From positions 3,424,001 through 3,488,000 of the forward strand of contig OZ241362.1 in NCBI GenBank assembly GCA_965200315.1: a stretch of DNA of 64,000 nt, in the 5' to 3' direction. Position 1 is the stretch's first letter; each line of letters begins with the position of its first letter. The translations under genes were made by a program, and so were the position numbers. The notes under the pieces are model-generated. The model was not told the origin of the DNA and ran no database searches. It was given only the letters and a program-made list of their open reading frames with translations. This document shows, in pieces, positions 1 to 64,000 of the stretch. This DNA comes from Candidatus Latescibacterota bacterium (GTDB lineage: Bacteria; Latescibacterota; UBA2968; UBA8231).

Positions 1-1
1 C

Positions 2-370
2 TTGGCCCTGTTGTCGCTGTCGGGCGCACGGGGGAACCAACAGCAGTTGATCCAATACGTGGGCGGCGGTCTGCTCTATCGGGAAGATGGCAGTCTATTC
101 GCCCAGCGCGGTTGTCGGCGCGATGGCCTGTCGGTGGAAGAGATCAAAGTGCGGGCACCGGGTGCCTTATGGGGGCTAGCCGCCAATCAGCATTGGACCG
201 AGGCGCGGGAAGCGGCCCAACAGCCCGTCCGTGCCGATTATCACGTTTTGGGCCGGGCAGTGCGGGCGGCCCAGCGCGGCGTGGTCTTTGCCCGGGCGGC
301 CCAGCGCGGCGAGGTCGAGCCTTTGACCAGCCTGTTCAGCCGGCTCTTTGCAGGGCTGCCGGCGGACTAG
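2..370 (+). CDS. C-terminal part of a hypothetical protein (truncated by window edge)
   Basis: Frame is open from position 2 to TAG at 368-370 and converges on the next gene. It contains a short RAAQRG tandem duplication. No recognisable motif. Confidence 0.5.
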   Translation: MALLSLSGARGNQQQLIQYVGGGLLYREDGSLFAQRGCRRDGLSVEEIKVRAPGALWGLAANQHWTEAREAAQQPVRADYHVLGRAVRAAQRGVVFARAAQRGEVEPLTSLFSRLFAGLPAD

Positions 371-383
371 GCCTCGATCAATT

Positions 384-1232
384 TTACTGCACCACCGCTT
401 CTTCACCCAGATGCTCGCAAATCCACGCTCTCAGCGGCACGTCTTCTTCTTGCGGCGAAGTGTAGCCGTGCCCGCCGCTCGGGCCGGCACCTAATAGCTG
501 CCGCCGGATTGGGTCGCAGCGGTCCAGCAGGTGCTCCACCGTCATGTCGTCGCGTGGCCGCAACCAGCGGTAGCTATAGCCGTAAAACAGCACCCTGCGC
601 GCATCGGGCGAAAAGTTGTGGCCGGCTGCATGCCAGAGCCGCCGGTCAAAAAACACCGCGTCGCCCGCCGCCACTTGAATCGGCACTGCGCCTGCTGGGT
701 CTAAGTCCTCGTCCGCTGGCATCTCGATCTTGTTTTTCAGGTGCGAGCCGGGTACCGCATGGAAGTTGCCGCGGTGGGTCTCGGTGCAGTCCGTGAGAAA
801 ATACGCCACCTTGAGCGAGACCCTCGGCCGGGGCTCAGTCTCCATGTCGATGTTGAGTCGCCCGCTGTCTTGGTGCCAGCCCAGCCGCTTGCGTTTGGGC
901 ACGACGCCGTCTAAAGGCGGAGTAACGATCAAGTGCGAGTGGTAGAGCTGAATGTGCCAGCCCAGAATCCCGAAGACTTTGGCGAATGTCTTTGGCCAGT
1001 CGAGCAGCTCCAGAAAGAGGTCGTCTTTGCCGATGAAGTCGAAAAAGTTGTGCATCTGGTGCTTTTCCAGCCCCTTTTGCCGCCGGTGTTCGGCGTCGAG
1101 GCGATCGACGATGGGGATGAGCTGTGCTACCAAATTTTGCGGCAACACATCGCGGACGATGAGAAAGCCGTCCTCTGCAAATTGGCGGCGCTCCTCCTCG
1201 GTCAACATATATTGCAGGCAAGTTGCATCCAT
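384..1232 (-). CDS. Phytanoyl-CoA dioxygenase (PhyH) family Fe(II)/2OG dioxygenase
   Basis: LTEEERRQFAEDGFL N-terminus, WHQD (HxD), VPGSH and AGDAVFFDRRLWH motifs. Start placed at ATG 1232, preceded by a GGAGG RBS. Confidence 0.85.
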   Translation of the reverse strand: MDATCLQYMLTEEERRQFAEDGFLIVRDVLPQNLVAQLIPIVDRLDAEHRRQKGLEKHQMHNFFDFIGKDDLFLELLDWPKTFAKVFGILGWHIQLYHSHLIVTPPLDGVVPKRKRLGWHQDSGRLNIDMETEPRPRVSLKVAYFLTDCTETHRGNFHAVPGSHLKNKIEMPADEDLDPAGAVPIQVAAGDAVFFDRRLWHAAGHNFSPDARRVLFYGYSYRWLRPRDDMTVEHLLDRCDPIRRQLLGAGPSGGHGYTSPQEEDVPLRAWICEHLGEEAVVQ

Positions 1233-1308
1233 AGAAAACCTCCAAGCGGCTTGCCATCGCGCCCCCAATACTGAGGGCGGACTGCAAGTCGGCAAAGTTG
1301 TAGGCGGC

Positions 1309-2427
1309 TTAATGGCCGGGCAATCGCCGCACCGCCCCCGGCACCACCGGCTCGCCGCGGTGGGCGCTGGCTACGGCAGCAAAACACAGTGCCAAGCTCG
1401 CCAGATTGGCGCGGGCGCTGTTGCTAGGCTCGCGGTCCTCCTCGACAGCGCACAGCAACGCGGCCATGGTCCCGTGAAATCCCTGCTCAAACCACGTCCC
1501 CACAAGCAGCGGCCGGGCCACGCCCGCTGCGGTGTACAAGACGACTTCTTGCTCGGTCAGATCTACGCCACTGGCCCCTATTGCACCCTCTGTGCCGACC
1601 AGATACGTGCGGTCCTGTTGTCCTTGGCGAGTGTTGCCGTTAAAGAAAATCGTCGCTTGGGCGCCCGCACACTCAATCGCCGCTTGGGCCAAAAGCGGCG
1701 GTTTGGCGTCCTGACCGGCTGCGGGCCGGGCCGAGGCGTGGACCCGTTGCGGCGTCTCGCTGCCTAAGAGCACCACCGCCATATCAAACCAGTGCATCCC
1801 AAAGTCGTACAGCACCAGATCTTCCACCGCGTCAAAAGCAGAGCCGGCGATCCAGTTGTGGTCCCAATGCACGGCGAACTCAACGCTCTGCACTTGGCCG
1901 ACCAAGCCAGCGGCTACGGAGTGGCGCATGTAGCTAAAATGCGGTGCCCACCGGCCATTCTGATTGACGGCCAGTTGCACACCGCATCGCTCGGCCCGGG
2001 CGATGAGCGCCTCGCCCACATCCAAGTCGAGCACGAAAGGCTTCTGGCTCAGAACGTGTTTGCCGGCGTCAATGGCCGCTTTGAGGATCGGCAGCCGCTC
2101 TTTGGGGTGAGGGGTGATGTCCACCACTTCGATATCGTCGCGGGCGAGCAACTCTCGATAATCTCGGTAGGTGTCGGCCGCTGGGTAGAACGCCCGCTGC
2201 CGCTGCTCAACGCGCCCCCGATCGCGGCTGCATAGGGCCGCGACCTCATAGCCGGCCTTTTTGTAGGCCCGCAAGTGCATCTCGGAGATGCCGCCACAGC
2301 CGATTAGGCCGATCTTCGGGCGATAGGTCGCTGGATCGCGCGGCTGGTAGGGCAAATCTGGAGCTACTACTTCAGCTTCTGATCCGGTTTTGCCGCGGCC
2401 GTAGCCGCTGTCTTGGCCTTCCGCCAT
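1309..2427 (-). CDS. Gfo/Idh/MocA family oxidoreductase
   Basis: IGLIGCGGI Rossmann motif, HVLSQKP and DFGMHWFD motifs. Confidence 0.88.
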   Translation of the reverse strand: MAEGQDSGYGRGKTGSEAEVVAPDLPYQPRDPATYRPKIGLIGCGGISEMHLRAYKKAGYEVAALCSRDRGRVEQRQRAFYPAADTYRDYRELLARDDIEVVDITPHPKERLPILKAAIDAGKHVLSQKPFVLDLDVGEALIARAERCGVQLAVNQNGRWAPHFSYMRHSVAAGLVGQVQSVEFAVHWDHNWIAGSAFDAVEDLVLYDFGMHWFDMAVVLLGSETPQRVHASARPAAGQDAKPPLLAQAAIECAGAQATIFFNGNTRQGQQDRTYLVGTEGAIGASGVDLTEQEVVLYTAAGVARPLLVGTWFEQGFHGTMAALLCAVEEDREPSNSARANLASLALCFAAVASAHRGEPVVPGAVRRLPGH

Positions 2428-2430
2428 AAG

Positions 2431-3507
2431 CTATTGAATCAGCGGTAAGGTGCGCTTCTGCGCGGCACTCTGGTAGGCGGTATCGACGATCTGCTGGCCG
2501 ACGCGGCACAGCGCCGGCGAGAGCGGCCCCTCGATGGGTTGGTCCTCTTCGATGCAGTGAATCACGTACTGGACGGGATTCTGGAACGGCGGTTTGAGCA
2601 CATCTACCGGCCGTTCCTCGGCTGCTGGTTGCGCCCGCGTCTGTACGCGGATTACCTCCTCGTAGTCGTAGGAGCTAATTGTGCCCTCGCTGCCGACGAT
2701 GACGAAGCCGCACTTGGGCTGGGGTTGCAGGGTCCAAGGGTCGGTAAAGGTGCCCCAGCGCGTCTCGAATTTCGACAGGCCCCGCTCGTAGCGCGCCACT
2801 GCAATGCAGTGCTCATCTACTTCAAGCCCTTGGGGCTGATCTACGGTGGCCGTCACCTCAATTGGTGCCCGCCCGTCCATGTACCAGGTGCCCAACGTGG
2901 TGCCGTAGCCTAGGTAGTCCAGCAGGGAGCCGCCGCCCGCCGCCTTTTTGTAAAACCAACTCGTGGGCTTTTCGCGCTCGACAGCGGCGGCGGTGCGCTC
3001 CACTTTGTCGGCGAGGTGCCACAGCGGCCCTCGGTTGCCATCATAGTAGTGGACCTCGCTTACCTCGCCGATCTCGCCTTCGGCGATGAGCCGCCGCGCC
3101 GTGCGGTGCGGCGGATACCAAGCCAGCGGCCAGTTGATCGCCAACAGCTTGTCCGTCCCCGCCATGGCCCGCTGCATCCGGTCCGCTTCGGAGAGGGTGG
3201 CGGCAAAGGGTTTTTCCATGATGATATGTACGCCAAAAGGCGCGACCTTTTCGGTCCACGCGCCATGTTCAGCGGTGGCCGGGCACAAAAGGACGATGTC
3301 CGGCTGGGTCTTTTCCAGACACTCCCGATAGTCGCTGAAAACCCGCTCGGCTGAAATGGCGAAATCCGCGCACACCTGCCTCATGCGCTCGGGCTGCTCG
3401 TCGCAGATGCCGACGATCTCGACGCTTGCGTGCTCAAAGGCCATGCGCAGATTGTCGCCCATGTGCAGATGGTCGAAGTTGATCCCGGCGATTTTCCACT
3501 TGCCCAT
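2431..3507 (-). CDS. Gfo/Idh/MocA family oxidoreductase
   Basis: HIIMEKPFA and GGGSLLDYLGY motifs; 3 bp from the downstream paralogue. Confidence 0.88.
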   Translation of the reverse strand: MGKWKIAGINFDHLHMGDNLRMAFEHASVEIVGICDEQPERMRQVCADFAISAERVFSDYRECLEKTQPDIVLLCPATAEHGAWTEKVAPFGVHIIMEKPFAATLSEADRMQRAMAGTDKLLAINWPLAWYPPHRTARRLIAEGEIGEVSEVHYYDGNRGPLWHLADKVERTAAAVEREKPTSWFYKKAAGGGSLLDYLGYGTTLGTWYMDGRAPIEVTATVDQPQGLEVDEHCIAVARYERGLSKFETRWGTFTDPWTLQPQPKCGFVIVGSEGTISSYDYEEVIRVQTRAQPAAEERPVDVLKPPFQNPVQYVIHCIEEDQPIEGPLSPALCRVGQQIVDTAYQSAAQKRTLPLIQ

Positions 3508-3510
3508 TGT

Positions 3511-4359
3511 TTAGCTCGCAAGCTGTGCCCAAGCGGTTACATGGGGCACTAAGCGAATCGGGCGTTTCGCCGTCACCACTTCTTGCCGAACCCGCTCGGC
3601 TAGGGTATCCACGTCAAGCTCTTCCTCTGTAGTGATTCCGTACTGTTCGAGGAGCGGGAGTACGCTGCGCAAGCTGTTGGCCGCGTATTGGTATCCAGCC
3701 CAGCCGTCCGGCCCGCCGACCGGATACTCGCAGTGCATGTATGGCTCGGGCAGGCCCGCCTCGACGAAAGCGCGATACAGGCCAAAGCCCATGTCGATAT
3801 GCGCCCCAGAACGCTCGAACACTTTGAGGACCCAACCGATCATTTCGTTTGCCAAGGGCGTATCTGGAGAATGAGGCATCTGCTGATAGGGGGTGAAATC
3901 AGCCTCCTGAAAAGCCACGATCCCCCCGCGGCGCAAGCGGGTTGCGAGCTGTTTCAGAGCGTCGGCGGGATCGGCCATGTACATGAGCACAAGCCGGCCG
4001 GTCACGACGTCGAAGTCGTTTCCCAAGTCCAGCGTGCGAGCGTCCCCCGCGGCGAATTCGACGTTGGTAAATCCGGCGGCCTGTGCCCGTGCCTGTGCCG
4101 TTTCGAGAATCGTCGGATTTACATCCACCCCCACGACAGCCCCTTCTGGACCGACCAACTCGGCGGCTGTCATGGCCACATCCCCGGCGCCGCTGCCAAT
4201 GTCGAGCACCTTCATTCCGCTGCTGATACCCGCCTCTCTAAAAAAGCGCCGCGTCACGGCGTCGTACAGTTGCGACTGCTGAATCAGACGCTCCTCTTCC
4301 TCCGCGGTGCGTCCCATCGTATATGTTGCATCGCTCTTCGATTCGCTCATGGGATTCAA
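3511..4359 (-). CDS. Class I SAM-dependent methyltransferase
   Basis: VLDIGSGAGD motif I, VVGVD and FDVV; AAGGAGG RBS upstream. Confidence 0.88.
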   Translation of the reverse strand: MNPMSESKSDATYTMGRTAEEEERLIQQSQLYDAVTRRFFREAGISSGMKVLDIGSGAGDVAMTAAELVGPEGAVVGVDVNPTILETAQARAQAAGFTNVEFAAGDARTLDLGNDFDVVTGRLVLMYMADPADALKQLATRLRRGGIVAFQEADFTPYQQMPHSPDTPLANEMIGWVLKVFERSGAHIDMGFGLYRAFVEAGLPEPYMHCEYPVGGPDGWAGYQYAANSLRSVLPLLEQYGITTEEELDVDTLAERVRQEVVTAKRPIRLVPHVTAWAQLAS

Positions 4360-4520
4360 TCCTCCTTTTAGTTGTCTTTGGGGCTCGATAGCCCCTGGAT
4401 GAGGCTACCCAGCGCAAGGGCAGTTTGTCCGCAGAGGACATCAGTGCGCTGAGAGCAATGCGGTATTCAAGATATTTTCGCGCAGAAAGTCAAACGCCGC
4501 GCCGCGCTAAGCTGCCCACT

Positions 4521-4542
4521 CCACCCGGCTTGTCCCCGGCGG
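4521..4542. repeat. REP-like hairpin
   Basis: CCACCCGGCTTGTCCCCGGCGG imperfect palindrome in an intergenic region. Confidence 0.35.
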
Positions 4543-4652
4543 CCAACCGCCCAATATTAGGCCCAATTCCAACAGAGGGTACAACTAGGCCCTTGGGCGT
4601 GGATGTCTATTGAGGGGTCGGCCCACTTTTTTGCAACAAAAAGGATCGCGCC

Positions 4653-6224
4653 ATGAACCAACCCAAGATCGTGTACTACCACGACGGCCGGCATCCCCAC
4701 ATCTACCGCTACGAGCCGCCCATGGCCCCCGAGGAATACATCGCCTTGGTCGATGAATTGGCCGGCACCACGGTCGAAGCCATCGCCTTCTGCCTCGGCG
4801 AGGGCCGCACCATGCTGCACAACACCCGGGCCAGCGAGTTGATGGGGCACAACGTCGAGGTTTGGGATCACTACGTCTTTCGCCGCGCTTGGCAAAACGC
4901 TCAGTCCCTCATTGACGCCGGCCACGACCCCTTGCGCTTGGTTTGCGACCGGGCCCACGAGCTGGGCATCCAAGTCTATCCCACCTTAATCGTGCAGCGC
5001 GGCGGCGTTGACCACGCCTCGACGCGCTGCTCCAATTTCCGCATTGAGAACCAGCACCTCGAAATTGGCGCGGCCGGCGATCTCGACCCGGACTACCCCG
5101 GCTTTGACGGCCTCGACTTCAAGCACCCGGAGGTGCGCGACGAACGCTTTGCCCTTGTCGAAGAAGTGATGGGCGAGTATCCGGCCGACGGCTTTGAACT
5201 ACAACTCAACCAAATGCCCTATTTCTTCCACCCCGACGAAATCGACGCTGGGCGCGTCCTGATGACCGACTGGATCGGCCGGATCCACGAAGCGGTCAAA
5301 CACAGCGGCCCCGACAAAGAGCTGGTGGTACACATTCCCGACCGCCTAGACGATTGCGCCCGCGCCGGGCTTGACTTAGAGGAATGGGTCAAACGGGGCT
5401 TGGTCGATGTTATCGTCGCGGAAAACTTAGGCGAGAATTACCGCCTGAAAATGCAGGCCGACTACGCCGAATTTGTCGGCCTCACCCGAGGAACGCCCTG
5501 CCGCCTATTGGCCCCCCTGAACAGCATGGTCTTTTCCGACCGCCTGCTCGACGCGCCCCTATCCATGCTGCGGGCTGCGGCCTGCAACTTTTGGGCTCAA
5601 GGCGTTGACGGCCTCTATGTCTCCGAGTGGTTCCACTTGTGGCCGTATGAGGCGTCCTTTTACGAAAAGCTCAGGGAACTCCCCTACCCCAGCATTATGG
5701 CGGCCAAGGACAAATACTACTTCCTGCTCACCGACACCGCAGACGGCCCCGCGGTCAGCCGACCCAACCCGCTACCCAGCCGATTGAATCTGGCCCAGCC
5801 CGTCGAGCTGGCATTGACTATTGCCGACGACCTACAAAAGTGGGGGGAAGTTGGCCGCGTCCACGAAGTGTTGTTGCGCTTCCGCATCCACGGCAATGTC
5901 GAGACCGATCGCATCCAATTTGCGCTCAACGGCCAAGTTCTGCCCGACGCTCTGCGGCGCAAGATCAATTCGCTCTACACCATGGACGGTCCGCGCTACC
6001 GGGTGATGGGCGGGTACTGGCACATTTTCAAATTGGACGCGGCGCACTGGCCCGTGCGGGGGAAAAACCGCCTTGAAGTGACACTGCTGGAACGCGACGC
6101 GGATTTGGCCGATCCCTTCTGCACCCTGACCGACGTCGAACTGGAAACCAAGTACCTCAAGGGCCGGAGCTTCCACCGCGCCTATGTCGACCCCGACCTA
6201 GGGCCCTACCAACACCGGTCCTGA
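4653..6224 (+). CDS. Glycoside hydrolase-like (GHL10/DUF187-type TIM barrel) protein with C-terminal beta domain
   Basis: RAHELGIQVY, LDFKHPEVR and YPADGFEL motifs, plus GVDGLY typical of GHL10-like proteins. Confidence 0.65.
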   Translation: MNQPKIVYYHDGRHPHIYRYEPPMAPEEYIALVDELAGTTVEAIAFCLGEGRTMLHNTRASELMGHNVEVWDHYVFRRAWQNAQSLIDAGHDPLRLVCDRAHELGIQVYPTLIVQRGGVDHASTRCSNFRIENQHLEIGAAGDLDPDYPGFDGLDFKHPEVRDERFALVEEVMGEYPADGFELQLNQMPYFFHPDEIDAGRVLMTDWIGRIHEAVKHSGPDKELVVHIPDRLDDCARAGLDLEEWVKRGLVDVIVAENLGENYRLKMQADYAEFVGLTRGTPCRLLAPLNSMVFSDRLLDAPLSMLRAAACNFWAQGVDGLYVSEWFHLWPYEASFYEKLRELPYPSIMAAKDKYYFLLTDTADGPAVSRPNPLPSRLNLAQPVELALTIADDLQKWGEVGRVHEVLLRFRIHGNVETDRIQFALNGQVLPDALRRKINSLYTMDGPRYRVMGGYWHIFKLDAAHWPVRGKNRLEVTLLERDADLADPFCTLTDVELETKYLKGRSFHRAYVDPDLGPYQHRS

Positions 6225-6231
6225 CAACCGC

Positions 6232-7473
6232 TCATCTCTCCAGTACCGTCCCCTCGTCTAGCAGCCGCGCCATCATCTGGGCAAATTCGGGCGTACCGTC
6301 GTCGTCCCAGTACTCGGTCTCAATAGGCGCGGCGTAGCTGTGAGGCATCCCGCCCCGGGTCCAGTCGGGCCGGATCAGAAAATGGCGCGTCGTCAGGGGG
6401 TCGTATCTATGGTACATCCGCGTCCCATTGGCGAATTGCGATTTGACGATCCACGGCTTGATCGGCGGCAATTCCCGGTTCGCTAGCCGTTCCAACTCGT
6501 CGCGGTTCAAGGTCAAACCTAGGCCCGGCTTTTCCGGCACTCGAATAAGTCCGTTGACAGGCTCTAGGCGCTCGCTCACTACCTCGTCCTTGAGGATTTC
6601 GCTGCTGTCGATAAAGTGAAAGGTGGCGGAGGGAAAGGTCGCCATCATGTGGCAAACCATCGCCCGAGTGATCGTGCCGCCCACATTTTGCAACATGAAC
6701 GGTATATTGCCAGCGGCGAACAGCCCGGCGGTGCGAATCGCAGCACCAATTTTCTGGTGGCCGCGCATGTACACGTCTCCCGCCCCCATCAGCACCTCGT
6801 ACGTGGCGTCCAGCGGTGCTTGATGGCGCACGATGGGCAGGGAAATGCGCCGGCGCAAGTCAATTGACGCCAAGGTGTCGCCGGCGTTGAGCGAGTCTTC
6901 AAAGCAGCCGGCAATGGGATATTGGGCCAACCTAGCCAGCAGATCCGGCATGTAGTCATCGGTGCCGCCGCCGGTGAAATCGTAGTGGATCTTGAACCCG
7001 GGCGGGGCCACGGCCTGCATGGCCTCGGTCTGGTCGAAGACGTTCTCAAAGGGCGACAGGTGGAACTTGAGCCAAGTGTATCCCTCGGCGGCGTAGCACT
7101 CCACGGCCTCGGCCATATGGCTGGGGGCACTCGACACGGTCCAACTGCCTACCGGCACCCACGAGCGGTACTTCTGCCCGAAGAGCTTGTACACCGGTAC
7201 GCCCGCGGCTTGGCCCATCAAATCGTACATGGCCGTGCCCAGCCCGAGGGAAACTTCGTCGCCCATCCACTCAAAGGGATTGCTGCCCAAGTACTGGTCG
7301 ATCACTTCCTGCGGCTCGGGGCGGCCGCTCTCGCCTAGGCCGATCAGACCGGTATCGGTGTGGGCCACGTACACCGTGCGCCGGGTCACTCCTTGGTAGT
7401 GGCTGACCGGATAGGCGATCCAGTCTTGGTACTCTAGGCTGATTTCGCGTACCTCTATATCTGTGACTTTCAC
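6232..7473 (-). CDS. Mandelate racemase/muconate lactonizing enzyme (enolase superfamily)
   Basis: MKVTDIE..TDTGLIGLGE, YDLMGQAAGVPVYKLFG and VPEKPGLG motifs. Confidence 0.85.
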   Translation of the reverse strand: MKVTDIEVREISLEYQDWIAYPVSHYQGVTRRTVYVAHTDTGLIGLGESGRPEPQEVIDQYLGSNPFEWMGDEVSLGLGTAMYDLMGQAAGVPVYKLFGQKYRSWVPVGSWTVSSAPSHMAEAVECYAAEGYTWLKFHLSPFENVFDQTEAMQAVAPPGFKIHYDFTGGGTDDYMPDLLARLAQYPIAGCFEDSLNAGDTLASIDLRRRISLPIVRHQAPLDATYEVLMGAGDVYMRGHQKIGAAIRTAGLFAAGNIPFMLQNVGGTITRAMVCHMMATFPSATFHFIDSSEILKDEVVSERLEPVNGLIRVPEKPGLGLTLNRDELERLANRELPPIKPWIVKSQFANGTRMYHRYDPLTTRHFLIRPDWTRGGMPHSYAAPIETEYWDDDGTPEFAQMMARLLDEGTVLER

Positions 7474-7591
7474 GACGCCTCCTAATTTGTCTGGTCGCCT
7501 GCGGCCCGTCAGATTGTCTGCAAGGCCCGCTAGCGATGGTGGTAGGGCAGGACAACGCGCACCTCAGCGAAGGCGCGTTAAAATCCCTAGG

Positions 7592-10500
7592 TCAATTTTT
7601 GACCGCAAAGAGAATTTTGTAGAGCACCGGCACGAACAGCAAGGTGATCACGGTGGCGAAAAGCAAGCCCACCATGATGGCCACCGCCATCGGCTCCCAC
7701 ATCAGCCCGCCGCCAAAGTAGAGAGGAATAAGCCCCAGCGTCGTCGTGCAGGTGGTCAGTAAGATAGGGCGAAAACGCTGCTGAGCCGCGGCGACGATCG
7801 CCTCAATAGGTGTCCGCCCGGGCCGGTCCAGTTCGATTTGTATGCGGTCTAGGAGCACGATAGCGTTGTTGATGACGATACCGGCCAGCGAGATCAATCC
7901 GAGAAAGGCGAAGAAACCAAAGAACGAGCGGAAGACAAGTAATCCGGCGATGACCCCAATCAGGCCGAGCGGAATGGTGCTCAGCACGATAAAGGTCTTG
8001 CGGAAGGAGTTGAACTGGACAATCAACAGTGCCAGAATGACAAAGCCGGACAGAGGCAGCTTGGCGACAACTGCGCTCATGGCCTCGCTGCTCTGCTCCG
8101 ACTCGCCGCCCAATTCGTAGCGGTAGCCCGGTTGCCAAAATTTGCTGTCTTCTTCGAGCCAAGGGATGAGCGCGTCGGTAATATGCTGCGCCGTAAAGCC
8201 GCTTTTGGCGTCGCAGGTCACAGTCAAGGTGCGGTACAGGTCGCGCCGTTTGATCTTGGCAAATTGCCACTGGGGCACAATCTGCGCCACTTGTCCCAGC
8301 GGCACGTTTTTGCCCGAACCTTGGGCGTAGATGTTGATGCTCTCTAGCTGTCGCACATCCACGTCCTGACTGCTTTCGTTGCGCAGGACAATGGGAATAC
8401 TTTGGTCGCCCTCGCGGAAATCACCCGTGTTAAACCCCGTGAGCGCGGTCTGCAACGAAAGGGCGATATCTTGGTTGGTCAGGTCGGCGTTCCGGGTCTT
8501 GGACTGGTCGATGTCAACGACGACCTTTTTGATCTTGGGGCCCCAATCGTCGCCGATGTTCTGAGCACTGGACATTTCGTTGAGTTTTTGCTTGATGCGC
8601 TCGGCGAGGCCGAACAGCTCGTTGGGCTCCGGCCCTGTTATCCGCACGGCCACGTCTCTACCGCCGCCGCCGCCCGCCAACCTCGAAACCTGCACCTCGG
8701 CATCGGGAAAGGAGCGGAAACAAAAGTCGTTTAGGCGATCAATTACCCACTGGTTATCGTCGCCTGAACTGGTATTGAGCAACATATGGGCGTATCCCGA
8801 GTTGGCTTCGCCCGCCTGATAACCTAGGTCGTAGGAGGGCGGCCCCTCGCCGACAAAGGTCGCCCAATCCGCTACCCCGCGCTGTCGGTTTTTGCTCACC
8901 AAAAGGCTATCCGCGATATACGACTCGAGCCGTTCCACCCGGGTGGTCGTCGTCTCGATCTTGGTGCCCAAGGGCAAATTCAGATTTACCGTCAACAGGT
9001 TGCGCTCGCTGTCAGGGAAGAAGACGAATGGCAAAAAACCAAAGCCGAAAAGCGACAACACAAACAAACCGGCGATGATCCCCATAAATGAATAGGGGCG
9101 CGCAAGGGCCTTGAGGAGCAACCCTTTGTAATGGCCGTTGATGCGCTCGATACCGGTGATTTTCCCGGACTGAGATGCTTGCCGTTTCACCCGGATGAAA
9201 AACACCGCCAACAAACTGACCATGGTCAGCGAGAGCAACCATGAAGAGAGCAAGGCTATGGAAATCACACTGAAAAGCGGCCCCATCATCTCACCCATGA
9301 TGGACGCAGCTAGAAAAAAGGACAAGAACGCGGCTGAAGTGGTCAGCGAAGAGACGAGGAGCGGTACGGCTAGATCCCGAGCGGATTCAATGGCCGCCTC
9401 TTGGGCGTCGGTGCCTCTTTCCATCTTGACCACAATCGCTTCGGACACCACGATGGCATTGTCCACCAACATGCCCAGTGCCATGATCAACGCCGCCAGC
9501 GACACCTGATTGAGACCGATATCGAGCACCCCCATGACAAAAAGGGTCGCGATAATGGTCATGGGAATGAGGCTGGCCACCACCAGACCGGTGCGCAGAC
9601 CCAAAAAGATCAGCATGGACAACAGCACGATAACGACGCTTTGCAAGAGATTGTCGGTAAAGTTGGCGACCGAATTCTCTACCTCAAAATCTTGGGAAGC
9701 CACTCTGTTGAAGGTTATCCCCAGCGGTAGCCGCGCTTGGTGGAGGGCGACTAATTGGTCGATTTCCTTACCCAACTTGATGATATTGGCCCCTTCGCTG
9801 AGGGCCACCGAGAGCGACAGACCCGGCTGACCGTTGATTTTGACTAGACGCTGCCGGGGCGTTTCATAGGCCCGCACGATGCGGGTTATATCGCCGAGGT
9901 ACACGCTCCCGCCCTTGCCCACCGCTATCAACGTCCTCCCCAGAGCTTCCAGATCGGCGTAATTGCCGGTCGGTTCGAGCACCAAGCGTTCATCCTCTAG
10001 GCTGACCTCGCCGCCGGAAAAAACGATGTTGGTACTGGCGATGCTGTTCTTGATCTTTTGGGCCGAAAGGCCCAATTCGGCCAGCCGGGCGTCGTTGAAT
10101 TGTAGGTATATCCGCTCCTCTTGGATGCCACTTATTTTTACTTCGGCGGCGTCGGGTAGCTTGATCAGGTCGTCTCGCAAGTTTTGGGCGTAGGTCTCAA
10201 GTTCGGCAAAGGTGAAACCCTCCCCTATCAGGCCGATCACAATGCCGTACACCACCCCGATCCCATCGTCCTTGACCTCCGGGCCATGGATGTCCGCGGG
10301 CAAATCCGAGCGGATGGTCTCGACCTTACGGCGCAATCGGTCCCATACGGCCTGGAGTTTGTCCGCGGGCACTTCCTGTTTGAGCTCTACCGAAACCATC
10401 GACAGGCCGGTCCGCGACTCACTCGTAACGGTTTTCAGTTCGGGCAACTCTTGCGCGACTTCTTCGAGCTTGCTGGTGATCAGGGCTTCGATCCGCTCGG

Positions 10501-10666
10501 GACCAGCACCGGGAAAGCGGGTCACCACCGAGGCGACGCGAACCGTGTAGGGGGGCATACTGTCGCGTGGCATCGTCTGATAGCCGGCCAAGCCCAGCAG
10601 CACAACGACGAGCAGGACCACGATGGTGACGCGGTTGTTTTTGAGGGCGATTTGGGTGAGGCTCAT
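7592..10666 (-). CDS. RND efflux transporter permease (AcrB/CusA family)
   Basis: 1024 aa; GMLVDNAIV, GIVINNAI and RFRPILLT motifs; multi-TM pattern. Confidence 0.95.
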   Translation of the reverse strand: MSLTQIALKNNRVTIVVLLVVVLLGLAGYQTMPRDSMPPYTVRVASVVTRFPGAGPERIEALITSKLEEVAQELPELKTVTSESRTGLSMVSVELKQEVPADKLQAVWDRLRRKVETIRSDLPADIHGPEVKDDGIGVVYGIVIGLIGEGFTFAELETYAQNLRDDLIKLPDAAEVKISGIQEERIYLQFNDARLAELGLSAQKIKNSIASTNIVFSGGEVSLEDERLVLEPTGNYADLEALGRTLIAVGKGGSVYLGDITRIVRAYETPRQRLVKINGQPGLSLSVALSEGANIIKLGKEIDQLVALHQARLPLGITFNRVASQDFEVENSVANFTDNLLQSVVIVLLSMLIFLGLRTGLVVASLIPMTIIATLFVMGVLDIGLNQVSLAALIMALGMLVDNAIVVSEAIVVKMERGTDAQEAAIESARDLAVPLLVSSLTTSAAFLSFFLAASIMGEMMGPLFSVISIALLSSWLLSLTMVSLLAVFFIRVKRQASQSGKITGIERINGHYKGLLLKALARPYSFMGIIAGLFVLSLFGFGFLPFVFFPDSERNLLTVNLNLPLGTKIETTTTRVERLESYIADSLLVSKNRQRGVADWATFVGEGPPSYDLGYQAGEANSGYAHMLLNTSSGDDNQWVIDRLNDFCFRSFPDAEVQVSRLAGGGGGRDVAVRITGPEPNELFGLAERIKQKLNEMSSAQNIGDDWGPKIKKVVVDIDQSKTRNADLTNQDIALSLQTALTGFNTGDFREGDQSIPIVLRNESSQDVDVRQLESINIYAQGSGKNVPLGQVAQIVPQWQFAKIKRRDLYRTLTVTCDAKSGFTAQHITDALIPWLEEDSKFWQPGYRYELGGESEQSSEAMSAVVAKLPLSGFVILALLIVQFNSFRKTFIVLSTIPLGLIGVIAGLLVFRSFFGFFAFLGLISLAGIVINNAIVLLDRIQIELDRPGRTPIEAIVAAAQQRFRPILLTTCTTTLGLIPLYFGGGLMWEPMAVAIMVGLLFATVITLLFVPVLYKILFAVKN

Positions 10667-10693
10667 AGTATAATTCTGTTTAGGCCGGGTGCC

Positions 10694-11803
10694 TTATTCT
10701 TCAAAAAGGCGCACCTGCATCCCGTTCAAGAGCGATCTGAGGCCCGCTGTCGCGACTAACTCCCGGTCGGCGAGCCCTTCTTCCACGACAAAACCGTCTG
10801 CCAGCAGGCGGCCGATGCGAATCGGCCGACGGTGGACCGTCCCCAAGCCCTTGTCGATCCCGTCTATGACAAAGACATATTGGCCTTGGGCGTCTTCCCC
10901 TACTGATTTGACGGGCACCACGAGCGGGTCCGATGGCCCGCCGCTGCCAAAGCGAAACTCCACTTCGCCGGCCATACCGGGCCGGATGGCGGGGGCCGGG
11001 GCGTCGAGTCGCACAATGACGGGATACGTGCTGGAGGCGTCGAGCGCGTAGGCTATCTCGCGCACTTGGGCCGCAAAATCTAGTCCGGGCAGGGCTGAAA
11101 AACGCACGCGCACCGGCTCGCCGGTCTGGATTTGGGCGATATAGCCCTCGGGTATCCCCACCTCCATCTCGATATCCTCGCCCGCGCTCAACTCCACTAA
11201 GGGCGCACCAGCTTGGATCACTTCGTTGACCTCGTTGTGGATCGCGGTGACTATGCCGGTGACAGGGGCGTATATCTCATTGTATCCTAGCTGGCGTTCT
11301 TGCAAATCCAGACTCTTCTGGGCCGATTCGTAACTCGACGTGGCCGAGGCAAAGCCGTTTTTGGCCTGTTCGTACTCGGCGAGGGAGACATTGTTGGCTT
11401 GGTAGAGCTGCCGTACGCGAATGAGCCTCGATTGGGCATTGGCCTTTTGCACATGGGCGTTTTCTAGCGCGGCCTTGGCCCGTTGATGCGCGAGGACTGC
11501 ATCCCGGTTGTCGAGCGTGGCCATGCGCTGACCCGCTTCGACGGGGTCGCCTACCTTTACGTCGATCGATTCGATGAGCCCACCCGTTCTAAAGCTGAGT
11601 CTGGCTTCGATGCCGGCTTTGGCGGTGCCGGCAAAACGCTGGCTCTGGACGGCGCTGGCGGGACGGACCTCAGCGTATTTTACCGGGCGAATGGAAGGTT
11701 GGGCGACCTCCGATTCGCCGCCGCAGCCAACCCATAGAGCCAGTGCCAATAGAAGGACCCCGATAGCTGCGAAATTCCGTTTTGGCATAATACCTCGCTT
11801 CAT
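10694..11803 (-). CDS. RND periplasmic adaptor (membrane fusion) protein
   Basis: Lipoprotein-like N-terminus (WVGC), VKVGDPVEAGQ, IYAPVTG and RPGM motifs. Confidence 0.92.
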   Translation of the reverse strand: MKRGIMPKRNFAAIGVLLLALALWVGCGGESEVAQPSIRPVKYAEVRPASAVQSQRFAGTAKAGIEARLSFRTGGLIESIDVKVGDPVEAGQRMATLDNRDAVLAHQRAKAALENAHVQKANAQSRLIRVRQLYQANNVSLAEYEQAKNGFASATSSYESAQKSLDLQERQLGYNEIYAPVTGIVTAIHNEVNEVIQAGAPLVELSAGEDIEMEVGIPEGYIAQIQTGEPVRVRFSALPGLDFAAQVREIAYALDASSTYPVIVRLDAPAPAIRPGMAGEVEFRFGSGGPSDPLVVPVKSVGEDAQGQYVFVIDGIDKGLGTVHRRPIRIGRLLADGFVVEEGLADRELVATAGLRSLLNGMQVRLFEE

Positions 11804-14163
11804 GGTGCATTTTTTCTTTTAGAGAAGAAGGCCGTCAAGCGCCCGACAAAGGCCTCCTGCTCCTCTGTTGTCATGAACATGGTATAGGCCCCGATGCTGT
11901 TTTCTAGCTGCATATAGCTGACCAAGTATTCATAAACGGCCCCGGCCTCGGCCTGACGGGCGGAAAGGGCGGCTCGTTGGGCATCCACCAGTTGGGCGAT
12001 TTCCAGTTGGCCTTTTTGGTAGGCGTCCTGTACCAGTTCAAAGTTCTTTTGCGCGCTTGCAGCGGCTACCCCGGCAAAGTGTATGTTGGTGCGCTTGGAC
12101 ACTAGGTTCGTCATCCGCACCCGGACCGCTTGGGAGAGCTGCTGGCGCAAACTCTCTTCCTGCAAGCGGAGTTGCTGCTGCTGAATCGCGGTCTGGTCGA
12201 TGGCGATCTTGCGCTGATTGCCCTGAAAGAGGGGATAGGTGAAGTGGAGGGCCAAGTTCCAAGTGCCGTCGAGGGGGTCTGAGGAAGCCGGCGGCATCCC
12301 CTTGCCAGCGCGCCAGAAGGTGTAGTCGGCCTGCCCGCGCAAGGCCACCGTAGGCAGGTAGTACAGCCGGCGGTTCATCTGCTGCTGGCGTTCAGCTACT
12401 TTCATATTGGCCGCTAGCTGTTTGAGCGAAGGCATGTTTTGCAGGGCCTCTTCAACGAGAAAGTCGGTCATAATCTCCACATCGCCGGCGCGGTCGATCC
12501 GGCGTCCGATGCGGGTCGGGTCGAAGCGGCCAAAAAGTTCGTCGGAAAGCCGGGCATCCATCACCTCGAACTCCTCGCCGATATCCGCGCGAGCAAGCAA
12601 GCGGTTGAGTTGCACTTTGGCTAGATAGAGGGCGTTGAAAGCCTCAATCGATGCTTGGGTGGCCCGGGCCACTTCGCTCTCCCAGCGGAATACGTCGGCA
12701 ACGCCGGCATAGCCGACGGCATTGCGGGTGCGGGCGATCTTCAGATTGCTGCGCGAGGCATCGAGGTTCTCCTCTTGGATGCGCCCCCCGGTCTTGGCCA
12801 GCAGGATATTGAAATAGGCCGTCGCTAGGTTCAACACCACGTCGAGCGCGACCAGATCGGCTCGATGGCGGGCGGCCTCGGTTAGGTATTGCTGGATTTT
12901 GATGTTGGCTAAGACCGGCTCGGAAAACAGTACCTGCTGTACGGTGGCCGTACCCGCGCCGGTGCGCTCAGGCTGCTGGCCCTTGGCTCGCTCAGCGACG
13001 GCTGGGTCCACCTGCAACAGAGTGGTCGAGGTCTCTACGGTGGGCCGGAGAGACGACTTGGCGCGGCGCATATCTTGGCTGGCCAAATCGACGTTGCGCC
13101 TTTCGATACGCAGGTCGAGGTTGCTCTGCAAGCCCTCGGCGATGATCGCCTGTAAGCTCAAACGTCGCTCGCTAGCCGGTTCGTCGGCTTTGAGGAAGCG
13201 GGCGGAAAACAGCGTTTCAAAAGAAAGATCGAGGCCGATCCGTCGGACTGTTGCGGCATTCAGCACCCATTGCTCGCCGAAATTGCGCTGCACAGGCATC
13301 GCCGCCAAGTCTTCCCCCAGCGCGACCCCTTCAACGATCAGGGCCAGCTTGCGGAAAGTCTGGTCTCGGCCACTCTCGTCGCCGATACAGGCCATCATTC
13401 CCGCATCCACGTAAGACCGGCTCATGGCAAAGGAAGGCAGCTTGCGCTCGGCGAGGGCCTCAGCCAGCAGGGCGACTTCCTCGGGCGAGCGCTCGAAGAT
13501 CATCGCCAGATAGACCGCGTCCACTGCGTCGCTCAGTGCCGGGAGGGACGCTTCCGTTTCCCAAAAGACCAACTCCACTTGGGACTCGTAGGGTGCTGCA
13601 AGGCGTTTGAAGAAACCCTCGAAATCCAGCGTCCCTTTCAGGTTTTCACTGATGATAACGGCCAAGTGCGAAAAGGGATGGATGCGGTGGAAAGCCGCTA
13701 GGTCCTTTTGGATTGAGTGGGTACTGAGGACGTAGGTAAAATTGCGCACTCCAGAGACGCCGGGCTCGACGAGGGGCATCTGCTGTAATTCCACGTCTAG
13801 TATCCCCACGGCGATCGTCGGTTTGGGCAAGGCTCCTTGGGCGGCCAGCATCGCGGCACTCACCGGCCCGGCGGCAATGATCAGATCAACGGCCGGGTCG
13901 TTGGCGAGGAACAGATAGTCTGCAGGCCCGGCCGTAAAACGCAGATGCTCGGGGAGGAAATGGACCGCCTTATCGACCCCTAGCACCTTGTGGATTTCCT
14001 CCTGTAGGAAGGCCAATTCACGCTCGGCATTGGTTGTCTCGGTCCCAAGATCGAGCAATAGACCGATGTAGAGGTCGCTCTTTTCAATTTGGGCCTGCGT
14101 CGGCAGTACTAGGGCCATGACCAAAACGGCGGATATAGCTATTCCCAGCATCGAGTGGTCCAC
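11800..14163 (-). CDS. TolC-family outer membrane channel with N-terminal ABC substrate-binding-like domain
   Basis: C-terminal ~450 aa has OEP repeats (AYFNILLA, YQKGQLEIAQLVDAQ). N-terminal ~320 aa has DLIIAAG and VLNAATVRRIGL as in ABC_sub_bind proteins. Confidence 0.8.
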   Translation of the reverse strand: MDHSMLGIAISAVLVMALVLPTQAQIEKSDLYIGLLLDLGTETTNAERELAFLQEEIHKVLGVDKAVHFLPEHLRFTAGPADYLFLANDPAVDLIIAAGPVSAAMLAAQGALPKPTIAVGILDVELQQMPLVEPGVSGVRNFTYVLSTHSIQKDLAAFHRIHPFSHLAVIISENLKGTLDFEGFFKRLAAPYESQVELVFWETEASLPALSDAVDAVYLAMIFERSPEEVALLAEALAERKLPSFAMSRSYVDAGMMACIGDESGRDQTFRKLALIVEGVALGEDLAAMPVQRNFGEQWVLNAATVRRIGLDLSFETLFSARFLKADEPASERRLSLQAIIAEGLQSNLDLRIERRNVDLASQDMRRAKSSLRPTVETSTTLLQVDPAVAERAKGQQPERTGAGTATVQQVLFSEPVLANIKIQQYLTEAARHRADLVALDVVLNLATAYFNILLAKTGGRIQEENLDASRSNLKIARTRNAVGYAGVADVFRWESEVARATQASIEAFNALYLAKVQLNRLLARADIGEEFEVMDARLSDELFGRFDPTRIGRRIDRAGDVEIMTDFLVEEALQNMPSLKQLAANMKVAERQQQMNRRLYYLPTVALRGQADYTFWRAGKGMPPASSDPLDGTWNLALHFTYPLFQGNQRKIAIDQTAIQQQQLRLQEESLRQQLSQAVRVRMTNLVSKRTNIHFAGVAAASAQKNFELVQDAYQKGQLEIAQLVDAQRAALSARQAEAGAVYEYLVSYMQLENSIGAYTMFMTTEEQEAFVGRLTAFFSKRKNAP

Positions 14164-14196
14164 TCCAATGGTTTCGTTCGATAGCCGTTGTGCAGC

Positions 14197-14838
14197 CTAT
14201 GACGTGACGGATATGGCCTGTTTTTTCCAAGCTTCATCGTCCACCTGCCCAACCAGAAAGTCCGCGAGGTCAGCGCGGCTGATGCGATCAACGCGACCCC
14301 GTAAAAGGCTGCGAGGCGCTGTTCCAGTATTGTTGACGGTGTAATATCCCGAGGCCGGTTCGTCTTTCAGGATGGCAGCGCGAACAATCGTCCAGTCGAG
14401 TGCGCTTGCCCTGACGACCGCTTCCTGCGCCTCGTGGTCCGCGTAGATGTTTCGCAGCAGCGTCCTGAACAGCAGGCGTGCGAGCCACGAGATCTGCCCC
14501 CAGCTTTCCCCCACCCCTGCGGCGGATACCACAACGAGACGCCCGACGCGGTGTTGGGTCATGCCATCCACGACGTTCCGCGTCCCATCAGTAAGGGTGG
14601 CCTTGTCTCGCAAGCCGTTGCTGCCCAAGGCAACAATCGCTGCGTCGTGCCCGGCGACCGCTGAGGCGACCGACTCGGCGTCGGCGACGTCGCCCTGAAC
14701 GATGCGTATGCTGGAATCGCCGCGGTCAATTTTGTCCACCGAGCGTACGAAGGCCGTGACGTCGTGTCCCTGTTCGAGCGCCTGCCGCCAGACGTGCTGC
14801 CCCGTTTTCCCCGTCGCGCCGAAGACGATGAGCTTCAC
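14197..14838 (-). CDS. NAD(P)H-binding atypical SDR (BLVRB/flavin reductase-like)
   Basis: IVFGATGKTG, LDWTIVR and ISRADLADFL motifs. Confidence 0.88.
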   Translation of the reverse strand: MKLIVFGATGKTGQHVWRQALEQGHDVTAFVRSVDKIDRGDSSIRIVQGDVADAESVASAVAGHDAAIVALGSNGLRDKATLTDGTRNVVDGMTQHRVGRLVVVSAAGVGESWGQISWLARLLFRTLLRNIYADHEAQEAVVRASALDWTIVRAAILKDEPASGYYTVNNTGTAPRSLLRGRVDRISRADLADFLVGQVDDEAWKKQAISVTS

Positions 14839-15020
14839 GGCGATTCTCCTTGCCCTGCCAGTGCTTTCAGAGTCCGTAGTTTCTCTTTTTTATTTATGTC
14901 TGCCATCATCCTTCTTCCCTTCCGCTTGGGGCCAACTTTTCTCACCCGTAAGCTCTGCAAATCGTACTCCGAATGAAGTTCGTCGTCCATCTCAGTCTCA
15001 GCCTTCTTCATAATCATCAT
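14835..15020 (-). pseudogene. Small ORF, probable remnant of a BrnA/CopG-like antitoxin
   Basis: MDDELHSEYDLQSLRVRK resembles the 'DELRxEYD' N-termini of BrnA-like antitoxins. The C-terminus diverges and no toxin is adjacent. Confidence 0.35.
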
Positions 15021-15040
15021 CTTCCCTTTTGGTTACTTCT

Positions 15041-16609
15041 CTACCGGCGGTACTGCAAATAGATTTCCACCTGCTCGACCCGCAAGGGTACCCGCAGCCG
15101 CGCATCCCGCTCTAACAGACGCAGCCGGACTTGGTGGATGCCGCGCCCCACTTGTGCCGCGCTCAAATTCCAGCAAAGCCAAGCGTTTTCCGACACATCG
15201 CTCGGGTCGGATTCATCTTCAGCCGCGGCATCGCGCACCTCTGGCGCTGGCAGCGTGATCCCGTCCAACATCACTTCGATCTGATCGGCGGGCGACCAGT
15301 GGGCCATTTCGATTTGCAATTCGGCGGTAGCTAACTCACCCTCGGCCTCCACCTCGTCGACGACGCGGACTTGGAAGATCGGCCCACTGTCCGTTAGCGT
15401 GGGATACAGCGTTACCGGCACCTCGCCGTAGAGGCGGTCGTCGCGCTCGGCATCCGCTCGGTTTCCGGTCTTGGGGCCGATGCTGCGATGCAGAGCGGTG
15501 TACACTTTGTCTAGGCCGGTTAGTGTTTCTGCCGACCCCAGAGTAGTGAGCAATGGTCGGTGCGTCTGGGCGTGGCCGTGCCAGTTGAATACGTACACGC
15601 CGTCCGCCCCGCGCCCTAGCTGGTCTTGGGCCAAGCCGCGGAACCAATCCTCCCGCCACGCCCCGTGGGGCCGCAGCCGTCGCGCCTGTTGTCGCCCGTC
15701 CGAATCAAAGCCAGCGTAGAAGCGCACGCCGTGGGGACGACACAGCTCGACAAAACGCTCGACCTCGGCTCCCGGATCGGTCCCCGAATTGCCGCCGCTG
15801 ATAACCGCATCGCACAAGCCGTCCCGCACCCAAGTCTCGACATCGTAGCCAATGCGGCGGCAGGCTTCAAAGGTCGTGGCCACCCGCACGGCCACTTGAA
15901 AGGGCCGCCCTCGCTCCTCGGCGATCTGGTCGGTCTGCGCTCGCACGGCCCGTATGAGATCGGTCAAAACGTAGCGCAAGCGGTACGCATCGTCGGCTGG
16001 CAGGTGAAAGGCGTGCCGCTGCCAATCCAATTCGACGCCGTCCCAATCGGCCAAGCGGCAGGCTTCGACGACGCGCTGCAAGATGTGCGCCCGCACATCG
16101 GGGATGGCCATATTCCACGAAGTCGAAGCCCAACCCGGCGCTTGCTCCTCGCCTAAGAGCCACTCGGGGTGCTCCTGCCGCAGCGGCGTCAGATCGGCCC
16201 GTTGCAAGCTGCCCAGATCGCCCGGGCGCAAATCCCAGAAGTGGTTGTCGTTCATGCGCAGCGACGGCAGCACCGCAATGCCCAGCTCGCGCCCGCGCTG
16301 CACTAGCGCCCCGTACAAATCGTCTCCCCGCTCGAAAAAGGCGCGGATATTCTCGGTGTGGCGCATAGTCTGCACGGAATCGTAGCACCGCCCGGTTGAT
16401 GCTCCCACCATATCCAATTGCTGCGAGGGCCAAGGCACTTCGTGGACGCCCACGCACCAGCACAGGGCCCCCACCTGAGTATCCGCTAAGGGCGCGTACA
16501 CCTTATCGAGGAACTGCGCCAGCGATTGGGGATACTCGCTGTAGCCGTGGGGCGCACCGTCCCAGTTGTACATAATGCCGTAGTTGGGCACGGCCGTTCG
16601 CTCTGCCAT
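15041..16609 (-). CDS. Glycoside hydrolase-like (GHL10-type) protein
   Basis: PSLRMNDNH, EHPEW, DWDGVELDW and GADGVYVFN motifs. Start ATG 16609 follows a GGAGG RBS. Paralogue of 4653-6224. Confidence 0.65.
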   Translation of the reverse strand: MAERTAVPNYGIMYNWDGAPHGYSEYPQSLAQFLDKVYAPLADTQVGALCWCVGVHEVPWPSQQLDMVGASTGRCYDSVQTMRHTENIRAFFERGDDLYGALVQRGRELGIAVLPSLRMNDNHFWDLRPGDLGSLQRADLTPLRQEHPEWLLGEEQAPGWASTSWNMAIPDVRAHILQRVVEACRLADWDGVELDWQRHAFHLPADDAYRLRYVLTDLIRAVRAQTDQIAEERGRPFQVAVRVATTFEACRRIGYDVETWVRDGLCDAVISGGNSGTDPGAEVERFVELCRPHGVRFYAGFDSDGRQQARRLRPHGAWREDWFRGLAQDQLGRGADGVYVFNWHGHAQTHRPLLTTLGSAETLTGLDKVYTALHRSIGPKTGNRADAERDDRLYGEVPVTLYPTLTDSGPIFQVRVVDEVEAEGELATAELQIEMAHWSPADQIEVMLDGITLPAPEVRDAAAEDESDPSDVSENAWLCWNLSAAQVGRGIHQVRLRLLERDARLRVPLRVEQVEIYLQYRR

Positions 16610-16706
16610 AGTTTCCTCCAGCGGGTTAAGTTGGTCCGCCAAGCTGCGCTGCATAGTTTATCAGGACAATTCGCTGGAAACCTAACGAAGAGAGGACTAT
16701 CACACC

Positions 16707-17738
16707 ATGAACTATTACCTCTACGCACCGATCTCGACGGATAACCAATTGCTAGTCTTTTCCATGGATGCCGAATCAGGCCAACTCGAACGCAAACACC
16801 AAATCACCCTGAGCAAAAGCGGCTTCGCCGTTGCCAGCGACCCCAAGCGCCAATACCTATACGTCGGCTTGCGAGACGGCGACGACCACGCCATTGGCAG
16901 CTACGCTATCGATCCATCCACCGGGGCTTTAACGCCCATCGGCGAAGTAGCAGTCGCGGCCATGCCCTGTTATTTGGCTACCGACCGCACGGGGCGCTTC
17001 CTGTTGGCCGCTTATTACGTCGGCGGCATGGCCACGGTCCACGCCATCGGCAGCGACGGCGCTTTGCAGGACCCGGCTGTCGATACCTACAAGACCGAGC
17101 GCTTCGCCCACTACATTGCCACCGACCCTTCCAACCGCTACGCCTTTGTGCCCCACGTCGAATCGGCCAATTCGATCTACCAATTCCTCTTTGACGCCAC
17201 TACCGGCAAACTAAGCCCCAACCCGGCCGCACCCATTCTGGCCTGCGGACCGGGCGAAGGGCCGCGCCACCTCGCATTTCACCCCACCCTCGACGTGGTG
17301 TACGCCGATAACGAGCAAGGCTCCAGCGTTACTGTGTACCGCTTCGACACCAGCCAAGGTACGCTGCAAGCGGTGCAGACCGTATCGACCCTGCCCGACG
17401 AAAATTTTCCCGGCCGCGAAGCCAACAGCAACGCCCAGCTCCACATCCACCCATCCGGCAAGTCGATCTACGCCTCCAACCGAGGCCACGACAGCATCGC
17501 GATGTTCGCCATTGATCCAGCCACCGGCCTAATCCGCTCCCTAGGACAACAGCCCGGCGAGGCCACCCCGCGCCCCTTTGCCATCGAACCCGGAGGCAAG
17601 TTCATGTACGGCGGCGGCGATGGCTCCACGCGGCTGGTCTCCTACCGCATCGATGAGATCGGTCGCCTCGAACCCTTTGGCACCCCCTACGAGTTGGGAG
17701 GCAGCACCTGCTGGGTGTATCCGCTGCAAGTGGGTTAA
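16707..17738 (+). CDS. Lactonase family beta-propeller (6-phosphogluconolactonase-like)
   Basis: GPRHLAFHP, YASNRGHDSIA and TPRPF motifs. Confidence 0.88.
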   Translation: MNYYLYAPISTDNQLLVFSMDAESGQLERKHQITLSKSGFAVASDPKRQYLYVGLRDGDDHAIGSYAIDPSTGALTPIGEVAVAAMPCYLATDRTGRFLLAAYYVGGMATVHAIGSDGALQDPAVDTYKTERFAHYIATDPSNRYAFVPHVESANSIYQFLFDATTGKLSPNPAAPILACGPGEGPRHLAFHPTLDVVYADNEQGSSVTVYRFDTSQGTLQAVQTVSTLPDENFPGREANSNAQLHIHPSGKSIYASNRGHDSIAMFAIDPATGLIRSLGQQPGEATPRPFAIEPGGKFMYGGGDGSTRLVSYRIDEIGRLEPFGTPYELGGSTCWVYPLQVG

Positions 17739-17768
17739 AGGATTAGCCCGGAAAGAACGGAGGCCATA

Positions 17769-18479
17769 GTGCTATTCTACGACAACCTCGAAGAATTCAT
17801 CGCCCAACAAAGCGCCCAACTGCAAAGCCTGAAACGAGCCAATATCCCCGAAGTCGGCGTCGTCCTCGAGGTCTTGGGACCCAACCGCGACCAAGACCGC
17901 AAAAGCAACCCGGGCGGCCACTCAGTCACCCAATCGGTAGAGCGCTTGGCCGTCGACTGCCAAGGCATTGAAGGCGACCGCCATCGCAGCCTCACCCGGG
18001 CCGCCACCGGCCGCGAAGCTCCGCTCTACAAAAGGAGCCGCGCCACCATCGTCAATCGGCGTCAGCTATTCGCCGTCTCACCACATGAGTGCGCCCTCCT
18101 CAGCCAGCGCCTAGGCGTCGAAGTCACGCCGCAATTGCTCGGTGCCAATATCGTCATTGGCCGCGAAGACGGCGCCCCTTTCTGCCTTTCGAGCACCCCG
18201 GTCAATACCTATTTCGTCCTAGCTCCGGCCACCGCAACTCAACCACCGACGCCGCCCTTGGCTACACTGATCCACTACGTCCAGCAAAAGGGTTGCAGCC
18301 TCACTGGCAAAGCTCTGGCCAAAGCCTATGGCGATCCCTCGCTGACTAAGCAGTTCGTCGCCCACGCCGAGCACCATCGTGGTATTCTCTGCAGCGTCGA
18401 ATATCCGGTCAAAAGGCCGATCTTTCTCGAACGCGGTCAAAAGGTCTTTTTCCGCTTTCCCATGGGCTGCTGTTATTGA
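17769..18479 (+). CDS. MOSC-domain-like protein
   Basis: GIEGDRH, RQL and LGANIV resemble MOSC/YiiM motifs; a candidate Cys lies in KGCS. Confidence 0.55.
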   Translation: MLFYDNLEEFIAQQSAQLQSLKRANIPEVGVVLEVLGPNRDQDRKSNPGGHSVTQSVERLAVDCQGIEGDRHRSLTRAATGREAPLYKRSRATIVNRRQLFAVSPHECALLSQRLGVEVTPQLLGANIVIGREDGAPFCLSSTPVNTYFVLAPATATQPPTPPLATLIHYVQQKGCSLTGKALAKAYGDPSLTKQFVAHAEHHRGILCSVEYPVKRPIFLERGQKVFFRFPMGCCY

Positions 18480-18561
18480 CCCGAGCCAGTCTCGCGTTCG
18501 ACCCGGGCGATAAAATCGCGGCACGCCCGAGCCACGGCCCGGGGGCATTCAAGCTGCAAAT

Positions 18562-18631
18562 AAAGCCCCTAGGATCAAGGGCGTCTCGCCCTCCGCGCAA
18601 AGCCCCTAGGATCGAGGGCGTCTCGCCCTCG
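18562..18631. repeat. Tandem pair of REP-like hairpins
   Basis: AAAGCCCCTAGGATC(A/G)AGGGCGTCTCGCCCTC occurs twice. The GGGCGTCTCGCCC core also occurs near 46015. Confidence 0.7.
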
Positions 18632-18845
18632 AAAAACAAACGCCGGTGGCTAAGACCACTCAACAGCCACGCCAGCCAACCCGACGGGCATTGTAAGACG
18701 GCTTCTAAAGGCGCGGAATGCCTGCGTAACATCAGTTTATGTTCTGCAACCAAATGTGAGTCGTGCTTGATTGCAGCGGTGGATTGGGGTATCTTGAGCA
18801 CCGATTTGTCGGCTGATCTCCTCAACCTCCACTCTGGGGGCCGCG

Positions 18846-19979
18846 ATGAGTTCTTCCCGCTTTAATTCTCCCGCTTCCGGTTTCGATCTCGCCGAATTAG
18901 TCCGTCGCCTGCGCTGCGGCCTTCTCCTGTCCTTGACGCTAGCCGTCGGCCTCATGTTAGTGTTCGTTGCTCTCAACCCCTTCCAACAAGTCGAGACCAA
19001 AGCCCCTCGGCCGCTCAGCACCAAATTCATCAAGCGCGAACCCCGCCTGACCAAGCCCCTAGAACTGCGCAAGATCCCCAAGCCCAAGCGCCAACTAGCT
19101 CGCCGCCAAGTCCACTTGGCCGCCGCCCGCCTAGATCAAGTACAGGCCACGACCAACTTCAATGTCCGCTCGTTGATTTCCAGCCATGTCGGCAACTCGG
19201 GCATTAGCTTGTTCAAGCCAATTACCGATAACGCGGCCAACAGCTTTGCACTCGAGCCCAAGCTCGTCTCCACCTCGGTGACCAGTACGCGGATGCCGGA
19301 GCACAAAATCGACATGGCCTTGGAGATGCTCGATGTCAACAGCATGGATACCGGCCGCTACCGGGCCATGGTCATCCAGAACCCCGGCGATCCCCAAGCG
19401 ATCAAGGGCTTCATCAAAATAGCCCATGTAATTTCGGCTCGCGGCGTTACCGATCAAATACAGGGCTACAGCAATTTGAATCTGCGCTCAATCGAGGCCT
19501 TGTGCGACGTCATCAATGAATACACCGGGCTCGAAGCCAAGTTTATCGGCACGATCACCTACGACGATAGACGCCTACTTGAACTGCCCATTCTCATCCC
19601 CCAAGGGTCCCTCAACGAGGGCGAAATGGAAAACTATGCCCGCTATATGCTGTCCGGGGGCTTCATCATGGGAGGCTACCATCCCGAAGCCTTGGTAAAG
19701 TACGGAGGCCTAGTAAAAGGGTATGATTTCTGGTCCGAACGCCTACTCCCAGATCATCCCATTTTCAATGCCTTTTTCTCTCTGAAAGGTGGCACTGGAG
19801 GCCATGTTGACTGGCGAGACATCGTCAACGGGTACTTCATCCGCGGCCGGATGGTCGGTATTGGCAACGTAGGCTGGGGCAGTAACCCGCGCTACAATCA
19901 GATGGCGGTCAACGTGGTCGTCTATGCCCTGACCCAAGAAGGCTCCATCACCCAACGCCTCATGCAGGGGGTCAACTGA
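18846..19979 (+). CDS. Membrane-anchored DUF4159-domain protein
   Basis: N-terminal TM helix; LSGGFI, LLPDHPIFNAFF and MAVNVVVYALT motifs of DUF4159. Confidence 0.7.
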   Translation: MSSSRFNSPASGFDLAELVRRLRCGLLLSLTLAVGLMLVFVALNPFQQVETKAPRPLSTKFIKREPRLTKPLELRKIPKPKRQLARRQVHLAAARLDQVQATTNFNVRSLISSHVGNSGISLFKPITDNAANSFALEPKLVSTSVTSTRMPEHKIDMALEMLDVNSMDTGRYRAMVIQNPGDPQAIKGFIKIAHVISARGVTDQIQGYSNLNLRSIEALCDVINEYTGLEAKFIGTITYDDRRLLELPILIPQGSLNEGEMENYARYMLSGGFIMGGYHPEALVKYGGLVKGYDFWSERLLPDHPIFNAFFSLKGGTGGHVDWRDIVNGYFIRGRMVGIGNVGWGSNPRYNQMAVNVVVYALTQEGSITQRLMQGVN

Positions 19980-20044
19980 GGCCGGCGGTCGTCGGCTTCA
20001 CAAGTAACATCCCGCCAGAAAAACATTTTCCCGAGAGATTTCCC

Positions 20045-20851
20045 ATGGCCATGACCAAAGAAGAACGCTTCCGCTTTGATCTCACCGGCTTTTTGGTGCG
20101 CCCCGCCATCCTGAAGCCCGCCGAAGTCGCCGCCATTGTCGATCAGATCGACCGCATCAAACACGACCCCGAATCGCTGCCGCCCGAACACCGCGACATG
20201 CCCGGCGGCCCGGCCAGTGTGCTAATCGACCATCCCCAAGTGGTCGATGTAATTCGGGAGGTAATTGGTCCTGATATAAGATTGGAAGGTTGTAGCTGTG
20301 TCTGGCGCAAAAAGGGCGAGAAGCACGGCGGGCTACACGGAGGCGGCCCCGGTCAAGCCGATCCCATTTTTGGCTACCGGGTGAAAAACGGGCGCATCCA
20401 CGCCGGTATGGTGCGGGTTATTTTTGAATTGACCGATATCGCGCTAGAAGATCAGAGCACTCATTTCTTAATCGGCAGTCACAAGTCGGAATTCCCCATC
20501 CACGAAGACCACCTGTCGCTGGAAGAGGGCAAGCGCAGTCCCTTCCTCACCACGTATGCATGCCCGGCCGGCAGCGCGGTCTTTTTTACCGAAAACTTGT
20601 GCCACGCCGGGCCGGTGTGGCGCCGCGACACCCCGCGCGTCACCGTACTAAACGCCTATTCGCATTTGGCCACCCACTGGCACCGGCTGAAGATCCCCCC
20701 AGTGGTGCTGCACAGCCTGCCGCGCGAAAAGCAGGCCTATTTCCGCCAGCCTTGGATTGCCGATTTCCGCACCAGTCCGGCGACCCACAACACCGCCGAG
20801 CGCTTCCTAGACAACGACGAAGCACCCGTCGACACGGATCACAAGCCCTAG
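20045..20851 (+). CDS. PhyH-family dioxygenase-like protein with HxG motif
   Basis: RFRFDLTGFLV, IGSHKS and AGSAVFFTENLCH. The first metal motif reads LHGG instead of HxD. Confidence 0.78.
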   Translation: MAMTKEERFRFDLTGFLVRPAILKPAEVAAIVDQIDRIKHDPESLPPEHRDMPGGPASVLIDHPQVVDVIREVIGPDIRLEGCSCVWRKKGEKHGGLHGGGPGQADPIFGYRVKNGRIHAGMVRVIFELTDIALEDQSTHFLIGSHKSEFPIHEDHLSLEEGKRSPFLTTYACPAGSAVFFTENLCHAGPVWRRDTPRVTVLNAYSHLATHWHRLKIPPVVLHSLPREKQAYFRQPWIADFRTSPATHNTAERFLDNDEAPVDTDHKP

Positions 20852-20906
20852 GCGTGTCCGAGCCGCTCAAAGCTGGCAGACGCAATCGAAGGTCAGGAAT
20901 TTCTAG

Positions 20907-22028
20907 CTAGAACCGCGCTGCTGAGAGCGGCCCGGGGTCGCGTCCGTCTAGAGCCAACTCCACCATGCGCTCGGCGGCCAGCAGGCCGATGGAGTTGCCG
21001 TAGCCGCTAAAACCGAGGGCAAAGACCGCGTCGGGCAGGTCCGGGAGCGCGCCGACAGCGGCCCGGCGATCCGGGGTGAAGCCGTGGATGCCGGCCCATT
21101 GGCGCTCGACTTCAAAGGAGATACCCGGGAACCAGTGGCGCACATAGGACTCGAGGTGCTGTATCAGGTTTGGGGTGACGGCGTCCTCGGCGGTGTACTC
21201 CTGCTCCTCAAAAAAAGCCCGGGCACCACCTATCATCAAACGCCCATCTTCAAGCTGGCGGAAGTAATCGTAATCAGTGATGCCGGCGACTTGAATCAGC
21301 GGTTCCACCGGGGTAGTGATGAGGATCTGGCCGCGCACCGGGCGCACGATGCGGCGCAAGTGCGGGTGCATATCGCAGCCGTACCCATTGGTCGCGATGT
21401 ACACCTTGCGGCAGCGGATATGGGCGCGACGTCCGCGCACGATCAAGCCCTGGCCCTCTGGTTCGATGCGATAGACCTCGTTGCGGTCGTAAAAGGTGGC
21501 CCCAGAGGCGGCGGCAATGGCCTCGGTGAGGCGCGCTGGCTGCACCATGAAATCGCCCTCCACCTGTAGAGATGCCGCGTACCCAGCACCATAGGGATCG
21601 CCCTCGGCAAACTCGACCTCAACGCCCTCGGCGGCTACGGCGCGGGCCCACTCTTCCAGCTCACGGGCGTCGGCTTGGGTTTCGGCGAGGTGGATGGCAC
21701 CCTCTTCCGAGGGCACTTCGTACTGCTTGGCCAAGGCGCGCATGCGGGCGACATTGTCGCGCACTATGTCGAGAATTTGGCGGGCGGCCGGACGACCCAC
21801 TTGGGCGATGAGGGTGGGGTACGTCTCGCGCTGCGAGGTCAGCACAAAGCCGGCGTTGCGGCCCGAGGCACCGGAGGCCACAAAACGGGCGTCGACTAGG
21901 GAGACGTCGCGGCCCCGCTGGTGCAGCAAGGTGGCCGCGTACGAGCCGACAATACCGGCACCAATCACCACATCGTCGTGTTCGGCCTGCAGCGGCTCGG
22001 ATACTTCTTGCCATTTGGATACGGTCAT
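20907..22028 (-). CDS. FAD-dependent oxidoreductase (DAO/PuuB family)
   Basis: VVIGAGIVG, GASGRNAG, WAGIHGFTPD and GFSGYG motifs. Confidence 0.88.
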   Translation of the reverse strand: MTVSKWQEVSEPLQAEHDDVVIGAGIVGSYAATLLHQRGRDVSLVDARFVASGASGRNAGFVLTSQRETYPTLIAQVGRPAARQILDIVRDNVARMRALAKQYEVPSEEGAIHLAETQADARELEEWARAVAAEGVEVEFAEGDPYGAGYAASLQVEGDFMVQPARLTEAIAAASGATFYDRNEVYRIEPEGQGLIVRGRRAHIRCRKVYIATNGYGCDMHPHLRRIVRPVRGQILITTPVEPLIQVAGITDYDYFRQLEDGRLMIGGARAFFEEQEYTAEDAVTPNLIQHLESYVRHWFPGISFEVERQWAGIHGFTPDRRAAVGALPDLPDAVFALGFSGYGNSIGLLAAERMVELALDGRDPGPLSAARF

Positions 22029-22115
22029 AGGGCCTCCAAGGTAAGGTGTTGTTGGCTACTCCTGAATCGCCATCCCCATCCTAATCAGTTGCGCGGATCC
22101 ACCGATGGGTTGCTC

Positions 22116-23093
22116 TCACCCCTCCCGCTTCTCCATATCGCCCCCGCTCGCCACCATGCGCTCGGGAGCACCATTCGCGTCAATCGCCGACGCCGCGCAC
22201 GGCGTACCGAACTCGGGGCGGGCAAAGGGCAGATGGGTCCGCCCGCGCGCCAGAATGTGCTTGTAATTGGCCGCCGGCCCCTCATAGGGCATCCCGTGGT
22301 TCCACGGCACCCAAGAGCGGGCATTGCAATAGTGGCTGACAAATGCCCGACGCCAGCGATCGGGAGACCGATTGGGATGAGAGCGGTGCAGAAGGTGCGG
22401 ATGGAAGAACACCACATCGCCGGCCTCCACCACCACTGGCTCTGCTTCTCCATAGCGCCGCGCCACCCCAGACAGCGTATTGACCTCGTCGTCGAGATGG
22501 CTAATGCCCTCTACAGTCTCAATCTCGTCAAAGGCTCCCTCGGCGTGGACTAGGTGCCCTCGGCCTTCATCGGGATAAATGGGCTCGTGGTTCGATCCGG
22601 GCGCAACCCACAGACAGCCGTTCTCCGCGTCGGCCCGCTCCAAGGCCAACCAAGCGCCGATGAGGGTATCCGGGTACGTGGTGATATAATAGGAATCTTG
22701 GTGCCAACCCTGTCCACCCATGCCCGGCGCGTTGAAAAACTGCATGGTCTGCAAGGCCAGCACATCCGGCCCGATGAGCGCCTCCAAAACGTCCAAGATG
22801 CGCGGGTGCAGCAAAAAGCGCTCGCAGGTGGCGTCCCAGCGGTGCAGTTGATGCACCCGCGTGAAACGCTGCACTAGCTCTTCTTCCGTCGCCTCCGGGG
22901 ACGGAGGCTCCTGGCCGGGAACGTCGATTCGGCCCTTGAGCATGGCCATGACGTGCGCTTTGAGTTCTTCCACTTCGTCCAGATCGACCAAGTGCTCGAC
23001 GACTAGGAACCCCTGTTTCTGATACTGAGCGTATTCGGCCGTGGAGACTTTGTAGCGATCGGGCCGCTGGTCGGCCACTGGTTTGTAGCTCAT
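22116..23093 (-). CDS. PhyH-family dioxygenase
   Basis: WHQDSYY, ENGCLWVAPGS and AGDVVFFHPHLLHRS motifs. Start ATG 23093. Confidence 0.88.
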   Translation of the reverse strand: MSYKPVADQRPDRYKVSTAEYAQYQKQGFLVVEHLVDLDEVEELKAHVMAMLKGRIDVPGQEPPSPEATEEELVQRFTRVHQLHRWDATCERFLLHPRILDVLEALIGPDVLALQTMQFFNAPGMGGQGWHQDSYYITTYPDTLIGAWLALERADAENGCLWVAPGSNHEPIYPDEGRGHLVHAEGAFDEIETVEGISHLDDEVNTLSGVARRYGEAEPVVVEAGDVVFFHPHLLHRSHPNRSPDRWRRAFVSHYCNARSWVPWNHGMPYEGPAANYKHILARGRTHLPFARPEFGTPCAASAIDANGAPERMVASGGDMEKREG

Positions 23094-23186
23094 TGCTTCC
23101 TCCGCGTTGACAATCCTCATAGTCAATACTGTAAATATGTCCACCTCAACCCGCAGGGGCGGTCGTCGTGCTCGGTATCTGCGCCA

Positions 23187-24227
23187 CTATGGCGCATACC
23201 CCAGCTTCTCCCGTACGGCCCTCACCCCAGCCACCATGTTCTCCAGCTTCTGCTTTGCCGCCCAGCGCGCCGTTTGGCTCAGCCCGCAATCGGGCGCAAA
23301 GGAGAGCTTGTCGGCCGGGGCATGTTCCAAGCACGCCTCGACCCGCGCCGCGATGTCCTCTGCGGTTTCAATATAGTAGCTCTTCACATCGACGATTCCC
23401 ACCGCCACGTCCATCTTCGCGGCGATCAGGCCGATGATCTCCAGTTCGGCGAACTCGCGGCTGGCCATCTCGACGTGCATCTCATCGACCTGCATGTCCA
23501 AGAACGCCGGAAACATGGGTGCGTAGCGGCGCAGCCCCACGGCGCGGCCCTTGTAGTTGCCAAAGCACAGGTGAGTCGAGAGCCGGCACTTGCCTACGAC
23601 GGATTCGACCGTGCGGTTGAAGATATCGACGAAACGCGCTGGATTCTCGCGGTGGGCATAGCAACTCATCGACGGCTCATCAACGGTCAGCTCCGTGCAG
23701 CCCGCCGCACAGAGCGCCTCTAACTCGCTCCGCACAATCGGCAGCAGCGCCTCGGTCACGGCCCAGCGATCTGGGTACTGGTCGTTGGGCACGAGCCGTC
23801 CGCTCAACGTGTAGGGACCCGGCACACTGGCCTTGAGCGTCGGCCCTGCTGGCGCCAACCGCTTGAGCCGCGCAAACTCCTCCACCGCACCCAAGCCGTG
23901 CGGTGCTTGCAGCGGTCCAGTGATCTCATGGCGACCACGCTGGTCGTGGGCGGGCGGGCCGAAGCGCCTGGGCGGTGCGGATTCTAGGTCAATGCCTTCG
24001 AGATAGCCGTAAAAGGAAAGGTTGAAATCAAAGCGGGCCTGCTCGCCGTCGGTGACGACGTCCAACCCGGCGCGCACTTGGTCGCCGAGCGCGGCAACGA
24101 CCGCGTCGTCCTGCATCTCGGCAATATCGTCCGGCCCGAAGGCGTCGAGATGCTCAGCCGCGTATTCGAGCCAACTCGGGAAGGGGTAGGAGCCGATAAC
24201 GGTGGTGCGCAAGGGACGCTCTTTCAC
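23187..24227 (-). CDS. Cobalamin-independent methionine synthase catalytic-domain (MetE-like core) protein
   Basis: TTVIGSYP, GLDVVTDGE, VDEP, HLCFGN and APDCGL Zn-ligand motifs. GTG start overlaps the ROK stop codon. Confidence 0.85.
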   Translation of the reverse strand: MKERPLRTTVIGSYPFPSWLEYAAEHLDAFGPDDIAEMQDDAVVAALGDQVRAGLDVVTDGEQARFDFNLSFYGYLEGIDLESAPPRRFGPPAHDQRGRHEITGPLQAPHGLGAVEEFARLKRLAPAGPTLKASVPGPYTLSGRLVPNDQYPDRWAVTEALLPIVRSELEALCAAGCTELTVDEPSMSCYAHRENPARFVDIFNRTVESVVGKCRLSTHLCFGNYKGRAVGLRRYAPMFPAFLDMQVDEMHVEMASREFAELEIIGLIAAKMDVAVGIVDVKSYYIETAEDIAARVEACLEHAPADKLSFAPDCGLSQTARWAAKQKLENMVAGVRAVREKLGYAP

Positions 24228-25201
24228 GGCTGGCCTCCATCGACCTTTTCCCAAGCAATTGCCGCTGTTCCCAAGACGCCAGCATGGTCGCGCAGCTTGG
24301 ACAGCACAATCGGCACGCCTGCGCCCGCTGGATGCCGGAATAAGTGTTCGTTCACTTGCGTTTGTAGCGGTTCGAGAAAGTGCTCGGCCGCATTGGTCGC
24401 TCCGCCGCTGAGGATGATCCGCTGGGGAGCATACACGTGTACCGCACTCACCAGCAGCCAGCCTAAGTTGCGAGTCCAGTGCTCCAGCTCGTCGACGCAG
24501 AGCCGGTCTTGACGCTTCACGCCGCGGATTATGGCCTTGAAATCGATGGCGTTGGGGTCTTTGAAGTACTGGTCGCTCAAGACCGAGGGAATGCCGCGCG
24601 CCAGCCCGTCCCGCACCTGCTGTGTCAGGGCCGTGGCCGAGCACATCATCTCAGCTGTGCCCCGCGCATTGGTCAGGCACAGCCGCCCGCCGAGGGCCTG
24701 CATGACGATATGGCTCATCTGCGTTCCGAACTGCAAGTGCGGATCGCGCAAAATTTTGCCGTCGAGCAAGACCCCGGAGCCGACGCCGGTACCAAGGGTA
24801 ATAGTCACCGCCCAGTCCAAGTCCCGCGCTAGGCCGTAGTGTCGCTCGGCGTAGATGGAGATGCGGCCGTCGTTGTCGGCGACGACCGGAACTCCCGTGG
24901 CTTTAGCCAGCCGTTCGACAATGGGATAGCCTTCCAGCCCCTTGATCTTCCCCGGCATGTACACCACGCCGATTTCGGGGTCCACGGCCCCGGGAAAGCC
25001 CAAGCCAACAGCCTGCGGCTTGCCGCCTAGCTTCTCGGAAATCCGTGCGACTTCATCCTTGAGCGTCTTGAGCAAATTGCCCATGCCCAGCGCAAAACCC
25101 GACGGATTGATGCCCGGTGCCAGCATCCGCCCGCGCCGCGTCACCGCGCCGCTTTTGACCCGGGTGCCGCCCACGTCAAAGCCAATAACGTATTCCTTCA
25201 T
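24224..25201 (-). CDS. ROK family sugar kinase
   Basis: IGFDVGGT, ADND, TLGTGVGSG and IILSGG motifs. Confidence 0.88.
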   Translation of the reverse strand: MKEYVIGFDVGGTRVKSGAVTRRGRMLAPGINPSGFALGMGNLLKTLKDEVARISEKLGGKPQAVGLGFPGAVDPEIGVVYMPGKIKGLEGYPIVERLAKATGVPVVADNDGRISIYAERHYGLARDLDWAVTITLGTGVGSGVLLDGKILRDPHLQFGTQMSHIVMQALGGRLCLTNARGTAEMMCSATALTQQVRDGLARGIPSVLSDQYFKDPNAIDFKAIIRGVKRQDRLCVDELEHWTRNLGWLLVSAVHVYAPQRIILSGGATNAAEHFLEPLQTQVNEHLFRHPAGAGVPIVLSKLRDHAGVLGTAAIAWEKVDGGQP

Positions 25202-25215
25202 GCGCCCTCCTTGCG

Positions 25216-25995
25216 TCAACTTACGCACCAACCTGCATCCACGGTCACCACCGTTCCGGTAATCGCCCGCGCTCGCTCCCCCAGCAAAAAAACCGCCATC
25301 CCCGCCACATCCGCCGCGCTCATCATCGCTCCGAGCGGCTGTTTGTCGCGCATAAACGCCATGATCTCTGCGTTTTCTCCAGCCCGCTTGCTCATAGGGG
25401 TCTCCACCAGCGCCGGCGCAATGGCATTGACCCGAATCCCGTGCGGCGCGTAGTAGCTGGCCATGGCCTTGCTCAGCGACACAATCGCCCCCTTGCTGGC
25501 CGCGTAGGCATGCGAGGCAAAAAACTTCCGCTCCGGCGCAAAGGCCAGCACACTGGCCATGTTGAGAATCGCCCCCCGCACTCCGTCTTCGCGCGGTTCT
25601 TGGGTCAACATCTGTTGCAGCACGGCGCGGCACACCAAAAACATGCTCTTGGCGTTGGCGTCCAGCGTTGCGTCCCACCCCTCCTCTGTACACTCGTGCA
25701 GCGGCCCATCGCCAAAGCGTCGGCCGCTGATCCCTGCCACGTTGAACAACCCGTCAATCCGCCCCCAGTGCTTCACACAGGTCCGCACGGTGTCGGCGAC
25801 CTGTTCCCGCTGCGTCAGATCGGCTGCTCGGTACGCCCCCTGCTTTCCCAGCTTCTCAGCCAAGGCCCGACAGTTTGCTTCCGTCCGCGAGATGACGAAT
25901 ACCTTGGCCCCTTCCTCGGCTGCGTGCAGGGCCGTGGCCTCGGCAATGCCGGTAGAGCCGGTAATTAGACAGACTTTGTTGTCGAGAGTGCCCAC
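25216..25995 (-). CDS. SDR family oxidoreductase
   Basis: ITGSTGIA, YAASK and IRVNAIAP motifs; probable GTG start at 25995. Confidence 0.88.
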   Translation of the reverse strand: MGTLDNKVCLITGSTGIAEATALHAAEEGAKVFVISRTEANCRALAEKLGKQGAYRAADLTQREQVADTVRTCVKHWGRIDGLFNVAGISGRRFGDGPLHECTEEGWDATLDANAKSMFLVCRAVLQQMLTQEPREDGVRGAILNMASVLAFAPERKFFASHAYAASKGAIVSLSKAMASYYAPHGIRVNAIAPALVETPMSKRAGENAEIMAFMRDKQPLGAMMSAADVAGMAVFLLGERARAITGTVVTVDAGWCVS

Positions 25996-26026
25996 AGTGT
26001 GGTTAGTGGATTGGAATCGGCTCCAT

Positions 26027-26239
26027 AGGGACCGCGGGACGTCCCTACAAGGGTTTGCGAGTTTTGAGCCTTCTTGCCGCTGTCTAAGAAGCCTTCTATC
26101 GCGTCGAGCAAGCGGTAGAGACCGTCGCCAGCGGGCGTCACCGTGACATCCAGCCGGTATCGTCTGCACACAAGGGACAGCCGCCAGAGCTTTCAGGCCG
26201 CTTGCTAAACAACGGGCGACCAACAAGGGCCGCTTCTAC
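26027..26239. repeat. GTAG-type REP elements in the SIS-SDR intergenic gap
   Basis: AGGGACCGCGGGACGTCCCTAC (26027-26048) and GGGCGACCAACAAGGGCCGCTTCTAC (26214-26239). Both read GTAG plus hairpin on the minus strand. Confidence 0.55.
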
Positions 26240-27009
26240 TACTCGTACAAATGCTTGAGGCTCTTGCGGTAGCCCTCGTAAAACCTCTCTAGCTGCTCTT
26301 CTGCGCTTACATTGCCCACAAACTGATGGCTCGGCAATAGCTCCGGCTTGATCCCCCGCGCCAGCAACCGCTCGGCCACCTCGCAGCGCAGCATATTCAT
26401 CATCATCGCGCCGGTCACCGTCGATACCGGCCCAGTCCGCCACTCCAACCCCTCTAGCTCGAGTACGCAGTCCCCCGGCGGACACTGGTTGTCGAGGACG
26501 ACGTCGGCCACGTCCATCAGCTTCTGGCCCGACGAGTGCGCGGGTGGCGACTGGTCGCCGTGCGGCTTTGACAGCATGGCGACCACGGGCAAGCCCCGCG
26601 CCTTAGCGCCCATGGCCATTTCGACGATCAGGGGCCGGATGCCACTCGTCGAAATCAAGATAAAGGCGTCGTGCGGCCCGAACTCGAACCCTTGGAGAAT
26701 CTCCTCGGCGTAGCCTTCGTACTTCTCCAAAAAGAGCGGCCCGCGCAACCCGTTGGTGCCGACGATTGACGCATGATTCGATACCGCGAGCTCGACCAGC
26801 GCAAAAAAGCCCACGAAACATCCTTGGCGCGGCGTCATTTCCTCGCACATCATCCGCGAGTGCCCAGCACCAAAGAGAAAGACCAACCCGCCATTGGCAA
26901 TGCTCTCGGTGCAGATTGCGGCAGCTTGGTCTATAGCGTCCATTTGCGTATCGCGCAGACGTTGCAACAGCTTCGTCGTTTGCGCGTAGTACTCTTCAGC
27001 AGCGCTCAT
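26239..27009 (-). CDS. SIS-domain sugar isomerase (UPF0309-like)
   Basis: LFGAGHS, ISTSG, ADVVLDN and GPVST motifs. Confidence 0.85.
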   Translation of the reverse strand: MSAAEEYYAQTTKLLQRLRDTQMDAIDQAAAICTESIANGGLVFLFGAGHSRMMCEEMTPRQGCFVGFFALVELAVSNHASIVGTNGLRGPLFLEKYEGYAEEILQGFEFGPHDAFILISTSGIRPLIVEMAMGAKARGLPVVAMLSKPHGDQSPPAHSSGQKLMDVADVVLDNQCPPGDCVLELEGLEWRTGPVSTVTGAMMMNMLRCEVAERLLARGIKPELLPSHQFVGNVSAEEQLERFYEGYRKSLKHLYE

Positions 27010-27027
27010 GCGCGTAGTTTCTCCTGT

Positions 27028-27966
27028 TCAAAGCGCCGCGGCCCTAAATGCGGCGATGGTTTCATCCGCGACGGTGGCCATGGCAGCCGCGACGTTCCGC
27101 TCTAGCTGCTCAATGTTCAGCGAGCCGATGGGGTTGCCGTGAATGCGTCCCTCGCGCAGGCAGAATTGCAACGTCAGATTTAGCATGTCGATGCCCTGCT
27201 CGTTGCACCACAAGCGCATGGCCTCGGCCCGGTGCTGGTCTGGGCCCCACTTGTCGCGTGGGATAAAGCGCTCTACGGGCACGCCCGTCAGCCAGCCGCG
27301 CATGATCGACCAGCCGTTGAGAACTCCGAGGTCGGCGGCCGCGGCCGCTGGCAGGATGGCATCGGTTGCGCTCTGCCGGAGCAAGTTGTAGTCGCTGAAG
27401 CACAGCATCGCGTCGGTGCGACCCGAAGCAATGTGCGCGAGGTGAAAGTCGTGGGGCCTCATGCCATAGCCGATGAAATCCACGGCACCTTGTTGGCGCA
27501 CCTGTTCCAGCCCTTCGAGTGCGCCGCCTACCTCAAGGGTCGGTTCGATCTCGGGCGGATCGTGGAGAAAGAGCGCGTCGAATTTCTCGATTCCCAGAAT
27601 TTCTAGCTGGTCTTCGGCATCGGCCAAGACCCGCGCAGCCGAGTAATCGGGCCGCCCTTCGCCGTAGCCGCCCCACGCCGCGGCACTGTGGCAGCAGACG
27701 CGGCCGCTGATGATGATCTCGCTGCGGGCGATGACGCCTTCCTTGATCGCACGACCCAGCTTGCGCAGCGAGTCGCCGTAGCAACGGGCGCAGTCGAAGT
27801 GGTTGACGCCCAAATCGACGGCTCGGCGCATCAGGGCCATGGCCTCTTCGTCGGCGACCGGCCCGAAGTGGCCGCCAAAGCCTTGCGTTCCGAATGGGAT
27901 TACTGGTATGGAAAGCTCGGTCTTGCCCCAGCGGCGGCGGGGACAGCAGTTTTTTTGTAGGCCCAT
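27028..27966 (-). CDS. Aldo/keto reductase
   Basis: GVNHFDCARCYG, DALFLHDP and IEQLERNV motifs. Confidence 0.85.
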   Translation of the reverse strand: MGLQKNCCPRRRWGKTELSIPVIPFGTQGFGGHFGPVADEEAMALMRRAVDLGVNHFDCARCYGDSLRKLGRAIKEGVIARSEIIISGRVCCHSAAAWGGYGEGRPDYSAARVLADAEDQLEILGIEKFDALFLHDPPEIEPTLEVGGALEGLEQVRQQGAVDFIGYGMRPHDFHLAHIASGRTDAMLCFSDYNLLRQSATDAILPAAAAADLGVLNGWSIMRGWLTGVPVERFIPRDKWGPDQHRAEAMRLWCNEQGIDMLNLTLQFCLREGRIHGNPIGSLNIEQLERNVAAAMATVADETIAAFRAAAL

Positions 27967-28300
27967 AGAAAATCACCGTGGAACTGACGGCTTCAGCCGT
28001 TCAGGGGGATCAGTGCGCGTTTCTTGACGAGCGGGCAACTCACTAGGTTACGCACCGGATGACGGAGGAATTCGCGCTGACCGCCATCGAAGACGTATCG
28101 CCTCGTTTTATGCTCTCTAATCGCCATCTCGCGCTTAGTGTTTCCGACGCAAGCTGCGTACCTGTTCCACTCGATGCTTGACTACAAGGCTGCAAGGGCT
28201 GGTAGTATCGTGAGCCTGCTCGGGTTGCTGTATGGTAAAGAAGAAGCGGTTGTCTGATCGGTGGCATTTCTAAAGCCTCCGGTTTAGCGCGGTGCTCGCG
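27967..28300 (-). mobile_element. Possible ORF-less IS200/IS605-family relic (omegaRNA/HEARO-like)
   Basis: Minus strand begins CACCGCGCTAAACCGGAGGCTT..GATCAGAC and ends CCCCCTGAACGGCTGAAGCCGTCAGTTCC..GATTTTCT|ATG. These resemble IscB/TnpB element ends by pattern recognition only. Confidence 0.3.
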
Positions 28301-28540
28301 TTAGGGGGGCTAGAAAAGGCAGGGACAAGCGGGTGGCGTTAGCCATCAGTGGCTGACTCGCGCTATGCCAGAGGGTGAAAGTACTGTGCGCCGAATCCGC
28401 CAAGCAGGCGGCCCCGTCCCCAGCCTCCTCCCAGTCAGCAAGTTACGCGACCGACAGTGCGACGGCTATGTGTTGGCTTGTTCGTTGGAGACGGCAGCGA
28501 AGGCTGGCTGGTAGATGGGCTGTCGCTAGCGGCTAGCGAT

Positions 28541-28786
28541 TCAGACCTCGTCTAAGTCCGCACCCTCTTCCGGCGAGAGGACGATGCGCCCCTCGGCAAA
28601 ATCCAGCATGGCACTGGCCGATGAATTGGGCTGCTCTTCCTCAGCAGTTTCGCTGTCAGCTTCTCTCAGTTTGCGCTCTATATTAATGTCTCGTGCGCGT
28701 TGCGACAGGCTGCGGCAGGCTTGAAAGGCGTTGATTTCGCCTTCCAGCTTGATGGCGACTTCCCGAGAAAACATCGACTTGGCCAT
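28541..28786 (-). CDS. rpoZ: DNA-directed RNA polymerase subunit omega (divergent)
   Basis: 81 aa; NAF..LSQRARDIN and AMLDFAEGRI match the omega pattern (N.Y...A.RAR.I ... A..E...G.I). Confidence 0.65.
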   Translation of the reverse strand: MAKSMFSREVAIKLEGEINAFQACRSLSQRARDINIERKLREADSETAEEEQPNSSASAMLDFAEGRIVLSPEEGADLDEV

Positions 28787-28907
28787 TGTAGCTCCCGAGG
28801 TGAAAGGTGGATGAGGGCAGACATTGTTACAAAATCATACAAATTATGCAATTTTGCTGAAACGGGCAATTTTCACAGGTGGCCGAGCGGCTCGACAGCA
28901 GGGCGTT

Positions 28908-29642
28908 CTAGATCGCCCAATACTTCCACAGATCCTCCGGTACTTCATAGCGCATGGCTTCGCGCTCGGCGTAGTGCCAGCGGGAGAAAAGCCCCAGCCT
29001 CGGATTGGAGCGGATGTTGGCCGAGCCGGTGTGGCACAGAAAGCAGTGCCAGAAAATCACGTCCCCGGCTCGCGCCACAAATTGCTCTGGCCCGTGGGGC
29101 GAGCGGTCTGAAAACAGCCCCCATTGGCGCGGTTCCCAATCCTCGCGCTCGCGGAAACTGCCGTCGATGTGGGCGGGATGCTCGCGGAAGTACGCGTGGG
29201 TCGGCAGATGGCTCTGCGGCCAGTAAACAAAGGCCCCGCCGTTTGCTTCCACATCGTCTAAGTAAGCAGTCGCCCCCAGCATAAAACCGCCGCTCCAGCC
29301 CCCCGGTCCGTAGCCGTCGATATGCCCTTGGCCCGGCCAGTCCCACGCTTCCCCCAAGCGCGGCCACTGCACCAGCATGGACCCACCGCCGCCGCCAAAC
29401 TGCCCCCCGCCCATCATCCCAACCACCGCCAGCATCTGCGGAAGCTGCCCAAAGGCCGGTTCAACCGCAAACCCGTCAATCACATAGCTATCGGGCCAAC
29501 TCGCCGGGTCTTGTGGATCGGCCCCTACGTGATCCCAGAACTGCCCGCGCCAAGCGGCTATCTGCTCCGGCGCGATGAAGTTTTCCAGAATCAAATACCC
29601 CTGCTGCTTAAAAAACGCGATCTGTTGCTTGCTCAGTGTCAT
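28908..29642 (-). CDS. PhyH-family dioxygenase
   Basis: LSKQQIAFFKQQGYL, GHID and AGDVIFWHCFLCH motifs. Confidence 0.85.
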   Translation of the reverse strand: MTLSKQQIAFFKQQGYLILENFIAPEQIAAWRGQFWDHVGADPQDPASWPDSYVIDGFAVEPAFGQLPQMLAVVGMMGGGQFGGGGGSMLVQWPRLGEAWDWPGQGHIDGYGPGGWSGGFMLGATAYLDDVEANGGAFVYWPQSHLPTHAYFREHPAHIDGSFREREDWEPRQWGLFSDRSPHGPEQFVARAGDVIFWHCFLCHTGSANIRSNPRLGLFSRWHYAEREAMRYEVPEDLWKYWAI

Positions 29643-29664
29643 GCCATACCTCTCATAGCGATTT

Positions 29665-30840
29665 TCATCGCGCTTCTCCTTGCGCTTTCTGCACGGTTAG
29701 TTTCACCTTCTCTGGCTTGATGCTGGTAATCTTCAACCCTGTTACATGGCGCACGGACCGGGCGGACACCTCAAAGGTCCTCCGCTGCAACCTGACGAGA
29801 TCGGCGTCAATGACAACCTCAAAATCCTCATTACTCGCCAAAAACATGTCCCGTCGCGGTCCGGCCACCGCGATCTCTACCTCTTGGGGGCTGACGTCCG
29901 TTAGCGCATATCCTTCGGGCACGTTCTCCACGGCTACGGGTACTTGGAGGACTGCTTCCTCGACTGTCGCGCCCGGCACGAATACCAGCCACGCACCCAA
30001 GGCCATGGCAAAGGACAAAAGACCTTCCACTAGACGCCGGCCCAACCGACGCCACTCGACCCGGTGCGCGTTCACTTGGGTCCCCGTATGTTGCAAGTAG
30101 CTTCTGATCCTGTTCGACAATTTGCCCGCGTCTGTACCTCTCAGAATCTCAAGTTGCCCCCGCTCGGCAATCCCAATGGTGCCACGCTCCTCTGATACTA
30201 CCAGACACAGGGCATCGCTGCGTTCGGCCAAGCCCAGTGCGGCCGCGTGCCGCGTACCACCTCCCTTCAGTTCATCCCTATTCTCGGAAAGTGGTAAATG
30301 CACGCCAAACTCCTTGATCCTATTGTTCTGCATCACCAGTGCGCCGTCGTGCCCAGCCGAGCCGGGATCGAAAAGGCTGTCGAGAAGTGCTTCGCTGATT
30401 TCCGCGTCCAAAGGGACCCCACTCTGCAAAAAATGTCGCTCTAGCGGCTCGCGCCCCGGCAGGACCATCAAGGCTCCGCGCTTTTTCTCGGCCAACAGAA
30501 CCAACCCCCTACTCAGCGTTCCTATGCTGGTCCCGTCCAGCTTCGGAGCCTTGCGGCGCAGACCGAGCGTGGCGATCTGCTCAAAGAGCCGGCGCAAATC
30601 ATCTTGGAACACCACCACTAGCACCAGCACTAATCCCGCAAAAAAGCCTTGGAATATCCAAGTTGTTAGCTGCAACTTGAATTGCTGCGCTATCAGGTGG
30701 TAGAAGACGCCCAAAAAAGCCAGACCGAGCAGGGCCATTCGCGCTCGGCGGGTCCAAACCACTAGACCCCAAAGCAGCAACGCGACGACTGCAATATCTA
30801 CCAGATCAGTGGGTGCGATATCCAACAGGGGTGTGTGCAA
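29665..30840 (-). CDS. cdaA: Diadenylate cyclase (CdaA/DacA) fused to a C-terminal YbbR-like domain
   Basis: N-terminal TM helices, HDGAL, GTRHAAALG and VVSEERG DAC motifs. A further TM and a YbbR-like VENVPEG..V.V.GP..IKPEKV region follow. Confidence 0.85.
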   Translation of the reverse strand: MHTPLLDIAPTDLVDIAVVALLLWGLVVWTRRARMALLGLAFLGVFYHLIAQQFKLQLTTWIFQGFFAGLVLVLVVVFQDDLRRLFEQIATLGLRRKAPKLDGTSIGTLSRGLVLLAEKKRGALMVLPGREPLERHFLQSGVPLDAEISEALLDSLFDPGSAGHDGALVMQNNRIKEFGVHLPLSENRDELKGGGTRHAAALGLAERSDALCLVVSEERGTIGIAERGQLEILRGTDAGKLSNRIRSYLQHTGTQVNAHRVEWRRLGRRLVEGLLSFAMALGAWLVFVPGATVEEAVLQVPVAVENVPEGYALTDVSPQEVEIAVAGPRRDMFLASNEDFEVVIDADLVRLQRRTFEVSARSVRHVTGLKITSIKPEKVKLTVQKAQGEAR

Positions 30841-30874
30841 AATAACCTATCTTGGCATCTCCCCGAGGAATGGG

Positions 30875-31621
30875 TCAAGCTCCGGGGAATGCCGCCAAAT
30901 ACACCTTGGTGCGCTCGTTCAAAATCCCGTAAAAAGCCCGCGTCTCTGCATCCTTGCTGTCCCGCCAAAACGCCGCCGGCATAGTCGAATCGTTCGCTAG
31001 CGGTGCCCGGTTGCGATGCCCGTAGTAAATCTGCACAGTCCGCCGCTCTGCCTGCGTGGGCCGCGTCGTCGCCGTGTGCAGTACGGCTACGTTAAACAGT
31101 GCGCAGGTCCCGGCCGGACCGTGCAAGTTATATTCACCACCTCGCTTGAGCTGCTCTTCCTTATCTTCGAGCACCGGCTGGCTTACTGCTTCTGGAGACA
31201 GCGAAAAACAATGGGTTCCCTCATTGACATCGGACAGATAGACCATGAGTTGGATGTAGTCCATGCGGAACGGATGCTCGCCCCAATGCGGCCGGTCGCG
31301 GTGCCAACCTTGGTGCAACGGGCCGTCGTAGGCTCGCATCATCCGCAGCCCGATCTCGCCAAAGCAGAGCGGCCCGCCCATCAGGGCCTCGATCGTCGGA
31401 TATATCTTTGGGTGGCGGATCAGTTCGTCGAACTCCGGCGAGGTGATCAACGCCTCGTAGTTGGTGTGCTGGTGGTGGCCGTAGGAGTGCCAGAAATAGG
31501 GGTACTTTTCCATATCGCCATCGAACATGGCGCGGAAGTACTGCACGTCGTCGTTGTCGAGCACCTGACCTAGGTTGAGATAGCCGTTTGCGGCAAAGAA
31601 ATCGCGGTCCGCTTGGTCCAT
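30875..31621 (-). CDS. PhyH-family dioxygenase
   Basis: FFAANGYL, WHRD and GPAGTCALFNVAVLH motifs. Confidence 0.85.
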   Translation of the reverse strand: MDQADRDFFAANGYLNLGQVLDNDDVQYFRAMFDGDMEKYPYFWHSYGHHQHTNYEALITSPEFDELIRHPKIYPTIEALMGGPLCFGEIGLRMMRAYDGPLHQGWHRDRPHWGEHPFRMDYIQLMVYLSDVNEGTHCFSLSPEAVSQPVLEDKEEQLKRGGEYNLHGPAGTCALFNVAVLHTATTRPTQAERRTVQIYYGHRNRAPLANDSTMPAAFWRDSKDAETRAFYGILNERTKVYLAAFPGA

Positions 31622-31645
31622 TGCCTTGTCTCCTGATTAGAAGGT

Positions 31646-31670
31646 GGGCAACCACAAGGGTTGCCCCTAC
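31646..31670. repeat. GTAG-type REP
   Basis: GGGCAACCACAAGGGTTGCCCCTAC, which reads GTAGGGGCAACCCTTGTGGTTGCCC (hairpin) on the minus strand. Confidence 0.7.
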
Positions 31671-31709
31671 AATCGAAAAATGGCCGACGCCAGAGACGCC
31701 GGTCTAATC

Positions 31710-33500
31710 CTATCGGTAGGGAATCCCGTCGCCGTGCCAAGGCAGGCGAAAGCTGGGCTGCTGGCTGTAACGCCGCATGGCGAGCGACAATTCGATTTGA
31801 CTGGCCGGTGCCAGTTCAACTTGGAAATACGTGCCATCCACGTCGAGGGCCTCGTCGCCAGCTCGCACCCGGCCAAAGCAGTGCTCGCCAAAGCTACCAG
31901 CGCCGACGACCACCTGTCGGGTGCGGCTCGTGCTCAAGTTGACCAGCGTCAGCTCCGCACTGTCAGCGCTGAGGCCGGTCACTAGGGCGGCAACGTCTTG
32001 GGGCAAACCCGGTCGCTGCTGCTCGCCGTCGAAATAGCGCACCCGCCCTTGCGCCAACCCACCCCAGTAAATGGTCTGCGGCGCGCCGGTCGTTAGCTGC
32101 ACCAAGGCTTCGGTTACCACCGGGTTGACCTGCTGCCACCAGTGAACGTCGAGTTGAGTCAGGTCCTGTTCGTCGTCGATAACCTTGGCGATGCGGTCGC
32201 AGACCTCTCGGTAGTTGGCCTGCAAGATGCGTTCGGGGTACTCTGGGGACTCGCCGGCGAGAAAGCGGGTCCAAGCGCGGTCGTCAAGCGAACGCGGTCC
32301 GCGCTGCCCCACCTGCTTCCACTCATTTTCGGCTCCCTCGCGCAAGGTCTCCAGCCGCTGCCTGTCGCACTCCTCCATGGACGCGGCCCACAAGTGGATC
32401 GGCGCATCGGAATTGATGGGGTTGAAGTCGGTCCAACCTTCGTCCGTGTACTTGTAGGGCACGAGCAGTCGCCCCCCTTCCTCGCGGCCGTGCTCGACTA
32501 GCGCATCCATGTGCATGCGGAGCAAGTCCAAGTAGCGGGTCTCGCCCGTGACCAGCAGCGCGGCTTCTACCGCCGCGGTGATTGAGTGAGCCATCATGCC
32601 GTGGCCATAGCGCCCGGTCCAGCCGTACAGCCCGCCCCACCACTGCCCTTGGCGCATCTCGCCGACAATACCGTTGGGGCCGATGTTGTCTGGGACGATG
32701 CCGCCGTTGGCCTCGGTTCGCTCTATCCAAGCACCCACGTATTCCTCGATCCACTCCCGGTAGCGCGTCTCCCCGGTGTGGAGAAAGGCCGTTGCCACCA
32801 GTGCCACGACTCCTAGGTTGACGGTCACATCGCCCTGCATGACTACTTGGTCGAATTGCTCCTCAACGCGGCGTTTAGTCTCGGGGTCCTCCCACCAGTT
32901 AGCGGGCAAATCAGAGCCAGGCCCCAGCGTGGCGTGACCGTGGGTGAGGTCGTAGTGGATTTCGCCGCGTCGCATCTGGAAGAGCGGCCCCTTGCTGCCG
33001 CTACAGGGCGAGCGCACGATGCGGTGCTCGGGGTCGTAGTTGGGCACGGCCGGGTCGTCGTTTAAGTACAATCCGGCAAAGCGCTGTGCCCGGCGGCGCG
33101 TCTCGGCGTTGGTCGGATCGGCCATCCCCAAGTGATAGAAGTAGATGTAGTTTTCCGCGTTGTGGAACCAGTCGTCGTCGTTGATAAACTCTCGAGTGAC
33201 GCGACCGTAGTCGTGCTCTAGCTGCCGAGTAATGGCGTTCCACTCCTCTAGGGCTTTGACGCCCGTGTACTCGCTGCCGCCTAGGGCGTAGTAGTGAGGC
33301 CAATTGAAAAATGCCTCGTACAGGTCGTCGGCCCAGACCCCATCCCCGGGGTATTCTTCCATCCATATCAGGCTGCCGCCGGGACGGGTGTACTTTTCGA
33401 GAAAAATCGGTGCCGCCTCGTCGATAGCGTCGATCAGTCGCCGCTGCAAGACTGCCCATAGCGGCGGCGCAGTGCGGGTTTGGCCTTTTAGCGTTTTCAC
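31710..33500 (-). CDS. Conserved hypothetical protein (possibly alpha/alpha-barrel)
   Basis: ~596-aa ORF with normal codon usage, Trp/Tyr-rich with a DDLYE motif. Probable GTG start at 33500. Confidence 0.7.
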   Translation of the reverse strand: MKTLKGQTRTAPPLWAVLQRRLIDAIDEAAPIFLEKYTRPGGSLIWMEEYPGDGVWADDLYEAFFNWPHYYALGGSEYTGVKALEEWNAITRQLEHDYGRVTREFINDDDWFHNAENYIYFYHLGMADPTNAETRRRAQRFAGLYLNDDPAVPNYDPEHRIVRSPCSGSKGPLFQMRRGEIHYDLTHGHATLGPGSDLPANWWEDPETKRRVEEQFDQVVMQGDVTVNLGVVALVATAFLHTGETRYREWIEEYVGAWIERTEANGGIVPDNIGPNGIVGEMRQGQWWGGLYGWTGRYGHGMMAHSITAAVEAALLVTGETRYLDLLRMHMDALVEHGREEGGRLLVPYKYTDEGWTDFNPINSDAPIHLWAASMEECDRQRLETLREGAENEWKQVGQRGPRSLDDRAWTRFLAGESPEYPERILQANYREVCDRIAKVIDDEQDLTQLDVHWWQQVNPVVTEALVQLTTGAPQTIYWGGLAQGRVRYFDGEQQRPGLPQDVAALVTGLSADSAELTLVNLSTSRTRQVVVGAGSFGEHCFGRVRAGDEALDVDGTYFQVELAPASQIELSLAMRRYSQQPSFRLPWHGDGIPYR

Positions 33501-33626
33501 GGATTCATCCTCTCGCAAAGGGCTCCGATACAATAGATACGCACTCAGCCGCACCGATGGCAAGTTTGACAATGTGGGCGCATTTTATAGGACAGACGTC
33601 GCCACTCAAAGAAAGCGAGCCATGCC

Positions 33627-33866
33627 ATGACCACTGCCAAGACAGCCCCTTTAGTCGAAACGGCGCAGATTCTTGGGGTACGCCATAGGCTGCACAATGG
33701 CTTCGACCTAATTGAAATGAGCAATCGAGGCATTGCGCGGTCGGAGTTGATAAAACTAGCGGAATACCTCGCTATATCGCCGGGACAACTCATTCGCCTG
33801 CTGCCCATTAGCGAACGCACGGTGCAGCGACACGGCGACGCCAAACCATTCGGTCGGACCGATTAG
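33627..33866 (+). pseudogene. Truncated Xre/MbcA/ParS antitoxin
   Basis: N-terminal HTH-like LPISERTVQR is present; the C-terminal toxin-binding domain is missing. Confidence 0.65.
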
Positions 33867-33903
33867 TTCTCTGCGGGTTTATCTTCCAACTAGTGGGAAC
33901 CTT

Positions 33904-34164
33904 GTGCGGCGGTTTCCGATGATGTGTCAGCAGAGGCTCGAGGAGATGTTGCCAAACAACTGGCGGCAACATCCGGCCCCTGTCGAGCTAGAGGATATCG
34001 GCACCTGTTGGGCGGCGGAAAGGCGGTCTTTGCTGCCGTGCGTACCCTCGGCAGCAGTCAAGGGCGACTACAATGTGCTAATCAATCCAGCGCATTCAGA
34101 TATGAAAGGAGTGGAAGTCTCGGCAGGTGAACCGTACTTGCTTGACGAGCGGCTAGTGAGATAG
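33904..34164 (+). pseudogene. C-terminal fragment of a RES-domain toxin
   Basis: LPNNW..P..IG..W..SL..VPSA..NVLINPAH..DERL is the RES C-terminus. The N-terminal half is missing. Confidence 0.7.
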
Positions 34165-34200
34165 CCAGAAGTCTAAGGGGAGTTAATCAGTGTGCGATTT

Positions 34201-34300
34201 TAGGCGGCAGCAGATGTAAGCCGTCGGAATTGCAATCAGCAGAATGAGTCCTAGGCGGCAGAAGATGTACGCCGGCACTACAATCAGCAGAACGAGTACG
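34201..34300. repeat. Imperfect ~50-bp tandem direct repeat (2 units)
   Basis: TAGGCGGCAG(C/A)AGATGTA..GCC..CAATCAGCAGAA(T/C)GAGT starting at 34201 and 34252. Confidence 0.7.
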
Positions 34301-34381
34301 GAAACGATGTCGAGGAGTCGCCTAACCTCTGGAGATGTCACGGCGGGTTACCTCTTTTTAGCTTGCAACGGTTAGTAAAAA

Positions 34382-34468
34382 TGGTGCCGGAGGTGGGACT
34401 CGAACCCACACACCCTTGCGGATACAGGATTTTGAATCCAGCGCGTCTACCAATTCCGCCACTCCGGC
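34382..34468 (-). tRNA. tRNA-Leu (CAA)
   Basis: GCCGGAGTGGCGGAATTGGTAGACGCG..TTCAAAA..long variable arm..GGTTCGAGTCCC..CCGGCACCA; 87 nt with encoded CCA. Confidence 0.96.
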
Positions 34469-34476
34469 TAGACCAT

Positions 34477-34965
34477 TTACCTCTCCTCTCGTTCGCTCTT
34501 CGGCTTGCCGAGGATTTCCATATAGACGATCGCGTCGCGCGCCGTCTGAGGGTTGAGAAACCAACGGTTCCCAGTGCGACGAGACCGATGTTTCTTGCCT
34601 GTATCCTCGGGCTTGGTCTCCGTCAGCCGCTCCATAGCCTGTTTCTCGGCCGCCACGGTGCGCCGTTTGGCCTCTAGAGCCTGCCGCTCGGCTTCTAGTG
34701 CCTCCCGCTCAGCCTCGGCCGGATCGACTTCGGCGAGCACTGGCTCCTCAAAGGGATCGCCGTCAAAAGGCCACCCAAAGGTCGGCTTTTCTTCCTTCTT
34801 CTCCTCGACGACAACGGGCGCAGCCGGATTGACCTCGGCGTACTGTTCTTCGATCTCGGTGTGCTGCTGTTGGGCCTCTTCAACCTCTTTGCGGCGCCGG
34901 CGCCGCTCCATCAGCGCCGAAAATATGCTGAACAGGATGGCGAGGAGAAATATTAGGAGTTCCAT
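34477..34965 (-). CDS. YqfB-like membrane-anchored protein of the floA operon
   Basis: N-terminal TM and C-terminal AIVYMEILGKP motif; located directly after floA. Confidence 0.7.
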   Translation of the reverse strand: MELLIFLLAILFSIFSALMERRRRRKEVEEAQQQHTEIEEQYAEVNPAAPVVVEEKKEEKPTFGWPFDGDPFEEPVLAEVDPAEAEREALEAERQALEAKRRTVAAEKQAMERLTETKPEDTGKKHRSRRTGNRWFLNPQTARDAIVYMEILGKPKSEREER

Positions 34966-34968
34966 GGA

Positions 34969-35973
34969 CTAGTTGTCGCGGTTGTCGCGGTTGTCGCGGT
35001 TGTCGCGATCCTCGCCGCTTTCGGAAATCGAGTCGCGCATATCCGTGTCAGCTTGGATATTGCGCATGCGGTAGTAGTCCATAATGCCCAGATTGCCCTC
35101 GCGGAAGGCCTCGGCCATTGCGCGCGGCACCTCGGCTTCGGCTTCCTTGACTCGCGATTCCATCTCCACAACTTGGGCGGTCATCTCCTGCTCGCGCGCT
35201 TGGGCCATGGCCCGGCGTTCCTCGGCCTTAGCTTGGGCGATTTTGAGATCGGCATCCGCCTGATCGGTCTGCAACTTAGCGCCGATATTCTCGCCCACAT
35301 CGACATCGGCGATGTCAATCGAGAGAATCTCAAAGGCCGTCTCCGAGTCGAGGCCCTTTTCCAACACGCGCCGGGAAATCAAATCGGGATTTTCGAGCAC
35401 CTCTTTGTGCGTCGTAGCCGAACCGATGGTGGTGACGATCCCTTCGCCAACCCGGGCGATGATCGTCTCCTCGCCAGCACCGCCGACCAAGCGGTCGATA
35501 TTGGCGCGCACGGTTACTAGGCAGGTGGCCTTGACCTGAATGCCGTCTTTGGCAATCGCCGCAATCAGAGGCGTGTTAATCACCTTGGGATTGACGCTGA
35601 CTTTGACTGCATCGAGCACATCGCGGCCAGCCAAGTCGATGCTGGCAGCACGCTCAAAGCTCAGGTCGATGTTGGCCTTGTCGGCCGAAATCAGCGCCAA
35701 AATCACGGCGTTGACGTTGCCGCCGGCCAAGTAGTGAGCTTCCATGCTCTCCAAGCCGACGTCCAACCCCGCTTTAGTGGCGCTGATTTTGGGATCGACG
35801 ATCTGTCGCGGCGGCACCTTGCGCAGTCGCATACCCACCAAGTCCTTGAAGATCCCCACTCGGACTCCGGCGAAATAGGCCGAAATCCACAGCCCCACCG
35901 GAATGAAATAGGTGAAGAGCGACAAAAAGACGATGATGCCAAAAAGCGCCAAGACCAAAAACAGGACTTCCAT
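34969..35973 (-). CDS. floA: Flotillin-like protein FloA (YqfA)
   Basis: [28 protein letters not shown] and GIMDYY motifs. Confidence 0.93.
34972..35007. repeat. 9-bp tandem repeat x4 in the floA 3' end
   Basis: (GTTGTCGCG)4 encodes an (RDN)4 tail. Confidence 0.9.
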
Positions 35974-35998
35974 TTATTAGCTCCTTGAAGGGAGTGAA

Positions 35999-36487
35999 CT
36001 AAGGTTCGGACTGGACTGACTGAACCACGACTCTGTTGCCAGCCACGTTCAATACCTCGACCTGCTCGCCACGTTCAATATAGCCACCCTCACTGACTAC
36101 GTCGACTACCCGTTCGCCAAATTGCGCCCGCCCCGCTGGCCGCAGCGTCGTAACCGCCTCGCCCGTCTGCCCGAGCAATGACTCGCGGCCCGGCTTGACC
36201 GAATCGTAGCCGGCCTTGCGCGTCATGCCATCGCTGAGTACCAAGCGGTTCCAAGCGCGGACCTTGAGCATTACCCGCACCAAAATGGCGGTCCCCAAAA
36301 GCCCCAAGCCCGCCACGACTCCAGCCGCCAAGCCGCCCATATTCACATAGGCATAGGCAATGCCGGCGACCGCGGCCAGGAAACCAACGATGCCGAAGAT
36401 GTTGATCCCTGGAATGACGAAAATTTCCAACAGCACCAGCACAAAGCCGAGCACTAGCAAGGCCAGCGAATAAACCCATTCCAACAT
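35999..36487 (-). CDS. Short NfeD family protein
   Basis: TM region followed by GEAVTTLRPAG..VDVVSEG OB-fold motif. Confidence 0.85.
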   Translation of the reverse strand: MLEWVYSLALLVLGFVLVLLEIFVIPGINIFGIVGFLAAVAGIAYAYVNMGGLAAGVVAGLGLLGTAILVRVMLKVRAWNRLVLSDGMTRKAGYDSVKPGRESLLGQTGEAVTTLRPAGRAQFGERVVDVVSEGGYIERGEQVEVLNVAGNRVVVQSVQSEP

Positions 36488-36504
36488 CTCTCCCCCTAAA
36501 AAGC

Positions 36505-37824
36505 TCATAGCGCCTTCACCACCACTCGACTGCCGCGCGCTTCTACTACTTTAATGGGCCGCTGCGCCTCGATGAATTCGCCCTCGGCGATCACGGTGAG
36601 CCGCTTGCCCTCAAACAGGGCGATACCTGCGGGCCGCAGGTAGCTGACCGTGACCCCCTCCTTGCCCAACAGCTCCTCGTCGGTCTTGCGCGAAGAGGAA
36701 GTGTACCCATCGGCGGTCTTAATCTCGTTGTGGAGTACTAGGCGATTGAAGGCGGCGAACTTGGGCAGGGAGCGCAAAACGATGAGCGAGAATATAAACG
36801 CGCCGATCATCGATCCAGCGAGACGCCCTATCACCGAGACGATTTCCTCGAAACTCCACAATTGAAAATCGCCCAATTGGGTAATCACCACGCTGGCAAT
36901 CATCGCGCCGATACCCAACACGCCCACAATGCCAAAGCCCGGAATGGCCACCAACTCGACGACCAACAGCGTCGCGCCGACGGCAAAGAGAGCTAGCTCT
37001 TGCCATTCGGCTAAGTGGACTATCAGGTGGCTACCGAAGAAAAGCCCCAGTGCCACTAATGCGAGCGTACCGCCCAAGCCCCAACCGGGCGTGCGCACCT
37101 CGGCGATCAAGCCGAACATGGCCACCGCCAGCAAAATCGAAGTGACGACCGGGTGGGTCAACATGCGCAAGACGTGCTCGGTCCAGTTGAGTTCAACCTC
37201 GACGATTTCGGCCTCGCCTAGATCGTAGATGCGCAACAGCTCGATCAGCGTCTCGGCTGTCTCGTCGGCCATCTGGTAGTTGAGCGCCTGCTCGGTGGTC
37301 AGGGTGGCCGGCCGGCCCGCTTCGGCGCTCAGGCCCGGCACATCGACGCGCTCGTCCACCATGGCCTCGGCGATCTTGATGTTTCGGCCGGTGCGCTCGG
37401 CCGTAGCGCGCATCTCGGCGCGCATATAGGAGGTCACCTTGTCGCTGGCTTTGTCGCCCGTGGCATCGACTGGGGTGGTCGCGCCCATGGTTGAGGCTTG
37501 CGTCATGACGATCTTGTCGCAGGCCAGCGAGATGAGTGCCCCGGCCGAAATTGCCCGCTTATTGATAAAGGCAATGGTCAGGGTTTCGGCATCGAGAATG
37601 GCGTCGCGGATCACAGCGGCCGCATCGACGCGCCCGCCAAAGGTGTCGATCTCGAAAACGATCGCGTCGGCTTCGGTCTCGTCGGCCTCGACGATCACGC
37701 GCTCGACAAAGGCCGCTACGCCCGGGTCGATCATGCCCTCTAGCTTGAGGTGGACGCGATAGACGGTCTGAGCGTGGGCGCTGCCGGCCGACAAAAGTAA
37801 GAGTGTGTAGATAAGGCGTCGCAT
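36505..37824 (-). CDS. Long NfeD (YqeZ-like) membrane-bound ClpP-class protease
   Basis: DTFGG, AISAGALI, TM block and LRPAG C-terminal OB domain. Confidence 0.9.
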   Translation of the reverse strand: MRRLIYTLLLLSAGSAHAQTVYRVHLKLEGMIDPGVAAFVERVIVEADETEADAIVFEIDTFGGRVDAAAVIRDAILDAETLTIAFINKRAISAGALISLACDKIVMTQASTMGATTPVDATGDKASDKVTSYMRAEMRATAERTGRNIKIAEAMVDERVDVPGLSAEAGRPATLTTEQALNYQMADETAETLIELLRIYDLGEAEIVEVELNWTEHVLRMLTHPVVTSILLAVAMFGLIAEVRTPGWGLGGTLALVALGLFFGSHLIVHLAEWQELALFAVGATLLVVELVAIPGFGIVGVLGIGAMIASVVITQLGDFQLWSFEEIVSVIGRLAGSMIGAFIFSLIVLRSLPKFAAFNRLVLHNEIKTADGYTSSSRKTDEELLGKEGVTVSYLRPAGIALFEGKRLTVIAEGEFIEAQRPIKVVEARGSRVVVKAL

Positions 37825-37955
37825 TTAACTATTGAATATATGAGGCAATAGATTGTAATCCAAGCATCTGATCATTGTCAACAACCTCATTTGACCCTCC
37901 TTTTGCCCCAGCCTACTTTTTGATTTTCGCTGATAATAACCCAAACGAAAAAACC

Positions 37956-39224
37956 ATGCCCCGCAAGCTCGAAATAGTGCTCAAAGGCGGCCACGTAATC
38001 GACCCTGCCAACGGTATCGACGGCGTCGCCGATGTCGGCGTTCTCGACGGCCGCATCGCCCGCGTCGAAGAGGACATTTCCCCGGCGGACGCCCATCGCG
38101 TCATTGACGTGGGCAACCTCGTCGTCGTGCCGGGCCTGCTCGACATCCACGTCCATTCGTACCATACCCGCGCCCGCCAATCCGGCGGGTTAGTCGGCAG
38201 CCTCAATGCCGACGCCCACTTCCTCAAAGAGGGTGTAACCACCTGCGTTGATACAGGCACGGCCGGTGCCGAGGAGTTTGAACATTTCCGCGAGACGGTG
38301 ATCGATCACTCCAAGATCCGCATGTTCGCATATATCAATATTGCCGCCCCAGGCATGGGACCTCCCGAACAGGTCGTCGCCAACCTCGATCCTCAGCGGG
38401 CGGCCGAGATGGCTGCGGCCCACGACGATGTGTGCGTCGGCATCAAGACCGCCCACTATTGGACCACCAAGCCCTTTGACGACGAGCATCCGCCTTGGGC
38501 CTCGGTTGATGCGGCCGGCGAGGCCGGCGAGTGCTGTAAAATGCCGGTGATGGTTGACTTTTGGCCGCGCCCACCCGAGCGCTCCTATCCCGATCTCCTC
38601 CTCAAGCACCTACGCCCCGGCGACATCCACACCCACGTCTTTGCCCGCCAGTTCCCCGTCATTGATGAAAACGGCGCGGTGTACGACTATATGCGCGAAG
38701 CGCGCGAGCGGGGCATTCACTTCGACCTTGGCCACGGGGCGGCCAGCTTCTGGTACCGCGCCGCCATGCCGGCCATTGCCGACGGCTTCCCGCCCGATTC
38801 CATTAGCACCGACCTGCACATGGGCAATATCAACGGCCACGTCCACTCGATGCTCGACACCATGTCCAAGTGCTTGGCCATGGACATGTCCTTACAGGAA
38901 GTGATCTACCGCTCCACCGTCACGCCCGCCAGTGCCATCCGCCGGCCCGAGTTGGGGACTTTGACGCCCGGCTCTGAAGCCGACATTTCCGTGCTGGGCG
39001 TCCTCGAGGGCAATTTCTACTTTCGCGACTGCGGTTGGGCCTGTATCGAAGCCCGGCACCGCCTCGAATGCGCTCTGACCTTGCGGGCGGGCGAAGTAGT
39101 GTGGGACCGCCACGGCATGACCTGCCCGCACTTGCAGGAAATCCCGCCCGAAGAACCCTACTGGCACCTGCCCGAGCACCAAGCCACCAGCCCTATCCCG
39201 CGCCTGTGGCGCACTGATGCCTGA
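37956..39224 (+). CDS. Amidohydrolase/deacetylase family metallohydrolase (dihydroorotase-like)
   Basis: PGLLDIHVH, GVTTCVDTG, DLGHG and ISTDLH motifs. Confidence 0.85.
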   Translation: MPRKLEIVLKGGHVIDPANGIDGVADVGVLDGRIARVEEDISPADAHRVIDVGNLVVVPGLLDIHVHSYHTRARQSGGLVGSLNADAHFLKEGVTTCVDTGTAGAEEFEHFRETVIDHSKIRMFAYINIAAPGMGPPEQVVANLDPQRAAEMAAAHDDVCVGIKTAHYWTTKPFDDEHPPWASVDAAGEAGECCKMPVMVDFWPRPPERSYPDLLLKHLRPGDIHTHVFARQFPVIDENGAVYDYMREARERGIHFDLGHGAASFWYRAAMPAIADGFPPDSISTDLHMGNINGHVHSMLDTMSKCLAMDMSLQEVIYRSTVTPASAIRRPELGTLTPGSEADISVLGVLEGNFYFRDCGWACIEARHRLECALTLRAGEVVWDRHGMTCPHLQEIPPEEPYWHLPEHQATSPIPRLWRTDA

Positions 39225-39242
39225 ATGGCCGGCAAGTAATTT

Positions 39243-42200
39243 TTGAGCGAAACACCTACCAAACTTCACCCGATCACGGCACTTAAAACCCTTCTGCCTC
39301 AGTGTATGCTCCAGGATCGGGTGCGTATCGAACGGCGTCTGAATCGCCGCCGCCTCAACTCCGAAGAAATCGAACGCCTCTTGGGCCAAGCTCGCAGTTC
39401 GGCTCGTCTGCACAAACGGCGGCGCACAAACCGCCCGATCCCCACCTACCCCCCGGCCCTGCCCATCAGCGACCGCCGGGACGAAATCCTCGCGGCGATC
39501 AAGGCGCACCCCGTCGTCATCGTCGCTGGCGAGACCGGCTCGGGCAAGAGTACGCAATTGCCCAAAATCTGCCTAGAGGCTGGCCGCGGCGAGGCCGCCC
39601 GCATCGCCGTCACGCAGCCGCGCCGCGTCGCCGCTCTCTCCATCGCCCGCCGCATCGCCGAGGAACTGCGCGTTTCCTATGGCCGCGATGTGGGCTGCAA
39701 AATCCGCTTCCGCGACCAGACTGCGCCCGAGAGCTACATCAAGGTCATGACCGACGGCATGCTGCTGGCCGAGACTCAAACCGACCCGGATTTGCTCGAA
39801 TACGACACCATTATCGTGGACGAGGCCCATGAGCGCAGCCTCAACATCGACTTCCTGCTCGGCTATCTGCGGCTTCTCCGTCGCAAGCGGCCCGATCTCA
39901 AGATCGTCATCACCTCGGCCACCATCGACACCGAAACCTTCTCTAAAGCGTTCGATGACGCCCCGGTCATCGAGGTCTCGGGCCGAATGTTCGCAGTCGA
40001 GGTCCGCTACTGGCCACTCGACGAGATCCTGCAGGACCGCGGCGACTATACGTATTTGGATGCGGCTGCCAGCGCAGTGGACGAAATTTTGCGCACGTCG
40101 CGAGAGGGCGACCTGTTGGTCTTTCTGCCGTCCGAGCGCGACATCCGCGAAACCCGCGAGCGGCTCGAAGGGCGCAAGCTGCGCGGCGTCGAGGTCTTGC
40201 CGCTGTTTGGCCGCCTGACCGCCGGGGAGCAGCAGCGCGTATTCGCCCCGCGGGAGCGTCGCCGCGTAGTGTTGGCCACCAATATCGCCGAAACTTCGCT
40301 GACCATTCCCCGCATCCGCTACGTCGTCGATACCGGCTTGGCGCGCCTGTCGCGCTACAACCCCCGTACGCACACCCAGCGCCTGCCCATCGAGCCGATC
40401 TCGCAGAGCAGCGCCCGCCAACGGGAGGGGCGCTGTGGGCGGGTTGCGGACGGGGTGTGCATTCGCCTCTACTCTGAGCAGGATTTTCTCTCGCGGCCCG
40501 AATACACTCAGCCCGAGATCCAGCGCGCCAATCTCGCCGAGGTCATCCTGCGGATGATCAACCTCAAGCTGGGCGACGTCGAGGCGTTTCCCTTTATCGA
40601 CCCCCCGGCAAAAGCCGCCATCGCCGGCGGGTTCCAGCTCCTGAGCCAGCTCAACGCCCTCGACGAAAATCGCGCACTCACTCCCACTGGCCGCGCCATG
40701 GCCCGCCTGCCCATCGACCCCACGGTCTCGCGGATGCTGCTCCAAGCCCGCGAGGAGCAAGCCCTTTCCGAGGTACTCGTCATTGCCGCGGCCATCAGCA
40801 TTCAAGATCCGCGCGAGCGGCCTCTCGAGGAGCAGGATGCGGCCGACCAAATGCACCGCCAGTTCCACGACAAAAATTCCGATTTCCTAGGCTATCTCAA
40901 CATCTGGAACGCCTATCACAAACAAGTGGAACGCGCCTCTCAGAACCAGTTGCGCAAATTCTGCAAGGCGCACTACCTCTCCTACATGCGGATGCGCGAA
41001 TGGCGCGATATCCACGCGCAGCTCCGCGAGGCACTAAACGAAATAAGAGGCTTTCGCTTCAATAGCACCCCCGCCGAATACGACGCGATCCACCGCTCAG
41101 TACTCACCGGCCTGCTTTCGAGTGTGGCGCGCCAAGAAGAGGGCAATGTCTATCAGGCAACGCGCAACCGCGAGGCGATGATTTTCCCCGGCTCGGGACT
41201 CTTCCGCCCCAACAAGGGCCAGAAGCCGGGCGAGGGCGGGCCACCCGACTGGCTGGTCGCGGCCGAGATCGTCGAGACCTCGCGCCTGTTCGCCCGCACC
41301 GTTGCCCGCGTCCAGCCCGAATGGCTCGCCGAGCTAGGCAGCCACCTGTGCCGAGTTTCCTACGACCAGCCCTACTTCAACCCGCGCTCGGGGCGAGTGC
41401 TGGTGCGCGAAAAGCGGACCCTCTACGGCCTCGAAGTACTCAGCCGCCGCATCCCTTACAGCCGCATCAACGCCCGCGAGGCCACCGACATATTCATCCG
41501 CGAGGCATTGGTGCCCGGGGCGGTGCATACTCCACACAAGTTTCTCGCGCACAACATTCGCCTGTGTCAGAAGATCGAAACTTGGCAGACCCGCGCCCGC
41601 GGCTGGGCCGATGTCCACGTCGAAGAGGCCGCGGCCCGCTTTTACGCCCAGCACCTCGACGATGTTTCCTCCCTGCCCGACCTCAACCGGTTCCTCAAAG
41701 ACAAAGCCGACGACTTCCTACTGATGCAGGAGGAAGACCTGCTCGGCACCACCCGCGCCGATTTCGACCAGCAAGCCTTCCCAGACGCGCTCGACCTCGA
41801 CGGCAAAAAATTAGCCCTCAGCTACGCCTATCGCCCGGGGCAAGACGAGGACGGCATCACCGTCAAAGTGCCCTACAAACTAGCCCACGCCGTCGATCCA
41901 GAAGTACTCGAATGGCTGGTGCCGGGCCTGCGCGAAGAAAAAATTACCGTCCTGCTGCGCTCGTTGCCCAAGTCCATCCGCAAGCAACTGGTGCCGATTC
42001 CCGCCAAGGCCCAGCGCATTGCGGCCGTGCTCAAGCCGACGCATCCCACCTTTTTGGAGTCGCTGCAAGATCACATCCGCCAGCACTACCATATCCAAAT
42101 CCAAGCGTCGGACTGGAACGCCGACGCCCTGCCCGACCACCTCAAAATGCGCGTCGATATCCAAGGCACCAACGAGCAATCCGTTGCGGCCGGCCGCGAT

Positions 42201-43121
42201 TTGCAGCAACTGACCCAACACCTCGAACAGCGCGACACTCCTGTCGAACTCGACGCTTGGAAAAAGGCAGCCCAACAGTGGGAACGGGAAGGGATCACTA
42301 CGTGGGATTTCGGCGACTTGCCCGAACGAATAGAAGTGACCCAAGCGGGCGGGGTGCCGCTCTATGGCTGGCCCGGCCTCCGCCGCGACGAAGGCGGCGT
42401 GTCGCTGCGGCTCTACAAGAGTCGCGCCGAAGCCGAAGCCCGCTCGCGGGAGGGGTTCTTGGGCCTTTGTGCTCTCGCGCTCCGCGACGAGCTAGCGTGG
42501 CTCCGGCGCGAGCTCCAAGAGCTGGCGCAATTCAAGACGCGCTATCAAGGCAGTTCCCTAGAACTGCGCACCCAAGCATTTGAACATCTCGAGCGCTATC
42601 TCTTCCACCGCGAGCAAATTCTACCCCTGCGCCAAGAGGATTTCGACGCCGTGCTAGTGCAGGCCAAGCAGCGGATGCGCGGCTTGGCCCCGCGCTTCAT
42701 TTCTTTGGTCGACAGCTTGCTCGAAGCCCGCCGCGAAATTCGCCTCTCAGGCCGGTCCTATCGCGGGCTGGACGCGGACTTGGAGCGACTGCTGCCAGAC
42801 GACTTCCTCGCTCGCGTCCCCTTCCACCGTCTCAGCCACTTAATCCGCTACCTAAAAGCCGTTGAGGTGCGCACCGAACGCGCCGCGACCGATCCGCGCA
42901 AGGACGCGCAGAAGGCCGGGTTGATCGAGGTATACCAAAGCGAGTTGGAAAAGCTCGCTAGGGAAACCAATTCGCCCGAGCGGGAGGCCCAAATCGAGGA
43001 ATTGCGCTGGATGCTGGAGGAATATCGCGTCTCGGTCTTCGCCCAAGAGCTGGGCACCGCCCACCCGATTTCCCCCAAGCGGCTCGACAAGAAGGTTGAG
43101 CAGATTCGTCAAATCCGGTGA
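39243..43121 (+). CDS. hrpA: ATP-dependent RNA helicase HrpA
   Basis: GETGSGKST, DEAH, SAT and QREGRCGR motifs; C-terminal WMLEEYRVSVFAQ. Confidence 0.95.
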   Translation: MSETPTKLHPITALKTLLPQCMLQDRVRIERRLNRRRLNSEEIERLLGQARSSARLHKRRRTNRPIPTYPPALPISDRRDEILAAIKAHPVVIVAGETGSGKSTQLPKICLEAGRGEAARIAVTQPRRVAALSIARRIAEELRVSYGRDVGCKIRFRDQTAPESYIKVMTDGMLLAETQTDPDLLEYDTIIVDEAHERSLNIDFLLGYLRLLRRKRPDLKIVITSATIDTETFSKAFDDAPVIEVSGRMFAVEVRYWPLDEILQDRGDYTYLDAAASAVDEILRTSREGDLLVFLPSERDIRETRERLEGRKLRGVEVLPLFGRLTAGEQQRVFAPRERRRVVLATNIAETSLTIPRIRYVVDTGLARLSRYNPRTHTQRLPIEPISQSSARQREGRCGRVADGVCIRLYSEQDFLSRPEYTQPEIQRANLAEVILRMINLKLGDVEAFPFIDPPAKAAIAGGFQLLSQLNALDENRALTPTGRAMARLPIDPTVSRMLLQAREEQALSEVLVIAAAISIQDPRERPLEEQDAADQMHRQFHDKNSDFLGYLNIWNAYHKQVERASQNQLRKFCKAHYLSYMRMREWRDIHAQLREALNEIRGFRFNSTPAEYDAIHRSVLTGLLSSVARQEEGNVYQATRNREAMIFPGSGLFRPNKGQKPGEGGPPDWLVAAEIVETSRLFARTVARVQPEWLAELGSHLCRVSYDQPYFNPRSGRVLVREKRTLYGLEVLSRRIPYSRINAREATDIFIREALVPGAVHTPHKFLAHNIRLCQKIETWQTRARGWADVHVEEAAARFYAQHLDDVSSLPDLNRFLKDKADDFLLMQEEDLLGTTRADFDQQAFPDALDLDGKKLALSYAYRPGQDEDGITVKVPYKLAHAVDPEVLEWLVPGLREEKITVLLRSLPKSIRKQLVPIPAKAQRIAAVLKPTHPTFLESLQDHIRQHYHIQIQASDWNADALPDHLKMRVDIQGTNEQSVAAGRDLQQLTQHLEQRDTPVELDAWKKAAQQWEREGITTWDFGDLPERIEVTQAGGVPLYGWPGLRRDEGGVSLRLYKSRAEAEARSREGFLGLCALALRDELAWLRRELQELAQFKTRYQGSSLELRTQAFEHLERYLFHREQILPLRQEDFDAVLVQAKQRMRGLAPRFISLVDSLLEARREIRLSGRSYRGLDADLERLLPDDFLARVPFHRLSHLIRYLKAVEVRTERAATDPRKDAQKAGLIEVYQSELEKLARETNSPEREAQIEELRWMLEEYRVSVFAQELGTAHPISPKRLDKKVEQIRQIR

Positions 43122-43248
43122 TCCGCGCCCTGATCTTCGATCTTTGCTTCGGCATAGTAAAGTTGGAAGGAATCCAGCGTGTACCAACGCCGACAGACCG
43201 CTGACATACGAACCGCTCACCAGTCAATTGGCCACGAGGAAGGGATGG

Positions 43249-43281
43249 GGTGCGGTGTGGCGGTGTGGCGGTGTGGCGGTG
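43249..43281. repeat. 8-bp tandem repeat (GCGGTGTG)
   Basis: Three full copies plus a partial copy. Confidence 0.8.
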
Positions 43282-43298
43282 CCAGCGCGTACAGCCCG

Positions 43299-43540
43299 CG
43301 CCGGAGCTTGGGTGCGCGGGCGTCGCGCCCGCTGCGCAACGCGGTCGGCCGGGCACTTGCAGACGGCTGCGGCCAAGAGCAGGCCAGTTTCAAACACCGG
43401 CTCATCGGCCACGATGGCGAGCAATTGATCGAATTTCACCGCAATAAATTGCCTTTTGAGCCTGTCGCCGGAGCTTGGGTGCGCGGGCGTCGCGCCCGCT
43501 GCACAACGCGGTCGGCCGGGCACTTGCAGACGGCTGCGGC
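43299..43540. repeat. 75-bp direct repeat x2 containing a REP hairpin, with a 92-bp spacer
   Basis: 43299-43373 and 43466-43540 differ at one base; core is GGGTGCGCGGGCGTCGCGCCCGC. Confidence 0.9.
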
Positions 43541-43571
43541 AAGAACCGATCCGCTCCATGGGAGCCGACCG

Positions 43572-45895
43572 CTATAGCGGGTTCAAACACTGCGTTGTCT
43601 CCGCCCGGTCGCCTATCTCCTGCCAATCCCACAACTGCGGTATAAATTCCACATCGGCCCAAAGCCGGGCTTGGTCGGCGTAGTGCGGGCTAGCCGGGTG
43701 GCCAGAGGCCCCCAGCGGCGCGATCCAGCGCGACCGGGTCCAGTCAGACGGGTCGAAGATATAGCGGTTGACCGAAAGGCCCGTAACTGTGAAGTCGTCG
43801 AAGGCATAGCTGCCGGCCAGAGGCGTGTCGCCATCGCCGTGGACGGGAAGCGACGGGGGGTCGAACAAGGAAGCGGCTGCGGGGAAAACCGCCGAGAGCG
43901 GATGCTGAGGCTGGATGCGGTGCAAGCGGCCCCAACGCCATTGGCCCATGTCCTTGCCGAGAGCTTCTTTGAGCGCGGCGAGCGCGCCAGTCAGGGCCTC
44001 AGTCAGGGCTTGGGACCACGTTTGGCCGGGCGGCAGCAGCGCCGTGTCGCCGCGCTCGATAGCGAGGGTTGCTTCGAGGTGTATAAGACGCCAGTGGGCG
44101 TCGCCGCCAGCCTCTGCGAGCAAGGTCAAGGCGTCGCCGCCGAACAGGTTTTGCGCAATGTGGTAGCCAAGCAGGGCGCGAGTTTGGGCATAGATCGCCG
44201 GCTGGACTTGGTCGCGGTCCATCCGGCAGTCCCATTGGCTCAGCAGGTTGAGGGCTTGGGCGCAGTCGGCGTCGGGTGGCTCGATGGCGAGCAAGGCCCG
44301 CGTAAAAACCTCGGCCGGCAGCGAGACGCGTTCGGCGTGGATGCGGCCCATAGCCTCGGGCGTGGCCGTGCCCTTTGCTAGTTCGCGGATGCGGGTCTGG
44401 ATGCGGCGGGCTCGGTAGTCCGGGCTAAAGACAAGCCCGACATAGTAGGGATAATCCGTGCCGGTCACGCGCTGGTTGCAGGTGATGGCATAGCCTGTTG
44501 CCGGGTCTATGGCTTTGGGCAACTCGGCGTGGGGGATGTAGCCCTGCCATTCGTGCTCGCCGCTCCAGCCGGGGACGGCGCACCAGCCGTTGGCGGCCTC
44601 GCGCACCGGGATCCGGCCCGCGTGTAGATAGCCGAAGCAGCCGTGGACATCGGCGACAGCGTAGTTGTTGACGCGGTCGGTCCAGCGGGCGAAGGCTTGG
44701 TGCAAGTCCGCGACCGAGCGGGCGCGCATGGCATCGCGGGCCGCATCGGCCCAAGGGGTTCCCTCGATGAGGCCGGGGTCGCTGATAGCGATGGCTTGGC
44801 CCTTGCGCGGGTCGCCAGCAATGATAGGCCCGTGGTGGGTAATGACGACCTCGGAGGTGACGGATGCCGCGCCGCGGACGTGAATTTCTTCCCGCAGGAT
44901 TTCCGCGGGTCGCCACGCGCCGCTGAATTCGTACTCCAAGCCGTCGGCCGTTTCGCGGAAGCGCTCGACGAACAAATCTTGAGTATCGGCACTGCCGTAG
45001 GTCATGCCCCAAGCCACGTATTCGTTGTGGCAAAAGTGCAAGGTGCCGGGGAGCCGGGGACCGAATAGCCGCTGACGGCGAAGTCGGGGCAGGCGAGGTG
45101 GACTTGGTAATAGACGGAAGGAGTGTCGAGGGCGCGATGCGAGTCGCCGGCCACCAGCGGCAAGCCCGAATCCGTGTACGCACCCGCGATGGACCACGCA
45201 TTGGAGCCGGGGTCGGTTTCGCGGCAGAGAGCGGCGAGGCCATCGAGAGGTTCTCCTTGGTACTCGGTGCCGGGGGGCACGGTGAGCAGGTGGCCTTGGG
45301 GATAGCCTTTGATGAGCCGAGCGAGGTTTGCGGCCACAATACTGTGGCCGGACTGCTCAGGGCCGACGGCTTGGGCCAGACGGGTGCGCCAGAGCTTGGA
45401 TTCAAAGGTGCCGAGCAGGCTATTGCGCATCTTGTACACGGCGAGGCAGTGCCAGCTTTCCCACGGCTCGGGCTGCTGGCCGAGGAGTTGGTATTCGACG
45501 GGTAGGGCCGTTGTCGTCGCCAAAAAGGCGTTGACGCCCGCGGCGTATGCGTCGAACATGGCGCGGGCTTGGGGGCTGGACGCTTCGTAGTCCAACTTAG
45601 CAGTGCGGCCCATGCCGGCGGCGCGCAGGAGGCGGTCGCGGCCCAGCCCGGCGGGGCCGGCCCATTCGGCCCAGCGGCCTAGGGCTTGGTGGCGATCGAA
45701 GTCCATCTGCCACAGGCGGTCTTGGGCGGTGGCGAAGCCTTGGGCGAAAAACAGGTCGGCTTCCGATTCAGCTTGGATATGGGGGATTCCCCAAGGGTCG
45801 CGGTGGATGGTGACGGTTTTTTCAAGGCCCGCGCAATACTGGGTGCTTTCGAGATCGGGGAGGGCCGCTTGGAGGTCTTTGGCAGTGATAGGCAT
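43572..45895 (-). pseudogene. Penicillin acylase (Ntn hydrolase) family gene with a single frameshift
   Basis: The first frame has RDPWGIPHI, AQDRLWQMD and GSNAW. The second has HFCHNEYVAWG, THHGP and GASGHPASPHY. The frame changes at ~45051, where VPG-FPG lacks one T. Confidence 0.85.
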
Positions 45896-45952
45896 GGCGT
45901 TCCTCGTGTGGGTTGGTTCAGGGTATTCTGCAAGGCAAATGCGTTTGCCGCA
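45843..45952. repeat. 110-bp direct repeat, copy 1 (acylase 5' end plus upstream sequence)
   Basis: Identical to 48447-48556 except for one synonymous substitution. Confidence 0.95.
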
Positions 45953-45980
45953 AGGCACATCCGTAGCTTTGTCTCCGAGC

Positions 45981-46094
45981 CTAAGTACCCGACAGTAGGG
46001 CCGTCTCTGGGTGCGCGGGCGTCTCGCCCGCATGGCCGGGCCGAGGTCCGCACTCATAGAGGGGATACATGCACAGGAAGTGTCGCGTACTTAG
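45981..46094. mobile_element. 114-bp MITE with TIRs and 8-bp target-site duplication
   Basis: TIRs CTAAGTACCCGACA / TGTCGCGTACTTAG match at 13/14. CTCCGAGC flanks both sides (45973-45980, 46095-46102). It carries an internal REP hairpin. Confidence 0.85.
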
Positions 46095-46447
46095 CTCCGA
46101 GCCCCCGACTCTTATATGCGTTCATCATCTTGACAAAATCCAAAAAATTGGGGTTTGTCTGATACGGCTCCTTAACGTGCTGGAGGGCTACATGACCAAG
46201 ACATAGCAGGCGATCGGCCCCGTAGCCACCGCGGCCAACGACTGCGCTGCAGCAGACTTGCGACTTATTTTTACCGAATCCCGCCACAGTATGCCTCTGT
46301 ATTCGTCTCTATCGGTCTGAAAAACGGCTAGAGGGCTGTTGCGAGCCGGGCTTTAGCTTGAGCGGTCTCGCTCAGGTGCTGTGGTCGCCCGACAAACGGC
46401 TTCCGGTGCTGGAGGGTAATTGGCTATGAAATCGAGAGACATCGGCT

Positions 46448-47485
46448 ATGAAGCGTTTTTGGTCCACTTACGAGTTCACTCTCCGTCAGGAACGGCGGCG
46501 GCGAAAATTCGACCAGCGACGGCGCCATGTACAGGAACGGCAAACGGCGTTGCGGAAGCGACCTCCGAGACTCCGATCAACACGCTCTCGTCAACAAGAA
46601 TCATCGCTGCCAGCACCCGAAGCACTCAGTCTTTTCGACGAACCTGACAAGACTCTCGAGTACTGCAACACATTACGGGGGCATCTTAACCAACGGGGCA
46701 CCAAGATCTTTCTTGACCTTGGCGATGTCCAACATTTCACCAGTGATGCGCTCCTTCTGATTCGAGCAATTATAGCCTCCAGTGTCCATCACAATCAGGT
46801 CAGCGGAAATTTACCACGGGATCCAGCTATAGCCTCCGAATTCAAAGCATCTGGTTTCTTCGCCGGCTTTGCCAAGCCACCGGCTAACCTTCCTCCTGCA
46901 AAAGGACTGATATTAAAAAAATCAAGCGACAAGGTGCTAGCGGAAATGGCTGCGGAATTAGTCGACTTCGTAAAGAAACACGTACCCATCACCAAGGAAT
47001 GCGCTAATGCCTGTTCCCAGACTCTTGTCGAGGTCATGACAAACACTCACAATCACGCGGGAGGCATGAAACCTGTAGGACGTCAGAAGCGACGTTTTCC
47101 CCAAAAATGGTTCGTCAGCGTCTATTGCCGAGATCAGACTGCTTACTTCAGCTTTATAGATCTTGGTATTGGTATTCTAGAGAGCGCACCAGCAAGAAAC
47201 ATACTGCAAAGAGCTGGGGCTTCGCTTTCCTCGTATGGACGAATCAGTTTACTAGAAGACGCCTTCAAGGGGCGCATCGGATCTGCTACAGGTAAACCCG
47301 GCAGGGGACTCGGACTGCCTAGGATGAAACAGGATGCGGAGAGCGGCATGTTATCGGACCTTCAAGTATTGACATCTGACATCGTCGGATCTGTTGCTTC
47401 TCTTGACTTCAGAACAGTCGCCCATTCTTTGCGCGGCACAATGTTTCGTTGGCGCGCCCTTCACAAGGAGTCGAGCAATGATTGA
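46448..47485 (+). CDS. STAS-like + GHKL (anti-sigma-factor-type) ATPase/kinase
   Basis: IFLDLGDVQHFTSDAL STAS-like segment; N-box EVMTNTHNH, G1 DLGIGI, G2 GRGLGL and LRGT. The N-terminus is Arg-rich and there is no HisKA domain. Confidence 0.8.
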   Translation: MKRFWSTYEFTLRQERRRRKFDQRRRHVQERQTALRKRPPRLRSTRSRQQESSLPAPEALSLFDEPDKTLEYCNTLRGHLNQRGTKIFLDLGDVQHFTSDALLLIRAIIASSVHHNQVSGNLPRDPAIASEFKASGFFAGFAKPPANLPPAKGLILKKSSDKVLAEMAAELVDFVKKHVPITKECANACSQTLVEVMTNTHNHAGGMKPVGRQKRRFPQKWFVSVYCRDQTAYFSFIDLGIGILESAPARNILQRAGASLSSYGRISLLEDAFKGRIGSATGKPGRGLGLPRMKQDAESGMLSDLQVLTSDIVGSVASLDFRTVAHSLRGTMFRWRALHKESSND

Positions 47486-47831
47486 AATCAATATCGCCAA
47501 AGACTTCACGACACTACCAGGTCCACGATACAAGGAACAGGGGCCTGGATCCGGCCAGCAATTCCTAGAAAAACATCTAAGGCCTGCGTTCCTGAGGGCG
47601 AAAGAGACCAAAGAGCAGGTGACCATTCAACTCGATGGCGTCAAATACGGTTATCCCACGTCGTTTCTTGAAGAAGCGTTCGGCGGACTCGCCAGAGAGT
47701 TCGGGATAGAGGAGGTTCAGAGTTTTCTACGCTTCGAATCGGCAGCTGAACCGATGCTCGATTTCGAGATTCGCCACTACATCAAGCATGCCAACGACAC
47801 GCCAGGGACAAGCCCACGACCAGCGACATGA
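47478..47831 (+). CDS. Stand-alone STAS-like (DUF4325-type) protein
   Basis: IAKDF..PGPRY..G..SG..F and LDGV.GY.TSFLEEAFGGL motifs. AAGGAG RBS; start overlaps the upstream stop. Confidence 0.85.
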   Translation: MIEINIAKDFTTLPGPRYKEQGPGSGQQFLEKHLRPAFLRAKETKEQVTIQLDGVKYGYPTSFLEEAFGGLAREFGIEEVQSFLRFESAAEPMLDFEIRHYIKHANDTPGTSPRPAT

Positions 47832-48385
47832 GTAGCTTCAATATCCCCGCGATCATACTCAGTGCCCTCCTCGGCGCACTCGCCATGTCATTAGTGCGTG
47901 AACCCCAACTTCCGATTTCCGGCTTGATCAGCGCGACGGCAACCTTTGCCATCGGTTGGTGGATTCACAGGGCCGTGCGGCGCAGAGGAGAGCTTGACCG
48001 AATCCCGATCGATTACTTGTCGGATCTTAATCGCCGGATCAACGAGTTGATTTCGGCATGTCTGGGCCCTGCAAATGCAGAAGGCGAATCCAAACGCTTA
48101 GTGAATCTTACGCTGCTCTCCAATGAGATTCATTGGCTCCGCATCATTGCCAATAGGGTGCAACCCAAGCTGAGAGTGCAACCTAGGCTGAATCAGTTGG
48201 GAGACGAACTTGCCTCGCATTACGTGGACTTCAAGAGGCATCTGACCGAGAGCGATTCGGTCGATCTGGTAGCGGCCTCGAACGCCAGCCACGAGATACG
48301 GATGACCGCTCTGATGGTCCAATGGCGCATCTGCCGGCATATCCTCGATCGAAAAACAGACATCGACATCTTCACATCCCTTTGA
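47828..48385 (+). CDS. Hypothetical protein with two N-terminal TM helices
   Basis: ATGA overlap with the STAS gene. Hydrophobic segments at aa ~5-22 and ~29-47 are followed by a helical soluble region. Confidence 0.7.
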   Translation: MSSFNIPAIILSALLGALAMSLVREPQLPISGLISATATFAIGWWIHRAVRRRGELDRIPIDYLSDLNRRINELISACLGPANAEGESKRLVNLTLLSNEIHWLRIIANRVQPKLRVQPRLNQLGDELASHYVDFKRHLTESDSVDLVAASNASHEIRMTALMVQWRICRHILDRKTDIDIFTSL

Positions 48386-48446
48386 TGCTGAAACGCTAGC
48401 ACTCGTGTGGGTTGCGTTATTCTAGCGTCGCGGGCTAGAAAAAGGA

Positions 48447-48556
48447 GTGCTTTCGAGATCGGGGAGGGCCGCTTGGAGGTCTTTGGCAGTGATGGGCATG
48501 GCGTTCCTCGTGTGGGTTGGTTCAGGGTATTCTGCAAGGCAAATGCGTTTGCCGCA
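48447..48556. repeat. 110-bp direct repeat, copy 2
   Basis: Duplicate of 45843-45952. Confidence 0.95.
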
Positions 48557-48564
48557 GGCATACC

Positions 48565-48589
48565 TATTGAACTATTCTTTAGTTCAATA
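48565..48589 (+). promoter_or_regulatory. Probable vapBC autoregulatory operator
   Basis: Perfect inverted repeat TATTGAACTA-N5-TAGTTCAATA about 30 bp upstream of the antitoxin start. Confidence 0.65.
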
Positions 48590-48619
48590 TAGTTCACTTT
48601 ATAGTTCGGAGTTTATAAC

Positions 48620-48865
48620 ATGAAATCAATTACCATTCACGGAATGGACGATGAAATGGACCGGCAAATTAGGGAGAAAGCCGCAGCCGAGGGCAAGAGC
48701 CTGAACAAGACCATTAAAGGGTTGCTCAAACAGGCACTGGGAGGGCGGCGTTCGCGGCGAGAAGAATTTGTCGATCTCTTTGGTTGTTGGTCGGCAGCGG
48801 ATCTGGCCGAGTTTGAACAAGCGACAAAAGACCTTCGCCAGATTGATCCCGGCGACTGGAAATGA
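48620..48865 (+). CDS. vapB: Ribbon-helix-helix antitoxin (VapB/FitA-like)
   Basis: MKSITIHGMD..KAAAEGKSLN RHH pattern; ATGA-coupled to the PIN gene. Confidence 0.82.
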   Translation: MKSITIHGMDDEMDRQIREKAAAEGKSLNKTIKGLLKQALGGRRSRREEFVDLFGCWSAADLAEFEQATKDLRQIDPGDWK

Positions 48866-49254
48866 AGCGCATACTTCTCGACACCAATGCCTATACCGCA
48901 TTTCTAACTGGAGACGAGCGCGTACTGAATGCGCTAACTGAGGCAGAAACAGCGTTTTTATCCGCCATTGTCATTGGAGAATTGTACGCTGGCTTTTGCG
49001 GCGGCAATCGGCTCAAGGAAAACAAGGCTCTGCTAGCGCGTTTTTTGCAAAAGTTTAATGTGCGCGTCCTTGACGTCACCGCTGAAACCGGGGAAGTCTT
49101 CGGCCAAATCAAAAACGCGCTACAAGAGGCCGGAACGCCGATCCCGCTAAATGATGTATGGCTGGCGGCACAGGCCATGGAAACCGGCTCGGTTATCGTC
49201 TCCTTCGATGCGCACTTCGATCAAGTCAGCGGACTTAGACGCTGGACGCATTAG
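48862..49254 (+). CDS. vapC: VapC PIN-domain toxin
   Basis: ILLDTNAY, VIGEL, NDVWLAA and FDAHF motifs. Confidence 0.92.
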   Translation: MKRILLDTNAYTAFLTGDERVLNALTEAETAFLSAIVIGELYAGFCGGNRLKENKALLARFLQKFNVRVLDVTAETGEVFGQIKNALQEAGTPIPLNDVWLAAQAMETGSVIVSFDAHFDQVSGLRRWTH

Positions 49255-50401
49255 GCCGATCGTGGATCGGCCCGGGGTGGTCGCGGAGCGAGCCTCCCTG
49301 GCGGCCGGTGAGCGCGGCTTGGATTTCGCCGAGAATGGACAGAGCGATTTCCTCGGCTGCTTCCGCGCCGATGTCGAGGCCGACGGGGCTAAAGAGGCGT
49401 GCGGTCTGCTCATCGCTGGGCGCGATGTTTTCTTTTTTTAGATCGGCGAGCAGGCGCTGGGTGCGCTGATGCGGGCCGAGGACTCCCAAGTAGGCGAGAG
49501 GCGCGCCGAGTAAGTCCCGCAACAGAGCTTGATCCTGTAGATAGTTGTGGCTCATGATGACGGCACACGAGCGGTTGTCGAACTGAAGATCCGCGGGCAG
49601 ATGACCGGGCTGGGCGAGGAGGACTTGCCTAGCCCAAGGGAAGCGCTCGGCGCGAGCGTAAGCTGGCCGGTGGTCGGCGACGGTGACGCGCCAGCCGAGT
49701 TCGCTGGCTAGCTGGGCGAGAGGCACGGCGTCGTAGCCAGCGCCAAAGAGATAGAGGGCGATGGGGGGCAGCAGGGGTTCTATGAGGACGGCAGCCTTGC
49801 CGTGCGTCAGCTCGTAGTGGCGAGTATAGCCCGGGGCAATGGGAAGTCGGGTGGCATCGAGGGCCGCGAGGCTTTCGCTAGCGGCGTTGAGCGCAATCTC
49901 GCGCAGCTCCAAGTCGGCGATGTCGTCGCGGGCCTTTTCCCGCTCGTCGAGGATCAGATGCTGGCCCGGCGCAGCATGGGTTGCGCCCTCGGTAGCAAAG
50001 ACCGTGACGAGGACGCCGTGCTGATCCTCCAAGGCGCAGCCGTGCAAGAAGGTTGGATAGTGGAAAGGGCCGTCTTGGGGCAGGCACTCTAAGAGCACGT
50101 CCACCGTGCCGCTACAGCCCAGACCAGTGCCCCAGAGGATGTCGTCTTCCGAGGTGGCGTCGTAGTGGAGGAGACGGGGTTGGCCATCGGCGAAGACGGC
50201 TTGCGCGTTTTCGCGCACATCGCCTTCGAGGCAGCCGCCGCTGATGGTGCCCAAGCTCTGGAGATCGGCTTCGATGAGCATGCGGGTACCTGGGCCGCGA
50301 TAGACCGAGCCAGAGGTTTGGACGACCGTGGCCAAGACATAGGGCGCACCCGCCTCGTCGAGCACCCGGGCGCGGCCGAGGATCGTCTGCAAGTCTTTCA
50401 C
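49235..50401 (-). CDS. xdhC: XdhC/CoxF/CoxI family molybdoenzyme maturation factor
   Basis: GTISGGCLE, LGCSG, FGAGYDA and PVGLDIGA motifs. Confidence 0.9.
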   Translation of the reverse strand: MKDLQTILGRARVLDEAGAPYVLATVVQTSGSVYRGPGTRMLIEADLQSLGTISGGCLEGDVRENAQAVFADGQPRLLHYDATSEDDILWGTGLGCSGTVDVLLECLPQDGPFHYPTFLHGCALEDQHGVLVTVFATEGATHAAPGQHLILDEREKARDDIADLELREIALNAASESLAALDATRLPIAPGYTRHYELTHGKAAVLIEPLLPPIALYLFGAGYDAVPLAQLASELGWRVTVADHRPAYARAERFPWARQVLLAQPGHLPADLQFDNRSCAVIMSHNYLQDQALLRDLLGAPLAYLGVLGPHQRTQRLLADLKKENIAPSDEQTARLFSPVGLDIGAEAAEEIALSILGEIQAALTGRQGGSLRDHPGPIHDRPNASSV

Positions 50402-51675
50402 GGCTCAACTCCAAAGCGCCGATACCAGTCGTCCCTTCGGCTGAGCTCAGGTCGAAGCCTCGGCGCGGCGGGCGGCGCAGAGCGTCGGCGCCGGTACTGC
50501 GCAGCCGTCGCACCGCGCCGCGTCATTAGGTATCCGACGAGTGCCTTGAGGCTGTCGATATTGTGGGCGGGGGCAAAGAGGTCGATGTACGGCAAGGCGG
50601 CCTGCATGCCGCGCGTGGCGGGCCGGTAGTCCGGGCTGCCCAACAGGGGGTTGAGCCAGATTAGGCAGCGGCTGCGGCGCTGCAACGCACGCATACTTTC
50701 TTCGAGGATCTCAATGTCGCCGGTGTCCCAGCCGTCGCTGACGATGACCAGCGCGGTCTGGTGATCAACGAGATCGGCGTGTTTGCTGCGGAAGGTCTCC
50801 AGCGCAGTGCCGATGCGCGTACCGCCCGACCAGTCTGGCACCTGTGCGGCAATCGAGTCCAACCCCGCGCTTAGGTCGTTGCCCCTCAGCAGGGGCGCGA
50901 CGTGGTGTAGCGAGGTCGCAAACACAAACGTCTCGATGCGGCGATAGGCGTTTTGGAAAGCGTACATGAACTGGATCAAGAAGCGGCTGTACAGGTCCAT
51001 GGACTTACTGACATCGCACAGCAAGACCAGCTTGGGCTTCTGGCGGGTGCGGCGGCAATAAGAAAGGTCCAACAGCTCGCCGCCGCGGCGCAGGCTGGCG
51101 CGAAGGGTGCGCCGCAAGTCGAGGCGGCCCGGCGGGCGGGTGGGCCGATAGCGGCGGCTAAAGCGCGTGGCGAGCGTGCGGGCAATGGCTTGCAGCAATC
51201 GCCCGATCTCCTCCAGCTCTTCGGCGTTAAAGTCCTTAAAGTCGCGCTTTGTATGCACCTCGATGGGGCTGTACCCGGCGGCCTCGCGCTCCTCTTCGGT
51301 CGGCTCGCCCTGTTTGAGCCAATCGCGGACGCTCGTCAGGCCGTTCTTACCGGGTCGGCGGGCACTGGCTTTTCCAGAGGCAGAGGGCTCGGGCTGGGGC
51401 TGACCCAATTCGCCAGCGCGATCCCATACGGACCAATAGACATCGAAAAGCGCGTCGAAGAGCTGCTGCTCGGCCGGCGTCTTGGCCAAAATCGTCCGCA
51501 AGCTTAGCCGAAAGTCCTCCGGGTCTGACAGGTCAATGGCCGCGAGGGCGCGCAGCGCGTCTTGCTCCTCGCCCAAAGCCACGCCGGCACACTGGGTGCG
51601 CAACAGGCGGCAGAAGCCGACCACATTCGCGCTCAACGCGCCGTGCAATGCGATGTCGTCGATCTTGTGATTCAT
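50398..51675 (-). CDS. coxE: CoxE-like VWA domain protein
   Basis: DVSKSMD, WSGGTRIG, VSDGWD and WLNPL motifs. Confidence 0.9.
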   Translation of the reverse strand: MNHKIDDIALHGALSANVVGFCRLLRTQCAGVALGEEQDALRALAAIDLSDPEDFRLSLRTILAKTPAEQQLFDALFDVYWSVWDRAGELGQPQPEPSASGKASARRPGKNGLTSVRDWLKQGEPTEEEREAAGYSPIEVHTKRDFKDFNAEELEEIGRLLQAIARTLATRFSRRYRPTRPPGRLDLRRTLRASLRRGGELLDLSYCRRTRQKPKLVLLCDVSKSMDLYSRFLIQFMYAFQNAYRRIETFVFATSLHHVAPLLRGNDLSAGLDSIAAQVPDWSGGTRIGTALETFRSKHADLVDHQTALVIVSDGWDTGDIEILEESMRALQRRSRCLIWLNPLLGSPDYRPATRGMQAALPYIDLFAPAHNIDSLKALVGYLMTRRGATAAQYRRRRSAPPAAPRLRPELSRRDDWYRRFGVEP

Positions 51676-52568
51676 CGTTCTGGAGCCAGCTTGGCGCGGA
51701 CCCCCAATCCTGCCAAGAACTCGGCCAGCGATTGCTTAACCTGCGCCACGTCGCGTTGGTCCTTGAACACAATGCCCAAGGTATCCGCCACGACTTCGAG
51801 GTCGAGGTGGTGCTGGTGCAGGGCGACGAGGGCCTTGGCCCAGTCGAGGGTTTCGGCGACGCCGGGGACCTTTTCGAGGCGCTGCAGGCGGATCTTTTCC
51901 ATGAAGCGACATATCTGCTCGGCGAGCTGGCCGTCGATCCCAGCGACCTTGCCGCGCACGATCTCCACTTCCTTGGCAAATTCCGGGTAGTCGATCCACA
52001 AATAGAAGCAGCGGCGGCGCACGGCGTCGGAAAGCTCGCGGGTGCGATTGCTAGTCAAGATCACGTGCGGCCGCGCCGCTGCGCAGATGGTGCCGATTTC
52101 CGGGATGGTGATCTGCCAGTCGGACAGCACTTCAAGGAGAAAGCTCTCAAATTCCTCGTCGGCCCGGTCGAGTTCGTCAATCAGCAGCACCGGCGGGACG
52201 GGCTGGGTAATGGCTTGCAGCAAGGGGCGCTTGAGCAGGAAGTCCTCGGAGAAAAGGTCGGCCTCGCGCTCGGCTAGGGGGCGTTGGCTGTTCTCGTCGA
52301 GCTTGAGGTGCAATAGCTGACGTTGGTAGTTCCACTCGTACAGGGCGGCGTGGGCATCTAGCCCTTCGTAGCACTGCAAGCGGATCAGCTCGGCGTCGAG
52401 GGCGCGGGCTACCACCTTGGCAACCTCGGTTTTGCCGACGCCAGCCGGCCCCTCGATGAGCAAGGGACGCTCCAAGGTCTGAGCGAGGTACACGGACATA
52501 ACAACTTGGCGATCGGCGACGTACCCATGCTCGGCGAGCATCTCTTGGATCTCAGCAGTGGCACTCAT
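51672..52568 (-). CDS. coxD: CoxD-like MoxR AAA+ ATPase
   Basis: EGPAGVGKT, RLQCYEGLD and LLIDELDRADEEFE motifs. Confidence 0.9.
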   Translation of the reverse strand: MSATAEIQEMLAEHGYVADRQVVMSVYLAQTLERPLLIEGPAGVGKTEVAKVVARALDAELIRLQCYEGLDAHAALYEWNYQRQLLHLKLDENSQRPLAEREADLFSEDFLLKRPLLQAITQPVPPVLLIDELDRADEEFESFLLEVLSDWQITIPEIGTICAAARPHVILTSNRTRELSDAVRRRCFYLWIDYPEFAKEVEIVRGKVAGIDGQLAEQICRFMEKIRLQRLEKVPGVAETLDWAKALVALHQHHLDLEVVADTLGIVFKDQRDVAQVKQSLAEFLAGLGVRAKLAPER

Positions 52569-52647
52569 CAGGCCCCTCTCGTTGCGCGGTATAATGTCCT
52601 ATTCGCCGCCTGCACGGTCGGAGTCGCAGGCGGTGCAAGTTACCTAA

Positions 52648-52790
52648 CTGATTTACGCACAGGAGGCTTCTTGGGTAGGAGATGCTTCGCTTCGCTCAGC
52701 ATGCCAGCGTCGGCGTTCTTTCTTGTCATGCTGAGCGGAGCGAAGCGGAGTCGAAGCATCCAATACCTAGGTGTCCGTGCGTAACGTCAG
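52648..52790. mobile_element. ~143-bp MITE carrying an internal palindromic repeat
   Basis: Ends CTGATTTACGCAC / GTGCGTAACGTCAG are imperfect TIRs. Internal GATGCTTCG..CTCAGCATG / CATGCTGAG..CGAAGCATC forms an inverted pair. Flanks TTACCTAA/TGCCCTAA are a degenerate TSD. Confidence 0.65.
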
Positions 52791-52913
52791 TGCCCTAATA
52801 TCACGTGCCGACTTCCGTACAGCAAGAACGTGCCGACGCCGCCTGACGTTGCCCACTATTAGGGATTCTCTATATTTTCAAGTCTCTTTTACTCCGTCTG
52901 TGGACGCCTTTGT

Positions 52914-53963
52914 ATGGCCCTTGAAACACCCGCCAAAACCGAGTTAGTGCGCGACCTTTTGGGCCGCCCGCTGGCCTCTTTGCGCGTGTCGGTAATCGAC
53001 CGTTGCGATCTGCGCTGCCAGTACTGCATGCCCGAAGAGCACTACTCTTGGCTGCCGAGTGCAGACATCCTCAACGTCTCCGAGCTTGAGCGCGTGGTCG
53101 ATGCCTTTTGCCAAGTTGGCGTTCGCAGCGTGCGCCTGACCGGCGGCGAGCCGCTATTGCGCACCGACCTGCTCGAACTCGTCGCCCGCCTCACACGGTT
53201 ACCACTGGTCGAGGACCTAGCGCTGACGACCAATGCGAGGCGACTGGCGAGCCAAGCTGAACCGCTACGAGAAGCCGGGCTGCGGCGTATCACCGTCAGC
53301 TTGGACTCGTTGCAGCCGGCGCGCTTTGAGGCCCTGACGCGGCGAGCCGCGCACGCCAAGGTCCTCGGGGGAATCCGCGCCGCCGCCGCAACTGGCTTTG
53401 ACGCGCTCAAGATCAATTCGGTCGTGATGCGCGGCTTCAACGACGACGAACTGGTGGATCTGCTCGAATTCGGACGGGAGGTGGGCGCGGAGGTCCGCTT
53501 CATCGAATACATGGACGTCGGCGGGGCCACGAACTGGTCGCTCGGAGAGGTGGTGTCTCAGCAGGAGATGCTAGCGAAGCTAGAAGCGCACTACGGGCCT
53601 ATCGAGCGCGAGGCGGGGCGGGGCTCTGCGCCCGCAGAGCGCTTCCGCCTGCGCGACGGGACGAGCTTTGGCATCGTCGCGTCGGTCACCGAGCCGTTCT
53701 GCGGGGCCTGCGATCGCAGCCGCCTAACAGCCGACGGCCTGTGGTACTTGTGCCTCTATGCTCAGCAGGGCACCGACCTGAAGCCTTTGCTGCGCAACGG
53801 AGCGGACCGCGAGCGATTAGTGCGACGCATTTGCGCCGGGTGGGCGGGACGAACGGACCGCAGCGCCGAAGAGCGGCGCGATGATCCGCACCGCGGCGTG
53901 CTCTATCAAGTCGCGGAATTGCAAGCCGATCCGCACCGCGAGATGCACACCCGCGGCGGCTGA
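52914..53963 (+). CDS. moaA: GTP 3',8-cyclase MoaA
   Basis: CDLRCQYC radical SAM motif, LTGGEPLLR, FCGACDRSRLT and C-terminal GG. Confidence 0.95.
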   Translation: MALETPAKTELVRDLLGRPLASLRVSVIDRCDLRCQYCMPEEHYSWLPSADILNVSELERVVDAFCQVGVRSVRLTGGEPLLRTDLLELVARLTRLPLVEDLALTTNARRLASQAEPLREAGLRRITVSLDSLQPARFEALTRRAAHAKVLGGIRAAAATGFDALKINSVVMRGFNDDELVDLLEFGREVGAEVRFIEYMDVGGATNWSLGEVVSQQEMLAKLEAHYGPIEREAGRGSAPAERFRLRDGTSFGIVASVTEPFCGACDRSRLTADGLWYLCLYAQQGTDLKPLLRNGADRERLVRRICAGWAGRTDRSAEERRDDPHRGVLYQVAELQADPHREMHTRGG

Positions 53964-53983
53964 GCCGCACCTTCCCCCACTAC

Positions 53984-56095
53984 ATGGATTACGCTCGCGC
54001 CAAACGCTATTTGGACGCCTTGCCCGATTGGGAGGTTGGCCGTCCAGCAGTCGGGCCTCTCGCGGATTACCTGCCGAGAATGTGCGCCCTGCTGGACCGC
54101 CTCGGCGACCCGCAGACGCACTTCCGCTCAATCATTGTCGGCGGCACCAACGGCAAGGGAACAGTCGCTAGCTTGCTCGCCGCCATCCTCAAGGCACACG
54201 GGCACAAGGCCGGGCTGTACACCTCGCCGCACCTGCACACCCAGCGCGAGCGGATCCGCATGGACGGCGATATGCTCAGCAAGGAACAATGGGCCGACGC
54301 CGTGTCGCACCTCGACGATTGCACCCGCGACTTTGGCCGAGAGGCGTTGGGCTCGTTTAGCAAGTTTGAGGCCCTAACCGGCCTCGCGGCCCATCTCTTC
54401 GCGCAGCAGAAGGTAGAGTTCGGGATTTTTGAGGTAGGGCTAGGGGGGCGTTATGACGCGACCAACGCTTGGGACTCGGAGCTGGCCGTTCTGACGGCTA
54501 TTGGCCTAGACCACGTGGACCTGCTGGGCAATACCTTGGAGGAAATCGCCGCTGACAAGCTGCACATCGCCCGGTCGGGTCGTGCGCTCATTACTACGGC
54601 GGCGCAGTCCCCCGAGGTTATGGACCTAATCCGGCAGACCTGTGCAAAAAAAGAAGTGAAGTTGCAAATCGCCGGAACGGAATGGCCCCTAAGTCACCTA
54701 ACGGGCTGTCCAGCGACCTACGCGGAAAATGCGCGGCTAGCCCTTGAAGCGGCGCAGGGACTCGTCCAATGCCTAGACGACGAGATAATGCACCAAGTCG
54801 TGGCCGCCCATCACTGGCCGGGTCGCTTTGAAGTGGCGCACGAGAGGCCGTTGGTCTTGCTCGACGGTGCGCATAATCCAGCGGCTGCTGAGGCGTTGGC
54901 CGGGGAGTTACAGCGGCTGAGCGGCGAGCGTCCCGGCGCCAATACTGACGACTCATGGGTACTGGTCGTCGGCGCGGGAACAGGGCACGATGCGGCGGGG
55001 ATTTTGCACTCCCTAGCACCGGTGGCGCAGCGGGTCTTGCTGACTTCATCGGACCATCCACGGGCGCAGGCACCAGCGGTACTAGCAGACCTAGCACCGG
55101 ACGGTCTAGCCGTCGAGCAGGTCCCTACAAGCAGCCAAGCTCTCAAGCGCGCGCTGGCACTGGCGGGCCGTAAAGGTCGAGTCTGCGTGGCCGGGTCGCT
55201 GCACTTGGTGGCGCGGGCGCGGGAGTTTTTCAACCTGCCCGGCGAGCGCGACAGCATCACCGAAGACATGGCGCTGGAGAATCTGGAGTGCGTCGCCGAA
55301 GCGGGCCGGCGACAGGGACTCATCTGTGAGTGGATTTCGGACGACGGCACGCGGCTCAAGCTGTCGGGCGGACGGCGGCCCCTGCGCTTCTGGCGCAACA
55401 AGCATCCCTTCAACGACTACGTCGAAGCCCGGCTCGCCGAAGACAAGGCGTACCAATACGAGGATTTCACCGCGGCCGGATTGCCAGTCCCCGATACGCT
55501 CAAGCTCTTCAACCCGCTGGCCGACGCGCGCTTCGATCGCTACAAGAGCCACGCCACAGTCGCGGAGATCGTCGAGGAGGTCGTGGCGCGGTTCGCGTTC
55601 CCCCTATTGGTCAAGAAGTGCCACAGCTCACTGGCGCAGGGCGTGTTCTTGGAGCGCAACTCAACAGACCTCGGTACGCGGCTCGAAGCCCTCTTTGCCA
55701 ACAGCGCCTTTTTGGACAACATCGCACTGGTGCAGCAATACGTGGCCGGGCCAGAGTATCGGATCGTCGCTAGCCGCGACGAACTGTTGCTGGCCTATCG
55801 CAAGGAGAGCGAGGCCGTAGGCGCAGACGGGGACCTCAATCCGCTGCATCAAGCCACAGGGCGCGCCGTGCGCTTAGAAGACGCGGCCCTGCTAGCGCAA
55901 ATGCAACAGCTAACCTCGCAAGTGGCCGGCGTGTTCTCGCTCGGTTTTTACGCCATCGACCTCATCCACGGCGCGGACGGTTTCTCCATTATCGAGATCA
56001 ATCCCAACCCCATGTGCTACGCTTACAACCGCGACAACGGCCGCCGGGACTTCATTCGGCTATACGAGCGGCTGCTCACCCAATTTGCCCTGTAA
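53984..56095 (+). CDS. folC: FolC (folylpolyglutamate/dihydrofolate synthase) fused to a C-terminal ATP-grasp domain
   Basis: GTNGKGT, YTSPHL, EVGLGGRYDATN and DGAHNP. These are followed by LLVK..GV..QQYV..EYR..D..IEINPNP ATP-grasp motifs. Confidence 0.85.
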   Translation: MDYARAKRYLDALPDWEVGRPAVGPLADYLPRMCALLDRLGDPQTHFRSIIVGGTNGKGTVASLLAAILKAHGHKAGLYTSPHLHTQRERIRMDGDMLSKEQWADAVSHLDDCTRDFGREALGSFSKFEALTGLAAHLFAQQKVEFGIFEVGLGGRYDATNAWDSELAVLTAIGLDHVDLLGNTLEEIAADKLHIARSGRALITTAAQSPEVMDLIRQTCAKKEVKLQIAGTEWPLSHLTGCPATYAENARLALEAAQGLVQCLDDEIMHQVVAAHHWPGRFEVAHERPLVLLDGAHNPAAAEALAGELQRLSGERPGANTDDSWVLVVGAGTGHDAAGILHSLAPVAQRVLLTSSDHPRAQAPAVLADLAPDGLAVEQVPTSSQALKRALALAGRKGRVCVAGSLHLVARAREFFNLPGERDSITEDMALENLECVAEAGRRQGLICEWISDDGTRLKLSGGRRPLRFWRNKHPFNDYVEARLAEDKAYQYEDFTAAGLPVPDTLKLFNPLADARFDRYKSHATVAEIVEEVVARFAFPLLVKKCHSSLAQGVFLERNSTDLGTRLEALFANSAFLDNIALVQQYVAGPEYRIVASRDELLLAYRKESEAVGADGDLNPLHQATGRAVRLEDAALLAQMQQLTSQVAGVFSLGFYAIDLIHGADGFSIIEINPNPMCYAYNRDNGRRDFIRLYERLLTQFAL

Positions 56096-56113
56096 ACCCG
56101 TTAGGAAACCTCA

Positions 56114-57250
56114 ATGGATATTCAGACCCGACTCGTCCATACTGGCGAGGAGCGCATCAAAGGTGCCGTGGTGACACCGATCTTCCAGAGCTCGACTTTT
56201 GTCTCGCAAGACGAGCAGGACTACGACGCCATCCGCTATCTCCGCCTCAACAACACGCCCAACCACCGCGCCCTGCATGCCAAACTGGCCGCTATCTGCG
56301 GCGGCGAGGACGCCTTGGTCGCCGGCTCGGGAATGGCGGCGATCACCACCGCATTGATAACCGTGCTCAACAGCGGCGATCACCTGCTGATCCAAGACTG
56401 CCTCTACGGGGGGACGCACAGCTTTGTGACGCAGGATGCGCCGGGCTTGGGGCTGCGCTACGACTTTATCGCCGGCAACGCGCCTGAGACGTGGGCGGCC
56501 AAGCTGCGGCCCGAGACGCGGGCGATCTACGTGGAGACCATGACCAACCCACTGATGGAGGTAGCGGATTTAGAGTCGGTCGTGGCGTTTGCTCGCGAGC
56601 ACGGGCTAGTGTCCCTGATCGACAATACCTTTGCCTCGCCGTGCAACTTCCGCCCGCTGGAAATCGGGTTTGACATAGAGCTGCACAGCGCGACCAAATA
56701 CCTCAACGGCCATTCGGACCTCGTTGCGGGCGCGGTCGTCGGCTCGGCGGCATACATCAAGGCCATTCGGCACAAGCTGAATCACTTGGGCGGCTCGCTG
56801 GATGTCCACGCCTGCTTTCTGCTGCAACGGGGCTTGAAGACCCTGTCGCTGAGGATGCGGCAACACGACGAAAATGGGTTGCGGCTGGCACGCTTTTTGG
56901 CCGAGCAGGCGCAGGTAGCGCGAGTGAACTACCCAGGACTAAAAGGCCATACGCAATACGAGCGGGCGCAGCGGCTGTTTGCCGGGGCGGGCGGCGTGTT
57001 GAGCTTTGAGCTGCACGGGGGCGTGGAGGCGGCCGAGCGGTTGCTGTCCAAGCTGGTTCTGCCAGCGTCAGCCCCCAGTCTCGGCGGGGTCGAAACCCTC
57101 ATCACTCGGCCCGTCACCACGTCGCACAGCGGCTTGAGCCGAGAGGAGCTAGCGGCCATGGGCCTAGCCGACGGCTTGGTGCGAGTGGCGTGCGGCATTG
57201 AGGCCGCCGAGGATTTGTGCGCGGACTTTGCGCAGGCGCTGGCTGGATAG
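56114..57250 (+). CDS. Cys/Met metabolism PLP enzyme (cystathionine gamma-lyase/synthase family)
   Basis: SGMAAI, LYGGT, IDNTFA, HSATKYLNGHSD and SLGGVETL motifs. Confidence 0.92.
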   Translation: MDIQTRLVHTGEERIKGAVVTPIFQSSTFVSQDEQDYDAIRYLRLNNTPNHRALHAKLAAICGGEDALVAGSGMAAITTALITVLNSGDHLLIQDCLYGGTHSFVTQDAPGLGLRYDFIAGNAPETWAAKLRPETRAIYVETMTNPLMEVADLESVVAFAREHGLVSLIDNTFASPCNFRPLEIGFDIELHSATKYLNGHSDLVAGAVVGSAAYIKAIRHKLNHLGGSLDVHACFLLQRGLKTLSLRMRQHDENGLRLARFLAEQAQVARVNYPGLKGHTQYERAQRLFAGAGGVLSFELHGGVEAAERLLSKLVLPASAPSLGGVETLITRPVTTSHSGLSREELAAMGLADGLVRVACGIEAAEDLCADFAQALAG

Positions 57251-57259
57251 TTCTGTTAC

Positions 57260-58301
57260 GGAACCTCTGATCAAGTTAAATTTTTAAAAACCGGAAGATT
57301 TGGTTGAATTTTAGTTCTGTATCGACGAGCTAATAGTTTTCTTTCGGGGTGTATTGGTACCCTTTTTTTGTTCTAATCTGGGCTGTAGACGGATTGCGCC
57401 CTACGTCGCCGCTAATGCTCTACGTGCTAGGTATACATTGGCCAACGCAAACAAGGTGAACCCCTGGGCGGCGTTCTTGGCCAAGCCGCGATAGCGCACC
57501 TTGCTATAGCCCCATAGGTGCTTGATGATGCCAAAGGAATGTTCGACCCGGGCGCGTGTGCGGTTACTCTTTCGGTTAAACGAGCGGTCCGCACCGGTGA
57601 GTTTCCTACCGCGCGTGGCCTTGCGCAGGACGCGCCATGCAATTCCCTCAGCTTGGGCGTCCTGCTGGCGTTGGGCATCCACATAGGCTTTGTCGCCATA
57701 AATGGCCTCTTCGGCGCCATGCAAACACTCGTCCATCCTCTGCCAATCATGCACCGACGCCGAGGTCACTACGACGGGATGTACCCGTCCCTGAAGATCA
57801 CTACCCACGTGCGCTTTGAGACCCAAATGCCACGTCGTTCCCTTCTTGGTCGAACCCATCTGCGGAGCCCGGGCCTGATCCCGGTTCTGGGTCGAAGTCG
57901 GCGCCGTGAGCATGGTCGCGTCCACAATGGTACCTTCGCGCAGGAGCAAACCTCGATCCGACAAATACTGACCGATGCATTCAAACAAGCACTCCGTCAA
58001 CTGATGCCGTTCCAAAAAATGGCGAAATTTGCCGATCGTCGTCTCATCTGGAATGGCATCCAACGCCGCCCCCGCAAAGCGGCGCATCGACGCTATGTCA
58101 TACAGACTATCCTCCATCGCCGGGCCGGAAAGCCCATACCATTGTGGCATGAAATAGAGGCGCAACATCGTTTCCGCAGCAAGCGGACGACGACCCCGAC
58201 CCGGCTTGGGATAATGCCGAAGAATCGGTGGCAGAAGGGCATCCCACGGCAACAATTCATTCATCTCGCCGAGAAAGCGCTCTTGGCGCGTTGTTTTCTT
58301 T
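57260..58301 (-). mobile_element. IS5-family element, 5'-truncated and degenerate (transposase 57401-58301)
   Basis: KKTTRQERFL, IPDETT, TIVDAT, KAHVG, YGDKAY and RARVEH motifs; GGAACCTCTGATCAAG end at 57260. The N-terminus is cut by the IS1595 TIR. Confidence 0.85.
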
Positions 58302-58357
58302 GGCAATTAGTATTTAAGGGCTTGACTGTCCCTTGATTCTCTAGTACTTTTCTCTGT

Positions 58358-58868
58358 ATGAACAGAGTTAGACTTGGCGATATTTGTACCGTCCGCAAGG
58401 GGGCTGCTCCGACCGCCTTTGATGGAGATATACCCTATCTGACGATGGAGTACCTTCGCGGGGAAAAAAACGAACCGCCGCTAGTCAAACCCGATTCTAA
58501 TAGCCTTCTGGCGTCCGATGGAGACATCCTACTGCTATGGGATGGGGCAAACGCTGGGGACTTTATACGAGCCAAGAGAGGCGTAGTATCTTCGACGGTT
58601 GCCCTGCTTAATCCCAATACTCAAATCGTTGATCTTGACTTTTTCTACGCAGCCTGTAAGAGAAAAAGCAACAAGAACGGGTACTACGATCCCCCACGTA
58701 CATGGGAAATCTCTTGCAACTATCCTCTTCGATCTACCCCCCCTCTCCGAACAACAAGTTATAGCGGAACTATTGGGGAAAGCCCGTCAAAGCGTTGAAT
58801 TAGCCCAGCAGCTAACCGAAAAATACCGACTACAAGAAAAAGCACTAAGGAAACGTTTGATACCATGA
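58358..58868 (+). pseudogene. Single-TRD type I R-M specificity (HsdS-like) gene, frameshifted
   Basis: Frame 1 has VRLGDIC and GDILLLWDGANAG. Frame 2 has TGTTIPHV..LPPLSEQQVIAELL plus a coiled coil. The shift is at ~58660-58675. Confidence 0.75.
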
Positions 58869-58870
58869 GA

Positions 58871-58902
58871 AAGCCCGTAGAAGGTGCGAACTTCTACGGG
58901 CT
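58871..58902 (+). terminator. Hairpin downstream of the hsdS-like gene
   Basis: AGCCCGTAGAAG-N-CTTCTACGGGCT 12-bp stem; no clear U-tract. Confidence 0.45.
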
Positions 58903-58935
58903 AAGTACTACCCCTAACCAACAGAAAGGACGACG

Positions 58936-59187
58936 ATGGCGATTGTGCCAATTACGGGGAAAAATCTCTTGCATGTACTAGCCGAGATGGGGATAGAAAA
59001 ACAATTTCAAATCTATAAGGCAGGAGAGATTCGCGTTTTGCCTGTTGAGCCGGACCCTGCTTCTCACTTTTTGCTGTCTTTCGATGAATGCCACTATTTG
59101 ATTCCTCGAAATGAGGCTCTTGTACTGGCTGATTTTTTTGCAAATTACCACCAGAACCACCCTGCTGAGGAGCAGTCATTTGATTGA
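58936..59187 (+). CDS. Hypothetical passenger protein (83 aa)
   Basis: AAAGGA RBS; AT-rich; lies inside the IS1595 TIRs. Confidence 0.55.
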   Translation: MAIVPITGKNLLHVLAEMGIEKQFQIYKAGEIRVLPVEPDPASHFLLSFDECHYLIPRNEALVLADFFANYHQNHPAEEQSFD

Positions 59188-59197
59188 CTCCGTATGG

Positions 59198-60070
59198 CTA
59201 CGCAAAGCAGGCCCGCAAGAAACCGTTGAAGGCGTCGGCGTCTTTGCGGTGGTTGTATTTCCAGACCGCTTCTGCTACGAACAAGGGCGACCAACCTTTC
59301 GTGTACTTATGATGCGAGCCGTACCAAGCGCGTTTGAGCAACGACCAAAAGCCTTCAATGGTATTGGTGTGTAGGGTCTTGTTGCTGGCGTCAACGTATT
59401 CCTCGGTGCGGTGGTTGACGGTGCGGTGCGGCATCAGCTTGTGAGCGTTGAAATAAACCGTGTACTCGTCCGTAATCAACGACGATTCTTCTACCTCGAC
59501 AGACTGCGCGATAAAGTCCAAGACGGTCGCGGCCTTAGTGTCGTCTGGTACAGCGGCTTTGACGCGCCCCCCGCGCTGGACGGCTCCAACGACGGGCGTT
59601 TTGCCAGTACCGCGCCCGCGCTTGTTGTTGTCGTTCTTGTAGCGAGGCTTACCGCCTACATACGTTTCGTCGGCCTCGATGATGCCGCGCAGTAGGGCCT
59701 TTTCGTCCGATGCCATAGCGGCGCGAATCCGCTGTTGCATGAACCACGCGCTTTTCTGGTTGAGTTCCAGATCGCGGGCTAGCTGGCAACTCGACAAGCT
59801 CTTTTTGGCGTTGGCCATTAGCGAGATGGCCAAGAACCACTTTTGCAGCGGGATTTTGGTCCCCTGAAAAATGGTTTGGGACAAGACATTAAAACTAGAA
59901 TGGCAGCCGTGGCAGTTCCAGCGGCCTACACGCTCATTCTCCGCTTTGCGGGCAACATCACAATCGCCGCACAGCGGGCAATAGGGGTCATTATTCCAGC
60001 GGATTTGCTCTAGATGAGCGATGCAAGCGGCTTGGTCGGGGTACTGATTGAAGATGCTTATTAGGTTCAT
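59198..60070 (-). CDS. IS1595 family transposase
   Basis: CPLC..CHGC zinc ribbon, EADETY, TDE, VNH and HTNTIEGFWS motifs. AAGGAGG RBS before ATG 60070. Confidence 0.93.
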   Translation of the reverse strand: MNLISIFNQYPDQAACIAHLEQIRWNNDPYCPLCGDCDVARKAENERVGRWNCHGCHSSFNVLSQTIFQGTKIPLQKWFLAISLMANAKKSLSSCQLARDLELNQKSAWFMQQRIRAAMASDEKALLRGIIEADETYVGGKPRYKNDNNKRGRGTGKTPVVGAVQRGGRVKAAVPDDTKAATVLDFIAQSVEVEESSLITDEYTVYFNAHKLMPHRTVNHRTEEYVDASNKTLHTNTIEGFWSLLKRAWYGSHHKYTKGWSPLFVAEAVWKYNHRKDADAFNGFLRACFA

Positions 60071-60159
60071 TTTCGTACCTCCTTTAACTACTATAAAGAT
60101 AGGAAAATAAAGAAAATATGGCAAGCCCTTAAATACTAATTGCCATATCTCTTTTATCT

Positions 60160-61042
60160 AACCAAACGTGGGTCAACACCTCATAATCTCTCGCATGCCG
60201 GCGAAAATGCGGCCGCCATACGGCGGCCGGACTGCTCATCAACCCCGCCAAGGGGCGCTCGACGCCCCACCGGCGTGGTAACACCTCAAAGCCGCCGCCT
60301 TGTTTGGCGACGACTTCCCAGTCTATTTTGTGCGTCTTTTTTTGGTTGGCCCCCACGTTGGGATGGCCGCGCCTTGGTAGCCGCCATCCGCCCATAGCTT
60401 CCGTAAGCGGGCCACGCCAGCGGCTCCTAAGCAGGTCAACACCTGCTTGAGGCCGTCGCGATCATCCACGGCGGCGGCCGTGACCACCCCCTGTCGAAGC
60501 AAGCCCAACGTATCCACCAACAGAGGCCGTTTGCGTCCCTTGATCTTTTTACCGGCTTCATACCCGGTTGTTCTACCATGCGTTGCGGTCTTAATCGTCT
60601 GCCTATCGACGATGCCAGCCGACGGCAGCCCAGCCCGTCCGTTCCGGCGACGCTCCCTTTGGGTACGCTGATCCAGCACCGGCGGCCAGACCCCTTGCAG
60701 GCTCCAACGACGAAAGTAATCATACACCGTTTGCCACGGCCCAAAACAACCAGGCAACAAAGCCCAAGGACACCCCGTCTTGTTCAAATACAAAAGGCCG
60801 TTGACGATTTGGCGGCGATCCCGCGGGGGCCGGCCCGGACCGTGAAGACGCCAGCGCGGCACCGGCCGCAACGGTGCGATCCGCCGCCATTGGGCATCGG
60901 TTCGATCGGTGGCATATGGCATAGGCGGCGTACTCATCACACAAGCCTTTCTGTTCAGATTTTGTGGTGAACACCTGAATAGGGCTCGATGAGTACGCCG
61001 GTTCAAATAGCGACTACATTAAGGGTTTGCAGACGCCTTCTG
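60160..61042 (-). mobile_element. Degenerate IS5-family (IS1031/IS427-like) element
   Basis: Y.TD.TDAQW, PWQTVY, GKKIKGRKR, VDTLG and WADGGY, then a frameshift to RRWGVER..RDYE. Conserved residues are altered (DRQ, YEAG). Start ATG 60937. Confidence 0.8.
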
Positions 61043-61115
61043 AAGGTTTTTGCATTGGCCACATGCCTCCTCCCGTCTGGTGTTTCTTAAACTCGGCACT
61101 TGCACAACGCGCTTG

Positions 61116-61142
61116 TTGACGTTAACGCTTCTGTGGTATAAT
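61116..61142 (+). promoter_or_regulatory. Sigma70-type promoter (extended -10)
   Basis: TGGTATAAT extended -10 at 61134-61142 with TTGACG upstream (15-bp spacer). A second GGTATAAT lies near 61237. Confidence 0.4.
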
Positions 61143-61284
61143 CCTAAGCACACGACAGTAGAGCGGTATGCGAAGCGGAGTCGAAGCATCTCAAATCGCC
61201 CATGCCTAACGTCCATTGGAGTACTGGCGTGTACTTAGGTATAATCATCATAATTACTCGCAATGCAAAAGGAATCTTAAAAAT

Positions 61285-61722
61285 ATGAGTGAAACCCGTC
61301 CCGTAATCGTGTACGACGGCGAATGCCGCTTCTGCCTGTGGAGCGTCGGCCGCATTCGTCGCTTTGACCGCAATGGCCGCTTTGAGTATCTGCCGCGCCA
61401 AACGGCCGGCATTGAAGAGCGGTTTCCCATCCTCTCCAGTTCTGACTTTAACACCGGCCTGCGCCTCATTCACGCCGGCGGACAGGTCGATGTTGGGGCG
61501 GATGCTGTGTACCAGATTTACCGCCGGCTTCCCCCTTGGAATCTGTTCACCGGGGTGTACCACATTCCGGGGCTGAAGCAGATCTTTCGCGCTGGCTATG
61601 GTCTCGTCGCGCGCAATCGGCACCGGTTTGGCAGGGTCGAATGCGCCGATGAAGCGTGCGAAATCCCGTACGGCGAGCGGCACAAGGGTGCCTCCGCTGA
61701 TTCCGCCACAAAGGCCCTATGA
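61285..61722 (+). CDS. DCC1-like thiol-disulfide oxidoreductase (DUF393)
   Basis: VYDGECRFC and Y..VARNR motifs. Confidence 0.88.
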   Translation: MSETRPVIVYDGECRFCLWSVGRIRRFDRNGRFEYLPRQTAGIEERFPILSSSDFNTGLRLIHAGGQVDVGADAVYQIYRRLPPWNLFTGVYHIPGLKQIFRAGYGLVARNRHRFGRVECADEACEIPYGERHKGASADSATKAL

Positions 61723-63056
61723 CCGCCCAGCGCAACGTCCTATTCCTCATCGCCGACGACTGGAGCCGCATCGCCGACTGCTACGGCAATAGCGTCGTCC
61801 GCACGCCCCGCATTGACGCGTTCGCCCGCGAGAGCACGGTCTTCGCCCAAGCCTTCTGCACCAGTCCTTCGTGTGCAGTCAGCCGCGCCTGCATCCTCAC
61901 GGGATACCACAGCCACACCCACGGCCAGTACGGCCACTGCCACGGCATCCACGGTTTCTCGACTCACCCCCATATTACCTCGACGCCCTCTAGCCTCAAG
62001 GAACATGGCTACGCCACGGCTTGCATCGGCAAAAAGCACGTAGAACCGCCCAGCGTGTACCCGTTCGACTTTGAGCCTGAAGTCAATGCCAGAAACGGCG
62101 TTGAATTGGCCCGCGCCGCTCGCGACTTTTGGGGTGCTTACCCCGACCAGCCGTTTTATATGCACGTGGGGTTTACCGACCCTCACCGCGCGGGTCGGGG
62201 TTTTGGCAATGAGCGTCCTTATTCCAACGTGCCGGAAACTCAGTACAGCCCCGACGACTTGGTAGTGCCGCCCTATCTGCCCGATGTGCCGGATGTGCGC
62301 GCCGACCTCGCTGAGTACTATCAGGCGGTCTCCCGCTTCGACTTTGGCGTGGGCTGTCTGCTCGACGCGCTGGAAGAATCGGGCCGGGCCGACGAAACCT
62401 TGGTCATCGTCACAACCGACCACGCCATGCCCTTCCCTGGGGCCAAGGCATCCTTCTTCGACAGCGGCCACCACTGCCCCTTTATCCTGCGGGCACCGGG
62501 CATCACCGCGCCTAGCACTCGCAGTCAATCCCTCATCAATTGGACTGATATTCGCCCGACCCTGCACGACTGGTGCGGAGTGCCCGCCCCAGAGGATTTG
62601 CCCGGTCGTTCCCTCCTGCCGGGCTTGGCCGATCCGTCCGTTCCCGACTGGGATCACACGTTCTTTTCGCACTGCTTTCACGAGGTGGTTGATTACAATC
62701 CCTACCGGGTGCTGCGCGGACGGCGCTACAAATTTGTGCGGAACTTGGCCGCTGGTCTCACCACTATGCTGCCTACGGACCTGTTCCGCTCGACTACGTG
62801 GACGGCAGTGCGGCGCGACGCGATTCCCACCATGGGCGAGCGTCCGACTCGCCACGTGATCACGCGGGAGCCCGAGGAGTTATACGATCTGGAGGCCGAT
62901 CCCACCGAAAGCGTCAATCGGATCGACGACCCCTACTTGCAGGAGGTGGCCGCCCAGATGCGCGCCCAACTCTACCAGTTCCGTTGCGACACGGCCGACC
63001 CTTGGCTGGAGGTGGACTTTCAGGAAGGGCGCATTGATCGCCTCGGCCCCAGATGA
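61719..63056 (+). CDS. Sulfatase (N-sulfoglucosamine sulfohydrolase-like)
   Basis: NVLFLIADD, CAVSRACILTG, GKKH, DPHR, TDH and ELYDL motifs. Confidence 0.9.
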   Translation: MTAQRNVLFLIADDWSRIADCYGNSVVRTPRIDAFARESTVFAQAFCTSPSCAVSRACILTGYHSHTHGQYGHCHGIHGFSTHPHITSTPSSLKEHGYATACIGKKHVEPPSVYPFDFEPEVNARNGVELARAARDFWGAYPDQPFYMHVGFTDPHRAGRGFGNERPYSNVPETQYSPDDLVVPPYLPDVPDVRADLAEYYQAVSRFDFGVGCLLDALEESGRADETLVIVTTDHAMPFPGAKASFFDSGHHCPFILRAPGITAPSTRSQSLINWTDIRPTLHDWCGVPAPEDLPGRSLLPGLADPSVPDWDHTFFSHCFHEVVDYNPYRVLRGRRYKFVRNLAAGLTTMLPTDLFRSTTWTAVRRDAIPTMGERPTRHVITREPEELYDLEADPTESVNRIDDPYLQEVAAQMRAQLYQFRCDTADPWLEVDFQEGRIDRLGPR

Positions 63057-63088
63057 TCCTAACGGTATAGGTGGCCGGTCAAATCGCC

Positions 63089-64000
63089 CTATTCAAACTG
63101 CTGTCGGCTCTGGCTGACCGCCTTGCCCTTGCCCCGAATTAGATCCGCTCTGTGCCAAGTCGAGACGGCGCGGCAGATGGTGTGCGACTCGCCGAGCATG
63201 TTCAGGAGCTGGTCTTGCGTGAACCAGTTTCCATCGCCGAGTGAGCCGCGGTCCACTTCGGCGTCTGCATACCCGTAGAGCCGTGAGACTCCGCCATCGG
63301 CTGCGCCGTCTTCGATGTAGGATGCCCAGGGGATATCGACGCTCAACTGACTCTTGACGAGCGACTGCAAGGAGCCGATCCGAGCGCCGACGTCCCAGCC
63401 GACCTTTTCTTCTTCCCAACCTGCGCCGCCGGGCAGTTCCCAGCTTCCATTGCTGTCCGCGCTGGTAAGGAGATACCGCGACTCTGAACCGGATGTCGAT
63501 TCGATGAGCAGGCGGGTGTCGGCGATTGGTTGGTCGAAGTGGATGGGTATTAGCCGCTTGCCAGCGTCGCTCAACGCATCGTAGGCGGTGCGGTCGTATG
63601 AATAATAGCCGGCGGCGGGCGGTGCTTTGACAGCGCAGTACTTGTTGAAGATCCCAACGCGGTCATCAGAAGTGGTGCCTCCCGGTGCCTTGTGCCAAGT
63701 ATGTGCATCCAGTAGCAGCAGATCGCCGGCTTTTAGTTCGGGATCGACAAAGTCGGGCAGTTGCTCGGGATCGGGGCGCGTGAGATCCAAGATGTGCGCA
63801 TCTGGGGCGATGACTTGCGCGAGTTTGTGCGATCCGGGCGAGACCAGTAGCGGGCCGTATTCGCGGTTGAAGTCGTTCAACGGAATGATGGCAAAGAGCC
63901 AACGCATTGAAGACCCCACCGGACGCCAGCGCTTGTAGTCGCAGTGAACGCCGCCGCCTTTGTCGCCTGGGGAGCGCAGATAGGCGACGTACGCGGTTAG
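63089..64000 (-). CDS. PhyH-family dioxygenase with C-terminal NUDIX-like domain (5' end outside window)
   Basis: The frame stays open to the window edge: VHCD, SPGSH and AGDLLLLDAHTWH, then RYLL..WELPGG..EE. Confidence 0.75.
   Translation of the reverse strand, partial: LTAYVAYLRSPGDKGGGVHCDYKRWRPVGSSMRWLFAIIPLNDFNREYGPLLVSPGSHKLAQVIAPDAHILDLTRPDPEQLPDFVDPELKAGDLLLLDAHTWHKAPGGTTSDDRVGIFNKYCAVKAPPAAGYYSYDRTAYDALSDAGKRLIPIHFDQPIADTRLLIESTSGSESRYLLTSADSNGSWELPGGAGWEEEKVGWDVGARIGSLQSLVKSQLSVDIPWASYIEDGAADGGVSRLYGYADAEVDRGSLGDGNWFTQDQLLNMLGESHTICRAVSTWHRADLIRGKGKAVSQSRQQFE

Follow-up and report, generated by a model that had tools for sequence, protein, structure and literature searches.

Three genes lie one after another on the forward strand of the 64-kb stretch of Latescibacterota DNA analysed here (the window): gene 1 at 46448-47485 (345 aa), gene 2 at 47478-47831 (117 aa) and gene 3 at 47828-48385 (185 aa). 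The stop of gene 1 runs past the ATG of gene 2 (47478) with an overlap of 8 nt (ATGATTGA); AAGGAG is found 8 nt upstream of that ATG, and the stop of gene 2 shares 4 nt with the ATG of gene 3 (ATGA). Taken in 500-nt windows, the GC content is 0.48-0.55 across 46250-49249 and 0.60-0.68 on either side. A preliminary description, made from the letters alone, had spoken of three coupled genes in an AT-rich cassette, and both the overlaps and the drop in GC bear this out. The low-GC stretch also extends over a vapBC pair downstream. An AT-rich cassette can be read as a fresh insertion; we reject this reading because the trio occupies the identical site in five related Latescibacterota genomes. A 110-nt direct repeat (45843-45952 and 48447-48556, 99% identical, the only two copies in the genome) was rejected as a mobility signature; it is present as a single copy in the five related genomes that carry the trio at the same site.

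The surroundings of the trio in the window are housekeeping genes. The 10 flanking proteins scanned, between 34969 and 53960, are FloA, NfeD, an amidohydrolase, HrpA, penicillin amidase (two ORFs), XdhC, CoxE-VWA, MoxR and MoaA; none is a sigma factor or a PP2C phosphatase, in line with what had been stated earlier about this neighbourhood. The sole defence-type neighbour is the vapBC pair, whose canonical vapC is separate from the trio, at 48862-49254. This pair was rejected as a part of the system: among 58 related loci, vapC is found in none and vapB only in L007, L002 and L003. A promoter scan returned 0 promoter-like sites, a terminator scan returned 5 terminator-like sites where 3.4 are expected, and Rfam gave no match over 45000-50000.

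The protein of gene 1 has no match of its own in Pfam, NCBIfam or PADLOC, and a single-sequence search of the PDB also returned none; 79 homologues were found. Its AF2 model (pLDDT 90.3) consists of a helix at residues 8-37, a STAS-like fold at residues 49-144 (46592-46879) and a GHKL fold, the ATP-binding/kinase domain, at residues 152-342 (46901-47473). Residues 1-48 form one long basic helix and a linker modelled with low confidence; the Arg-rich N-terminus of about 50 aa noted before is evident in residues 1-56 (46448-46615), with 19 R/K and 5 D/E. The GHKL boxes can all be located: N (E195, N199, H203), G1 (D238, G240, G242), G2 (R286, G287, G289) and G3 (G330, T331). In a family alignment of 59 sequences, N199, H203, D238, G240, G242, G287 and G289 are invariant, and E195, G330 and T331 are each found in 58. 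No DHp helix pair is present ahead of the GHKL domain, and no N-terminal HTH is seen in the model, where the single basic helix precedes the STAS-like domain. The earlier reading of gene 1 as a STAS-like domain joined to a complete GHKL domain, with no dimerisation domain, is thus upheld by the model and by the invariant boxes.

Fold comparison points in a consistent direction. With VIA-align, the GHKL domain of gene 1 matches SpoIIAB (1l0o_A) at Z 14.1 and rmsd 2.5 over 137 aligned residues, followed by RsbW (Z 12.0), Rv1364c (11.5) and UsfX (11.0); CA domains of histidine kinases reach Z 9.8 at most, below all of these. The best Foldseek matches are likewise SpoIIAB, at E 2.3e-6. For the STAS-like domain, the matches include the anti-sigma antagonists 4qtp_A (Z 8.8) and 1sbo_A (Z 8.5), then 4hyl_B (Z 8.1) and SpoIIAA 1tid_B (Z 7.4), and the family profile finds 1sbo_A at E 0.17. 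Pfam recognises STAS in 5 and HATPase_c in 4 of the 59 family members. In its model, gene 1 is therefore folded like an anti-sigma Ser kinase, here preceded by a basic helix and a STAS-like domain in what we describe as a VapK-like arrangement.

Gene 2 matches the Pfam family DUF4325 (PF14213) at E 5.9e-11, and its 42.4 bits pass the gathering cut-off of 23 bits. This STAS-like domain, at residues 25-92, is the only one in the protein. The motif GYPTSFLEE lies where it had been placed before and contains T61 and S62 (codons at 47658-47663), which we propose as the phospho-acceptor loop on the basis of conservation, alignment and a predicted interface. Of 51 relatives, 36 have T at position 61, 14 have S and 1 has A; at position 62, 50 have S and 1 has A. 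Searched against the PDB, the family profile finds 9z7o_A, ‘Escherichia VapS’, at E 0.028 and the STAS protein 3t6o_A at E 0.81. In alignments, T61 falls on the Ser that VapS-type proteins conserve; the direct comparison of gene 2 with a VapS-like profile is weak (probability 16%, E 0.0016). Closer to the N-terminus, a PGxR...G..SG..F motif is conserved in the family, with R17, G22, G26 and F29 invariant. We regard gene 2 as a VapS-like protein, and as the putative antitoxin and kinase substrate of the trio.

GHKL domains are ATPases in many families, and gene 1 could instead be an ATPase or clamp like the MutL- and MORC-type proteins, with the STAS protein regulated by binding; topoisomerase VI and MutL do appear low in the gene 1 fold list. 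We find this very improbable. The best folds are, by a clear margin, Ser/Thr kinases of the SpoIIAB/RsbW group, Ser or Thr is present at positions 61 and 62 in 50 of the 51 gene 2 partners, and the homologous CapK has been shown to phosphorylate its STAS partner (PMC13373217).

Gene 3 had been described as a helical protein with two transmembrane segments and with neither PIN nor HTH, and the model and domain searches agree, the second transmembrane segment being marginal. The AF2 model (pLDDT 88) has helices at 6-24, 30-79, 84-114, 120-140 and 147-174, giving a predicted transmembrane hairpin at about 6-24 and 30-52 and a predicted cytoplasmic four-helix bundle at about 53-174. On the 15-residue Kyte-Doolittle scale, the second segment scores 1.39 in the gene 3 of the window, just below the cut of 1.5 that 45 of 50 relatives reach. 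Pfam, NCBIfam and PADLOC have no family for the protein, and no consistent Pfam family emerges among the 50 relatives; the sole hit to a model of SLATT-type membrane effectors is NCBIfam SLATT_4, at E 0.14 and 12 bits against a cut-off of 55 bits, over transmembrane residues 4-40. Foldseek finds nothing in the PDB at E<=0.001 with the model. The Atlas, searched with the gene 3 homologue P0100, returns only clusters named ‘hypothetical protein’, and folds from outside reach TM 0.37 at most. With the soluble domain, VIA-align returns only generic four-helix bundles at Z values usual for helical bundles, which we rejected as an indication of function. Neither the family nor the fold searches revealed a resemblance to any known pore former or toxin. 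The family is large: gene 3 matches 2,244 cluster representatives at E<=1e-3 and at least 1,258 at E<=1e-10. It is also the fastest-evolving of the three proteins, with a median pairwise identity of 15%; its only near-invariant residue is T140, which is T in 47 of the 50 relatives.

Gene 3 keeps its place. Across the 58 related loci, drawn from species-representative genomes, 57 have gene 2 after gene 1, and 53 have a gene 3 that can be recognised (52 co-directional, 1 inverted), with an unrecognised transmembrane ORF in the gene 3 slot at 2 more. A lack of gene 3 beside kinase/STAS homologues had been named in the preliminary description as a possible refutation; these counts speak for its conservation. 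Pairwise identities among the three proteins correlate over 40 loci (Spearman 0.55, 0.66 and 0.36, the pairs being non-independent), and no conserved fourth gene is found beyond gene 3. The trio is a conserved unit. By their record titles, the loci belong to Latescibacterota, Acidobacteriota, Pseudomonadota, Bacteroidota, Patescibacteria, Firmicutes, Omnitrophota and others, and within the genus of our genome gene 3 has matches in only 7 of 30 other genomes.

The trio is also found on phages and plasmids. A gene 1 relative is present on four IMG/VR viral contigs; two carry the complete trio (L113 and L114, the latter immediately after tail and lysis genes), and in the other two it is the locus that ends at gene 2 (L115 and L116). 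In Marinobacter phage AS1 the trio adjoins a gene for a Cro/CI family regulator; on a Leptospira plasmid it lies beside an MNT/HepT pair, and on an Acinetobacter plasmid it is flanked by IS copies. For Francisella phage KIRK, a table in PMC7924643 places three products between the CI repressor and the integrase: a hypothetical protein (293 aa), a DUF4325 protein (112 aa) and a transmembrane protein (125 aa). Searching plasmid and phage collections by tblastn with gene 1 gave no match; gene 2 found 2 phage and 11 plasmid records, of which 3 were inspected (H1, H3 and H4), and the other ten may be other DUF4325 architectures. A scan of neighbouring genes, covering 149 ORFs at 22 of the 58 loci (L025-L046) and made with no background control, gave modest tallies, from which no enrichment is claimed: Resolvase 6, Recombinase 4, DNA methylases about 7 and Phage_integrase 2, all others being housekeeping. 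A check for defence annotation, proposed in the preliminary description, drew a blank in PADLOC: none of the three proteins is modelled in its 2023 release. The trio is mobile and accessory.

This distribution bears on whether the trio is simply a housekeeping partner switch that adjusts some membrane or stress function in its host and has nothing to do with toxin-antitoxin (TA) activity or defence. It has the kinase and STAS folds of the classical sigma-factor partner switches, housekeeping genes flank it in the window, and it holds the same site in five related genomes. We nonetheless think such a role quite unlikely, given a trio that is scattered over unrelated phyla and occurs on viral contigs, in a cultured phage and on plasmids, gene 3 matches in so few congeners, and flanking proteins with no sigma factor or PP2C among the 10 scanned.

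Modelling of the STAS and membrane proteins as a pair had been suggested earlier. Complex prediction with gene 2 and residues 50-185 of gene 3 gives a score of 0.88; the best of 3 controls scores 0.01. In calibration, 58 of 80 solved complexes passed the mark used for such predictions, as did 2 of 110 mismatched pairs; these counts hold only roughly for this pair since custom alignments were used. The runs agree on at least 93% of the contacts, with a partner pLDDT of at least 88. The closest contacts are between gene 2 residues 60-62 and gene 3 residues 136-141, which include T140, and both T61 and S62 are inside the predicted interface. Neither Foldseek nor VIA-align, run with the gene 3 model, found a similar solved complex; therefore, the score is unlikely to come from a memorised structure. 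Interface residues are more conserved than the rest in gene 2 (entropy 1.59 vs 2.02) and not more conserved in gene 3 (2.81 vs 2.75). Gene 2 is thus predicted to bind gene 3 via the T61/S62 loop, a location that fits with phosphorylation freeing an effector.

The closest known counterpart is VapKSC, an operon of a kinase, a STAS antitoxin and a PIN toxin (Chambers, Rani, Min, Villa, Corbett; EMBO J 2026; PMC13373217). As described there, VapS is the antitoxin, its conserved S48 is buried against VapC, the substitution S48E abolishes binding, and the operon gives about 2 logs of protection against phage Bas42. The CapK/CapS and VapC-type kinase-STAS systems that the preliminary description had named are real. 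The gene 1 profile survey itself led to an operon of this type (L112), in which the kinase is accompanied by a DUF4325 protein (Pfam 3.7e-15) and a PIN protein (Pfam 4.6e-7); hhalign aligns the gene 1 profile with this VapKSC-type kinase over 246 columns (probability 95.5%, E 1.6e-8). Elsewhere in the same genome as our trio there is a further VapKSC-type operon (L120; DUF4325 2.5e-13, PIN 1.9e-7). Judged by sequence profiles, the kinase/STAS module of the trio is homologous to that of VapKSC-type operons.

The two arrangements share their gene order, a STAS-GHKL kinase with no HTH, a small second protein of the DUF4325/STAS kind in which a Ser/Thr is conserved (DUF4325 is the family of gene 2 and also of the VapS-like proteins of L112 and L120) and a third gene; the acceptor is buried against the third protein in VapKSC and predicted to be so here. 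The differences lie in the third gene, a PIN nuclease in VapKSC and a protein with two transmembrane segments and a four-helix bundle in the trio; in the basic N-terminal extension of about 55 residues in gene 1, which the L112 kinase lacks; and in the PGxR...G..SG..F motif of gene 2, not seen in the VapS-like proteins of L112 and L120. More distant kinase/STAS pairs (L093, L094, L095 and L097) also have a third gene with a Kyte-Doolittle transmembrane segment, and the third gene of L099 is transmembrane/helical as judged by eye from its translation. The word ‘transmembrane’ has 0 occurrences in the main text of PMC13373217, and no membrane-effector variant of VapKSC is described in the literature searched; datasets EV1-EV3 of that article may list such operons. 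The claim of a new system thus holds in part: the order of the genes and the kinase/STAS module are those of the published VapKSC, and the membrane protein in the toxin slot is what sets the trio apart. Rather than a new system, it is more aptly called a new effector variant of one that was published in 2026, and it has the look of a membrane-acting sibling of VapKSC not described before.

Kinase/DUF4325 pairs without any third gene also exist; therefore, the pair can serve other outputs. In that light, gene 3 could be an input or anchor, a membrane tether or sensor (of envelope stress or phage entry, for example) that controls the availability of the STAS protein while the output lies outside the operon. 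Its rapid divergence would suit such a role, as would a protein with no toxin-like feature and a generic four-helix bundle of the kind found in sensor domains (TorS, NarQ and McpS are among the matches). However, a PIN toxin fills the same slot in the sibling operons (L112, L120; PMC13373217), the trio moves self-contained among phyla, phages and plasmids with no conserved fourth gene, and the acceptor loop lies in the predicted interface, as in the VapS-VapC pair. We regard the input or anchor role as unlikely.

Two further groups of relatives help to place the trio. CapK/CapS shares with it a STAS-GHKL kinase and a STAS substrate encoded directly downstream (a putative substrate in our case), and its switch, ssDNA-triggered phosphorylation of a conserved Ser, would apply to the trio by analogy (PMC13373217). 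CapK has an N-terminal HTH, whereas gene 1 does not, and CapS carries a C-terminal wHTH and represses a downstream immune operon, whereas gene 2 is STAS only and no operon is conserved beyond gene 3. The preliminary description had suggested that the basic N-terminus of gene 1 would sense nucleic acid; the ssDNA site proposed for CapK and VapK in the same article is the groove between STAS and GHKL, not the N-terminal tail. SpoIIAB-SpoIIAA and RsbW-RsbV are the top structural matches of both the kinase domain and the STAS folds and share the GHKL domain with N, G1 and G2 boxes and no DHp; in these switches a Ser kinase phosphorylates the STAS protein at the start of a helix, a step that is putative here. 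They differ from the trio in that no sigma factor or PP2C gene was found among its scanned neighbours, gene 1 carries its own STAS-like domain, and the partner is a DUF4325 protein rather than a canonical STAS.

By analogy with VapKSC, we somewhat favour the view that the trio is a self-contained phosphorylation switch of the same type, with a membrane protein in place of the PIN nuclease as the effector released by phosphorylation. At rest, gene 2 would sit on the cytoplasmic four-helix bundle of gene 3, in contact via the T61/S62 loop, and keep it inactive. The trigger, going by CapK and VapK, would probably be ssDNA or another by-product of infection or damage. Gene 1 would then phosphorylate T61 or S62, and the phosphate would break the interface between gene 2 and gene 3. 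Once free, gene 3 may damage the cell membrane, for instance through oligomerisation and depolarisation, so that growth stops and the infection is aborted. The switch would be one-way because no phosphatase was found among the 10 flanking proteins scanned. The predicted interface (T61/S62 of gene 2 and T140 of gene 3) makes this model testable by a few point mutants.

The broader reading, to which we give a little less than an even chance, is that of a widespread, unnamed abortive-infection/TA system in which a STAS-fold antitoxin clamps the bundle of a membrane toxin and a nucleic-acid-activated, SpoIIAB-like kinase releases the toxin by a single phosphorylation. Membrane abortive-infection effectors such as lambda RexB and the CBASS/Pycsar transmembrane effectors are small and inactive until a cytoplasmic sensor fires, and several are encoded by prophages beside a repressor. 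The proposed output of the trio is the same, and its setting in Marinobacter phage AS1 is similarly on the repressor side. What activates those effectors is a protein or nucleotide signal and not the phosphorylation of an antitoxin, and no sequence or fold relationship between them and gene 3 was found.

If the broader reading is true, the kinase/STAS pair would be a general, swappable trigger whose effectors are unrelated: VapKSC would use it on a nuclease, the trio on a membrane protein and CapKS on transcription. The matches at E<=1e-10 would represent a new family of membrane toxins. If the switch model holds, the PIN-toxin phospho-switch of 2026 would be modular, with sensor and effector swapping of the kind that organises bacterial immunity, and the larger set of matches at E<=1e-3, nameless in all sources consulted, would gain a function. 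The model would also explain phage and plasmid genes whose present labels are ‘ATP-binding protein’, ‘STAS-like domain-containing protein’ and ‘hypothetical protein’.

The locus consists of three genes on the forward strand: gene 1 (46448-47485; 345 aa), gene 2 (47478-47831; 117 aa) and gene 3 (47828-48385; 185 aa). A preliminary description had proposed a trio of kinase, STAS protein and membrane protein, encoded by translationally coupled genes in an AT-rich cassette, and open reading frames (ORFs), folds and conservation confirm it. The gene 1 stop overlaps the gene 2 ATG by 8 nt, AAGGAG lies upstream of that ATG, the gene 2 stop and gene 3 ATG share the overlap ATGA, and GC content is 0.48-0.55 across 46250-49249 vs 0.60-0.68 on either side. 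The trio is flanked by housekeeping genes (FloA, NfeD, amidohydrolase, HrpA, penicillin amidase, XdhC, CoxE-VWA, MoxR and MoaA). That the trio is itself a housekeeping partner switch seems improbable to us; as the same description had stated, these flanking genes include no sigma factor or phosphatase.

Gene 1 matches no Pfam, NCBIfam or PADLOC model, and a PDB search from the single sequence gives no match. It has 79 clustered homologues. In a 59-sequence family alignment, the GHKL-box residues N199, H203, D238, G240, G242, G287 and G289 are invariant, and E195, G330 and T331 are each kept in 58 of 59. When the 59 members are compared singly with Pfam, five match STAS, four HATPase_c (best E 7.9e-5), two STAS_2, and one each HATPase_c_2 and HATPase_c_5. 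The AF2 model (pLDDT 90.3, pTM 0.82) contains a long helix (residues 8-37), an alpha/beta domain (49-144) and a second domain (152-342). SpoIIAB chains are the top Foldseek matches (1th8_A, E 2.3e-6, then 1til_E and 1l0o_A). In VIA-align against 48,161 representative chains, residues 152-342 resemble SpoIIAB (1l0o_A; Z 14.1, rmsd 2.5, 137 aligned), RsbW (6m36_A; Z 12.0), the RsbW domain of Rv1364c (Z 11.5) and UsfX (Z 11.0), with histidine-kinase CA domains lower, at Z of at most 9.8. Residues 49-144 resemble anti-sigma antagonists (4qtp_A, Z 8.8; 1sbo_A, Z 8.5; 4hyl_B, Z 8.1) and SpoIIAA (1tid_B, Z 7.4), and residues 1-56 contain 19 R/K and 5 D/E. From the box conservation, fold matches and R/K content, the earlier picture of gene 1 (STAS-like fold, GHKL boxes, basic N-terminus) is therefore correct. 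Conserved GHKL boxes could also belong to an ATPase that is no kinase, a reading that we regard as very improbable beside a fold closest to SpoIIAB.

Gene 2, previously assigned as a DUF4325-type STAS protein, does match Pfam DUF4325 ('STAS-like', E 5.9e-11). All 51 relatives keep R17, G22, G26, F29 and F63; at position 61, 36 of them carry T, 14 carry S and one carries A, and at position 62, 50 carry S and one carries A. The family profile matches PDB entry 9z7o_A, 'Escherichia VapS' (E 0.028), with T61 aligned to S66, and the STAS protein 3t6o_A (E 0.81). Since 9z7o_A has 134 residues and VapS numbering in the paper (PMC13373217) runs to 116, we infer an 18-residue tag, not read from the PDB entry, by which S66 would be VapS S48.

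Gene 3 belongs to no family in Pfam, NCBIfam or PADLOC, and 50 relatives scanned singly against Pfam show no recurrent one; fold searches return generic four-helix bundles only, and the Atlas unnamed clusters only. Its AF2 model (pLDDT 88, pTM 0.73; helices 6-24, 30-79, 84-114, 120-140 and 147-174) is a transmembrane (TM) hairpin whose second helix continues into a four-helix bundle. This agrees with the two TM segments and helical soluble domain proposed before, though TM segment 2 of this copy scores 1.39 (Kyte-Doolittle, 15-residue window), below the cut of 1.5 that segment 1 exceeds in 47 and segment 2 in 45 of 50 relatives. T140, kept as T in 47 of 50 relatives, is the sole near-invariant residue. 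When 1.84 billion cluster representatives are searched exhaustively with the family profile, 2,244 match at E<=1e-3, of which 1,258 reach E<=1e-10 and 39 reach E<=1e-30; the best 150 of the 2,244 are all 163-212 aa and align over their full length, so this set of 150 shows no fusion.

A published system offers a close comparison. CapK (HTH-STAS-GHKL) and CapS (STAS-wHTH) control immune operons, and ssDNA activates CapK; VapKSC consists of VapK (STAS-GHKL), VapS (STAS with a short C-terminal helix) and a VapC-like PIN toxin that VapS neutralises (Chambers et al., EMBO J 2026, PMC13373217). In the same paper, VapS S48E loses binding and rescue, and the VapKSC operon gives ~2 logs of protection from phage Bas42. 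Genes 1 and 2 are homologous to the first two parts of VapKSC, whereas the third gene encodes a membrane protein in place of the PIN toxin; because this defining toxin is absent, the trio is not a VapKSC member. The gene 1 profile has matches in 19 of 400 genomes of one class. One of the loci, L112, is a VapKSC-type operon that encodes a kinase of 288 aa together with DUF4325 (3.7e-15) and PIN (4.6e-7) proteins; hhalign pairs the profile with this kinase over 246 columns and both domains (95.5% probability, E 1.6e-8), and T61 of gene 2 with the conserved Ser of the VapS-like protein that corresponds to S66 of 9z7o_A (low probability, 16%; E 0.0016). Remoter kinase/STAS pairs of this survey are likewise accompanied by a third gene for a small TM/helical protein, with a Kyte-Doolittle TM segment in L093, L094, L095 and L097 and by eye in L099. 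Outside the window, the same genome has a second DUF4325 gene (2.5e-13) in another VapKSC-type operon (L120, G000:C1:703068-706256), flanked by a PIN ORF (Pfam 1.9e-7) and a 215-aa GHKL ORF apparently without the STAS part; both effector variants therefore coexist there.

The trio most likely works like VapKSC. On balance we favor, with modest confidence, a one-way phospho-switch of SpoIIAB-like kinase, STAS antitoxin and membrane effector: a trigger would act upstream of a kinase reaction in which gene 1 would phosphorylate gene 2, gene 3 would be toxic at the membrane, and the trio would serve an anti-phage role. The switch principle itself was already published in 2026, and the evidence on the trio here is computational. 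In the main text of PMC13373217 'transmembrane' has 0 occurrences, and with that main text as the scope for the paper, we found no description of a membrane-effector variant in the literature.

A contact between gene 2 and gene 3 is predicted from family alignments of both, using gene 3 residues 50-185. The median score is 0.88 vs 0.01 for the best of 3 controls; it expresses model confidence rather than a measurement. Of 80 solved complexes, 58 attain the score mark, as do 2 of 110 mismatched pairs; this calibration is only rough here because our own alignments were used. Three runs agree on at least 93% of contacts, with partner pLDDT of at least 88. The predicted interface comprises gene 2 residues 17, 21, 56-62, 65 and 90-100 and gene 3 residues 88-102 and 129-143, and the lowest-error pairs join gene 2 60-62 with gene 3 136-141, including T140. 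The predicted contact mirrors the logic of the VapS-VapC crystal structure; fold searches with the gene 3 model found no solved template for the complex. By entropy, the interface is more conserved than the rest in gene 2 (1.59 vs 2.02) and not in gene 3 (2.81 vs 2.75). That gene 3 is instead a sensor or anchor we consider unlikely, if less so than the other alternatives. For the phospho-switch, the predicted interface offers a sharp test.

A pattern scan with one genome per species yields 58 loci, in which trio genes were called by iterated profile searches on ORFs. A gene 2 homologue directly follows gene 1 in 57, and gene 3 is conserved beside these kinase/STAS homologues in 53 (52 co-directional; in L010, region 7295-8080, it is inverted and converges on gene 2). 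The slot holds an unrecognised TM ORF in two (L031, L039), the contig stops before it in L009, and L013 has an IS-cut gene 1 and no gene 3. In L056 (Spirochaetota MAG, 6001-6900), tblastn matches gene 1 with no matching ORF of at least 40 aa; this may be a pseudogene or reflect another genetic code. As labelled in the records, the taxa include Latescibacterota, Acidobacteriota, Pseudomonadota, Bacteroidota, Patescibacteria, Firmicutes, Omnitrophota, Fibrobacterota, Bdellovibrionota and others. The module is widely distributed and lacks annotation. Pairs of loci have a median identity of 26% in gene 1, 40% in gene 2 and 15% in gene 3, and the identity matrices are correlated (Spearman 0.55, 0.66 and 0.36; 40 loci, pairs not independent). 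The trio is accessory and no recent insertion at this site, because gene 3 has matches in 7 of 30 other genomes of the genus (one weak, one with an internal stop) and five related Latescibacterota (L001, L002, L003, L007, L015) have the trio in this same position, following the amidase gene.

Mobile elements also carry the module. Relatives of gene 1 occur on four IMG/VR viral contigs, two with the whole trio (L113, adjoining a serine integrase, phrog_95; L114, preceded by tail, amidase (phrog_822) and neighbouring lysis-region genes) and two where the locus stops at gene 2 (L115, L116). With gene 2 as query, tblastn matches 2 records of phages and 11 of plasmids, and contents are known for three of the 13. 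The cultured Marinobacter phage AS1 (L117, MK088078.1 30502-32428), which would be a handy experimental model, encodes the trio as AS1_41, AS1_40 and AS1_39, all annotated hypothetical, with 4-nt overlaps and an adjoining Cro/CI family regulator gene. On a Leptospira interrogans plasmid an MNT/HepT pair adjoins the trio ('ATP-binding protein', 'STAS-like domain-containing protein', hypothetical protein); on an Acinetobacter plasmid an IS interrupts gene 1. Francisella phage KIRK has genes for a 293-aa hypothetical, a 112-aa DUF4325 and a 125-aa TM protein between CI repressor and integrase (PMC7924643). Among 149 neighbouring ORFs at 22 loci, the commonest Pfam families are Resolvase (6), Recombinase (4) and N6_N4_Mtase (3), then N6_Mtase, Eco57I, Phage_integrase and DUF772 (2 each), along with many housekeeping families; because this tally had no background control, we claim no enrichment.

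DUF4325 also occurs in several other architectures, in 39 of 401 genomes of one class (L059, L063-L091; genomes 0.6-1.8 Mb): a GHKL-like protein (~320 aa) then DUF4325 (~100 aa) with no third gene; a ~345-aa protein with N-terminal wHTH-like part, weak GHKL match and C-terminal DUF4325; and a MerR-like HTH protein (~240 aa) then DUF4325 (~90 aa).

A canonical vapBC pair lies in the low-GC stretch 235 nt downstream of gene 3: vapB (RHH, 48620-48865) and vapC (PIN, E 1e-16, 48862-49254). None of the 58 related loci has vapC; L007 has a whole vapB, and L002 and L003 have fragments of it. The trio is flanked by two copies of a 110-nt direct repeat (45843-45952 and 48447-48556; 99% identity), the only ones genome-wide. 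Copy 1 takes in the 5' end of the penicillin-amidase gene and the sequence upstream of it; copy 2, just upstream of vapB, is genome-specific, because five related genomes have copy 1 only, and could be a duplicated promoter. The amidase gene (43572-46057, reverse strand) is in two overlapping ORFs, 45002-46057 and 43572-45197, covering Pfam profile positions 1-224 and 219-673; related loci have one ORF of about 770-820 codons at the corresponding place, and the split reflects a frameshift or else an assembly error in the region of 45000-45197. In the hrpA-amidase gap, two 75-nt GC-rich direct repeats (43299-43373 and 43466-43540), 99% identical and 167 nt apart, share a 24-nt core that recurs at 46008-46031; the repeat may be a REP-like element.
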